Assembly (NCBI GenBank): GCA_012026655.1 | Contig: JAAILG010001616.1 | Coordinates: 1 to 64,000 of the forward strand | Direction: 5' to 3' | DNA length: 64,000 nt | DNA from: Hydrolagus affinis | Taxonomy: Eukaryota | In this document: piece after piece, positions 1 through 64,000 of the stretch | How positions within the stretch are numbered: the first letter of the stretch is position 1 | How the letters are laid out: every line of letters starts with the position of its first letter | Position numbers and translations under genes: made by a program | The notes under the pieces: generated by a model | What the model saw: the letters and a program-made list of their open reading frames with translations, nothing else | Database searches by the model: none | Told to the model about the DNA's origin: nothing

Positions 1-243
1 AGGAAGGAGAGGAAGTTTTTTTTAAACAAAGGTAACTAATCTAGTACACATTTCTGCTGGTCAGTAAGCTTATCAACCATAATGTGGGGTTATCCTTATA
101 ATGATAATCGCCTGGCTGAGAGGATCTAATTCATTATAGAAAGAGACCAAAGGGTGGTTACTTTTTGATCAGAGTGTACTATTTATAGTTATAAATTATG
201 TTCCCATTACAAGCACACCCTAACGACAATAGTAACTTTATTG

Positions 244-484
244 ACAACAACAATAAAATTGCATTTATAGAGCGCCTTTCATGTCGGGAGGACGTCCCAA
301 GGAGCTGAATAATCAGAAGTTGGGACCCAAGCATGGGGTGGGGGTAGGGTGGGGGGGAGGGGAGGGAAAGAGGTGGGTGGGCGGCAGAAGGCATGATCGA
401 AAAGGAGAGTCTTGAGACTGTCCTTGAAGAAGGCGAGGGAGGAAGCGAGGTGAAGGGGCTGTGGGATAGAGTTCCAGAGTACAT
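244..484 (-). mobile_element. L2-type LINE 3' fragment
   Basis: Encodes LWNSIPQPLHLASSLAFFKDSLKTLLF; 3' UTR ...CCTTGGGACGTCC...AAAGGCGCTCTATAAATGCAA and (TTG)n tail. Confidence 0.85.
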
Positions 485-553
485 TGACCAATGTAATTTC
501 ACTCTTGTTTAATTATAATACGTCATTTGCATGGTGCTATTTGTGTTTTGTAG

Positions 554-754
554 GTGCTAAATTTATCCGGAATGTCGACATCACATTCTATCCAGGCAAC
601 GAGAGGTTAAATATAATACAAGTTGCTCAGGGTCTGGATACACAGAGCTATCTGAATGTTATCACAGAGATTGAGGGCCACCTCCCTGTTATACCCTATG
701 GTGCTTCAGTTCAGATCCAGCCATATAGGGATGTCTACCATCACTCCAACTCAG
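554..754 (+). CDS. NID2: NID2 exon, G2 domain ([19 protein letters not shown]...YHHSNS)
   Basis: tttgtag|GT...TCAG|gtatgg; 201 nt, phase 1-1; within ORF 484-837. Confidence 0.92.
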
Positions 755-3700
755 GTATGGAAGGACAATTGTCTTTGTTGAATTACGTGGCCGATCTGGG
801 CAGAAATATTCTGATGATTGTTTCCAATAAAAAATAAACCAATTTTACATTATACGCCTGTGTTTAAGAACTCAGCAGATAGGCTGACATATTGCTAATG
901 ACACCCAAATAAAAACACAAAACATAGAAGGCAGTTGATAATGTGTTTGCCATTGTTTTTGTTTGATTTGTAACTTTCTTTAATCCTTAAAATGGTTGTC
1001 AGATGCTTCTCATCTCTGCAAACTTCTTCTTCACAGTTTTGACATCTACAGCCAAAAGAGAGTATTCTGTTCTTTCCAGTAATGGTGAGACACAGACACT
1101 CAGATATGATTTGAGACAGAATATCACATTCCATGACTGTGAACGCACATCCAGGACTTTCGCAACCACTCAACAACTGAATGTTGCTCGTGTTTTTGTG
1201 TTATATGACCAGAAGGAGAAAGCAGTTAGATATGCAATGACTAATGAGATTGGCTCTGTCGAAGGTAAATAACTCATTATTCTCCTTCATTTCTTTTACT
1301 ACCGATCTACACTGGAATACTGCTAGGAAATTTTATGTAATGCAGTTGTGTACTTTGAATGATGAGGCTCTGGATAGACAGTAATAAATGTGCAGTTAAC
1401 ATTTTAAAAAAAACACTATGGTCCCATGCTGTTGGAATTGAGGAGTCAGCAGTCAATGCAAGGAATTGCAAGTTGAACAACACAGCTACTTGCACCTGCT
1501 GAGACAGAAGCATTGTTCAACAGAACCTTGAACAATGCATTTAATTTCTTCTCACCAGTAACACTGTTTGCAAGCTTTCCACCCCCTGCCTTCCTTTTGT
1601 TCCTTCATGTATAGAAGGTATTTGCACAAATGTTGAGCAATAAATGGACATTCATAAAGGCGGCGGGGTGTGTGTGTGGTGGGTGGGGTCGTGTGTGTGG
1701 TGGGGGGGTGGGGGGGGGTGTGGTGGAGAGCATTGGGAAAAATGTCCTAACACCAAGGTCATTCTGAAGGGGGAAAGAAAGAGACTCCATACAAGTCTGA
1801 TCTCAACAAAGCTCTTTTACTGTGAGTAAGTGAATAAATTGGCTACAGGCCTGAGGTCAGGAAGTCAAAGGATTTAATGGATGCTATAAAGTGTCTGGGT
1901 AAAACAGATCATGAGAATGGTAATGAGCTTCCAAAATGCACAAGGCTTTTCCACTGAAGACTGTTGTGTAGGAAAAAGAGTTAAGTGCTTGGTACAGGAA
2001 CATAAACTGAAAATTTGTACCATAAAGAAGTGGGTTATAATTGCTTTTTATAACCCACTTCCTTTGCATTTTTACTAATTACTATATTTCTCGGTAGTGA
2101 GCTATTTAGCAAAGAGTTACTGTCTTCATCTCTTTCACAGAAAATTTCCACCACTTGTAGTTTTGCAATTGACATCTTTCATTCTACTAAATAAAGCATT
2201 TCTACAGTGTTTTCTTTTTCTAAACAGACTAAAAGAAACTCAAGTGTGCGGATTGTTGTACTGTATTTACAATTTAATTGCTGTTAGTCATAGGGAAGTG
2301 TCCAAAAAATGGAACCCTGTATGATCAGGAGAGTGGCATATTTAAAACTGCTGTTTATTATGATTACAAACAAACCTCAAAGATGTGTCCAGCTGTGAGT
2401 GAGGACATCTCCCTAGATGGGAAACATTTTGGAGACTTAGCCTCACCTGAGAATAGTTGTGTTGCTGGAGTTTCATGATTAATTTCCAGGAATGGTTATT
2501 CTTCTGTGGTTCATGGACACATAACAACAACTATAACAACCACAACCGTACATTTATAGAGCACCTTTCACATCAGGGGGATGTCCCAAGGTGCTGAACA
2601 GTGAGGGGTTGGGACCCGAGCAAGGGGAAGGTTAGGGGTGAAGGGAAGCAGAGAGATAGGGGGGCAGCAGAAGGCATGATCAAAGAGGAGGGGCTTGAGA
2701 CTGGCCTTGAAGCAGGCGAGGGAGGAAGCGAGGCGAAGGAACTGTGGAATGGAGTTCCAGCGTGAAGAGGCAGGGAGGCTGAAAGCCTGTCCACCGCGGG
2801 TAGGGCGGGTCGGGTGGGGGACATGGAGCAGACTGGAGCCCACTGAATGGAGTAGGCGGGCAGACTCATAGGAGGACAGCAGGTTGGAGAGATATGAGGG
2901 AGCAAGGCCATGAATGCTTAAGAGTCTCAGAATGGACTGCCGTTTCGCCACAGGGTATGGAGGCTGAAAAGGTTGATTTTGTCTGTGGCAACTGAATGTT
3001 CTTTGTTGCCGTTATTCCTGCCAGTATAACATACTCTATGGCATCAGCTTCTTTAATCAGTTCCAGGTCATTGACTATAATCTGCCTGTTTTACTGGCTC
3101 TGCAGGTTTTTGGTTGAATGATATCAGTATCCTGTTCTGTCAGATATTCCCTTTGTTTTCTGGTAATCATACACATGGTTTTATAGAATTAAATCCGCTT
3201 TCTTAAATCTTATATTTCCTCTTCAGGAAAAATATTTAAAATGTAATTCTTTTCTGTGTGTCATTGACAGATCATTTGGAGCCTGAACCTGTGAATCCGT
3301 GTTATGATGGAAGTCATGATTGTGATGTCAATGCTCAATGTTCCCCTGGAGCTGAACGAGCCTATCTTTGTAGATGTGCAGAGGGATACCAAGGAGATGG
3401 CAAAGTTTGTACTGGTGGGTGAATACTGCAGCATTTTTGCTCTGAGTTGGTGAGGAGATACGCCAGCGAGATTTAAAGATTCAGTTTACCTGCCCCTTCC
3501 CCAGGGAAAACAACTATGGGCTTACACAAATAACCCATTGGAACCTATACAACAATAACAAAATTATATCTACAGAGTGCCTTTCGTGTCCGGAGGACGT
3601 CCCAAGGCACTGAACAGTCAGGGATTGGGGCCCGAACGTGGGGGAGGGAGAGAGTTGGGAGGGCGGCGGAAGGCATCATCGAAAAGGAGGGTTTTGAGAT

Positions 3701-6700
3701 CGGCCTTGAAGAAGGCAAGGCAGGAAGCGAGGCGCAGGGACAGTGGAATGGAGTTCTGGAATGTGGGGGCAGAGAGACTGAAAGCCCGGGCGGGTCGGGC
3801 GCAAGTCATGGAGCAGACCAGAGCCCGCTGAACGGAGGGGGCGGGCAGGTTGGCAAGGAGTTTAGACAAGAAAACAAGCCATAGAAGTAGCAATATTCAA
3901 AGAAATTGTAAATAATGAGAAAGTAGAGGAGAATAGGACTTCTCATTTCCAGATATATTAGGTGTTAGAATCAGTGAATCAAAGAAAATGCAAGGGTTAG
4001 TATTTGTCCACTGCCAACAATGTCCACTCTTTACCAAGCAAAAAACATGTTTACACCTATTCGCAACAGTGTTATACCCCAATTATTTTACATCTCTGAT
4101 GTTTGTGTGACACAATCTTTTGCACTGCGTCACTGCTGGTAGATTGCTGTGCATTACATTTTATTGCTATGGTATACAGTAATGTAACATCTTGGCACAT
4201 ACCCTAACTATGAAGCTATTTTTCAGATCCTTTATGATGAATCAACAATCGTCCAGTCTTCCATCTATTCCTCATGTGATTCATTTGTTTTGCCAGTTCG
4301 TTGGTCGCACAAATTGGACCGTTTTGAAACTCATTTAAGTACTGTACGACAAACGGGTAATTAGAATGCTTATTGCGGTTCGGAATGAGCCAAGACATTC
4401 TTCAAAAAGAAAAAAAAAGTTTGGACCTGCTCCGTCCAAATTGTGCTTTCTAAGTATTTAAAGCTGTGTTGATCAACTGGACCATTACATTACACGGCTT
4501 TGTAGGTCTTGCCTCTCTGACTTGCAAACTTGCCGACCTGTTGACTTACTCGCTTCCAGAGGGAATTCTATGGTAACCAGATTCTTGTTTCCTTCTCAGA
4601 CATTGATGAATGTGCTGATGGTGTTTACCCTAGATGCGGAAGCCATGCTGGGTGTGTCAATCTCCCCGGATTGTACAGATGCGAGTGTCACCACGGCTAC
4701 AAGCTTGCAGAGGACGGACGCACGTGTGTTCGTAAGTCTTCCAAGTGACTTGCTTTCCGTTTGGGCTCATTCCATTGTGTGTCTAACCAATTACAAACCT
4801 CACTGTTAAAGCTTTTCCTGTACACATTTAGCTGTTGTGATTTATCCATACAGTGCACTTTACAGTATATCCTGCAAAGGGTTTCGAGTCTTGACGATAC
4901 GATAAGGCGCTACATCAAATGCAAGCATTATGCAGTATTATTATTAAACCAGCATCAGTCTAATGTCAACAAACTTTCCTGCTCCAAAGGTCTGACCAAA
5001 TTGAGTAGCCCTGAAATTCACCATTTGAAATCCGACTTTACTTTTTGTTTCAAAAGCTGCATGCTTTTTTCAGGTATTTTAGAACTCCTGCCAAATCTGG
5101 CCAACGATCCCATCCCCAACATGATAGCCATTGTCTGGCTGTCTTTCTATGACATAATGATGGTAGCAAATTGACTGAAAATAGCTTTCACAGATTGTTA
5201 CCGCATTTTACAGATGAGCTCCCCAGAGGATAAGCTTCTTTGCTTTGGAGGCTTGGTTGAGTTTGACAACTCACTGACTACAGGAAGGGATACAGGCAGG
5301 GATTTGTTGGCATTGTGTCTAACCGTGATCTTATTTGTGACCTCAGGATAAAAGGTTGCACATGAATTGTTTCATCGTATCCCTCCAAGGACATGCTTGA
5401 GCCTTATCCCAAAATGTGCCCTGTAATCACCATTATGTTACAGCTTGTTGTCATTGTGGAAAGCAAATGTAACAGAAGATCTTTTACCCTCCTCCCCAAT
5501 CTAAAAACCTTTAGTCCTTTGAGGATTAAAGATGACATGTGTATTTTGCCTAAATTAGTTACAGCTGTTAGAGATGCAACAAACATGGAAAGAACTGGCT
5601 CCCTCGTGTTGATTAATCCCAAACCTTTTAGTTTGAAGAAATCAGCGTGAACCTAAACATCTTTTTACTGGCGTATAAATGCTGACTTGACATTAAAGAA
5701 CAGCTGAAGTAATTCCAACCCCCAAAATCCTGTTAAATTCAGAATGTAAATAGATTCTGTTATACGGGGGGGGGGAGGTGTCCGTTAACTTCTAAGTGAA
5801 ATAGATATGAAATCGCTCTTTTAACCCTTTTATTTGAGTTCCCACCAATTAGTATATTGAGTTGTGATGTTTACCTGCAGTGCATGCAGAACTGCTCTGA
5901 GACACCGTCCGGCACGGAGGGCGCTATATAAATCAAAGTTGTTGTTGTGTTGTTGTTATTAGAAAAAAGGGTCCATAGTCAGTCACAGTGAGGAAATAGT
6001 AATGCAGGTTTCTAAGCTAAGCAAAAATGACTCCCGATAACACCAGGAATGATCTCCTTTGGGAATGTGAAATGGCAGTAACACATGAATAAAGACCAGT
6101 TTGAAGATTCTCAGAGACCAACAGTGTAAAATGTATTCATCCAATCAGCCCCCTATCCCAGATTTATTCCTTGAAGAATAGAGGCACAATCATTGACAAA
6201 CCATTGTAACATAGACCTTTGATAATTGCTATCCATTGCCTCCCCTCCCACCCGCTCGAAAGTGAATCGGCACAGGCAAGATGGGCCAAATGGCCTCCTT
6301 CTGTGCTGGAATATTCTTAAGGACAAGGTAGGGGTTCCACTGTGATGATGCTTAACATTGCTGAATGTCCAAAGGTTCATGTAGTGAATGGCCACTTGAT
6401 TGAGCTCCAGAGTCCTACCGCTGTCACTCATGAAACTGCATTCCAGCACAAATCACTCCTTTATTGAGAGGAGAGGAAAATGAGAGGTTAAACAAAACTT
6501 GACTATGTGCCTCTGCTGTCTTCATTACAGTTGTTGATAAATGTACTGAAGGCAGATGTCACCCAGCTGCTACTTGCTACAATATCCCAGGCTCCTTCGT
6601 CTGTCAATGTAACCCTGGCTATGAAGGAGATGGTTTACAGTGCAGGCCTGGTAAGAATCCAGAACATAATGTTTATAGTAGCTCGGTTTCCTGTAAATGA

Positions 6701-9700
6701 ACCGTGGGATTTCCTGGAATGCTTTGTGTTATCGGATTCAAAAAAGGTTGAGTGGAGCACCTTCTGTGACATGTATGTACATTTAATCTGCAATGGATAT
6801 ATTTTACTATACGATTTTTAATTTAAAAACCCCCCACAAATTAGAAGAGATTCTCATTTCTATATCTTATTGTTGATCTCGAGAAGGCTTGCCAAGTTGA
6901 GTTGGTTTCTCCTGAAACTGCTCTGAGAATGTGGCCTGGAAGTGATTGAATTTAGTTTAATATGTTGGCCGTTCACTGACCAGCCCTGTGCTTGTGACTG
7001 CTCCTGAGCTGTCCAGCTGCAGAAATCCCAGCGTGGCAACTCCTCCGCCACTGAAAGTTGTGGTTTCAAACTTCATGTCAGAACATAGCTCTTAGTCTGA
7101 ATGCTGACATTTTGTTGTGATGCTGGGGGAGTGCTTGGCTGTTTTTTGGATGAGACAAACTGTGATCCCATTTGCCTGTTCGGACAAATCACTCCAAATT
7201 GCATGGAATGATAGAGGATGGAAACTGACCCAAATAATCCATGCTGGTGATTAAACTCTATACAAGCCCCCACACTTCCTATTTTCCTCCTATATTAATG
7301 ATCTTATGACATGAGTTGAAGAGAAGGGAGTACTTTCTGGAATTCTGGCCAATAATCCACAGATAAATTGGTCGTTCAACTCTTGTTTGTTAGTGTGTCT
7401 TTACTGGCTCAAATGGCTCATTTCTTTAATGACCAAACAATTTTGACATTGCTTAATTACTTGCGAAGCGACTTGAAAAGTTTGTTTCAATGTAATAAAG
7501 ACTTATAATAATGCAAGTTCTTTCCAGTTAGCAATACATTTTTAAATGTTATACTAACGTCTCTGCAACAGCTTCAAACACAAAGCAATCTTGATTATAG
7601 AACCCTTCAAAAATTGAACAAATTATCTTTAATCCTGGTAATCTTATTTGACAGATGAAAGTAATCTAATGTTCCAACCATGAATGCTGCATCTGCATTC
7701 CCTGCTTTTTCTTATATTAAGTGACTCACATATTTTATCTGGATTTAATGTGATTTGAAAAATTCCAATGTGCTTTTGCAGTGTTAACCCCCTATAAAGA
7801 ATATTTTCTAAATAAAATGTAGTTATTGTGTAAATGTGGACATTTGACTTCTTAATTAGATGTGTATTCGGTTTAAATATTTCTGGTATACACAGCCCCT
7901 ACACTTTGCAGTGTATTGCTTTAAGACTTTTGGGTGATGTAGTCATTTTCTGTATTGAACGCAAGGATTCTTAACACTGTAATAATGCTTTATGGATGTA
8001 TTTGATCTGAAGTGGTGTAATATCAAATGCACAGACAGTGTTTAATGCGAAATGGATGATCAGCAGGCCGTCCAAAGACCAAATGTGAGCAGGAGCGAGA
8101 CCAAATGCAAACTGGGTTCAGTCCACGTGGACCGAGACCACACCCTGGACGTTATGTCCCACAATGTGATGAAGAAGGAAAATTCACTCCACGGCAGTGC
8201 CACCAGAGTGTTGGCCAGTGTTGGTGTGTGGATGCCTGGGGACGGGAGATTGATGGGACAAAAACATCACATGGAAGTAATGCTCCACAGTGTGGTCTCC
8301 CAGGTCAGTCAGTGTTGTGTTCATTGAATATTCATTACCCTTAAAGTCAAGTACCGGAAACTGTTACACATAACATCAATGGAACATGGCTGCTTTAACA
8401 CATTTCAAATTTTGTGTGCATCACATGCCCTGCCTTCATTGTATAATTGTTCACTTTGTCTTCTTTAGATCAAGCGTTAGCAATCAGCGGTTTTCACCAA
8501 CCACTTTCATTTAGTTATACAGTAGTTAATATTCCTTTATTTTTTCCTTTTATGAGTTTCTTAGGCAGAGGAACTGATGGGCATTATGTGTCTTGCAGTG
8601 ATCTTAAAGTGGCAAATGTGTAAGACAATCTGAACTATTTGACAGGGCTATTCAATGCAGATTGAAATAAGGCAAGGTAGCCAAGGTAGGTAACATTGTC
8701 TACCTTTTTGATCGTTCTGTGTGGCAAGTGTCATGCAAATTAGTTGAGGGAAACCAATGTTAGGGACTAGGCAATTTTCTTATATTTTTCACTCAAGTTA
8801 TTGATCACATTTTAGGAGGAGGGCCTCGACATTTGTATCCTTGACCTTTGCAAGTTCCATTGCCCTCCATGTGAATGGGTGGAAAAGTTGAGCTTAAGCC
8901 AAGGTGTCAAAAAATGTCTCCATTGTTTTTATTCTGCTGTCGTTTGTAAAACTGTCCACATTTCCTTTTCATTTGCTCAGTTATTCCTGACCGTGAAAAG
9001 ACTGCTTGTGAGCATCAGCGGGAAAGATTGCAAGCCGAGTACAGCTCTCGTGGAGATAGACCCCATTTCACCATCCACATTCCCCAGTGTGATGAACATG
9101 GCAAATACAGGCCGATGCAGTGCCACACCATTGGGAACCAGTGCTGGTGTGTGGACGAATGGGGACGGGAAATTCCTGGAACCAGAAAGCCACCTGGAAC
9201 GGATCAGCTACACTGTGAGACGCCAGGTCAGTTAATGTAGTTGTCATTTTGGATGGTGATCAAGACTGGTATAATAATGGAGCAGTTCAAATTGTTCCAA
9301 GAATCTTTATGTATAAAGTGTGGCCAGCTGGAGATCCCTGATTACTTTTCTTGTTGTATTCACACAAGAGTGTAAGAAGATGTATTAATATGACCTAAAG
9401 TGAGCAATTTGACTGATGGAAAACTGATGGTTTGTAAAGTCAGAATGCCCCTCAATGCTTTTGTTTTGCAATAGTTTCGAAAAATCAATTTGTTTTCATT
9501 TGATCAGCATCAATTGAACGTCCCAAGACAGCTTGTGAGATGTAGCGAGACAGTGCGCTAGCGGAGTTTGGCCCACGTGGATCTTGGCCACAATTCGGGA
9601 GCTATGTGGCCCAATGTGATGACGAAGGCAAATACATTCCACTGCAATGTCACAGCAGCATAGACCAGTGCTAGTGTGTTGATGTTTGGGGCCGGGAAAT

Positions 9701-12700
9701 TCCTGGAAGCAAATCACTGTCTGGATCTGTTCCACCACAGTGTGGGCCGTTAGGTCAATCAATATTTTTTGCTTGGCAAATGCTGATCAATAACCCATTT
9801 GAATGCAGGAACTTTTGCAGCTATCCTCGACTGGCTCATATGTTCAAACAAATCTATGGATGATGATGAGCTGGAAATCGAACCCATGTTTAAATTAATG
9901 TAGATTTCAGATCCATGGACCTGAGTGTCACTTTGGACCCGATCTGCCCCTGTAATGCCATGAAGAAAACAACTCGTTTGATGGGGTGCAGACTCGTGGG
10001 ACCCAGAGATTTCTAATTCAAGTGTTTTTCTGGTTAAAGTCAATCACAGTCTGAGTTGCCAGGACAGTCAAAGCTTAGCTTTGCTGCCAAAGCATAGATT
10101 TCCATTGAATACCAACATTTGATTTGAATCTGACAGAACAAGGATTTAACACAGGGTCTAGGAGGTAATGTCCCATAGACGAATCAAGATTTTTTGTATG
10201 TACTGTAATAGGGTGGAGAAAAGCATAAGACTGATGAGCTGAATAGATAATATGTCATTTTTATAGTAATCTGTTTAGAAACCTGGTTTGGGACTGTTAG
10301 TAAAGTTAACTGCCGGTTTATTATGTCTGATATTCCACACGATGTTTGTGGCAAATAGGATGAGTTTATGAGAAGAAAGACAGCTTTAAATTGTCCATGC
10401 AGAGAAATGCTGATTTTAAACACAGCTGGAATGTAAACTGATACAGAGTGAAATACCACAGAGAATTAAAAGATGGAAGGAATGTTTTAAAATATTTTCA
10501 GGGCATATTTTGTCATAGAAACATGACCAGAAATTATCGTAGTTTTCAAATAAATTCAAACATGTTTGTCTGGATCACACTTTAAAAAAAAATACTTCTT
10601 CCAAAATCAGTTGTCCAAAAAAATCTTTACAAAAAATTATTTACAGTCAACTTTTAAAAATTGTAGCTGAATATTGGCATTTTGACATTCGTTTCCCATA
10701 GTTTTTACTGGTTAAACTAATTTTCCTGGAAACATATTATAACACTCTATTTGTAAAATACTCTATTCACATATTCCAGAAGTATATATGTGTGAAATTA
10801 AACCTTCTTTCCTGTAATTTATCATTGTCTTTGGTATGAAATTGTTATATTCCATCTACTGGTACACAGACGCACCAATTCACAATAACTCCTATGAAGC
10901 GCTTTGAGACACCGTGATAACGCGTTAAAGCACTACACAAATGCAAGGAATCTTAAAAATTATTGTTATAGATGCAATGAAGAGGAAGCTAGACCTTCAG
11001 ATGAGAGAGAGTCGAATAGAAGGATATGAGATAGAGTAATGCAATGGATGGAGACTCGTGTGGTTGGGCTGAGTCCAAAGCTGTTTCAACCATGTACATT
11101 TTTTTGTAAAAGTGTTATAGAGAAGCTGTCAAACTTGCCTTTGATTTGCAGCAACAAGACGTCCAAAGACTGCATGTGAGGACCAGCGAGACAGAGTGAA
11201 TGTAGAATACAGTTCATATGGAGCTCGACCTTCTGTTGGTTTCTTTGCTCCTGAGTGTGATGATGAAGGCAAATTCAGGCCACTTCAATGTCACAGCAGT
11301 ATTGGCCAGTGCTGGTGTGTGAATGAAAGGGGAGAGGAAATCCCTGGAACCAGAACCTTCCCCGGAGCTGATCAACCACGGTGTGGTCTTCCAGGTCAGT
11401 CACACTGGTTTCCTTTTTGAGAAGGAATGATTTTTAACCTGGAGTACGACATTATTCTCTTACTGATCTTCCTGCTTCTGTACCAAGAAAGGGAAACAAA
11501 TCTTTTTTAAATGTAATTAGGGCAGTGAAAATGCAAAGTCCTGTATCGACTTGACCATGGATAAAGGGAACGGTTTCCTTGAATCAGCTGGTCTTACAAA
11601 TCAAAATCTGTGATTTTATCCTTTATAAAAAAGATTTATATACAAGTATTTGCTGCACATAATTTATAGTTCAGTTAATTGAATGAATAGTTCAGTTTAG
11701 TTAGAATACAGAAATCCCAAACCATTTACATGCCTTATCTAACAATATAGATTGATTATGGATTGAATGCTGGATGTACAATAAAACTCGAATGAGTGTT
11801 ATCTTTATAAATCATACAATCGCTGAAGTTAAACAAGCACCCATGTTCCATTGAGTTTCCTATTAAAACCACTTTAATTTCTTTGACTAATAAATCACCT
11901 CCTAACTCATAAACTGCTCCCCGTATTCTCTATTATTCTGCCGTTTAAATTGGAGCTATAAACTATCTTTTATTAGTTCATATATCTCATTAAGCAATAT
12001 TGTAAATCAAAGTGAGGAAATTCTATTCAACGTGGCACATTAAAATGGATTTCAGAACCTACAACAAGCCCACAGACTCTGTGTGAACGATGGAGAGAGA
12101 TGTCAGAAAATAGCAGGACATCAGCAGATCAGTACATCCCCCAATGTGACGATTATGGGAACTTTAGACCCATGCAGTGTCGTGGAGACCGTGTGTGTTG
12201 GTGTGTGGGTAAAGATGGTCGAGAAATTCAAGGAACTGGAACCCAGACTGGCATTCTTCCAGCATGTGAGAACTTTTTTTTCATTCTGGTAGGGAATAAA
12301 ATTGTTTTTTATTTAAGAGAAACTTGAAGAAGAAAATAAATCCGCTAAATGCCAAGCATGGGAAATGTATGAGGAGAGGGGGCACCAATCTGCCAAAATT
12401 ACTAGTAAGAAACAAATGATTGGAAATGATTGGTTAGGTCAGAACTGCGAATGGGAGGTGGCTGGAGCTTTTGATGTGGCTCTGATAGCAGTTCATATTA
12501 CAGGTATTTAAATGGGGGGGATCACCTCTGATAATTTGATACTATTCACTTTAATGAATGAATTTGGACAAGATGGGATGTGCATGTCAGTGTAAAACAA
12601 TGTCAATGGGAATAGTTCTCTTGCCCTCACTGGTTAGACAAATGCCATGAGTATGAATATATGTGTACATCTAAACAGATCTAAAGCTTTATGCCCACTC

Positions 12701-15700
12701 GAGGCCATGATTAAGTGCCCCCAATCCCAGAATATCTCAGAGACAGCAGAATATGTCATTTTGTAGATGTCTTGGTTTAACCAACAATTCATTGCTTTTT
12801 AAAAAAAAATCAAGCAGTAAATTTATATAATCCTTCATTGATACAGCTGGTGAGAATCACATCTTCCACTCCATAACACTTAATACCTAATTTCACTTCC
12901 TACCCACTATCCCAATCATTTCTTGTTAAATAGCTCTGTCTTTCAATGCTGTGTCATAATAATAATCCTTGCATTTGATATAGCACTTTTCACATCTTAT
13001 TGATATTATTTCACGTCTTACAGTCTTATGATATTTAGTGAGTATTACTTTTATTAGTTCTACCTTTTGGTGAAAGTGCAATTATGTAACCTTCCATTGC
13101 TCATAAGGAATATATCTGTAATAATAATAATCCTTGCATTTGATAAAGTGCCTTAGCACGACTCTGAGATATTTACAATGTACTTCGCAAAATATACTGT
13201 AAACTGAATTAACTGTGTATTTTGTAGGTGAAAAATGTGCTTCTAATGTGCTTCATATTTCTTTTGTTGAATTTGCCAGGTATACCAACTGTTGCACCTC
13301 CCACTGTACAGTCCACTCCATCATCTCTTGTGACCCCTCCATCTACTGGTACCTTCCTTTTATATGCTCAGGGACAGCACATTGGGTACCTTCCCCTGAA
13401 TGGTACTCAGTTAAACAAAGAAGGAGCCAAGAGCCTGTTAGCTCTCCATGTAATGTACCTTCTTTTCTAACTTTCTCCTCTGGGATACCCCAAAACTGTT
13501 TAGCACTTGGGAAAAGGGGTGGTGGGGTGGGGGGGTGGTGGGAGTGGGGGGTGAAGGTAGGGCAAGGACATTTATTCAACACATATGCAATTGGCTCAAA
13601 GTTGAAATCATGCCAAATCAAGCACAGACTTGACCCGAGTTCACCAGACCTGATCAGTGCAAGATCTGTCCAGAGGTGAAAACCATTGTAACCACAAAGG
13701 AAGTGCCATGGTTTCTTGGTTACAGTGAAAAGCTGTGTGACGATTAGTCCAGCTGAGAATGGAAAATGAGCACATTCACTTGGCCCTACGAACGAATCGA
13801 ATGCAACTGCAGATGTTGTGAACGTGATCACACATTCACACAGACAAATTGGCAACAGAGCTTTTTTCTAAACACTCACTAAATCATTGCCACATTTGGT
13901 CTACGCATAAAACTGGTGTAATACTGTATTCTGTGAACCAGCTTAAGTGTACCACTTGCATAGAAACCATTGATTTGAAGGCAACTCAATTTTTGCATGT
14001 TTTGTTTCCCCTCAAAAACAATTTTCTTCTCCTTATTAGCACCATAAACCCTTATCTCTACAGTGATCTAATTTTGTTTTTGCCAACAGCTGTGATGAAT
14101 TATTTACTATGTGATCTAGCACATTACCTTTATATGTGGAGATTTGGGAAATGTGTCCAAAGGGACAGGTAGTTTAAGCAAATTATAAATTATGCAAGTC
14201 TGTTCAAACAAGTCAGTAATTTCAATCCTATGAATAAATAATAAGTTCTCTGGCAGTTAGACAAATCTACAAGCTTCTCATATTGGATTCTGTTGTGGGA
14301 ACTTCTTAGAGCTGTGCTGAATGATTAATATTTTTCTCCTCTTTCCTTTTCCAAGGGTTCCATTGTTATTGGAATCGATTATGACTGTCGGGAAAAGATG
14401 GTATACTGGACTGATGTCGCTGGCCGGACCATTAACCGAATTAGTTTGGAAATTGGCGCCGAGCCAGAGATTGTGATTAATTCAGGTAAGTTGAAATAAC
14501 AATTGCTTTTAGAATTTCTTTTCAGAAATGTGTGCTTTTACATCAATCAAAATAATTTGAACTCTTTTGTTTTTTTAAAAAAAATCTGTTGTAAACATTT
14601 TGTTTAAAAAAATGTACATTATTATACGTCATATAAATTTTGGCTGCCACATTTCACCCATAAAATATGCTGTCACTATATTTTACAGTATATTCTGTAA
14701 ATGGTGAGATCCTGAGATGTGGAGATCAGCAATGCCATAGGATAGATCCCTGGTTTGTGCTGATAGCTAGTGCTTCCAGCCACCATTGATCTCCAGTGAC
14801 CTACGAAGCAACACCATCTTCCATGTGTATAAATGTTGAGTGAGGAAAGGATTGGTTCCTCTGTGATGCCTCCCATAGTTAAATAATCAGTCAGTGCACC
14901 CATTTTGAATGCGGTATTGAACCCATTACTGAAACATTGAGCAATACAGATCTTTTGGGTGCACAAGTCTAGCCTACAGATATATCTGTGTGTTACCCCA
15001 AAAGCAGTAGCGTGAATTAAGTACAGTACTGGAATATAAAGTTCAGTCAGAGTAATGCAAGGATTATTGCCACCATTCATTAAATAGCTACTTTCTCCTC
15101 CAATATTCCCCCTCCCGTCCTCCTTCCCTGAGGGTGTTTATCTTTCCTTCTACTGAGGTATCTTCCCAACTGGCATAAGTGCCTTTCGGAACTTCACCCC
15201 AGAGGGCAATATGTATCTATGAGCATTGAGAATGAATGTCTGTAGGCTGTTTGACTGTGGGGGAGGGAGTTGGATATCACAGTGAGCCCAAGCTTATCCA
15301 TACAGCCGTTCCATCCAACAGGGGCTTCTATATAGAAATCAAGTGTGGGAACCATGGCTGATGTTTTAATTCCTTAGACCTGTTGTGCTGACACCATTTG
15401 TAGCAGCCGAACGTCTACTCAAACTGAGATCAGTGAGTTCAGCACAAATTGGAAATGAAACCTATGACCTTCTCATGGGTAAAGGCACCAGTGGAGCTTC
15501 TAATTCTAAAGTTTCTCAGGAAAGATCAATTGGCACCTAAATTGCAGCTGCGAGGCCAAATACCATTTGCTCTAAATTGCAGGGTGTACTGTGAGTGACT
15601 GACTGATATCTCCTCTTTGTACTTCTAGTTACGCTAAAGCTTTTAGAATGCACTGGTTAGATAACGCCTAGAATGCTGTGTTTAGCTTTTGCCCCCATAC

Positions 15701-18700
15701 CAGAAGAACATTAGAAAAGTTTGAGAAACAGTAACTAACTAAGTTAAAAGGAATGAGTGATGGAGAAAGATTAGAGAAACCTCATCTGCAAAGAGGCCAT
15801 TTAAGGGGCAGCTGGATTTAGCGAAGCACAATATTTGCAATTGTACAGAAGAAATAAATCCAGAATATTTTTCAAAATCAGCCAAGTGCATAGGACCAGA
15901 GGATACAAACAGGAAACAAAAAGCAAGTTTAGAACCATATCCAAAAAAACTTTGGTAATGGTTTATAATCTTTGAACCAGATTAAAGGAATCAAAACTAT
16001 TGTAAAATATTCCAAATGCAATCAGCTATCACCATGTCAGAATCAATATACTGGAAGGATATGATTGATTCAAGAACAGTATCGAGCCACTCACCGGGGT
16101 AGCTTCTCCAAGCACTGCATTAGCTAAATGGCTTTTTCTCATCTTGTATTCTTTCTGCTTTAGGACTGACTAGTCCTGAAGGGCTGACCATAGACTACCT
16201 TCGCAGACGCATGTTCTGGACTGACAGTGGATCAGATAAAATAGAAGTTGCAGGGGTGGACGGCTCTCATCGGCGGGTTCTCTTTGATACTAATTTGGTG
16301 AACCCCAGAGCAATAGTGGTGGATTCTCTCAGTGGGTGTGTTGACATGCATGTTTTAATTTCTCTTCAAAAGAGTTCTGCCAAATAGAAGATTGTATACA
16401 GTTGTTTTCTTCCCCCAGAAAATGTGGTTTTCACTTAGGTCAATGGTACAATTATGGAGTTTTAGTTGTTGGCAAATGAACAGTGTGATTTTCTCAACAT
16501 ATGACACCAATTGAAATTAAGTGCTATTGCAGATCTTGTACAGATGTTGGTACCAGACTTTATGGTTGATCTAAAGTATTTGCATTGTTAAAAAGGCTGA
16601 GGGAAATTCACATTGCGCTAAATTGTTTTGGGTAGAATGCACTCCAAAGCCACCAGGTTCCACCAGAATTGAAATAAGCCCGGGGCTCGAGAATGTTTCC
16701 TTTTAAGATCACCTCAAAAGATAATGGGCTGCTCTGTAAAAGCTAAATGACAGGCTATGTTGACTTCAGATTAGATATGGAACATTGTTTTAATTTTTAC
16801 CCTATTCTGCTTTCCCTCCAGCAACCTTTACTGGACAGACTGGAATCGCGAAGCTCCTAAAATTGAGATGTCTTACATAGATGGAACTAATAGAAGGGTC
16901 TTGGTTAAAGATGACATTGGATTGCCCAATGGATTGACTTTTGACCCCTTCTCCTTACAGCTGTGTTGGGCTGATGCTGGTACGTTTCATGAGATAAGGA
17001 TTTTTAAAACAAAATCTATAGTTGTCAAAAATCATCAAAACTGGTAGGTATTGTGATGGAATTTAAATTGAGTTAAACATGAAGACTTTGAAGGTTAAAA
17101 AATAAACATGGGTGAAGAATCCTGCATGTGATGTGTGTGCCTGTGTATGTGTGTCCCAGATTACTAACACCTCTTCTAATATGTTTTATTGGGGACTGGG
17201 ATCAAAAGGAACCAAAAACCTGGAGTGCATATTTTCAGATGGAACAGGAAGACGTGTGGTACAGCTTGGCCTAAATTACCCCTTTAGTATTGTTGCCTAT
17301 TCAAATCACTTCTACTACACAGACTGGAGAAGGTAAGAATGAAACTTTGATGAAGCTATTCATTGAAATGTATGCCAAACCAAATTACCACCTGCCAATG
17401 GACATTAAAGATTCCATTGCTCTACTGTATTGTGAGAAATCTGGGTTAAATTCCTGGCAGAGTGAAATCTTGGGAAAGTTTCCTTACTCCACATGCATAA
17501 CAATCCCTCAAGAAAAAATAATTGGTCACTCAATCCATGACTGTTTATGGGACACTGCTGTGCGCAATTGACTGCTGAGTTTTGCCCATAAATATACAGT
17601 CAATTCACTTTACAGTATATTCTGTGAAGCACTTTGAGACATCTAGAAGGCATGAAAACGCTATATCAAATGCAAGGATTATTATAATATTTCAAAAAAG
17701 AGCCGGGAGTTACCTTGTTTTCTAGCCTCATGCATATTAATCAGAATAGTTGAATCAGTCATTCAACAGATTGTTGTTTGTGGATAGATGCTAACAAAGC
17801 TGCTATGTTTGCCTATATAAACTTACTCAGAGTTAAAATAACTCCTAAATTGGGACTCTGTTGGGACATTTTACCATGACAAAGCATCGTATCAAATTGA
17901 AGTATTTTACTGTTAGATATTGATATTGAATATTATAGATTCAATAATATAACTTTTATGCATTTGGGCTTTTGAGAACCATTTTAAAAGGCTGAATATA
18001 GGTTTAATGGAATACAAGTCTCTAAATATATTGGATTTAGATTTCCTTGAAATCTATAGATTATTTTTCAATATGCCTCCAGTAATGATCTCTGATCTGA
18101 ATCCTGTTTTTTGAATATTTTAATATATTAATGGCACGGAGTACACTGTCAGCTACAAATGACTGAATGTAAACTCAGTTCTCACGTGACACTAATTTTC
18201 CTTCCTTTGCAGAGATGGAGTTATTGTTGTAAATAAAGCTAACGGCCGTACTACTGATGAGTTCCTACCAGATCAACGATCGCACCTGTATGGAATAACT
18301 GTGGCCTATCCTAGTTGTCCACATGGTAAGGTGCCTTAAAATCTCCTGATGGAAAATACCATCTTATTTATGTCATTTTTTAAAAAAAATTGCTATGCCT
18401 CCAGTTTCACTTTCTTCCCACCTCTCCAGAATGCGCTATCAGTGGAACACAATTAAATTTGTTACTTTATCCAGGTAGCCTCTGATTATACAGAGTAAAG
18501 TGACACAATTCATGTGCCTAAAGGCACTGTTTCCAGCAACATCCCAACATTCATGATTTTACGTCAAGGCCATGATTTCTCAGCACAAGCCGCATTTTAT
18601 TTTCCTAAAGCCCTAACATCTTGCAACATAGCGTGGGGTTGATGCTTCATGTAACTTGTCATCCTCTAAAAATGCTTTTGGACATCTAAAAATGTTGAGT

Positions 18701-18826
18701 GCAATAAGTTAAATGTTGATTTAAATTGGTAATGTCCAAAAATGTTTAGGTGTGCACTCTTTTAATCACAGAGCTGCATGATTTCCTGAATAACATTTTC
18801 CCTCCCTTCTGGCAGGAAGAAAATAA
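554..18826 (+). CDS. NID2: Nidogen-2, 3' part (G2 end, 3 EGF, 4 intact TY, G3 YWTD propeller); 16 coding exons; 5' exons lie upstream of the window
   Basis: Exons join in frame at GT-AG sites (2642 nt). Translation has NID2-type segments [49 protein letters not shown] and C-terminus CPHGRK* with no terminal EGF (unlike NID1). Lies next to RTRAF and GNG2 as in mammals. Confidence 0.96.
1037..1264 (+). CDS. NID2: NID2 exon, G2 domain C-terminal part ([10 protein letters not shown]...[12 protein letters not shown])
   Basis: ttcacag|...GAAG|gtaaat; 228 nt, phase 1-1. Confidence 0.92.
1659..1726 (+). repeat. G/GT-rich low-complexity tract
   Basis: (GT)n and poly-G runs. Confidence 0.7.
2523..2945 (-). 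mobile_element. L2-type LINE 3' fragment (ORF2 C-terminus + tail)
   Basis: ORF 2568-2951 has [12 protein letters not shown]...GGQAFS...WNSIP...FKASLK; (TTG)n tail. Confidence 0.9.
3271..3414 (+). CDS. NID2: NID2 exon, EGF-like ([24 protein letters not shown]...[10 protein letters not shown])
   Basis: tgacag|...ACTG|gtgggt; 144 nt; six-Cys EGF pattern; not in ORF track. Confidence 0.93.
3549..3862 (-). mobile_element. L2-type LINE 3' fragment
   Basis: [36 protein letters not shown]; same family as 244 and 2523. Confidence 0.85.
4600..4731 (+). CDS. NID2: NID2 exon, Ca-binding EGF ([30 protein letters not shown]...GRTCV)
   Basis: ttctcag|...GTTC|gtaagt; 132 nt; DIDEC and CxNxxGxYxC consensus. 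Confidence 0.93.
6531..6650 (+). CDS. NID2: NID2 exon, EGF ([39 protein letters not shown])
   Basis: ttacag|...CCTG|gtaaga; 120 nt; [10 protein letters not shown] matches the last rod EGF of NID2. Confidence 0.93.
7050..7525 (+). mobile_element. Degenerate DeuSINE (SacSINE1/AmnSINE-like), apparently interrupted by an inverted CR1 tail at ~7190-7270
   Basis: Deu-like blocks GGGAGTGCT...TTTGGATGAGAC and GAAGAGAAGGGAGT...CTGGCCAATA; tail ACTTATAATAATGCAAG. Confidence 0.5.
8064..8303 (+). CDS. NID2: NID2 thyroglobulin type-1 exon A ([14 protein letters not shown]...[12 protein letters not shown]...QCGLP)
   Basis: 240 nt, phase 1-1, QC and CWCV motifs, donor gtcagt. Acceptor is a weak CAGCAG (start 8064 or 8067). 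Confidence 0.85.
8981..9226 (+). CDS. NID2: NID2 thyroglobulin type-1 exon B ([13 protein letters not shown]...SSRGDRP...[13 protein letters not shown]...CETP)
   Basis: tttgctcag|...CCAG|gtcagt; 246 nt, open, six Cys. Confidence 0.9.
9508..9753 (+). pseudogene. NID2: NID2 thyroglobulin type-1 pseudo-exon A' with two in-frame TAG stops
   Basis: Translates [83 protein letters not shown] at 9543-9545 and 9672-9674. AG and GT kept (donor gtcaat); 246 nt. Confidence 0.88.
10965..11105 (+). mobile_element. CR1 LINE 3' fragment
   Basis: AAGAGGAAGCTAGA...GAGAGAG...GAATAGAAGGATATG...TTGGGCTGA typical of CR1 3' ends. Confidence 0.55.
11152..11394 (+). CDS. NID2: NID2 thyroglobulin type-1 exon B' ([15 protein letters not shown]...[13 protein letters not shown]...CGLP)
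   Basis: tttgcag|...CCAG|gtcagt; 243 nt, open. Confidence 0.9.
12056..12265 (+). CDS. NID2: NID2 last thyroglobulin type-1 exon C ([15 protein letters not shown]...[21 protein letters not shown]...PAC)
   Basis: tttcag|...GCAT|gtgaga; 210 nt; CERWRE and KDGRE match the second TY domain of mammalian NID2. Confidence 0.92.
13280..13449 (+). CDS. NID2: NID2 exon, linker and start of G3 (IPTVAPP...KSLLALH)
   Basis: tgccag|...CAT|gtaatg; 170 nt. Confidence 0.94.
14356..14485 (+). CDS. NID2: NID2 exon, G3 YWTD repeat ([26 protein letters not shown]...VINS)
   Basis: ttccaag|...TCAG|gtaagt; 130 nt. Confidence 0.95.
15110..15500 (-). mobile_element. Old tRNA-type SINE family copy (related copies ~6330-6450 +, 14710-14890 +, 24060-24290 -, 36660-37020 -, 56790-57000 -)
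   Basis: Shared motifs across copies, e.g. TGAGATCAG(C)TAACTCAGCA and GGCTRTTY(R)RCYRYRGGRG; family name not assigned. Confidence 0.5.
15690..16160 (+). mobile_element. Degenerate CR1 LINE 3' fragment
   Basis: GGAATGAGTGATGGAGAAAGATTAGAG...GGACCAGAGGATAC...GCTAAATGGCTTTTTCTC, resembling a CR1 ORF2 end and tail. Confidence 0.55.
16164..16335 (+). CDS. NID2: NID2 exon, G3 ([23 protein letters not shown]...[12 protein letters not shown])
   Basis: ctttag|...GG|gtgtgt; 172 nt. Confidence 0.94.
16822..16979 (+). CDS. NID2: NID2 exon, G3 ([15 protein letters not shown]...[20 protein letters not shown])
   Basis: ctccag|...GCTG|gtacgt; 158 nt. Confidence 0.95.
17209..17332 (+). CDS. NID2: NID2 exon, G3 ([18 protein letters not shown]...FYYTDWRR)
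   Basis: caaaag|...AG|gtaaga; 124 nt; acceptor atypical but phase and homology fit. Confidence 0.92.
17510..17690 (+). mobile_element. 5'-truncated copy of the tRNA/Deu SINE
   Basis: GGGACACTGCTGTGCGCAATTGACTGC...CACTTTACAGTATATTCTGTGAAGCACTTTGAGAC...CTATATCAAATGCAAGGATTATTA. Confidence 0.8.
18213..18325 (+). CDS. NID2: NID2 exon, G3 end (DGVIVVNK...[17 protein letters not shown])
   Basis: ttgcag|...CATG|gtaagg; 113 nt. Confidence 0.94.
18816..18826 (+). CDS. NID2: NID2 terminal coding exon (GRK-stop)
   Basis: Pyrimidine tract + ggcag|GA AGA AAA TAA; matches the NID2 C-terminus. Confidence 0.9.
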
Positions 18827-21800
18827 CACTCTGCTGGTAACAAGCCTTGATGCCCGCTACATCTGGAGGAAGAGGGTATTCCTGTCCAGAGTGTTGCAGA
18901 CAGACTGATATATAACTCCACCCACCCACCCCTCTCCCACCCCCAAACTTTCCATATAATTATCATTAATTCAGCAGGGAAGTAAATAGATCATTTACCA
19001 GCTTTTAAAATGAGTTACATATGTTATAGTAACTACGTTTGGAAGATTTTTGTATACCTCGTTACCTTTTCTCCTCCTCCCCCCAATACTTTACTGTCCT
19101 TGTACTATATTTTAGATAATCTAGTCCCTTCTATTCTGAAAACAAATCTTAAGGATTAAAGCCAGGGACTAACTCTGTGGAGGGGGGTGGGGGTGGTTCC
19201 AAAAAAACTTATCATTGCAGTGGGAGAAACCAACATCTCATGGCATAGCTTTGATAGGAATAAACAGTAAAATTTCTGAAAGATTGTTTTTTAAAAAATT
19301 AAAGCAACCACTTCCTCACATCTTTACTGCCTGAATTTACAGGAGGAATCATTCCATTTAATACTGATCTTGCGTTGCGCACCAATAAACCTTATGTCAA
19401 AAGTACGAAAAAAAATCTAACACAATAGGTATGTTACCAAAATTGTTACTGTTCCAGCATATGAAACAGTACTGGTGGAGATTCATTGTGTTCCAGTAAT
19501 GGTAATCCATAGAAAATTTGACTTTATGGGAAGAAATTGAATTTTTTGGTTCAAATAGTCAGTTCCCTGTTGACTAAAACTAATTCAAGTAGGAGTTATC
19601 ATCCCACATGGACTAACAGGGAACAGCTATAATATCAATTTTAATTGTTAAAAACCTATTCATTATTAAAGACCTATACATTATATTGTAATAATAAGTT
19701 TAAAATAGTCGTTTATTTTTTACCTTTTGAGAATAGTTTGGATACATTTTGAGGTGTATACTAAGATTAATTACCAGTGAGGTAGACCAAAGACAAGGGC
19801 ACGCTAGGCACTGCAATAGGGTAATGTTTCCTACTTGTAAGAGTACAATGTGCTTAGAAGTGATATCAGCGCTAACCTGACAACGTGGAATTCAGTTATT
19901 TTTCATGATTTATTTGTAACGTGGCTGCTGAGACCGGCGACCACCCTTATAACAAGGTTCCCTTATATTCAGTTTCAGAAATGTGAAATTAATCTTGTGG
20001 TATGTAGAGCATTCGAGCCCCAGCATGATTTTAGTGTTTTCTCCCCCTGCTAAATCTTCCAGGTAGTATTGGGGTCCTGTTTCACAAGCTACCTTGCCCA
20101 AATAGCTCTTCACACGTGATTCAAAAGTAATTCAGGGGCAACATCAATTACAATTGATCCATTGGCATTTGGGCTGAAATTGACTAATAGTAAATTCTGG
20201 GATGTAATTTTACAGCTGCATGTCACAAGGGATGAAATGTGGCCTGACAAGAGACATTGTACATTACTCTTATCCACTAAAGTTACTAAACCATCAGGGA
20301 AGCTGCAAAAAAAAACATTTTCTAAATGTTACAAAGGTGCTGTTGTATGGACTCGATAGTTACTTCATATTTTTCTTTAAAAGTGCCTAAATAAGCCTAA
20401 AAATGTCAGTTATGCTGGAATAATGGGTAATTTATTTAATACTGGTTACATACAGTTCTTTAGATAGATGTTATTGATCTACATAAAGTTATAGCAAATT
20501 TAAGCAATTGGCTACATTATACAATAAAATTCTCCACTTGCAAAATTGCTTGCTGAACTTCTGACCAGTGGTGTTTTCAGCCTGTATATGTGGATTCCAT
20601 ATAAGGAATCCTATATAAGGATTTGAAAATCTCAAAGCAAGCACTCAATAGGCAGGGGAGATAAGAAATTGGATTTCAATTGGGTTTTTTCATCACTAAT
20701 CTCTGAAGCTTGCTCGTTTAACAAGTATTGGTGTATAAAGTTCACTCCTCCTAAACTGAAACATTTATCTTACAGCTGGCAGAGTTGTAGCATATTGAAT
20801 ATTAAATGTGATTCAAATAGACATTCAATATGGTCAAGAAATATCAATAGGGGAAAACAAAAGTTAATTAATGAGGTGCAATTATTTCCATGTATAAAAT
20901 AGGCCAACAAAAAGAATCGATTCACATATTCTCAGATATCAGAAATAAACTGAAAATCTAAGTGGCCCTTTTCAGAATTCTAGATTCCAAACATGTAAAT
21001 AGTTGTATCACTTAATACTCAAGTGTTGTGAAAGACAACCGTACATGTTTCACTGCCATTTGTTTTGCACTCCCCTCCTGGTACAGCATTCTCTTGACAT
21101 CATTCGATTCCCATTTGGCAACCACGAGCACGAAAAACTGAGTCATGGGCAGCAATTTCTATTCATGTCACACAAAGGAGCATTACACAAAACGTTTCAT
21201 CTTAGACTGCCTGTAATTAGTATTTTTGAAGCATAATTTATGGTTACAATGGGATGAAGACTAGGTATGCTTCAAATGCTTCCCAGTATAACATTTAGGA
21301 AATGTCACAACCTTCCCCCCGTAACTAGGAACACACATATACTACACCAGAGAAGGAATGGGCCTACTCTCTGAAGTAGTATAGGTGAAACCTTTAAAGC
21401 TTCTATTACATTTAAACAGTACACTATGTTAGGCTCCTTTTGAGATTATATTTCAGATCTAAACTGTTCATTTTCAAATGGCACCAACAGCACATAAACC
21501 CACAATGGTATCCTCACTCAAGTTCAGTTTGTGAGTTTGTGTCTTTGCAAATTAAAATGTGCAATTCTCCAATGGTATGCTTCAATAATCTACAGTATTA
21601 TCCTTTTCTAACGTTTAGCATACAATGTTAAATTGTTGGCCAACTGTAATCTGATTTATGTATAGTCATGCATTTCACTGAGTTTTTGTAAGTCGTTTTG
21701 TATTTGAATATCATTTAAGAATTGCTGTATTAATCCATGTAAAGTTTCTCCTTACTGTCCAACTTAAATTGTAAAATTGGCATGTATCAAATGTTAATTA

Positions 21801-21971
21801 TATAGTTTCGCTGTCAAATTCATTGTACAAAATACTGTATGACACTTTAGATGTGTCTAATGAAACACAACTCTCTTATACCCACCTATTGTCGTGCTTT
21901 GTTCCAATTTAATAATGCTTAAAACAAACTTTCTTTTTTATTTCAGTAGTTAAGCTAATATTGGATCAATT

Positions 21972-21977
21972 TTATTG
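21972..21977 (-). terminator. Probable RTRAF polyadenylation signal AATAAA
   Basis: First AATAAA on the - strand, ~125 nt after the stop codon. Confidence 0.6.
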
Positions 21978-22102
21978 AAAAATTCATCACATTCGTGTCA
22001 GTTGAATTTGATTATCCAGGTCAATACAATTCATCTCCTTTCACATCTCAAAGAAAAAAAACTGAAAAGGTGTACAAATGGTGAACTATTTCCATCTGTT
22101 GA

Positions 22103-22257
22103 TTATCTTCCAACTTTTCCCAGCCTGTGATCTGTTTTGGGATCAGCTATTATTGACTGGACAGCTACGATGGCTTCATTAATCTTGGTTTGAAGGTCTC
22201 GTAACTCCTCTATGTGTAGCAACCGCAGAATTGTTGCAGCCTCATTCAAGGTGGCAT
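22103..22257 (-). CDS. RTRAF: RTRAF exon 8 coding part (DATLNEAATILRLLHIEELRDLQTKINEAIV...GKVGR*)
   Basis: tgatag|AT...; TAA at 22105-22103; 155 nt. Confidence 0.95.
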
Positions 22258-25200
22258 CTATCAACAATACACCGTATGAACATCAAAAAAATTACATCTA
22301 CTGTAGATTATCGTGAACATCAATATGTTGAAATTCAATCTAGTTTACTACCTAGGTAATGAAAACAAGTTTAGTGTCTCAAAAATATATATAACTAGCT
22401 CGATATTGTAAATGGAAAAGGCAATACAAAATAAGGCAGTACAAAATTACATTTGTATAGTACCTTTCACGTTGGGAGGATGTCCCAAGAAGCTGGACAA
22501 TCAATGTTTTGGACCTGAACTGGAGCTCAGGGAGGGTGGAGGGCAGGAGCGGAAGGAGGGTGATCGAAGGCATAGTTTAGGAGGAGGGTCTTGAGATGGG
22601 TCTTGAAGGAGGCAAGGAGGAGGGATTGCAGGAGTTCCGTAGGGTGGGTGCAGAATAACTGAAGGTCCCCCCGCCAATTGTGGGGCAGGCGAGGTGGGGG
22701 ATGTGAAGCGGGCTGGAGCCCACTGAGTTGAGGGAGCGGACAGGTTGGTAACAAATACAATTTGCCTACATCAATCCTCTCTCTTTCAAAACAGAGTTGA
22801 CATAATAGATGGCAAGACTTGACCCACATTTTAATCAGCAAATTTAACCACGAATAGCTAAACTTAATAGAAACAGAAAAAATGAAGGTTAAACATATCA
22901 AAGGTATTCAGTCTTGCGCACCCAAGTAGATTGTGCAATGGCACAACCTAAACTCAAGGCTTCAATAAATGAAGCCTTGTTCTTAGTGCTTGCTGTAACT
23001 CAATCTCAACGTTCCAATAACTGCATGAAGTTCAGTCTTGTCTTGCAGATTGACATCACAGAACCCCTTAATTGTGTTACAACAAGCAGTAACAGCTGGC
23101 TGTGAGAGTGCTTTACTCCATTCAAGTTTCTCCATTATTCACAAACTATAATTAGGGGGTAAATCCCACTGATGAAAAAGGTTGCTTACCTCCAGTATCA
23201 AAGCCAAGATGATGTTTTTCTAAAGACACAGTAAAACCCTGAAAAACAAATGTGCAACTCTAAAGACATTGACAAACATAACATGATATATATCTACTGT
23301 TTTTAAAGAATTACATTGAACATTTTAAACACCACCGTTTTATCAAAACATCCACGGTGAAAAAACTATTAGCCCCAAAAGCCAGTCAAGCGACGACTAT
23401 ATATTTAAAACCTTGAAAACACACAAATATTTACACATATTCCCATTTCTGGGAACAATAAAACATTTAGCTTTCAGAACTCAGCCAACAAGATTCACTG
23501 TATCTGTTTAATTGTATTCATTATGCTCAAAAAAGCTTGAAACAAAATAAAATTGGAATCTTTGTACAGAACAGGTATTGGAAATATGGTTTACCTCCTT
23601 TGACCGGTTTGACTTTGCAATGGCCTCTTGACTTAAACGTTCTTGTACCAAAATACGAATTGCCTGGAACCAAATTAAAAAGATGTCAAGGTAATAAAGA
23701 AGAAAATCTAATTTGAGAATAGACGGGTCAGCTGCAAAGTATACTTCTAATCTAACTAAGAACGTTCTGGGTAGTGAGTGGCAAAAGTAACATCTTATCA
23801 TTTGCATAAAATTAATAACAGTTAGGATTAATAAGGAATCAGTTGCACCAATTTCTTTCATGACAGAAGCCAAAGCGCCCTTTGCATTGGGAGTCCCAAA
23901 GTGTTTCACTGGTGTAAAGTGTAGTGACTCTGTTTAGTGGATGAACATAAGCATAAGGAACGAAAACTGGCAATTTTATTATTTTTGTTTTAGAAAGGTT
24001 TTTTTTTGTACAGGAAGAGAGAGAGAAAGCATCACCTTATTTTCAAGTGCCACTGACACATGCTGCTTCTTGCAGTGTTCACACTGGTTAGCAATAAGGC
24101 ACAGGAGACCATGACTGATTTCCCCCCTCCCAAGCCCAGGGGAACGAAGGCCAAATGTAGTGCCTCTATCCTCAATTCTGGTTGAGATCAGCTAACTCAG
24201 CAAAGACCAGGAACTGAACCTCTGACCTGTTGATGTGTGTGGGTTAATGCTACATTAGGTGAGAATTTTACCCTCCAGGCTGTGAGAGTAAAGCTATATT
24301 CACACTTTTAGAAAGGCTTACAATCTATCTTCAAAGTCACAAAAATACATTTCTAACTGCAATAAATTTGTAGATAGTGATAGAAATGGATGCAGTAGTA
24401 ATAAAGAAAATTTGCAACTTAATTAACAATAATCCTTGCATTTGGTACAGCGCTTCTCATGTCTTCTAGATGGCTCTAAAGTGCCTCACAGAATTTTTTT
24501 TTACTGTAAATTCAGTAAATTGTAAATTTACTGAATTTACAATTCAGTGAAGTGAATTGATTCTAAATTTATGAACAAACGCAGCAGCCAATTGTGCACA
24601 GCAGTGTCCCACAAACAGTCGTGGATTGGAAAGACCAATTTGTTATCGTTTTTCTTGAGGAATTATTATCAGGCGTGTGGAATAAGGAAACTTGCCCAAG
24701 GTTTTTCCCTGCCTGGAATCAAATCCAGGTCTCTCGCTTGTAAGACAAATGTTTTAACCACTGAGCTACAGGCAACATTTATAATTATATAAATATACCC
24801 ATTTACGTACAACGTATACTGATCAAATATATTGACATGTATCTTAGAAAGTGTATCTGAGGAAATTTCACAAATTATACTTTACAATTGATCTGTGAAG
24901 TGCTTTCAGATGTCTCCAAGATGTGATAAAATGCTATGTCATACGCAAGGATTAATATTATTATTATAAAGTGTCAATATACATCTTTTGTTAAAATTCC
25001 TCCCCAGTAGGACATGCAATGATACAGAATCTGAACTGTTTTACTCAAATTACGAAAGCCACGCAGGATAATATCCACAATGGCAATACATACCTTCAAC
25101 ATTACCATATAGTCATCATGGCGCTGGATTTGTAAAAGGTTGGCTAATGCCATTACACCAGCTTTAAAGTCAGGGTTGTTAGCTGTAAAAGAGAAAGAAT

Positions 25201-28200
25201 TCAAAATTTTTGTAGGTGAACAGAAAAAAGAAAAAAATCTTCCATTTACTGATCAGCCCACTAACACAACTGAAAAATGTACAATCGACAGACAGACGAC
25301 AGAATGAGGCACAATCTAATGTTGTACAAATAATGTTTGCACATAGCACCCTCTTCAGGTAGTCTACTTCTCTTACAATTCAGAAATTTAGCTGTGACAA
25401 TACAGCTAAGACAATACAATGTGTAAATACCGTACAACAAATTTCAGCAAAACTCACTTTTTTAAAAATACACTAAGTTTCTAGTTTTTTGTCGATTATA
25501 CCAGAATTAACAAAGCAAGTGTTGCTACAATAAATGTTAAACTTCCTACAGCAAATTTTAAAATAAGATTTTGTACCACACTATATGCAGCTTCAGTTAC
25601 TCTAGACTTGCCCAAGCGACTAACCACCCAATTACTCCTAAAATAAGCTCTCCCTGGGTAAATATCCTTGTCATTTAGCAAATAATTCAATACTTACCAT
25701 CCAAATTAACAAGAGGATCTGCACCTTTTGGAGCAATTTTTACACTGGCTGCAGTACAATTCTTGTATTTATCCACTGTATTGGGGGAAAAGGATTCAAA
25801 ATGATTCACTAAATATGCAATAAGTTTGACTATACATTCAAAAATATGTCAACTTAAATAAAAACTACAACCAACTGAGCCATGATGACACACAAGACTT
25901 GAACACATGTCATTAAAAAAAATCCCTCAGAAGGTGCAGAATTCAAGTAGGTTTAAAGATTAGTTTGCTATCCTTTGTGGACATTACAAATAATCAACAA
26001 TATTTAATAAATGATAAAGAAGATGCATACCATTATCTGAATATTCAAGTCTCACAGCCAAGCCCAGAAGCCAGTCAACACTTTCCTGCTTTTCTTCAGC
26101 CTTGAATGGACAGGCTACATCTGCTAGGTACTAAATAAAATATAATAATAATAAATAACAACAATACTTGCATTTGATATAGCGTCTTCGAGATATCTCA
26201 TAGCATTGGAATTTGGAAGATCACCAGCAATTCAGCCGGATTTCCATACAATAGCATTACAGATTCTTAGCTGAATCAAGGTTGCATTTTGATTTTAAAT
26301 AGGACAGTAAATTTATGATGGTGCCTGAAACTTTGAAATGGATAATGTGGATTATCAAATTCAGAAATATCAGCCTGTAAATATATACTATTAAATAATT
26401 TTATATATTATTATATATAAATTGAAAATTACATAGGTCTACCCATCAAGTTAAAGGACAAATTCACTTCACATATGGCTATAAGTCGGTGCTCGATAAG
26501 TATTTATAAAATTAAAAATAAAAAGTTTATTCGAACCATTGTTGACTGTATTTGTCAGTAGTTGGTTACATTACAAGAAAAATACTAAATCAATCAGTTC
26601 TGCGACATTTCACAGAGCAATCTGAAATCACTATTACTCACACTCAAACGGATTCACATCTCTATAATGGAGCATGAAGTGGTGGTGACTCTAATCATTG
26701 CTAAATACATCATCTCAACAAACTAGATGATTTTTGAAGAAACATAGATATTTAACACAAATGTCTCTCTCCAAATTAGTGCTCACCTTTGCAAAGTATT
26801 TTAGCCATTCAACACTGTGTATATTTCTTAGATTGCTTCTCTCTTCAATCTTATAATGTCGTATCTTCTGATCTTCAAGCCACACAATTAAATTTTTAAA
26901 TTCCATGTCATCTAAAGAAAGAATTTTTTTTTAATGCACTTTTATGATATCATGTCTCAAAGCGCTTCAAGGGAAACTGCTGTCAATTGTAGTTGCTGTC
27001 TGCGAAGTCGCAACAGCCGCTTATACCAACAAGGTCCCACAAACAATCAACGAACGAATAATTCAAAGAATAGTTGTCCAGAACATCAGAATAAATTGCT
27101 CTTTTTTTGTACAACTACTGCGAAGGGCTCTTATCTCTCAGCATTTCTGACCTCCAACCACTCCCTTCAGTGCTGGGCCTGAAGCAACAATCTAGTCAAG
27201 AGGTTGAAAATACATCATGGCCAACAAATCCAGACTTACCAAAAGCAGTACCAATTCCCACATTAACAAATTTACCACTTCTTTGTTAAAAAATATTTTA
27301 AATATATTAAGAATAAATTTAAAAGTTTCAAAATATGAAACAAACATAATTCACCTGCAAGAGAGGGAATTTTCCTAGATCACTAAATTGGAGCTATTTC
27401 ACAATCAATAAATTAATTATGGTTGCAAATAACGTGAAGGTCAGACTGTTAACGCTTCAACATTAGGAATTCAGAGACAAAAACAAATTTAAAGCTAATG
27501 TCACAAGCAGAAATATCTCATTAAAGTATCAATAACTATCATTTGCATTGTAGCTTTGGAATGCAACCACTTCATATGTTGATATTGTTTACTTCTAGTG
27601 TTTTACAGCTGAGCGAGGAGATGATATAATGCTTCATCACATTGTCAAAATGTCTCTAAGTACTTCATATGGTTTCACTGTAAATGTTGGGCCTATGAAT
27701 TTGCAGACGAAAGTCCCACAAACAGCCATACACAGTTACATTTACATTGATCAATGATAATGCTTTGACTTCATGTTTTATTGGAACAATTGTGTCCATA
27801 TGGGAAAATTAGTAGAATATATACTTCTTTTCCTCAAGACTTTTCTGTTTGAATGCACTTTTGGTCACCTTTCCTCCCCCAACTTTTTCAATTGCTCCCA
27901 TTCCAAGCTCAGGTTCCCAAGTCAATTCTGTAAACCACTTGGAGGTGACCATTTGTGATGAAAGCGTATATAAATGAATGAGTGTTAAATCTATACAACC
28001 GTCCCTCTAGGCCCTAGAGTCTAGGGATATGGTGGAAGAAAATGTTCAATCTTTTCAAATGCAAATTCTTTTCTGAGGCAATATTTGGGATATATGAGTA
28101 GTTCAGGATGTGGAATGTGAACTGTGTGGACCTTGGTCTTTACTTACGTCTAGCTTTTCCTAGGTTCCTATTACAGACTGACGCCTAGTAATAATCCCTC

Positions 28201-28764
28201 AAAAAATGAATAATAATTTGATCACTCAATCCCACGACTGTTTGTGGGGCGCTGCTGTGCGCCATTGGCTGCCACGTTTCGCCCACAAATATACGGTCAA
28301 TTCACTTGACAGTACATTCTGTGAAGCGTTTTGAGAACACGTCTTCAATTGAAGACGTGAAAAGCGGCTGTATCAAATACAAGTATTATTATTATAATAA
28401 ATATCAAATGCAAAAGATCATTATCAATCACCATGATTCACAAGCCAGGGGTGGGACAGGGGAAGGCAAGTTGGAAAGGGAAGAAAAAAGCCGGCCCCCC
28501 CCACCTCCAACCCTATCCTCTCCCTCCCTCTCTCTCTCTCTTCCACAGGGTGTTGGCGAGACCCACACACGCTGCAGCATCGCCCTCCACCCCCTCCCTC
28601 ACTCCACAGGTTGGGCCTAGGCCGCCCGGTGCCATTACCAGCCTGAAACCCACCCCACCAGCCCCCGCCCCCTCTCGCCTCCCCCACCACCTCCACCCCG
28701 TACCTTTACAGTCAAACGCGCTGCTATTATGATATTCTAAAGCCGTTAGTTTCCTCCGGAACAT
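22103..28764 (-). CDS. RTRAF: RNA transcription, translation and transport factor (C14orf166/CGI-99, tRNA ligase complex subunit); complete, 8 exons, 241 aa
   Basis: Exons 61+125+100+78+89+69+49+155 = 726 nt in frame; MFRRKLTAL...WLEDQKIRHYKIE...DPKTDHRLGKVGR*. Confidence 0.97.
22435..22750 (-). mobile_element. L2-type LINE 3' fragment
   Basis: LASFKTHLKTLL plus the same 3' UTR as other L2 copies. Confidence 0.8.
23190..23238 (-). CDS. RTRAF: RTRAF exon 7 (GFTVSLEKHHLGFDTG)
   Basis: tttcag|...GGAG|gtaagc; 49 nt. Confidence 0.93.
23595..23663 (-). CDS. RTRAF: RTRAF exon 6 (AIRILVQERLSQEAIAKSNRSKE)
   Basis: ttccag|...GAG|gtaaac; 69 nt. Confidence 0.94.
24425..24772 (-). mobile_element. Near full-length tRNA-derived SINE
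   Basis: A box TAGCTCAGTGG, B-box-like GATTTGATTCC, Deu-like core, L2-like tail; homologous to 37187-37486. Confidence 0.85.
25094..25182 (-). CDS. RTRAF: RTRAF exon 5 (ANNPDFKAGVMALANLLQIQRHDDYMVMLK)
   Basis: ttacag|...AAG|gtatgt; 89 nt. Confidence 0.95.
25698..25775 (-). CDS. RTRAF: RTRAF exon 4 (VDKYKNCTAASVKIAPKGADPLVNLD)
   Basis: atacag|...GATG|gtaagt; 78 nt. Confidence 0.9.
26031..26130 (-). CDS. RTRAF: RTRAF exon 3 (YLADVACPF...WLLGLAVRLEYSDN)
   Basis: atttag|...AATG|gtatgc; 100 nt. Confidence 0.94.
26787..26911 (-). CDS. RTRAF: RTRAF exon 2 (DDMEFKNLIVWLEDQKIRHY...YFAK)
   Basis: ctttag|...AAG|gtgagc; 125 nt. Confidence 0.95.
28190..28397 (+). mobile_element. 5'-truncated tRNA/Deu SINE in RTRAF intron 1
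   Basis: GCTGCTGTGCGCCATTGGCTGCCACGTTTCGCCCACAAATATAC...(TAT)n. Confidence 0.8.
28704..28764 (-). CDS. RTRAF: RTRAF exon 1 coding part (MFRRKLTALEYHNSSAFDCK)
   Basis: ATG at 28764; AAAG|gtacgg. Confidence 0.95.
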
Positions 28765-29010
28765 GTTAGCCCCCCGGTGATTGAGTGAGTGTGTGTGTGT
28801 GAGTGGGGGGGGGGGGAGGGGGAGGTAAGAAAAGGTGGTGGGGGGGGGAGGTGCAGTAACGTGGAACCGCCGTCACTCAGCACAGCCGGTACAGCCGAGC
28901 CGCTCCGCAACGTCACGTCAGGTCGGGGGCAACGTGATGCCGTCATCAACGGGAGTGCGTCAGTCAGGCCAGCCGGTGATTGACAACCCTTTGGGCCCCG
29001 CCCCCTCCCA
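28765..29010 (-). promoter_or_regulatory. RTRAF 5' UTR and CpG-rich promoter
   Basis: The only clear CpG-island-like stretch in the window; five CGTCA half-CRE sites and a GC box (CCCCGCCCC, ~28996) just upstream of the ATG. Confidence 0.75.
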
Positions 29011-29484
29011 TAATCATAAAAAACATTACATTTGTAAAATACTCCTCCTTACAAATGATATTGCGCTTTACACGTTTTCCAGACGTCTCAAAGCGCTTCA
29101 CAGAATATACTGTAAAGTGTATATATTTGTGGGCGGATAGAGGAGCTATTATAATTTATTATAATTTCTTAACGTTTTTCTTTACACACACATTTAAAAC
29201 TTAGAATACCTAGAATTGTAACTAAAAGAGATTGGGTAGTAATACAGTTACACAATTTAAAACATCGGATTCTCATATGATTCTTATGGATTGTGTTTCT
29301 GGAGGGGAAACACAAAAATATTGCAATGTGGCCCTTTGGATACTTTTCTAATCTGTCATCCAGGTCTCAGCAACCGGAAGGTTGGACCCCCTTGACATAC
29401 ATGGCACACTGTTCCCTTCACACGTGCTCATAACCTGTCAGTGTGTTGTTGGTGTGTGTGGACGTACATCGATTTTCTTTCCCA

Positions 29485-29760
29485 TGCGTTTAGACTCAGT
29501 TGATAGCATTCTCTCCTCTAAGTTAGAACAATGCAGGTTCCAAGCCTCACATTAGGAATCTGAACTCACACTAGTCTGGGCTGACATTCCGTCCAAAGTG
29601 TTGTTTGATGTGCCGTCCATCAGATGAGATGCTAAACTAAGAACTCATCTGGTTCAGAGAAAAGGGTGGGTAAAGGACAGCATTTATTCCCTGGGTGCCC
29701 GGAAATTCTTGTTGTCAGAAAGAGCTAACATCTGTTCGTGGAGATTATGATATTTTGGGC
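29485..29760 (+). mobile_element. Degenerate SacSINE1-like DeuSINE (5' half)
   Basis: ACTCAGTTGATAGCATTCTCTCCTCT...GGCTGACATTCC...GTGCCGTCCATCAGATGAGATGCTAAAC; related to 63855-64000. Confidence 0.6.
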
Positions 29761-32066
29761 ATATTAATTACTAAGAAAGATGTGTAGGCTATAAACCATA
29801 ACATCTGTAGTTGGGTAGCAAATACAGTCTGCAGGATTGTGAAGTTATCCACCAATTCCTATTTTTAACTTCTGGCACTAATTCTAAATACACATAGATA
29901 GATTTGTAAAAATATATAACCTGTGAAGATAGGATTACATTGTCATAATTTTCCTCCGAACCTTTGCACCACTCATCTAAACCCACACTACACAATGGAT
30001 TAATTGTCATTTACTCTACTTCCAGGAGGACCAAAACATAAAGGTATGCAGCAAACTGTTGCACCCATCATTACCAAATTATAGGATTTTAGATCTGAAA
30101 TTAAGTGATTATAATATTCCTTGCCTATGGTAAAACACTTTTCACATCGAGAGGATGTTTCAAAGTGCTTCACATGATTTATAACAAGCTGAATATCAAA
30201 ACCTCATATGGGCAGGAACGTTTAACATTACGTGGAATGCTTCAGGATAGTTCATTTTAGATGCTCAAGTAACACTTTATAAATCTTTGGATTAATACCA
30301 AACCTTTCCTTCGCCCTTAAATTGGTAAGAAAGTAGAATGCTTTCTACCAAGCATTATTTTAAATTATGTTCCATAACTTCTTCCATGGAGTAGATTGCA
30401 GTAGGCTTTGCAGTGCCCTTTGCAATAAAGCCCAATCTGTCACTTGATACGTCTAACAATGACTGTATTGAGAAATTATTAAAATGTAGGATGAAGAAAG
30501 CATTTAGAAATCCACCAGTCTATCTTCCTAAGGCTGCTTTGGGCTGATTAAAAAAAAAAGCAATTGAGTTGTGTATTTTCAATAAATATCTGAACATTCT
30601 CCCCCTTTTTTGCTTTATTTTAAGTTGTAGGGGTACGTAGGGGGGTGGAAACTTGCTAATGTAGGTGATGGAAATTGGCAATTACCCAGAAATGGGGCCC
30701 GTCATGGAGAATTTTACTCAGTTCAGTCTTTGTACACTAAATGTTTTCTCTGAATCGATGCATGACCAATTCATCGTCAGACTGTTCCTCAAGCTTAAGT
30801 AATAACAAGTTAACCTCCAGAAAAGACCCACCGTAGTAAATGGTGAAGTTGTTTGAGCTCAGTAGGATAGTTATACTTTTTAAAAATATATATTTCACCA
30901 CTAAGGTTTCAAATTTATGGCATTTCCTAATGCACCGCATGCTTCAGTCACTGTACTCTCTTTCTCCTCAGCACTCTTAAGACCAGAAGCATTTATTCCT
31001 GATTCTGATAATGTCACTGTTGCCAATTTGTAGGAAAAAGCTTAAAGACTAAGAAACTGTTTAGGAACTTCATAATCTAGGGTTTGTAAAGGCTGGAATG
31101 GAAACAGATTAAGGAGAGAAACTGCCTTTGGGTTTGTTCATTAATTATAAATCAAAATCCCAAATTAGATAACATAATACTGTACATATTGATGTCTGTG
31201 CCAATTTTATTATATGAAATAGTGTTGCTCAGCCATTCAGTTTTTAAGTTCATGCCTGAACAAATTAAACTTTCAGTGACTTTCTGGTGTTTAGTACATG
31301 TAATAGTTGTTAACTTTTTATACATCCTTTATGTTTAAACAGAATACTGTATTAAAATCTGAACAGGAAAATTATTTTCGCAGTTTAATTTCTTCCCCAA
31401 AGTACTCTGGGAGCATAAGTGTTCACCACCAGATGGCATCTCTTTCAGCTGGAGCCCACAAAGTACAGTAGTTTGAAAGTATATCTTGTAATATTATGTG
31501 TTTGTGTTCTTCCTGCAAGAAATCCTAAAAAATTATATAAGGAATGTCTCTTTCCAAGTGTACCATGCTAAGTATACTGCAAGCTTCAAAGCATTCACTG
31601 TATCTGTCAAGAATTGTGACCTACAATGGACTAGTCTGTGATACTCTCAACCTTCTAAAATTCTTAAATGAGACAAATTGAATCTTGTATTCTATTGCGT
31701 TCTTTTGAGAATCTCTTTGGCGTGTTTGAGATTTGATGGGGGATAGGATGTCCCAATAGACTGCTGGCTGTGTTTGCACCATGCTGGGTGTCTTGGGACC
31801 CTGTTGGCTGGGATTTGCGGGCTGATGGGAGTGGTGGGATGCTGGATGAATGAAAAGCCATTGTCACCACTGTGACACCTCGTCACACACAATTGACAAG
31901 CACCAGCCATCATCACACTAGTCTTGCTAGTGTAGCGCAAAATGTTGCAAAGGATATTATCATCTTTAATATTCACACAGTAGTTTCTAGACAGATGTAT
32001 TAGGAAAGCACACTGTGTACAATACTAGGCAGTTTAAGATATCTAGAATTGAAATAGTTTGAAGGT

Positions 32067-32072
32067 TTTATT
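32067..32072 (-). terminator. Candidate distal GNG2 polyadenylation signal (3' UTR ~1.85 kb)
   Basis: AATAAA on - strand at the end of an apparently repeat-free tract; other AATAAA near 32230 and 32305 are alternatives. Confidence 0.4.
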
Positions 32073-33913
32073 TAAAACTGATACATTATTCACATGGCAT
32101 GAAAATGTGCACGACATCGTACTTCGTTCCAAGGTTCCCTATTCAAAGCTGACAAGGGTGTACAACCAGAAATACAATAACACATTTCTACAATGTACTC
32201 AATTTCAAGAAAATTCACACATCCCTTTTATTCTTGCTGTCATATATAAAGCATTCCTGGCGGACTCAGGCACTACCACTCACTGCTGCCATGAACACAC
32301 GTTTATTACGGAAAAGTTAAGACTCCAATAATCCATAGTCATACATGTCAATCTTTCTCATTTTAGAATGTGAATAATGGCAAAATGTTTTTCAATGTAA
32401 TTGTAGTTTGCTTTGTTTTGACGGTAACCCCACCCCTTCTTGTGCCGGCGTGCACCAATGCAATGGTTAAACCAATGCTGTCTACAGGATCGAAAATGAA
32501 GCAGAGGGCCTGTTTGGCAGTGTAGTGGCAGCGGTAGCACATGCAGATCTAATAAAATTATCAATAGAGTAAAAATACATATCTGAAAATATCAAAAGGG
32601 TTCGTTAAAAGACGGTGAAATAGCCTGAGGTAAAATCGTCTGATCATCCAGGGAGGTTGAGACCTGCTTGCCCATCTGCATATTACACTGGCTAATTAAT
32701 AACCCTTTCTGCTGTTTCAGTCGGATAAAAAAGATACACACAACTATTGCATCAAGAGATTTTTTTTAAAACGAGAGTTCCTAAATGAATATTTTTTTCC
32801 ATCTAAAGTCCAATAAACTAAGAGAAATGCCTTTAGCAGTTGTGTTGTATTTTCAGTACTTTGTATACAAAGGTATTTGCCAAAAAACGGTGATCAAAGC
32901 TTTTCGAACGCTGCCATGTATGTCTATGTACTCTTGTTTGCATGCAGGTTTTGTTTCCAATAAACCATTAGTTTTTTTTAACAATATTTAAGGTGATGTA
33001 AACATCTTATGAATGATTTAATTAATGACAGATATTATATGTTATAGTGTTCACAAGCATTAGTAAGAGAACAGGACCTTCAAGAAATAGGCTGTGCTTC
33101 ATCAGCAGTTAAGATCTGAAATGAAAACCTTAAGGTTTGCATATTTACATCACATGATTTCAAAGCTGCTAAAATAACTCATAAAAAAGGCCAATGAATT
33201 GGAATGTTTTCATGCAGTTCTCTTCTTGTGTAACAAGTATGAGGATCACTAATCACAGCACATGAATTACTAGTACTAGCTGAAATTGTAAGCTACTAAA
33301 CACAAATGTTAGACAAGCACTAATAAGAATCTAAGAAATTACACAATCTGGCAGCTTTTTGTGTTTCGCAAATGACATATCATTAGCCAAATGCTTGTTA
33401 GTAACATTTCTTTTCCTCGCAGTTCAGCTCTCAAAGCAAAGTCCAGCATTTCATTGTGCTACTCTAATGCAAAAAGCACATAACCAAATGTTAAGGTACA
33501 ACACCACAGTAATCTACCTTATTTCAATACTTGTCCATTTAACTTAAATAAAAATTATACTGAACAACGATTACCATTCCAACAAAATTATACAACTCCT
33601 CAGTTATTTACCTTGCTTAGAACAACTGTCATACTTTACACATCAAACGATCAAACATAACTTATGCTCTTTGCAAGAGCAAAAAAGTGACACATTATCT
33701 CTACACTCTTTCATTCTAAGCTGTTTCAGAATCTCTGTTTTCATGATGTAGTTCTTCTGCTTCCTTTCCCGATAAGGTGACAAGATTCCTTAAACATGCA
33801 CATCCCTGTAGCTTCCAGGCTTTGTTAAAAATTCTGCAGACAGGAATGTGTCCACATTGGTAAAATTCTACATCACTGTTCAAAATAGCCTGCTTTTCAG
33901 GCCCATCTGCCTT

Positions 33914-36399
<2,486 letters not shown>

Positions 36400-37186
36400 T
36401 GGACTTCTAGTTGTGATTGTTGATTACACTAGAAATCAAAGCATAAAAGTTATTTGATAAATATGTAAATACACACCAATTATATAAATATGGAACAGTC
36501 TCACAATGCTTATCCATTCAAATCCACCTTACCCATTATGGACACCTTGAAATGTCCTCCTGACTTAAAAGGTGCTATACAAATGTAATTTAATGTTGTT
36601 TGTCTTGCATGTTTATACTGTATCTCCAAATCTACCCTGGATTCTCTCAGAGCCGCCTAGAAACCTTCTCAAATTCTCTTCCCTTTTTTGGGGAAGGTGT
36701 TCATGTTGATTTGATTCCATGGACATCAGCTACCTTTTGATTCCTTGCCCAAGTACCCTCGTGTATGAGCCAGGGACTGAGTGATGGCAGACTGTTAAAC
36801 TATGGGGGCATCATTGGATAATGAACAGGAATGGGAACATTGGTTAATTTTCCACTTCCCGCGTTCAGGAAAACTGAATCCAACTGTAATGTTCCAACTA
36901 CATTCCCAGAGATCAGATAACTGAACGCAGCCTGGGGTCTGACTGAGGTCAACATGGCTTAGCTCCTCATGAGGTGATGGCTTAAAGCAACCTGAGCTGT
37001 GGTTAGAGCACAAAAGCTAATGGTTAGTCTCCTTAACTGATCTGAGCATTCACAATACTGTTTTCCTGTGTTTGTTCCCTTCTGACTCTTTGACCCCAGG
37101 GAGACAACTGCATTGTTACTTTTACTACACTATTTATTTCCAAATACTCTGATGAAATACCAACATGCTCTGGAAATCCATGATCT

Positions 37187-37486
37187 CAGTGGCTCAGTGG
37201 TTAGAGCACTCGTCTTACAAGCGTGAGACCTGTGTTCAAATCCAGGCAGGATGAAACCTTGGGCAAGTTTCCTTACTTCACACGCCTAAAAATAATCTCT
37301 CTAAAAAAAACACTATAATAAATTGGTCATTTCAATCCAGTTTGTGGGACACTGCTGTGCATAATTGGCTGCCACGTTTCACCCATAAATATACAGTCAA
37401 TTCACTTTACAGTATATATTTTGTGAAGCGCATTGAGACGCCTAAAAGAGTGAAGTGCTATATCAAATGCAAAGATTAATATTATA
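37187..37486 (+). mobile_element. Full-length tRNA-derived SINE with Deu-like core and L2-like 3' tail
   Basis: A box TGGCTCAGTGG 37190-37200, B box GTTCAAATCC 37234-37243, core CTGCTGTGCATAATTGGCTGCCACGTTTC, tail GCTATATCAAATGCAA. Confidence 0.88.
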
Positions 37487-40400
37487 AAATAAGTCATATT
37501 CCGATAACTATTTGGAATAAGACCGCATTGAAATGGATACCAGCATTCCATAAGAACATTCCATCTACTAGTGTAGATGGATGTAGAACAGAGGGTAAAT
37601 TATATTACTTTTCATCTAACCTAGGGGTGCTTGATTTTGACCCTTGGTGCACTAAAAGAGACAAAACCTGAGCTCTACTATTTCCAGCAGCTCAACGCAG
37701 ATATTTTGCAAAATCATCACATTCAGCATTTATATTTAATTACTGGTTAGTCTAGAAATGCTGTAGAACATACAAAAGAATTAGTTTAGCAACACAACCG
37801 TGGTCAAGGCCGTTTACAGATTAAGCTTGATATGTTGCAACTGTGTTTAAGTGCATCTTAAGACATACAAGGCCAAGGACTGTGAATTGTTAATAAGCAA
37901 AGAGGTGAAATTAGACAAACAAGACTGGTTGAATGGAAACTGACAACCATCACAGCGAAACTGCTATCCTGTCAAGAGTAATGTGCACATTTACAGAGAA
38001 CAGGATGTTGAGGTTTTCCTGTTTATCTCACAGGTGCCGTAGAAATACTAACAGTTTGATAGTTAGGGTTGTTGGCTGTAGCTATACAACCTTCTTACTA
38101 CAAAAACTTGAAGTTACAGTAAACATGGCCTTCTATGGGTTTAAAGAACTCTCCTACATCGCTCAGAAATCTTACCATTTAAATAAATATATATCGACCA
38201 TCGATTCCTCCAGTTACTAACTCGAACATGAATTATCAATAAATATGCTGTAATGGTAACACAATTGTTAATCCTTCAACGTGAAGGTCATCACGCTTCA
38301 ATGACATGGAGTACACTGGTTATCAGCATCCACACTGACACCCGCCTCCAGCACCCAGGCACATCACAAACCAGCTCATGAGATTAATAAGATCCATTAT
38401 TTAAAAAAACACATACAGATGCATTGAAGGAAAACAGTGTACCAGGGACAGCAATCCGACCTTATGGTGTATTCCAAATTCGATAAACATTTCACACAAG
38501 TGACTCAAATATTTAAGAACTAATGGTAAAAAATACAAACTATCAAGTCGATGAAAGTACCCACGATATCAACTGATGCCCTTTTCTGTGCACAATTCCA
38601 CTGTAAGGTTTCCACATGCTCAGCTCAAATGTTTCAGTACCTTCAAACTTTCTGGAAATGTTGCAAGTCTCCGGCAAGTCCTGTGTTTACTTCAACTGCT
38701 TAAAGCAGAAGGATTTCCATGTATGGTACTTTCCTGCTGATTTGTTAATACTGAAAGCACTAGGCTAAGTCACTTCCCAGTAATGATCTGCCTATTTGTT
38801 CTATACTCTCTTCGAAACTCCAAGAAAAGATCTTTTTTTAAAAAAAATCTGAGTTTAATCAACACCAAGTAATAATTCTACTACAAATGAATAGGTACCT
38901 ATACAAGCTATTAAACGTTTTGATTGTGAAGTTCACTGTCTTCACAATAAAAAAAAATCAAAGAAGGATTCAGTACAATTTAGACCAGGTTTAAAATGAA
39001 ATCAATACTTAAAAGGCACGTAGCTAAGTGAATCTCAATGAGAATGTAGAATTGAAGTACATGTAGCTTGATCCAAATTGGAATCAGATCCAGAGTACGC
39101 CTCACTGAAATGAAAAGTGGAGTCAACAGAATCTGCTTTGCTGAATTCTGCAACTATCTTTCTCCAACTGTGTGCAGTGCAGTTTCCGTAGTTTTAATCA
39201 GTATTCATAAGACTGACACTGACCAGCCAGTGTAATCCAAAGTGCAGCCTGCTCCAAACTGGGAAAACCAGCTGACCTGAATTGGATTGACTTCGATTCT
39301 CAATTACTTACGAACTGGTCTCCAGTTCATATTTCATCTCCGTTATTCCAGTTTGTAGAAACTAAAAAGCATCTGCAAACCATACATTATTATACCACAA
39401 TCTGTTCTATTGGTTGGTGTATTTTAAACTGTGCCATTAATCAGAAGCAGACTATTTGATTTATCTTTAGAAAATATCTGCCTCATTTGCTATACACAGA
39501 GCCAAGATTTGTACCTAATTGTCTAGTTTTCCTGCCACATCTTGCTGCCTAAAGGCTTTCCTAGTTCAACAAACTTTCTTAAACAAACAGACAAGAGGCC
39601 AAATGGCCCAGGCAACTTAAAAAAAAGTGAAAACAGGGGAAAAAATAAGCAACAGTTAGCTGCAGGCAGGGAAATGAAATGCAGGACTGTTAAATCTTGG
39701 TGATCACTTTTGTTTTCTTTGGCCCCAATTTAATTCACCACACTCTGTCCTCCCATGACTTATTCTGCTCCATGCACCACGTGCAAATGTAGGATCTGAC
39801 AGTGACCAGGACAGACACTGTACTTGAACGATAATTAGCTTCCAAGTTCCTTAAATTAACTGTGTTTTTTAAAGGAGTACTCTCTTCAGAAAAATAGATC
39901 TGACAATATTTTCTTTCACTTGTTTACAAATCGCACAATGTAATCATGTGAAGATCACCGTCACAACATCTTCCATTTACCGGGGTTGGCGTCTTGGAGC
40001 ATTTAAAGTAACTGTGCGTCGTTGCACAGCTTGTGTGCATTATCACGATGAAACACTTAAGAGGACTCTTCTGGCACTAATTGGTTGCTAACAAGGCTTT
40101 CAGAGACAGCGTTTGTGGTAAATGATCTAGTCCACAAACTGGCAGAGACTGGATTATTGCTGAATTTCAGTGTTTTGACTTGCCTTGCTCTTTCTCTGCA
40201 ACTTTCATTTGAGACCCAAGTCCCAATCGGCCTCGGGACTTAAATGTGTACCTATGGACACTGGGATCTAAAGTGTAGGAGATGTAACAGGATGTGTGCA
40301 GAGGATCTATAAATATCTTGAATCGAGCTGGTGAATTCGATGCGCATCAAAACAACTACGAGAACTCCAACACGATCACCTTCCTGGTCCTTGGTGTGGA

Positions 40401-40999
40401 GTTCTTGTGGGTCAGTGTGGCTCACAGCAGTTTACCTGCAGGTTTCAATATTAATGGATTTTTTGCACCATTCCTGCCACATTAATAATAATAAAATAAT
40501 AAACATTCATTGAATAATAGTAAATGTACACTTCATATTCAGCTGATAGAGACCTTCCAATTGGTGCATTTGCAACTTTACTACTCCAGACAGATTATCT
40601 AGATTTTTTTTTAAAAAACACATGCTACTTAGTGCTATATTCAATAAGCAAAAGGACGAAAAAAAAGGGAGTGATTTGGTTGGTGTAATTTGAAGGTTTT
40701 TGTTCTGTTTATTCAAACGTTTCAACATTACACCCTTGTCTTCTGGCTTGAACACAGACACCATGAAATAAGAGACCCGTAGCCTTGCCCACGTCACCAG
40801 GCAGCTCCTGGCCTGGTTTTATGTGCACAAATCAACCCCGCATTGGCAGAGTCGTTGCAAGCTGCAAGATTCCAAGGAGCTGTTGTGCCCCTTTTTAGGT
40901 AAAGATATTTTGCACAGTATTCAATCATAGACAATGAAAGCGATGCAGAACAAAAAGCACTGCCAATAATTTTTTAATATACTACACGTTGAAACCTGA

Positions 41000-41335
41000 T
41001 AAGACTGACGTTAGAGCAACCAGAGCAAAACAAGTGGGCATCGTCTTCAAATTAGAACCAGGCCAATTAAGAGTGATATCAGAAAGCATTTTTTCATTCA
41101 AAGTGTGGTAGAAATCTAGAATTCTCTCCCCCAAAAGGTTATAGATACTAGATTCATCCACACCTTCAAGAGTGAGGTTGACAGATTTTTGGTAGGTTAG
41201 GTCATTGAAGGATACAGGGTGAAAGCAGGAAGTTGGAATTGAAAGGATTAGTAGAGATACAGATCAGCCATGATCTAATTAAATGGTGGAAGAGGCTCGT
41301 GGGCTGAATGGCTTACTCCTGTTCCTATGACTGAC
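41000..41335 (+). mobile_element. CR1 LINE 3' fragment
   Basis: ORF2-end remnant (RKHFF, NSLPQKV, FKSEVDRFL) and tail GATCAGCCATGATCTAATT...GGGCTGAATGGCTTACTCCTGTTCCTATG. Confidence 0.85.
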
Positions 41336-42520
41336 TGACCTATTGGGAATAGGGATACAGGAAATCTCCAAGTTTCTATTTCTCAAGGAAGTTCATGGTA
41401 CTTTTTAGAAATTGTATTTTTCATCTAGTTCTACTCGTATACAATTGAATTCCTGTGTATCAAATCCATACCTGCCTTAGATTTTGTTGAGGAGGAGGGG
41501 TGGGGTGGGGATGGAAAAGACAGTGGCCATCACTGCACAATTTTGTTGTTACTCAGTGCTTGAAGGTTCTATTAGATCAAACTAAAAATCACCGAGCACT
41601 TTAAAAATGGGTGGCTATGTTTTAAGATCTGGAATGGTAGATGCATTGCAGCCCATCTTTCACTCATATGATAATTCCCCCAATATTTAAAATTCTGGAG
41701 ATCGGATGAAGAAGAATGCCTGTAATGTGAAGCTACGCAGATGAAGTGTGTAAAGCAACCTAAGGGACACATGGATTCACACAGAAATAACTCGGCAAAG
41801 GCTGCACATTCACTGTGCGTTCAGAAAAAGTAGGTTTCATGCTGCAAAACAACAGATTGCAAAAGGTGCGTATTTCAATAATGCAGGTGGTCTGATCAAA
41901 GTACAGATCACAAGGGTGTGGTTCACACGATATAGAAACTATTAAAGATAGATATGCCCACAAAAGTGGTAAATCATGACTTCAATGCAAACATTTCAAA
42001 GCTTCTGGAATGAGAATTTGCATGGAGTCAGAGCTGTTTCGGGAATGTAAGCGCAAATAACAGATGAGTCAACCTCCACTACGAAGCATGTGCATTGAAA
42101 TGATCTATCTCTGTGCTGAATCTCCTGAGCAGTATTCAGAATCTGCACACACTTTCTAGTGTAAGGCCTCTGTTAAACTCAAGCAACTTCCTGCAGTCGT
42201 TGCAAGCTTATAGGGTTATTGACACCAGTACAAAGTATGTGGCAAATTACTCTGCCAAGTCAGCTGGGAGTCTGATGTGGACTTTCATCACGCTTAATCC
42301 AAACCAAACAGAGTTCCATTCATCCCATCAATACAGATGTTTACTGGAACGAAATGCGTATTCTCACCCTGGAGTGACGCATCCTGCTTATCTAATTCCG
42401 GAAAGTATTAGGCGCAGGTTGGCAACAGCAACACAAGCATATCTTCTGCTGATTAGTCATGAGAGGTGCCAGTGACGATGACGACAAGTTCCAGCACCTT
42501 GAGCAGGAAGAGGAGACTGG

Positions 42521-43054
42521 TGATGATGAGGTGATAACTAGAGTCTGGCGGATCTTGGAAGGCATTTTGAGACGGGAAGTAATGACAGCAATTTTGACAG
42601 ATACCAGGCCAGAGGATAGGAAGACATGGATGACGTTGACTACAGAATGACAAGGAGTGCCAGCTGGTTGAACAGGGGTGGTTTTGGAATTGTGTTAAGT
42701 AGTGGATTTCACGTGGGCCTTGAATGAAGAGATACAATAGCTAACAAAGGAGGGAGATTGGGGAATAGAGAGAGGAGAGCAAGGTGGAAGGCATAAGGGA
42801 GCTTGGGCCCGAAATCTTATCTCCCCCTGACCTTTCTCCTCCTTCACGGCCCATGTGAAATCCATTACTTGACCCAATTCCAAAACTGATCCTGTTCAAC
42901 CAGCTGGCACTCCTTGTCATTCTGTAGCCAATGTCAGCCATGTCTTCCTATCCTCTGGCCTGGTTTCTCTCTCTTTCAAAACTCCTGTCATTACTTCCCT
43001 TCTCAAAATGCCTTCCAAAATCCGCCAGACTCTCTAGTTATCACCTCATCTTCA
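42521..43054. repeat. Long inverted repeat (arms ~42521-42732 and ~42835-43054) made of a decayed L2 ORF2 segment
   Basis: Arms are reverse complements over ~210 bp; right arm translates, with a frameshift, to LDPIP...QL...FLSSG...FKTPVITSLLK. Confidence 0.9.
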
Positions 43055-43924
43055 GCCAAAAAGCACACACAGAGTAAGAGGCAAGGTTTAGAATGAACAA
43101 AATGGAAAATATTTCCAGGTAAAAACAAATGAAATGACAGAACAATGCACACGATTTGGCACCTAGTGTAGTCTCTTTGAGTAATTGGTATCTTTCTCCC
43201 TGAGTATCTTTTACAAGCTTTGCTGAAAACAAGTAAATCGAAATGTAGAGCTTTTGACAAAGGGATAAGAATAGCTCCTCCCGATCCAATTATCAAAACA
43301 ATCATCAATTATACAATTTACGTTTCGTCGAACAGTTTTGTGAGGCAGTTTGATGTATATTATGAAGCCTCGAGACACAGAAAATAATTTGAATCCCATA
43401 TATCAACGTAGTTATTTAAAACTGTCTTGTAGTGTTTCTCACATCACATATTCCTGTAATACCAGCTAATCTTATCCCTGCTATTTATGCGTGTACAAGA
43501 ACTGTGTAATTTTCATTAATTGGGACAGGCCTGTAGTGCACTAAAATAGCCTGTGTACCTGGCTAGTGCATCAAATGAATCCTGCGGAGAATTACAACAT
43601 GTTCAGGAAGGCAACCACTGAGATTTACTCACGACAACGTTAATTCAGAGAGCTACACAAGCCCACACTGCAAGTAGGATGTTATATACAGCCGTGAAAT
43701 CATGAATAGAAAATGGAGAAAATGATGATTGGTGGACGGATTGATCAATCATAGGCGATTGATTGTTTGCAATGCTTGAAGTGTTTTATTTGTAGGGTTA
43801 CTCCTTTCTATCCCTGAAATTCTTCCAAATGCAACAGTCACCTCTGATCATTAAAGTCCAAAGCCCATCTATCAGAACACATGCAGCTCACATCTAGATC
43901 ACCAGATGTTGATTATTGCTCTCC

Positions 43925-44250
43925 CTTCTCCTATTCCAGGACCATCATGGAGGGAAAGTCTTGGATGAGATGTAAACTGCTCCATCTTAATGTCAGCAAG
44001 ACTGAGGCTATTTCATCAGGCGCTGAGGATGCTTGCTCCAACTCATGAAGCCTATGCGTAAACTCTGTGTCTTGTTCAACCCTTAATTCTTCTGCAAATC
44101 TTTCCATGCGGGCGCTGAACTAATCTGCCTTCTTCACTCCGTGCAACACTGCCCGCCTCCCACTGCCCCCGTCGACTCAGCTGAAATCTTCATTCACACC
44201 TTTCTCACATCAAATTTTCCAACACCCCACTCAACTAGCCTTTCTAGCAT
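43925..44250 (+). mobile_element. Decayed L2 ORF2 (post-RT) fragment
   Basis: KSWMRCKLLHLNVSKTEAI and AEIFIHTFLTS, matching the L2 WM...LNxxKTE and LIHAFVTS motifs. Confidence 0.7.
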
Positions 44251-44504
44251 GTTCCGGAGGATGTTTAAGATCACATAATCAAAATGAAAAGGGAGTCTCT
44301 CTCATCGTCCCAGCCAACAATTCAACCATTCTCCAGACAAAATGGTGACTTTCTGTTTGTAGCACCTGGTTGATGCAAATGGCTGGTCTGTTTGCTTAAA
44401 CAAAACAGACAGTAAACTTCATAGTAGGTATCCTGAGGTACATTGAGACTTTCTTGTCTGATAAGACACTATCCAAGTTTTATTTATCCGTGAACAATGG
44501 ACAC

Positions 44505-44848
44505 ATTGTGGAGTTGAGTAGATCAGTCGCCTCGCAAGTGAGAGACCTGGGTTAAATTACCAGCAGGGTGTAATGTTGGGCCAGTCTCCTTATTCCACAT
44601 GCCTCTGTTTACCTAGCAGCAAGTTGTAACCCAATTGTTAGTCGATTGGCAGATTACTTTTCCGAGGTAATACTAATCCCTGGGAAAAAATAAATTTGTC
44701 ACTTCAATCCACGACTGTCTGTGGGACACTGGTTGCTGCGTTTTGCCCACAACAATATAGTCAATTCACTTTACAATCTGAGAAGCACATTGAAACATCT
44801 CAAAGATGTGATAAGGTGCTATATTGAATGTAAGGTTTATTATTATTG
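44505..44848 (+). mobile_element. Longer variant of the tRNA/Deu SINE
   Basis: Head CGCAAGTGAGAGACCTGGGTT, extra block GCCTCTGTTTACCTAGCAG, same core and (TAT)n tail. Confidence 0.75.
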
Positions 44849-47411
44849 GTTGGAATTAAACATCTTCAGGAACCCAGTGGAGGGAATTGAAACATCACAT
44901 TGCTATTAATATAAGCCCGGCAGCTACAGTGACAGAAAGCTAACATCCCTTGTTCAACACCCCGGGTTGAAACATTGTCCGACATTCAATGGTAGACACC
45001 ACTAGTTGCAGAGATTTGACAGCTATTAGATGAAATAGAGAATTAATGCCTCCGGGTAACACAATACAATTTCATGTGTACATCAATATAGAGTCAGAGA
45101 AGAACCACGCCCCAAAAAGCATGGAGAAACAATTGCCCCCTCTTCCTGCCCCTCTACCCCTGCCGCCGCCAACAGATTATGATACCCAGTATCAACATTG
45201 TCTACTGTCTGAGCCTACCTTCATTGTTCACATTTGCTAATCCAATCACTTTCTTAAAAATATATTTCCATTAGGCACCGAAGAGGATTTTCGTACGTTC
45301 GATTTCTCGGCCTGTCTCAGAAATAACTCTTGTTCCCTCTTTGGATATCACCTGCAATGAACTACCCCAGGAGATACAACAGCACAATGCTGACCTCCAG
45401 GACATCGACAATTATTGTCTTTTTTGCCCAGTAACAAACTGTATTAGGTTGGGGCAATGGGAGCGATCACTGCAGTCGTGCAGCCAAAGGAGCCTCTGAA
45501 TGCGGGTATGGCAGGGAATCTAATCAATATTTTAAAGTTTATTATCTACTCAAAAAAAAAGCTGGTTTAATTTGGGCAAATAAATTATTCAGATTCTGAA
45601 TAATTGTGGTTGACTCTTTTGCACTCAAAATAGAGAAGTGGGTTTCAAGTAACTTCACATTTCCCGCATGTTACGCACCAACTTCAGAGAGGAATTCACA
45701 TAATGGCTAATGGAGGGTGAACACATTGGAACGTCAGCCTCGAACAAACAGGGAAAATGAAACTAGAAAAAATGAACTAAATCCAAGGCCTAAAACTGCA
45801 AATCTTACTATTGGGACTGCATATAAAAGTAGAATATGGCCTCCGATCCACCTAACTATTTTGAAAGGAAAGAAATACATATATTACATTGATTAAACAA
45901 CAAAAATATGCAGTAACACTTTAAGGAGTCTTAAGACCCAAGTTTTAAATAGGAATGTGAATGTCCATCCTAAAGTCTATCTCTTAGGTCATCATTCCTC
46001 CTCCTCTCTCACTTCTCACTATAGCTCAGGATTCTCAGTCAACTTTGCGAAACACTGTAAGTTACCTTTCCAATGTGAAAAGTGCTATTAAATGTAAATT
46101 ATGTTTAGTATCCATCCGTTGTGCACTGAGCTGTCTTTTAGCCACAGTGAAAATTTCCAAAATATAAATCGATCAGGGAAACATCTGATCATGTGGATGT
46201 GGAACAATTTAACTTTAAATCTCTCTTTGTTTGCTGTTTCCGTCAGATGCAAAGAATTAATCAAGCTGCCCTAGAAGTCAATGCGTACAGTTGTGTTTCA
46301 GTAAGGCCGAGGCATATTGGGGGTCAGCCACTCCAGAATAATGATAACCCAGCGCAGACTCAATGGGCTGAATTGCCTCCTTTTGTGCTGACACATTTCT
46401 CTGATTCTATGTCCGTGCTTCCTTTCCACACTAACATTACCGAGCGGCTGGCAAGCCACCACAGCAAATTACAGACGTAAACTTTACTGAAATGTTTTTG
46501 TTCATTAAAAGCATATTGTAAAGTTGTATGGTCCTTTCAGTAGGTCATAACATTCCTAATGCTCCTCCCCATCCCACCAAGTAGACTCTCTGGCTTCTCT
46601 AAAAAAAGAGCAATTATCTTCTGTTCCTATGGATACCACAAATGGTAAACTAAGCTCCACGAATGTTGGTGCACTTACAACATACATACTATGAACTCAT
46701 CCACACTCACCAAAGCCATTTAATAAAGAGTTTATCGCCTTGAAGGTTGATCCCTTTGATATCACCTATCATCTTATTTGCACTAGTCTGAGATCCCTTC
46801 AACCTTTTCATCATTTCGAGTGAATGGAGGTTAAATGTTTATGAATAATGTTTTTTGAGGAAATATATTTTAAAAATTAAAAACTTTTTTGTGATTACAC
46901 AATTTATAATAGAAATTACCACGTTACAAATGTCATTTTCATAACAAATAACTAGAAGCTAGTGATTGAAATCAAACAAAAGGCCTGCCAAGCACCCAAA
47001 TCAGTGAGAGGAATTACTGTGATTGAAGAAACGCCATGTGCAAAATATGTCAAAAAGCATACGTTTTAATTAACCCTGAAATCTATTCTCCAGCGAGACG
47101 CTGACTTCTTAAATTGTTCCCTGTTTCCATTTTTCTTATGCCTAGGAGGATTTGAAAAACACTAATTTATTAATTATTCAAGATTCCTTTTCATTAAGCA
47201 ATCTGAGTCAAGAAGGATCAGCCTTGATCTGTTCATTGTATGTATTGTGCAAACACTACGAGTACTGGCTATGTACATTTTGGAATGTCTCCTGTTTTGT
47301 AACTTTGGAAATCAATAACGGGCCTCAAAGTTTACCTTGTTGCTTCAGTTTTTTAAGCAAACTGGAATTGAGGCAGGTTCAATTTTTGACCTAGTTAGCT
47401 TAAAGGTTGCA

Positions 47412-47511
47412 NNNNNNNNNNNNNNNNNNNNNNNNNNNNNNNNNNNNNNNNNNNNNNNNNNNNNNNNNNNNNNNNNNNNNNNNNNNNNNNNNNNNNNNNN
47501 NNNNNNNNNNN
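47412..47511. other. Assembly gap (100 N, probably unknown size)
   Basis: Run of exactly 100 N. Confidence 0.99.
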
Positions 47512-49616
47512 GGGGGGGATAGACCAATAACAGACGAATTAGGAACTCCATAAGCCCCGAAGTTCTGGCAAATAATGAGTTACAAGAGTTGATGATCATG
47601 TGGCGAGTGTCTATGTTTAGGAAAGAAATGGTTCTTTACTGAAATGCTCCCACAACTTAGCTCCCACAACACAACTGAAGTGCTCCCACATAAGTGTGCT
47701 GCCAATATGCAATGTTGAGACTCACACATGAAGGATGATCACATAAGTGAGGTACCCAAGGGCAGTGCCTGTGCTCATGTGGCTGTGTACTATCATAAAT
47801 AAATGCACCTTCTGGAGAGGTATTTTGTTGAAAAAAAAGGAAAAGGTCACCTATACCCCAAAATTTGTCTTCTAACCAAGAATCTATACAACTCTACTTC
47901 TACTGGTACATTCTCAGTTTTTGAAAAATGTAATCCTGAATTTGTTGCTGAGAGACACATAAGATACCTCATGCATCATGGATTTCCATAGGCAAATGCA
48001 ATATAATAATAGGGTTAACCCATTCAAATTGATTTTACATTGCATGCAGTTGGATTTCTACCATTGTGGTGGAACTCTAAATCCGAATAGATAAGAGTAT
48101 TTCATGCATAAATGATGATTGGGATCATTGAATATGAAAAGACTGGGCATTATTCCAGCATTATTATATGTGAGCATCTTTTGCAGGAAGTCTGCCTTTA
48201 AATTCATGCAGAGATCACTGCTAAGTCTGTCACTTAGGAATAAAATGTATCATTACGTGAACCACAATTAAACTGTACTTCATTGCTTGATATCTAATGC
48301 AAGCATCAGATTATTTTCTATTTATATATAATACTAACCAATAATTAGGGTTTCAGGAGTTATGTTAGGATTCTAAACTTGGAAATTCTGACTGTTTTTC
48401 CGGACTCGTATCACGTTTAAACACAATTGTCCACATGTTTCGTTAGGATTATGGTGCAGTGTACTCTATAAAGGTTGTTGAAATTTAGTATCTCGACCTA
48501 TTTAGAAACTTTTACTATTCACGCAATAATCCAGCAACTGAATTGCTGTATTTCATTTTCACCCAGAAAATTGTCTTTGAACTCAGCCTAGCGACGTCCA
48601 TCAACAACACGATATTCAACTTGTAATCTGCACCAGACACTTCACAGGCATTTTTCTCATATTTCCTCAAGAGCTCTCTCTCTCTCGCTGCTAAATAACT
48701 TCTTTCAGCTGAGAGGGAAGTTAGACAGGCTATTCCAACAAAAACCCTCCCCTGTGCAGGGCTGAAGTAGGTACAAATTCTCCTCACGTAAGGCAGGTTG
48801 AGTAGCCAGCTACATGGTAAGAGGGCCTTGACTAGACTGCAGTGTTTTGCCAAATGTTAATTAATTTTTTCTCCAAGAAGTTATGACTTGAATGTTCAAA
48901 CTGATGATTATAATCATTTATTCCAATATTTTATCCATACTTTTAAAAACACCAGAACCGTAAGCACAAATGACATGACTGCAGGTGCATAGAGAGGGAT
49001 GTCTTCATGCAGTGGAAAGAAAAGACAGCAGTGAGAGAAAATGCTGGGCGTTAAAATTCATTTCATTTCAAAGACGTTGTTCATGGATTTGCTTTCAGCT
49101 GACACCAGTTTGGCTTCATATGATTAATCTCAAAAGAATCTAAATTTTTCCTTGCGCGTAAGCAATGGATCAATTGTGTGATCGATTTGTTGTAGATTGT
49201 ATAGCAGGGAAATTTCACCTTCATATCACATCTGTACTGTTTGCCAGTGAACAAAGTACAGTACATGGAAAGAAAATTCTCTGGTTAGGGTTAGCACTCC
49301 TAGGTACAATACTCCTATCAATTACCCACATTCATTTAAAAATTGGTTAATATAATTTAGCTATTGATGAATAAATATTATAGATCTTCTTCTTTTGGTT
49401 AATTATGAGTCAAGATAGGACCTTAGGATTGTTTATCAGTTATGGTCATGAAATTGAGATATGCTAACTTGATGCAGTTGAAATGCACAAGTACATTTGA
49501 TACAAATACAATTGAAGAATGTAAGTGAGGTCTAGAAGGAACCTTGACTGAAGGAAGCCAAATAGCATTTACTGAAGCCTCCAATTTTATGTAGCTAAAG
49601 GCACCTTAAAACTTAC

Positions 49617-49633
49617 CTCCAAGAGCTTCGGAT
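49617..49633 (-). other. Candidate 17-nt non-coding 5' UTR micro-exon of GNG2
   Basis: - strand: ctgtcttctcttgcag|ATCCGAAGCTCTTGGAG|gtaagt, strong acceptor and consensus donor. Confidence 0.55.
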
Positions 49634-52427
49634 CTGCAAGAGAAGACAGTATTCCACAGCACAACAATTACATTAAGGCAAGTACATCTTATATATCACC
49701 AGAGTCAAACTTAAAGAGAGTGACAGGATGTATGGAATTTCATATAATTCTTTTAAGAGGATTGGGATTATAACTGGGAGCAGAATCTCAAGATAGGTGA
49801 AAAATTGTGCAGAATTTCCCACTTCTGATGATTAACCAGTGTACTTTTTCTGGAAGTATGAAGTCGACTCCAAAGAATTTGTAGTGTTATGTAACCTTAG
49901 GTTCAAATGTGATCAAAAGGACTATATCAAGGATAACTAAGAGAGACCCTTGGGAGAACTTTTTGATAGAATGGTTTTGACAGACTAATGCCATACATCT
50001 TACAAATAAGCAGATTTTTTTTCACTGTTAACAGTTTCTGAATAACTTGAACAGCAGGGGATGGGCCTGAACTGAGCCAATAACATAGAGTCCTTGCATT
50101 GGGGATAGCACCTTATCATATTGGAAGGATGTAGCAAAGCACACACTCATATAAAGATTAAGTTCTGTTGTGTTATTGGGGGTAAAATGGAGACATTTTT
50201 ACATTTCATATCACACTTGAAAGCTACTTACAGATGGAACATTGGAATATATGTTTTTCCCAGGAATTCTATCCATCAGCTTAAACACCAAATTGATAAT
50301 TAAAAGAGTTACTACAAAAGATGGAATACACGTCTCATGATTTTATTTGCTTCAAAAGCAAAAACTATAGTATAGGGTTTTACATTCAAGTTGAGTCATT
50401 CAGAGCTCTAGGCATCCAAAAACTTGATTTCCTTCGGACTAAAGTCACTGCCACGTTTTATCATTCTTGTACTAAAGGCCAATTCATTTAATTAAATCTC
50501 ATTCATATAGTAAGTAGAGTAGCAATGGCATTTTTAATGTCTGGTGTGTGCTTTTATCATAACCTTCACACCAGATTTGCAGGTTCAGATACACTACATT
50601 ACAAACTGGCTACATCAATGAAGTGTTTAAAGGCAGCTGTGGGTCAGGGCAGGGTACAAGGTGAATAAATTCTCCATCAATATGCAAGCAGCGCTTGCTA
50701 GAGAAGTGACCAATATCCTTTATGGTAAATCTTACTGCAGAATAGTTTATCCAATTGATAAAGGTATTATTGGGGTGACATCCTATGGTTGTCAGTAGCA
50801 GGAAATGCAGGCAATAAACCACAGGTTCGAAAAGCAAGTCAATATCTATTAATGGTCCCCATTGAATGTGAGCATCCAAACATTGATAATAAATGTATTA
50901 ATTTCTCATCAGCAAATTTGTAAAGTTTACATTATGATTTCTCTAGTTTCACAATATTTGTCTTTGGTTCCGTTTGCTAAGTAAACCATTGAATGTGTGA
51001 TCATTACTCTTCAGAGTTCCATGGTGCATAACATGTTCAAAGTCCATTTAGATATATTGTACTTAAACAGAACACAGGACTACACCCTAGCTGAAGACAT
51101 GGTGCAATCTACCAGTGTCTGTTGCTCAAAGCATTAGGATAACATTAATTCAGGTTACCTTATTATCTGGTTTATAATATTTACACTTTGTTGCCACGTG
51201 ACTCTATAATTGCCTGTCATATATCACGGAAAAAGTCATTTAGTAGGAGAGAGAGTGTGTGATTCCAAGATAATACTGTTAACAAAACTGTGATCCCAGA
51301 TTTCAGAAACTGGAAAAATAAAACGTGAATAATTTAAGCAGTCACTTAATTTTCCTTAATTCAACGTTTCGATTGTTGTTGCTGTTAATGAACTTTCCTG
51401 CATTTTGTCATTTCGGTTGCACATTATCTTCACCATTTCCCATTATAGCATCACCGAACAGTATAATGGCTGCTTAAGCTTTACTCAAAGGTAGCAGGAA
51501 GAGGCAGTTCAGTAATTAAAACATGAGGTTTCACCAAATGTTTCTGAAAAATAACATTTACACTGGATGTTCTCAGTTATTTTAAGAAAATTGAAAAAGT
51601 TCCCCCAACGTTCCATTTTAACATCACAATTTTCAAAATAATTTAATCAAAACCGGTGTTACTTTTCAATAAAAAAAACAATTTTGTAACCACCTGAACT
51701 GGGGGTAATTTATGACAAAACAATTGGTGTGGGGGGGAAAAAACATGTTATCCAACATGTGAAAGGGTTCTTGCACCAGAGACTATGAACTTGTGTAGCT
51801 GGTTACAGAGCAGCTTTGAAAGCACCTCTTGCCTCAAAGAGACGAAAGTGTTTCACCCACAAAATATACAGTCAATTCACTTTACGATATCCAGTATCTT
51901 GTGCAGCGCTTCGAAAAGTCTCAACATCTTGGTAAGGCACTATATGAAATGCAAGGAATGTTATTATTAAAGCAGATTAAGTAAAAGATGCATTGGATTT
52001 GGGCAAGCATGAACTATTATATAAAAAAATATTGCCTCAGAAATCATATTTGTATTCATCATATTCAGAGCATTCAGTTCAGTGATGAAGCAATAACAGA
52101 TGGGTATTTAGTAATGAGTGTTAAGATTTTCCCTAACAGATTTCCTCAGATTGTCTTTGAGTAGTTTAAATAGAATCAAAAAGCTCCACAAAAAATGTAA
52201 CTTATTCCAACTAGTCCAAGAGTTTTTACTCCACATAATCTTGCACCCCTCCCAATCTCTTCTCCCTTGCCTTTCCAACCACAATACCCTCTATTCCCTT
52301 CTCTCTCATATATGCAAGTTTCTGTAGAGCAACCGCAAATGTTTTTCAGCAAGTCCTTCAACTGATTGCAGTAGATTTAATTTAATGCAGAGACAACACA
52401 ATAAAACTGAATTTACACTTCCTCAAA

Positions 52428-52585
52428 TAATAATAATGATCCTTGCTTTTGATATAGCATTTTTCATGTCTTCTAGACGTCTCAAAGCACTTCACAGAAT
52501 ATACTGTGACGTGAATTGACTGTATGTTTTGTGGGCAAAACCCAGCAGCCAATTGTGTGCAGCAGTGTCCCACAAACAGTCGTAG
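52428..52585 (-). mobile_element. 5'-truncated tRNA/Deu SINE (further fragments ~12955, 13120, 24870, 26140, 26935, 29050, 51830, 61320)
   Basis: (TAA)n-TCCTTGC...CTAGACGTCTCAAAGCACTTCACAGAATATACTG...GCAGCCAATTGTG. Confidence 0.82.
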
Positions 52586-55295
52586 AAAAGTAGAGAATTT
52601 GCACAAATCTTCATCGACACAGTGACTGTGAAATCGCAGTACTGGCATCCTACATTTCGATTTTCTTGACACCCAGATCACTAAAACTATATCTTAATAT
52701 ATCAGTAATACCATGAATTGTAGAATACCACATTAACCGTGACATTTGTCATGCAAAAAAGGTCAGGCACTTTTCATGCAAATGAGTCAACCTTTGAATA
52801 AAAGCTAAAGCTGCAGATTGAAAACTGTTCTAGTTTCCCGTCAGTGTGTTGTAAAATAAATAGGCCTGCCTTTCTGAGTGGATCACAAGTTAACAGTCTC
52901 TGAGAGGTGATCCATTAGGCACATTAACAGCAATTCATGAAACTTTTGGAATACAAAAGAAGAAAACATACCTAACAGTACTTCAGAGAGTTGCCATTCA
53001 TTAGCTTTATGTCATAAACAGTTGTTTACTTGCAGAATTTCAGTCTATTATGCAGTTCTTACACATATAGTAATTAATTAACGCGTAATGTTCGTCATTG
53101 TGTCACTGTAGGTATGTATTTGTGGCACAGAGGTGTCTTCATCCAGGTAAAATGGTCCTTTTTGTTCAAATCATAATGGGTTCAAAAATGGGTTTTGATT
53201 TGTGCACAACAATGCTGTAACAATTGGTAGTCGATCTCCCCTATGCCCTGCCGTGTCCACAAACCAGCTTGCCACTAAATATTACAATCGAGAATACTGG
53301 CAATGCAGGAATGAGTAACATTGGTGCTGATTTCTCCTGTCTCTGCCAGTCTCTGCACATCACCCAATGCACATATACTACACTACATCATCACTCCTTC
53401 TCTAAATGGACTATTGTGATCACTTCAACTGTTACCCGAGCAGCTGCTGTTGATTTATTTATCAATACAAAATGACCCATTGTTGCCAACTGAGGTCTAT
53501 TGTTGTGGGCCTTTGCAATTGGTACCTCTGACAAACTGAGTCTCTGTGATAATGAAACACTGTATTCCACATCTATTACAATAAGCTGTTTCAACTGAGC
53601 ACGCTACATTATAATTAATACTGCAGATTCGTAAATCAGGCAAGTATGACACAAAAGATTAAATCAATGCTCAGTGTTGAATATCACTAATCTAATCCTA
53701 TTAATATTTCTGTGTGCAAGAAAAATGACCATTGACAGCAGTCAAAACTTACTGCCCAACACAAATGATATTGAAATTAACCGCTTATTGGATTCCAGTA
53801 ATGTTTTCACATAACAGTTTGATATATTAGCAGGTAACGTTTAGGCCAAGCTGAAATTTGACTTGCAAGTGTCTGCATTGCTGTGGCTGAGAGCATAACG
53901 GTTCTGGCTCTTTGGTTGGGAGGGGCAGACAGAAAGCCCATAGGGATGTGAGCTTTCAGAGACTGCTGTGTAGAATTTCCCAATTGTGTGACACTTACAT
54001 TCCCCCTGGGCATATTAAGCCAGATATAGAATTGATTAATGAAACCGCAAATTTCCCAACAATTAATGTAACTTGTGAATGAATGCACGGAAAGCAGGTC
54101 TGGTTTCATACGATGTACAGCACTGTTTTTATCTTGCAATACAGTACTTAAGTGTTTGGCTGAAAAGATTTGCTTTGGCAAGATGCAACATTACTAGATG
54201 TGCAATACAACTGATCCATACTCTATGAAGATACACCATTGTGATTGGATGTGAATACCCTGGCAGGTGATCTGATCTCGCTATTCTATATCAAAAACTG
54301 TAGGGAGCTCAAGATGAAGCTTCATTTGAATTTAAAAAAAAATGGTCTCATTCACAAATTCCTTCTTAACATTTTCTCCAGTAAAATGGAGGTACCATTC
54401 TGTAACTAAATCATGTGACAACACAACATTCAAAAATAACATTGACAATTACCAATTAAATGCTATTAATGGCAATAATATCAACCCCTTATCTGTCTGA
54501 TGGATTGCTCTGCACACATCTTCTTACAATGTATTTATTTTAAAAATCACCACCTTGATGTTTAGCTGCTGATTCTGTCCTGTTCTCTCGTAGTTGTCTC
54601 AACAGCTTACGATAGAGATATCCATTTTTAAAAATGCTATGTAGTGCTATGTTGTACATTCATTCAAAGCTATTGCGTCGGTATTCGTTTCCTTAATTGA
54701 TTTAGCAAAACTTTTACAAACATTTTGTTTATAACAAAAAAAACAATGAATTCTGTAAGAATGTGAGTATGATTTATTTTCCCACAGCTTAAGTCACCCA
54801 CCCGGGTTTGTTTGTGGCTACTGTGGCTATCAAGAGGAAAAAATAGCTCGTTGAAGCCCATTACAGTGTTGTGTTTTTTTAAGGGCTCTTTATTTAAAAG
54901 CGAACAAAGGATTTGGCACAACTGTAAACACTGCCGATCTAAACAACATTAATTGAGGTGACATGGTATTTTACCCTCCCCAGTCTAGGTAAGCCTGCTG
55001 ATTGTCAAAAGACACTATCACATCTCCCACCAGCTTTTTGATTAACAAAAACACAACCATCCCATAAAAGGTGGCGATCAACACCTTAGAGTGCAATCTG
55101 AACATGTTAATGTTCACATAAACATGTTCTGATGGATGAATGAATAAATACCAGGTACATATCCTTTGCCATATTATAATACCCCCATAACAGCACTGAC
55201 TGTTCACCAAGTGTGTTTTGGGCAAAAAAAACCACACTCATCATTAATATTTTCTCTGTAAGATTAAAAATAGGAGGAGAGAAAGGCTAATTTAC

Positions 55296-56040
55296 CTTGT
55301 GCAATGGACTGAAGGACAGAAATTCAGTCTTCTCTTCTTTAAAGCAGGTTAAATGTGAAGGAGATTCCAAGCTTAGCAGATGTACAAGCAGCAGCCCTGA
55401 CAGAAGAGTCCACACCCAGCTTTGTCTTCAATCATCATTCTGTCTACAGGAAACAGCAGCTCTCCCACTTCCTCCTCTTTCTAGCTGTTGTAACTTCCCC
55501 TACTCTGAGTCTTTCACTCCCCACCCTCCCTTCCCTCCCCCAATGTCTTGTTCCTCCTTTCCTCTCCAACGTTGCCTTGGGCAGATTCTTTTTTGTGGCA
55601 CCCTCCCCCTCTACAGAGACACTCTGACTTGCTTCACCAGCAATGCTCTGAGCTAAAAACTTGCTCACCCAAAACATTCAACATTCAGAAGCAATCAGGG
55701 AGTTTAATCTTATCCTGTCTGACATGTTAAACCAAAAGATTAAAAATAAATTCAGAGAACATGCTCCCTTCTCCAAACATTAACGTAAAGATTGTGTGTG
55801 ACTTTATTCCTCCCAGCTGTTGTGGGGAAGAAGGGGGTGATTCCCTGATCAGGGCAGCTATAGCAAGCATGAACAGCAAATGCTGCCACATTTAAAAGCA
55901 AGAGTAGACCTGTGTCCCCCTTTTACCCCCTCCTCTATTTGCACAGAATCTAATATAACAAAAGGTTTTTTTTTGCAATGTTCCTGTGAGGGCACAGTGG
56001 ACTGTAATAAAATGGATTTCCCCATTGCTGCCATGGCAAC
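55296..56040 (-). promoter_or_regulatory. Candidate GNG2 promoter / first non-coding exon
   Basis: Donor CAAG|gtaaat at 55295, purine-rich tract, ETS/PU.1 motifs (55466-55474, ~55493-55500), near-perfect X-box at 56027-56040. Confidence 0.3.
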
Positions 56041-57489
56041 TGTGAATGACTGATTTCCTGTGTTGTTTATGTAAATGCAGCAATTCTGCCTTAGCTCAGC
56101 AGAGAGGGGAGACAGGAATCAAACTCTAATCCTCCTCAATAAGATATTTCATTCCCTTTGCCTGCACTGAGTTATGGATTTGTACGTAAGGGAAGGCCAA
56201 GGCACGACGGGTAGTCAAAAAGGCACAATCTTGCCAGACTTTTCGCTGAATAGAATTTCGCTTTTTTTTGGGGATACTTAATTCATTGACATGTCAGTCT
56301 TAGTACATGATAATAGAGGATTTTTGTATGGGTTTCTGCTTGCCCCCTTCTCCCTGCTCCAGCCATTTACCTGTATAATCCACTTGAATAGAAATAAAGC
56401 ATCAGCTTTGCCAGCAATGTCCTGAATAAGAAGGACTAAAATTGTCGATTTTTCAGGTGTCCATTAATCTGCTTTTCTGAAGTCATTCCTGTAATTACAA
56501 TATTCTACGGACTGTTTAACCCTCCAAAGGAAAATGCTTCATTGACAAGTTATCCAGAGACAGTTAGGCATATGTACAAATAGACAATTAAACGTGGCCG
56601 GGATATTGGTAACCCGATGACTTAAATGGTGGTGATGAGTAAAAACCAGGCTCGAGTTATCAGGATTCATTGGATTACAAGTATGATTTCGATTTCAAAA
56701 TTATTCATTGCCTCAACCATTTTTCAACCTTTTGTTCATCACTTGTATATAATTGTGCGACTTCAACTGTTTCTGCTCCAACTGTCTAGATTGCAATCTT
56801 TCTCTCTCCCCTTCTCTACTGTGGGTCATGCCTCCTGCTGGATCGGATCTATCTTTATTCATGTGCGAGTATTTTGCATTGAGCCAACAAGGCTATTCAG
56901 CCACAGGAGGGCATCACCACTGAGCCTGATCCTGTGCTCGCCCAGTATCCAACACATACTAAGTCCAGCAGGGATCACTGGATAACAATAAGAAATAGGA
57001 ATCCTGACTCATTTTAGTCATGTCTACTCCAGTGATCGTAATTATATTACGCAGTGTGACCAAGTGAAATCCAGCAATCAATAGAGAGTTACTACTCGTG
57101 TTTTTTTTCACTAGGACGCCTGTTTTTACTCTTAAGACAGCAACTTGCATTTATATCGCGCCATTCACATGGGGGTAAGACCACTCTTTGTAGCAGTAAA
57201 ATAACCATCTTTAATTTTTCAAGGGTGTTGACAGGTACAGGGAAAGAGCAGGGAATTGGGAATAGAATATCTGCTGTCACTGAATCCCGCCACTGATGTA
57301 ACAAGTTGAATGGCCTCCTACTGTGTTATAGATTTCAATGGATCTTTGTTATTGGCACAAGACCAACCAACTGATTGGGAAGTCACGGATGAGCTGAGCG
57401 GCTTAGCCGAGAGGGATCACATGGATACACTGCATTAAAATAAAGCAGCAGGCAGTCCCCATTCAAAATTGGTGGCACTTCCCTACTCT

Positions 57490-57715
57490 GGACACATTGG
57501 CTGGAATGCATTGCCTGAAAAGATGGTGGAGGCCGATTCGATAACAGCTTTTAAAAGAGAATTAGATCTTTATTTAGGGAGAGTAGGTCTATTAGGTTAT
57601 GGGGAGAGCGCGGGGCAGTGGGATTGAGTTGCTCTTTTCAAAGAGCCGGCACAGACTAGATGGGCTGAATGGCGTCCTTTTGTGCCATAAAATTCTATGA
57701 TTCTATGATTCTATG
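57490..57715 (+). mobile_element. CR1 LINE 3' end with (ATTCTATG)3 tail
   Basis: WNALPEKMVEADSITAFKRELDLYL remnant and the diagnostic CR1 octamer repeat. Confidence 0.9.
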
Positions 57716-60700
57716 GGCAGATCTGAGACAAGCTACAACGCAATTGGTAGCCTGTCTATCAGTGAAAGCTTCAATGACAAGAGTTCCCCTGTTCAATTCT
57801 TGTGGACAGCTGAGCTCCGCTCCCAGACCAGCCCAAGACTTTCTTCCTCCTTAGAAGGATTAAGAATGAAGCAGGGATGGATAGACTTGAACAGGAGAGG
57901 GAGAGGAGCAAGAGACACGAGAGCCCTGAGGCAGTGTGTGAACACATTAATGGGCAAAGGGATATTAGTGGATTGGTCAGCAATAGCCCTTGGTGGTGGA
58001 GGACCTTGGCACGATCGCTTGTGGCACACGGCAGCTCCCACCTGAAATTCACCCTGTGGCACAGGGTCAGCACTCCTCACTGGAAGGTCAAGGGCTGCCT
58101 CTTGACACAGAAAGTCACCAGTAACCTTATCAATGCTCAGAGGTTTCGCGAAAATGACAAATAGAGAGCCAACTTATTATGAACTTTCCTTTTCTAACAC
58201 TAGCTGTGTCCACAGTGGCTGTCTAAGATCCACAAAGAGTTGGTAAAAGAATAGTGGCATTGGTGCTGTTTTAGGACATATTCTCCTAGTGCCCACCTGA
58301 AGCATGGCCTCTTAATTATTTTTCTTTCTTTGACTCAATTTTCCATTAGCTATTGACAGCAGAACCAACACTGAGCTCATCTTATTCAGGTTAAGTGAAT
58401 CATTTCCTGATACTTAAGATGGTTAAACTGCATTACCGCTAACGATGAATTTCTTTTTTCAGGGGCAATTGTACCAAAAACACGATGTTGTACCATTGAA
58501 AAAGATTAACATCCAGTTAGGAAGCAAATCAAAATGAAGAAGTCATAAAGCCATTGTTTTCAAGACACTGTACTTGTATCAGCTTCCAGTGAATCCCATA
58601 TCTGTGACTTATTGTGGGTTGAACAAGCCACATCCCATTCCTTCCTTTCAATTGATTATGTGTACAATCCTCTGTGAATTATCATAGACAATGCAACCAA
58701 CTCTCTATCCAATTGATTTATGTACTGGATGATTTAAAAACCACAGGCAAAATTTCTTGTATGATAAAGATCTCAAACCTGCAAGATATCAATTCAACAT
58801 CACAACCCGCATTACATAAAACCAGCGAGTTACATTCCACTGATAATAAATGATAGAACATTTAATCGTTTACATCTATAGCTATCATATTTACATCTCT
58901 ACAATCTATATCTTTCAGCATTTTAAGGACCCTAAAGACTAAACATACCTCTGGGGAGAAATTCTATCTTGATCTAGCTTTACTCTATTTATTATGCAGT
59001 ACTGTACTTCAGAGCATCCAGATTTTGACAAATTCTTCAATACAGTTAGACGTTTAACGTTGGTTTTCTGTAAATGCTTTAAAGAAATACGGAAAAAAAG
59101 CTTCAAAGCTGAGACTGAATTCAACAATCTTTCAATTCAGAATACTCCTAAAATAAATACATAGAGTAAATCTACACCGAGGTGGAAATTCTCCACCATT
59201 GTGCCTTCTTTTGCTTTTTCATCATTGAAAACCTATCCTAGTCTGTGAGTTTATCCTCACAACTTAAATCTTAGTCCTGAGAAATAAATCCTATGGGCTA
59301 GTAATTTTCTAATTCACAAAGCTTAAATAGTAATTATAGTAAAACTTGTACATGTCTAATCGGTATATATCATATCATCATCCAAGTCATACATCTGCCC
59401 ACGGCCCATTGAATTTCCTATTATTAATACATTTCACATAACTCATACTTTTCACATGTCATATTAAATTAATACAACACATCCCAATTAATACAACTAA
59501 TGTGAGGTTTACTGTATGGTGTGATAAATCTTCACACCAATGGCTTCAATATCATAACACTAATACTGTATACAAAAATATTGAAAACTCTTAATTGAAA
59601 ACTCCTGTCTCCTCTACCCTTCTCTACCCTTTTACATCTAAAAGCTCTGCTTTTGATGCTCCCTGCAGCATGGGAAGGGAGTGAGAATAGGTGGATAGAG
59701 GCCAAATGTCAAGTATTTTTCACTTTGGCTTTTAATTTACCCACACCTCGACTGAACTGCTCTTCTTGTTTACATCGGAACGCATAGTCACACCCACCTT
59801 TGCCCTAATGCCCTCCCTTCTCCATCACTGGTATCTGAACAGTCCTGAATATTCCTTACGACTCGAACTACATTTTAACCCAATATAATCCACCACTCAT
59901 TCACAAAGTTTGAGCCATTTATTACCCAATATATTCCATTTTAGTTGTTGTATATTGGAATCAGTTTTTGGAAATCAAGAGAATAGCACAAGAACCAGAA
60001 ATCAATGTAAGCATTTCATTTTGGCAAAATGTAATCTGTGCATGAATTCAAAAGTTATATTTTCTAGAGGATGATGCTGGATTAATATTAGCCAGTGTAG
60101 ATACATTTTGTCTTGAAATTACATTGATTTTTATTAAATTCACCAGAGGGATATGAGCAAATGTTTTGCTGGAACAATGGAACACACTGGAAAAGAGTCT
60201 ATTGCTGTAGATGGAAGTCTATATAGATTGTTGCAATATATAATATTGTATAGCACTTTGATATACTGGTATTCTTAAGTACTTTGGCAATGTCAAGTAC
60301 AAAGATTTCATTATTTTATCCAAGATTACATGGTGTTTTGTGAGGTATTTCCACATGGTGCAGTTCCCAACAGCTGCTAACCACATTAGATCTGTTGAAT
60401 ACATCTCATCTCACCTAAAGGATACACAATAAGCAAATGAATCTTGACAACTATTCCCACATGTACTCATTAATACATTTGTATACACTCACACAGCAAC
60501 GTGACAATACCCTGTTGTATCTGAACTGAAGCCAAGTAAAGCTTAGTTACTGTGCTTAGTTGCAGATACCACAGGTCTTCAAGAAACGTTGGCAAACTTT
60601 TCTTCTTTGATTTACAAATACACCGAGCGGTTGGATAAAATTGTTTTCAAATATTTCAGGGAGGAGGCAAAACAAGTTTCCACACAACATCCCGATGATA

Positions 60701-60744
60701 ACATTAACTAACACCGCTCATCTGGTTGATTGCCATCGCAACTT

Positions 60745-60881
60745 GTCGACCTCCCCTACGTGTTTCACCCCTTCCCGAACACTTCCCTCCCAGCTTAGGT
60801 CACACGCCTCCTGTGCAGCGCCTTGGGACGTCCTCCCGATGTGAAACGCGCTTTATAAGTTTAAATTGTTGTTGTTGTTGT
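60745..60881 (+). mobile_element. L2-type 3' tail fragment
   Basis: GCGCCTTGGGACGTCCTCCCGATGTGAAACGCGCTTTATAA...(TTG)n. Confidence 0.75.
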
Positions 60882-61654
60882 CTTTTAATGCTATAATTTG
60901 AATGCAACACTCAGCCTCAACAAACACTTTTTCGCCTTGAATTGGTGTCAAATGCTATCACGTGACAATGAAGAACGCAATGTCAATAGATCACTTATAC
61001 ATTCAGAATCAATGAAGGTGTTTAAAAGAAAGCTAGAGAAATACGTCAGAAGTGACATTGCTGAGGCAATAGGAACAGCAGGGAAACTAGATTAATAATG
61101 TTATGTATGACTGAACAAAATGGAAGATTAAGCTCTTGTAGGTACACTGTGGTTAGGATCCATCTCTGCTCTACACAGTAGAGTTTTATTCAGAGTGACA
61201 TATGCAACTGGGATTTTCTTCCATTTACTAAATTTAAAAAAAATAAAAACTTAATGAGAAAAGATGGGTAATAATCTAGGTCACAGCACATGAGGGGCCT
61301 GCTTTAGTGCCTGACATCATAATAATAATAATCCTTGTGTTTAATGTAGTGCTTTTCACATCTTCTAGACGTCTCAAAGCGCTTCACAGAATATAATCTC
61401 AAAATAAGACAAGATGTACAGTGCTTTCAGTCATTTACTTTCATATTGGAAGACATTTCAGACCTTTTCCAATATAGCAGGAGAATAGGTTCTTAAACGA
61501 CTGAATCGACTTGGATTGACTGAACTCACACAACGAGCAATGCTGTTAACTCAAAAACACCCCCCGCGTTAGATTTCAGATATAGCCTCAGTTTAAGGGC
61601 ATTATAAAATTATTAACATTTTAGTCTTTTAGTCCCAAATTCTCCTCATTAATG

Positions 61655-62014
61655 CTTGCTACCTCTCTGACCTCCAAAACCCCAACCAACCTGCCCAATC
61701 CCTCAGCTCAGCAGGCTCCGGCCTGTTCCATGTTCCCCAACCCACCCACCCCATCGGCGGGCGAACCTTCAGCCACTCTGTCCCTAACCTCTGAAATTCC
61801 ATCCCGCAGTCCCTCCACCTCACCCCCTTTCTAGCCTCCTTCAAGTCCAGCCTCAAGACCCTCCGCTTCGACGTCCCATCGGTCACCCCAATTGCCCTCT
61901 ATTCCCTCCACCATCGTCAATTCCAATCCCAGCTCGGGTCTGAAACATTGACTGTCCGGCACCTTGGGACGTCTTCCCGACGTGAAATTATACAAATATA
62001 ATTTTGTTGTTGTT
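61655..62014 (+). mobile_element. L2-type LINE 3' fragment
   Basis: GGRTFSHSVPNL*NSIPQSLHL...FKSSLKTL remnant; CCTTGGGACGTC tail and (TTG)n. Confidence 0.85.
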
Positions 62015-62237
62015 ACCCAACTTGAGACAATGTACTCTAATTGAAAAATTATAATACACCTGGTTAATGTAGAGAGATTTTGTAGATTTACAGATTTACA
62101 CAACATAGCAAAACAAACAGGACCTTGATTAAAGACATCAATTAATAATATATTTTACTTTTTTTTATTAATAAATAGATTTATTCATCGCTTTCAAAAG
62201 GTATCTATTTCATAATTTTTTTGAAAAGGTTTGTTTA

Positions 62238-62489
62238 TATAATAATAATAATACTTGCATTTGATATAGTGCTTTTCATGTCTTCTGGACATCTCAAAGC
62301 ACTTCACAGAATATACTATCATGAATTGATTATATATTTGCGGGCGAAACGTGCAGCCAATTTTGTTGTTGAGGGATTATTATTAGGTGTGTGGAGTATG
62401 AAAACTTGCCCAAGGTTTTGCCCTGCCTGGATTCGAACACAGGCCCAATGCTTGTAAAGCAAGTGCTCTAACCACTGAGCTACAGGGCT
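62238..62489 (-). mobile_element. tRNA-derived SINE with internal deletion
   Basis: A box TAGCTCAGTGG, B box GTTCGAATCC, AACCTTGGGCAAGTTT, same tail as 37187 copy. Confidence 0.88.
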
Positions 62490-63854
62490 CCACATATATG
62501 GCGCATGACAACAAAAATACCTGTATAGCATAAATAAAACAATTTTTGATCTTGAAACCTTGGCAGAAGTTTATGTAGATATAATTTTATGTTTTTTCTA
62601 ACTAGTTGCAAATCAACAATGCATCAGATTCAATCATTTGCATTGTGAACCTTTTTATGTGTCCTATCTTCCCTATCTTCCTTATCTACGCTACCTTCCT
62701 GTATGTTCCTTGGTATCCCTCTGGGTGGCATAGTCTCACCATGGACAATCCAATGCCGGATGTACCTACGTGTAATTGACTTGACTGAAAAGTGGCTTTT
62801 GTAACTCACTGGAAAAACTATTTCTTCAAAGCAAATTGGTCACTTTTCCTATCCACTAAAAAAATATGCATTCTTAGAATACCTTAGCCTATTAACTTTA
62901 TCTTCCACATGATGCACTTAACAAGGTTTGAACAGATGTGACTTTTACAGAAACGACTTTGAAGAGCTATCAGTCATTTCAATGCAAATAAACCCATTAT
63001 ATCAAATGGAAGTATTAGTGAATTGTTTGAGAACTGTAAGCAGTAGGAAAGAGACTTATATCTGAAAGAAATCATAAGACAGTGGTTTGAAGAAGTGCAA
63101 TTTCAGGGCAAAGATTTTCATCACCATAGTAAATTATTTGTTTCCAACCTGCCTTCAGTGAAGTTGTATCAATGTTTCTAACTTGACAATTGCTCTGCTT
63201 GCTTCACTACCATTGGTATTTTATAAAGACTACAGCTTGCCACCCATATACGTTTCTAACTCGGCTTCTTGTATTTGGACTAGTTTCACGTCACCACTCC
63301 TGCCCAGTGATTGCCTGCTGTGAAGTGGCATCTGTGCACTTTGGGTGAGATCATCTGGCTGAGTTATGATGCCCACCACTGGATAATCTGGCCATCTTCT
63401 GGGTCTTTAGGCAAAAAATGGACCCTTGCCCTGTGCGCTGTTAGTGTTGATAAACCTGGACCGCAGCAATGGTCATCATCACCTTCAGAAGAGGAATGAT
63501 GGCGATAAATGGCTATTCATGTTAAAATGGCTGTATATTGAAAGTTAGCACAGCTGTTATTCTCTGCCTAATTTATGCTTCAAGCTTTATTTGGAAACTA
63601 TCCTTAATATGATGCAATATTAATATGTCTGTCATGTTCCTCCTCTGCCACAAGAGGGAGACAGCAGCAACTTCAAGTGATGGGAGGCAGCAAACTAACC
63701 TTCCATATATGGCTGGCTCCAAGAGAGAAATGCCACCAAACTATCCTTCACTGAAGCCCTTGTGTGGCCACAATGTTTTGTTAATGGATCAAAATGTTGC
63801 AAATAACTTATTAAATGAGATATATGTGTTCAGATAAAAACAACTATCAATGTC

Positions 63855-64000
63855 AGGCTGGTCAGTCAGTATCACTCTCACCACTGACCCAAAAGGTTGT
63901 GGTTTCAACACCCACTTTGGGATTTTGAACTCAGATAGTCTAGGCTGGCATTCCAAATGCAGTGCTGGGTGAATACTGTATTGTTAGCTTTGCTGTCCTT
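63855..64000 (+). mobile_element. SacSINE1-like DeuSINE 5' part, cut by window end
   Basis: CACTCTCACCACTGACCCAAAAGGTTGTGGTTTCAACACCCACT...TCTAGGCTGGCATTCCAAATGCAGTGCTG. Confidence 0.65.

Follow-up and report, generated by a model that had tools for sequence, protein, structure and literature searches.

A TY exon of a chimaera NID2 gene with two in-frame stop codons is very probably dead and skipped

The NID2 gene in a 64,000-nt stretch of Hydrolagus affinis DNA (contig JAAILG010001616.1, positions 1 to 64,000; here called the window) contains a TY exon, exon X, that is interrupted by two TAG codons. Our comparative analysis makes it very probable that exon X is a dead exon in a birth-and-death array, which the spliceosome would be expected to skip. 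The orthologous exon in the outgroup Callorhinchus is intact, the disabling changes are real in DNA, and the reading frame remains open when the exon is left out.

A first-pass annotation made from the letters alone had described a complete 246-nt phase 1-1 TY exon with all six cysteines and TAG codons at 9543 and 9672, and the sequence, its translation and Pfam all agree with that description. The length is a multiple of three, there is no frameshift, the cysteines stand at residues 9, 36, 47, 54, 56 and 78, and the stops fall at residues 12 (TAG 9543-9545) and 55 (TAG 9672-9674). With TAG read as W, the exon matches PF00086 with a score of 65.9 bits and an E value of 2e-18 against a cut-off of 20.6, so far above the cut-off that the resemblance to TY is not a matter of chance; this match, the six cysteines and the location between EGF and G3 exons (Pfam, tblastn) identify it as a NID2 TY exon. 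Its acceptor reads ...ttgatcag with the last base at 9507, and the GT of its donor is preserved. The contrast already noted between its donor, gtcaat, and the gtcagt of three sister exons is plain in the sequence, where the donors of exons A (8303), B (9226) and D (11394), all CAG/gtcagt, match the U1 consensus at eight of nine positions. Exon C ends at 12265 with the donor CAT/gtgaga. Other donors of the gene also lack a G at +5 (1264 gtaaat, 13449 gtaatg) and others score at most 6/9, the ends of these comparison exons being placed from tblastn so that some may be off; since weak donors occur elsewhere in the gene, that of exon X is by itself no proof of skipping.

Table 1. Features of the NID2 gene in the window, by position
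Feature	Position	Strand	Remarks
Upstream NID2 exons	550..6664	+	tblastn with Callorhinchus NID2, 80-90% identity; Pfam
G2F exons	about 550-754, 1033-1264	+	tblastn, Pfam
Three EGF exons	about 3261-3414, 4596-4730, 6527-6664	+	tblastn, Pfam
TY exon A	8064..8303	+	orthologue of Callorhinchus TY1; open frame
TY exon B	8981..9226	+	TY2; open frame; purifying selection; internal control
3' splice site of exon X	9483..9507	+	pyrimidine tract and CAG intact
TY exon X	9508..9753	+	orthologue of Callorhinchus NID2 TY3; very probably dead, skipped
TAG from CAG (Gln)	9543..9545	+	only in the window's lineage; T>C in X1 and X6; TAG in X7
TAG from TGG (Trp of invariant CWCV)	9672..9674	+	older stop; common to organism B, probably A
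Weakened 5' splice site TAG/gtcaat	9751..9759	+	A at +5; 6/9 U1 consensus matches
TY exon D	11152..11394	+	single copy; open frame
TY exon C	12056..12265	+	terminal-type repeat (TY7); open frame
G3 (LDL-receptor class B repeat) exons	13280..18330	+	downstream; open frames; tblastn, Pfam

The closest proteins to the window gene are those of Callorhinchus milii NID2, in which all five RefSeq-type isoforms have seven TY repeats (Table 1). Exon X groups with Callorhinchus TY3 with a support of 0.97 and 79.7% identity. TY3 is intact and reads CEMQRE and CWCV, with Gln at the site of the first stop and Trp at that of the second; together with relatives that have CAG at 9543, this upholds the earlier proposal that exon X was lost through CAG>TAG and TGG>TAG. 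Exon D is matched in Callorhinchus by three repeats, TY4-6. Joined without exon X, exons A, B, D and C encode 312 aa with no stop, and with it the same chain has two. Set against a dead exon are the intact acceptor and GT, the unbroken frame and a protein identity to Callorhinchus that is no lower than the range of exons A (76.9%) and B (81.0%). We rejected an intact duplicate of exon X elsewhere in the genome, as none was found by DNA search (at least three matches, all inside the window) or by protein search (at least 11 matches from 15 candidates, the best outside the window 48% identical). A collapse of several exon D copies in the assembly was weakly rejected, as the contig of organism A shows a single D-like placement, which lies 1385 letters past 9850 (against 1405 in the window), and the depth of D pieces is not raised in runs X6 or X7, which is weak evidence given that depth is not copy number.

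DNA contigs from runs X1, X6 (organism B) and X7 were compared across the exon X region; run X12 yielded only paralogous pieces, with exon X not covered. A search of sequencing runs listed no RNA run with the exon, which counts neither for nor against its inclusion. X7 contigs span both TAGs with zero differences over 9450-9652 (depth 6) and 9628-9850 (depth 3.8), the independence of X7 from the window's source DNA not being established. In organism B, a 310-nt contig over 9502-9811 has five differences, all five listed, and none of them is at 9673 or 9758. None is listed there in X1 either, and because 22 of its 26 differences are accounted for, organism A can be said only probably to carry the 9672 TAG together with the weak donor. 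Two relatives, 2-3% diverged, retain CAG at 9543. The agreement of X7 at both stops and of organism B at 9672 thus argues against base-call error, although contigs drop rare variants, which limits the detection of heterozygosity. These comparisons place the 9543 stop after the split from organisms A and B, in the window's own lineage, while the 9672 stop and the weak donor predate the divergence from organism B, and probably that from A as well. The loss had been called recent in the first-pass annotation; that label calls for refinement, the two stops having arisen at different times.

Since the split, exon X appears to have changed in a neutral-like manner. It accumulated seven non-synonymous changes (one of them a stop) and two synonymous ones, giving a pN/pS of 1.0-1.35 from nine changes only, and exon B accumulated two and four (pN/pS 0.13-0.18; binomial P 0.018-0.047 against neutrality). 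These ratios would suit a loss of constraint on exon X, but their contrast with exon B is not significant on so few changes (Fisher P=0.14). The window differs from organism A by 2.85% in exon X, 3.9% in intron and 0.81% in exon B, and from organism B by 2.03%, 1.78% and 2.44%. In organism B, then, the total divergence of exon B is at least as great as that of exon X. R26W and G52D, common to the window and both organisms, occur in 0/321 and 5/321 internal repeats, respectively, and exon X of organism A also has R62W and P76Q, residues found in none of the 321; one and the same CpG codon changed independently in organisms A and B. Scored with Trp at both stops against an HMM of internal repeats, exon X reaches 103.5 bits, less than any other internal holocephalan repeat (118.3 for Callorhinchus TY3, 110.8 for A, 121.8 for B and 130.4 for D). 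Amino-acid changes polarised against Callorhinchus (window side versus other side: X 8 vs 1, A 7 vs 3, D 7 vs 2-3) did not set exon X apart from A or D.

A plausible course of events is that the +5 G>A change (the ancestral G being taken from the sister exons), or an earlier cassette status, would have lowered the inclusion of exon X; selection on it would then have relaxed and TGG>TAG at 9672 become fixed, with CAG>TAG at 9543 following later as plain decay. The donor change and the 9672 stop may also have arisen in the reverse order. Exon B (9226) would be spliced directly to exon D (11152) with the frame kept, producing a full-length NID2 with four TY repeats, and any leaky inclusion of exon X would yield an NMD substrate, which would be noise rather than regulation.

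The first-pass annotation had also raised the possibility of a poison exon. On this reading, regulated inclusion would lead to NMD or to a secreted fragment lacking G3 and so tune nidogen-2 levels. A premature stop triggers NMD when a later junction follows it at a distance of over 50-55 nt, and those of exon X lie 208 and 79 nt before its end, both beyond 55 nt, with several junctions downstream; the splice dinucleotides and pyrimidine tract are kept, the donor is weak but plausible, and the 9672 stop is shared between species. Common descent, however, also predicts a shared stop, and in the two relatives exon X diverges near the intron rate with no conservation above that background (246 nt, low power). 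Many described poison exons rank with the most highly conserved elements of the genome (PMC11357089), and G3 is the laminin-binding domain (PMC10972974). We therefore regard co-option as quite unlikely. Constitutive inclusion, which would leave these chimaeras with a truncated or null NID2, agrees with the intact splice dinucleotides of exon X and is very unlikely given what lies around it: exons D, C and G3 are open, all but one of six G3 pieces show 87-97% identity with Callorhinchus by tblastn (the remaining piece is 68% identical and extends into an intron; PF00058 matched two of five pieces scanned), and exon B has evolved under purifying selection since the 9672 stop appeared. That the stops stem from an error of assembly or base calling, or from a heterozygous allele, is scarcely credible; the assembly is broken into 245,464 contigs and the 9543 TAG is backed by just one other contig, at depth 6 and with independence not established, but both TAGs recur in X7, and organism B, at a divergence of about 2%, carries the one at 9672 independently.

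A more elaborate alternative is A-to-I editing, by which UAG would become UIG, be read as Trp and restore the TY domain; it had been suggested because both stops align with Trp in exon C. We reject that alignment as a guide, exon C being a different, terminal repeat type. Trp is found at the first stop site in 19/19 terminal and 0/321 internal repeats, and at the second in 340/340, so that it is the ancestral residue at 9672 but not at 9543, which was formerly Gln. The best candidates for editing would be organisms A and B, whose sole stop is the Trp-derived 9672 TAG. ADAR favours A-C mismatches and a UAG context, and a short hairpin (9652-9679, -7.6 kcal/mol) places A9673 opposite C9656 in a 2x2 internal loop whose flanking stem has a pair probability of 0.8-1.0 in three of the five window sizes used; a 16-pair helix also flanks A9673 and is equalled by 1 of 40 control adenosines. 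The mismatch, however, arises automatically, because G>A occurred in a former G-C pair, the 16-pair helix reaches only -15.0, and the hairpin recurs in exon D in a more stable form (-10.3). The best duplexes around the two adenosines (-25.8 and -26.4) resemble controls in a +/-2.5 kb scan (mean -24.9, sd 3.2, n=24), as they do in a wider scan of 1-22000 (-26.7 and -27.0; control -28.3, sd 3.6, n=20; perfect duplex -56.7). The fold of 9400-9900 has z=-0.99, with 16 of 100 shuffles equally good, and of 91 inverted repeats the 25 longest all miss both stops. Across inverted repeats, folds, duplex and longest-helix scans, no editing-grade duplex over either stop went beyond controls, save the 9-pair hairpin shared with exon D. 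Two TAGs would arise by chance with P 0.08-0.13, TGG>TAG making up 7-15% of routes to a stop, and the protein frame is without visible selection (the seven non-synonymous changes against two synonymous, small counts, include R62W and P76Q). The NARF Alu exon is a precedent for stop-to-Trp editing, which there reaches over 97% and depends on an Alu-Alu duplex (PMC1852406); a duplex of that type has no counterpart at exon X. Editing is thus highly improbable. The same goes for the idea that ADAR recoding of a genomically fixed TGG>TAG in an extracellular-matrix exon of chimaeras would switch between NMD and a five-repeat nidogen-2, working still in relatives with only the Trp-derived stop and lost in the window's lineage with the second. 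Were the exon rescued by editing, it would be one of few vertebrate examples in which a stop is recoded to Trp in a coding exon other than an Alu.

As a dead exon, exon X would be nothing unusual for a repeat array that differs greatly in length from one cartilaginous fish to another, and would offer a snapshot of stepwise exon death across three chimaeras. It is also an annotation trap, as a gene model including it would call NID2 broken. The TY rod ranges from four working repeats in the window gene to 26 in the gene model of a catshark, a difference that would alter the length of a basement-membrane linker, and annotated NID2 isoforms of Chiloscyllium, Amblyraja and Scyliorhinus differ by blocks of 80-82 residues or multiples of these. 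No published account of exon X or of a chondrichthyan NID2 TY expansion was found, bioRxiv supplements and most subscription journals being outside the search; the accessible part of a preprint on thyroglobulin evolution (10.1101/2025.06.18.660348) has no mention of shark or Callorhinchus.

We take exon X to belong to the pseudogenised symmetric exons of tandem exon arrays, the products of birth-and-death exon turnover. Like these, it is a phase 1-1 exon whose loss preserves the frame and whose outgroup orthologue is intact, and its nonsense and splice-site decay appears stepwise and its change neutral-like; we see no mechanistic difference from that class. As in conserved poison exons such as that of Smndc1, its premature stops would trigger NMD if included, but Smndc1-type exons are highly conserved and autoregulatory (PMC11357089), whereas exon X has its origin in a coding repeat and its divergence is like that of intron. 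With the NARF Alu exon it shares an in-frame UAG, Trp if edited, in a cassette-type exon; in contrast to NARF, with its long Alu-Alu duplex and measured editing, no comparable duplex was found for it. The window gene as a whole follows the vertebrate NID2/nid2a rod in its order of G2F, EGF, TY and LDL-receptor class B (G3) segments, and its exons are 77-97% identical to those of Callorhinchus NID2. Where it differs is in the number of TY exons, five here, one of them dead, against seven in Callorhinchus and 11-26 across 18 shark and ray species, and against the six of zebrafish Nid2a, the first four of which structure models put away from G3, and the two of mouse (bioRxiv 10.1101/2021.11.24.469833).

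Within its first 18 kb the window carries the 3' part of the nidogen-2 gene (NID2) on the + strand. A pair of G2F exons comes first, then three EGF exons, the five thyroglobulin type-1 (TY) exons of the table and the G3 exons; at 77–97% identity to Callorhinchus NID2, these exons suggest that the DNA is from another holocephalan, a chimaera. A protein search with exon D returned Callorhinchus milii NID2 in 6/6 matches (nine candidates; 65–88% identity). Exon X, the TY exon carrying two TAG codons, has the length, phase, cysteines, stops and donor described in the first-pass annotation. The feature is real and, judged from sequence, is very probably a dead symmetric exon decaying stepwise in a tandem domain array. 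It is a fresh instance of an already known kind of exon, and we found no paper on it in the literature searched.

TY exons of NID2 in the window
Exon	Position	Strand	Features
A	8064–8303	+	donor CAG/gtcagt
B	8981–9226	+	donor CAG/gtcagt
X	9508–9753	+	length 246 nt; phase 1-1; 6 cysteines; TAG codons at 9543 and 9672; donor TAG/gtcaat
D	11152–11394	+	donor CAG/gtcagt
C	12056–12265	+	

The seven TY repeats of Callorhinchus NID2 (P0001) are of types A, B, X, D, D, D and C in order. A tree of 345 TY repeats, built from a single isoform for each of 19 species together with the five exons in the window, pairs exon X with Callorhinchus TY3 (support 0.97). At the stop sites TY3 has the motifs CEMQRE and CWCV, which means that Gln gave way to the first stop and Trp to the second; with CAG at 9543 in relatives, this agrees with the CAG>TAG and TGG>TAG origin proposed earlier. 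The first-pass annotation had also aligned both stops with Trp in exon C, but this compares unlike types, C being terminal and X internal: Trp occupies the first-stop site in 19/19 terminal and 0/321 internal repeats, and in these sequences is a hallmark of the terminal repeat. Intact TY3 (P0001 residues ~1232–1313) is altered at near-invariant sites, with Thr for Pro (331/340), Lys for Arg (326/340) and Ser for Pro (329/340), and the repeat was thus already atypical before dying.

We compared contigs from four public runs (X1, X6, X7, X12) over 8950–9850, X12 lacking coverage of exon X. Three X7 contigs are identical to the window, and two span the TAGs (depth 6 and 3.8), in a run that may share the window's source; the 9672 TAG also recurs in organism B, and at the level of contigs the stops hold up. 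In X6 and X1 (organisms B and A respectively), chimaera relatives both ~2–3% divergent from the window, position 9543 is C, giving CAG, and no change is listed at 9673 or donor +5 (9758). That organism B shares the 9672 TAG and the donor A is firm, because all five differences in its contig over 9502–9811 are located elsewhere. Organism A likely, though not certainly, shares them; 22 of its 26 differences are located and the other four are probably near stretch ends. CAG at 9543 beside unchanged 9673 and 9758 indicates that the Trp stop and weak donor came first, firmly before the split from organism B and probably before that from organism A, and that the Gln stop arose later, in one lineage. 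All three postdate the split from Callorhinchus; one analysis places crown Holocephali at ~173 Ma (PMC11521621).

Differences listed for exon X are seven non-synonymous (one a stop) and two synonymous (pN/pS 1.0–1.35), against two and four in exon B (0.13–0.18; binomial P 0.018–0.047 vs neutrality), the direct contrast being non-significant (Fisher P=0.14). R62W and P76Q, both present in organism A, give residues found in 0/321 internal repeats, and one CpG codon has mutated differently in organisms A and B. With Trp at both stops exon X scores 103.5 HMM bits, against 110.8–135.8, the lowest among internal holocephalan repeats. Counting against neutral decay, exon X (79.7% identity) is about as close to its Callorhinchus orthologue as A (76.9%) and B (81.0%) are to theirs, and polarised change counts do not set it apart; the unexceptional distance fits, without adding support to, death late after the Callorhinchus split.

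The exon X donor matches 6/9 positions of the U1 consensus (from general knowledge), against 8/9 in sister exons, and this weakening may cause the presumed skipping of X from the mRNA, but other NID2 donors score similarly. Loss would be tolerated, since A-B-D-C joined without X stays open (312 aa, no stops; two with X) and the array is elastic. Eighteen shark and ray species have 11–26 TY repeats, Callorhinchus has 7 and the window 5; the counts from other species are skewed to long arrays, as they come from the best 120 of 1749 matches. Teleost matches listed, where long arrays are likewise favoured, have 9–23. Predicted isoforms annotated in Chiloscyllium, Amblyraja and Scyliorhinus differ by 80–82 residues or multiples. 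Zebrafish Nid2a is described with six repeats and mouse NID2 with two (bioRxiv 10.1101/2021.11.24.469833); we found no description of a chondrichthyan NID2 TY expansion in the literature searched. Exon D is single in the window, and Callorhinchus has three near-identical D-type repeats (TY4–6), suggesting recent gain there or loss in the window lineage.

Elsewhere in the array, pyrimidine tracts are poor at the exon A and exon C acceptors (8039–8066, 12031–12055), the A acceptor also has a tandem CAGCAG, and Callorhinchus isoforms vary by 2–3 residues at the TY1 start. Exon A may be weakly included or relaxed, given its long branch (0.21) and HMM score of 110.8 vs 122.7 for its orthologue. A 20-nt inverted pair (8376–8395/11835–11854; 95% complementary) lies on either side of the B–X–D block; it is perhaps a small repeat element, or might fold the block into a loop in pre-mRNA.

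A truncated or null NID2 is argued against by G3, the laminin-binding domain of nidogen (PMC10972974), five of whose six pieces remain 87–97% identical to Callorhinchus. Rescue of exon X by A-to-I editing of UAG to Trp, a speculation of the first-pass annotation, is sharpened by relatives with the Trp-derived stop alone, and A9673 lies opposite C in a short hairpin; we nevertheless consider it extremely improbable. The hairpin is stronger in exon D, G>A in an ancestral G-C pair explains the mismatch, and the best duplexes over either stop adenosine are inside the control range. Shuffled sequences fold about as well as the region itself (z=-0.99), and of 91 inverted repeats the 25 longest all miss both stop sites. 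Internal repeats, moreover, lack the first-site Trp that editing would restore. Two TAGs would arise by chance with probability 0.08–0.13, TGG>TAG making up 7–15% of routes to stop. In a known case, NARF, editing is reported to depend on an Alu-Alu duplex (PMC1852406). A poison exon is slightly less implausible, though still very unlikely: if included, exon X would yield an NMD substrate by the general NMD rule, but it diverges at about the intron rate, and in this it differs from the poison exons described in PMC11357089, which are highly conserved.
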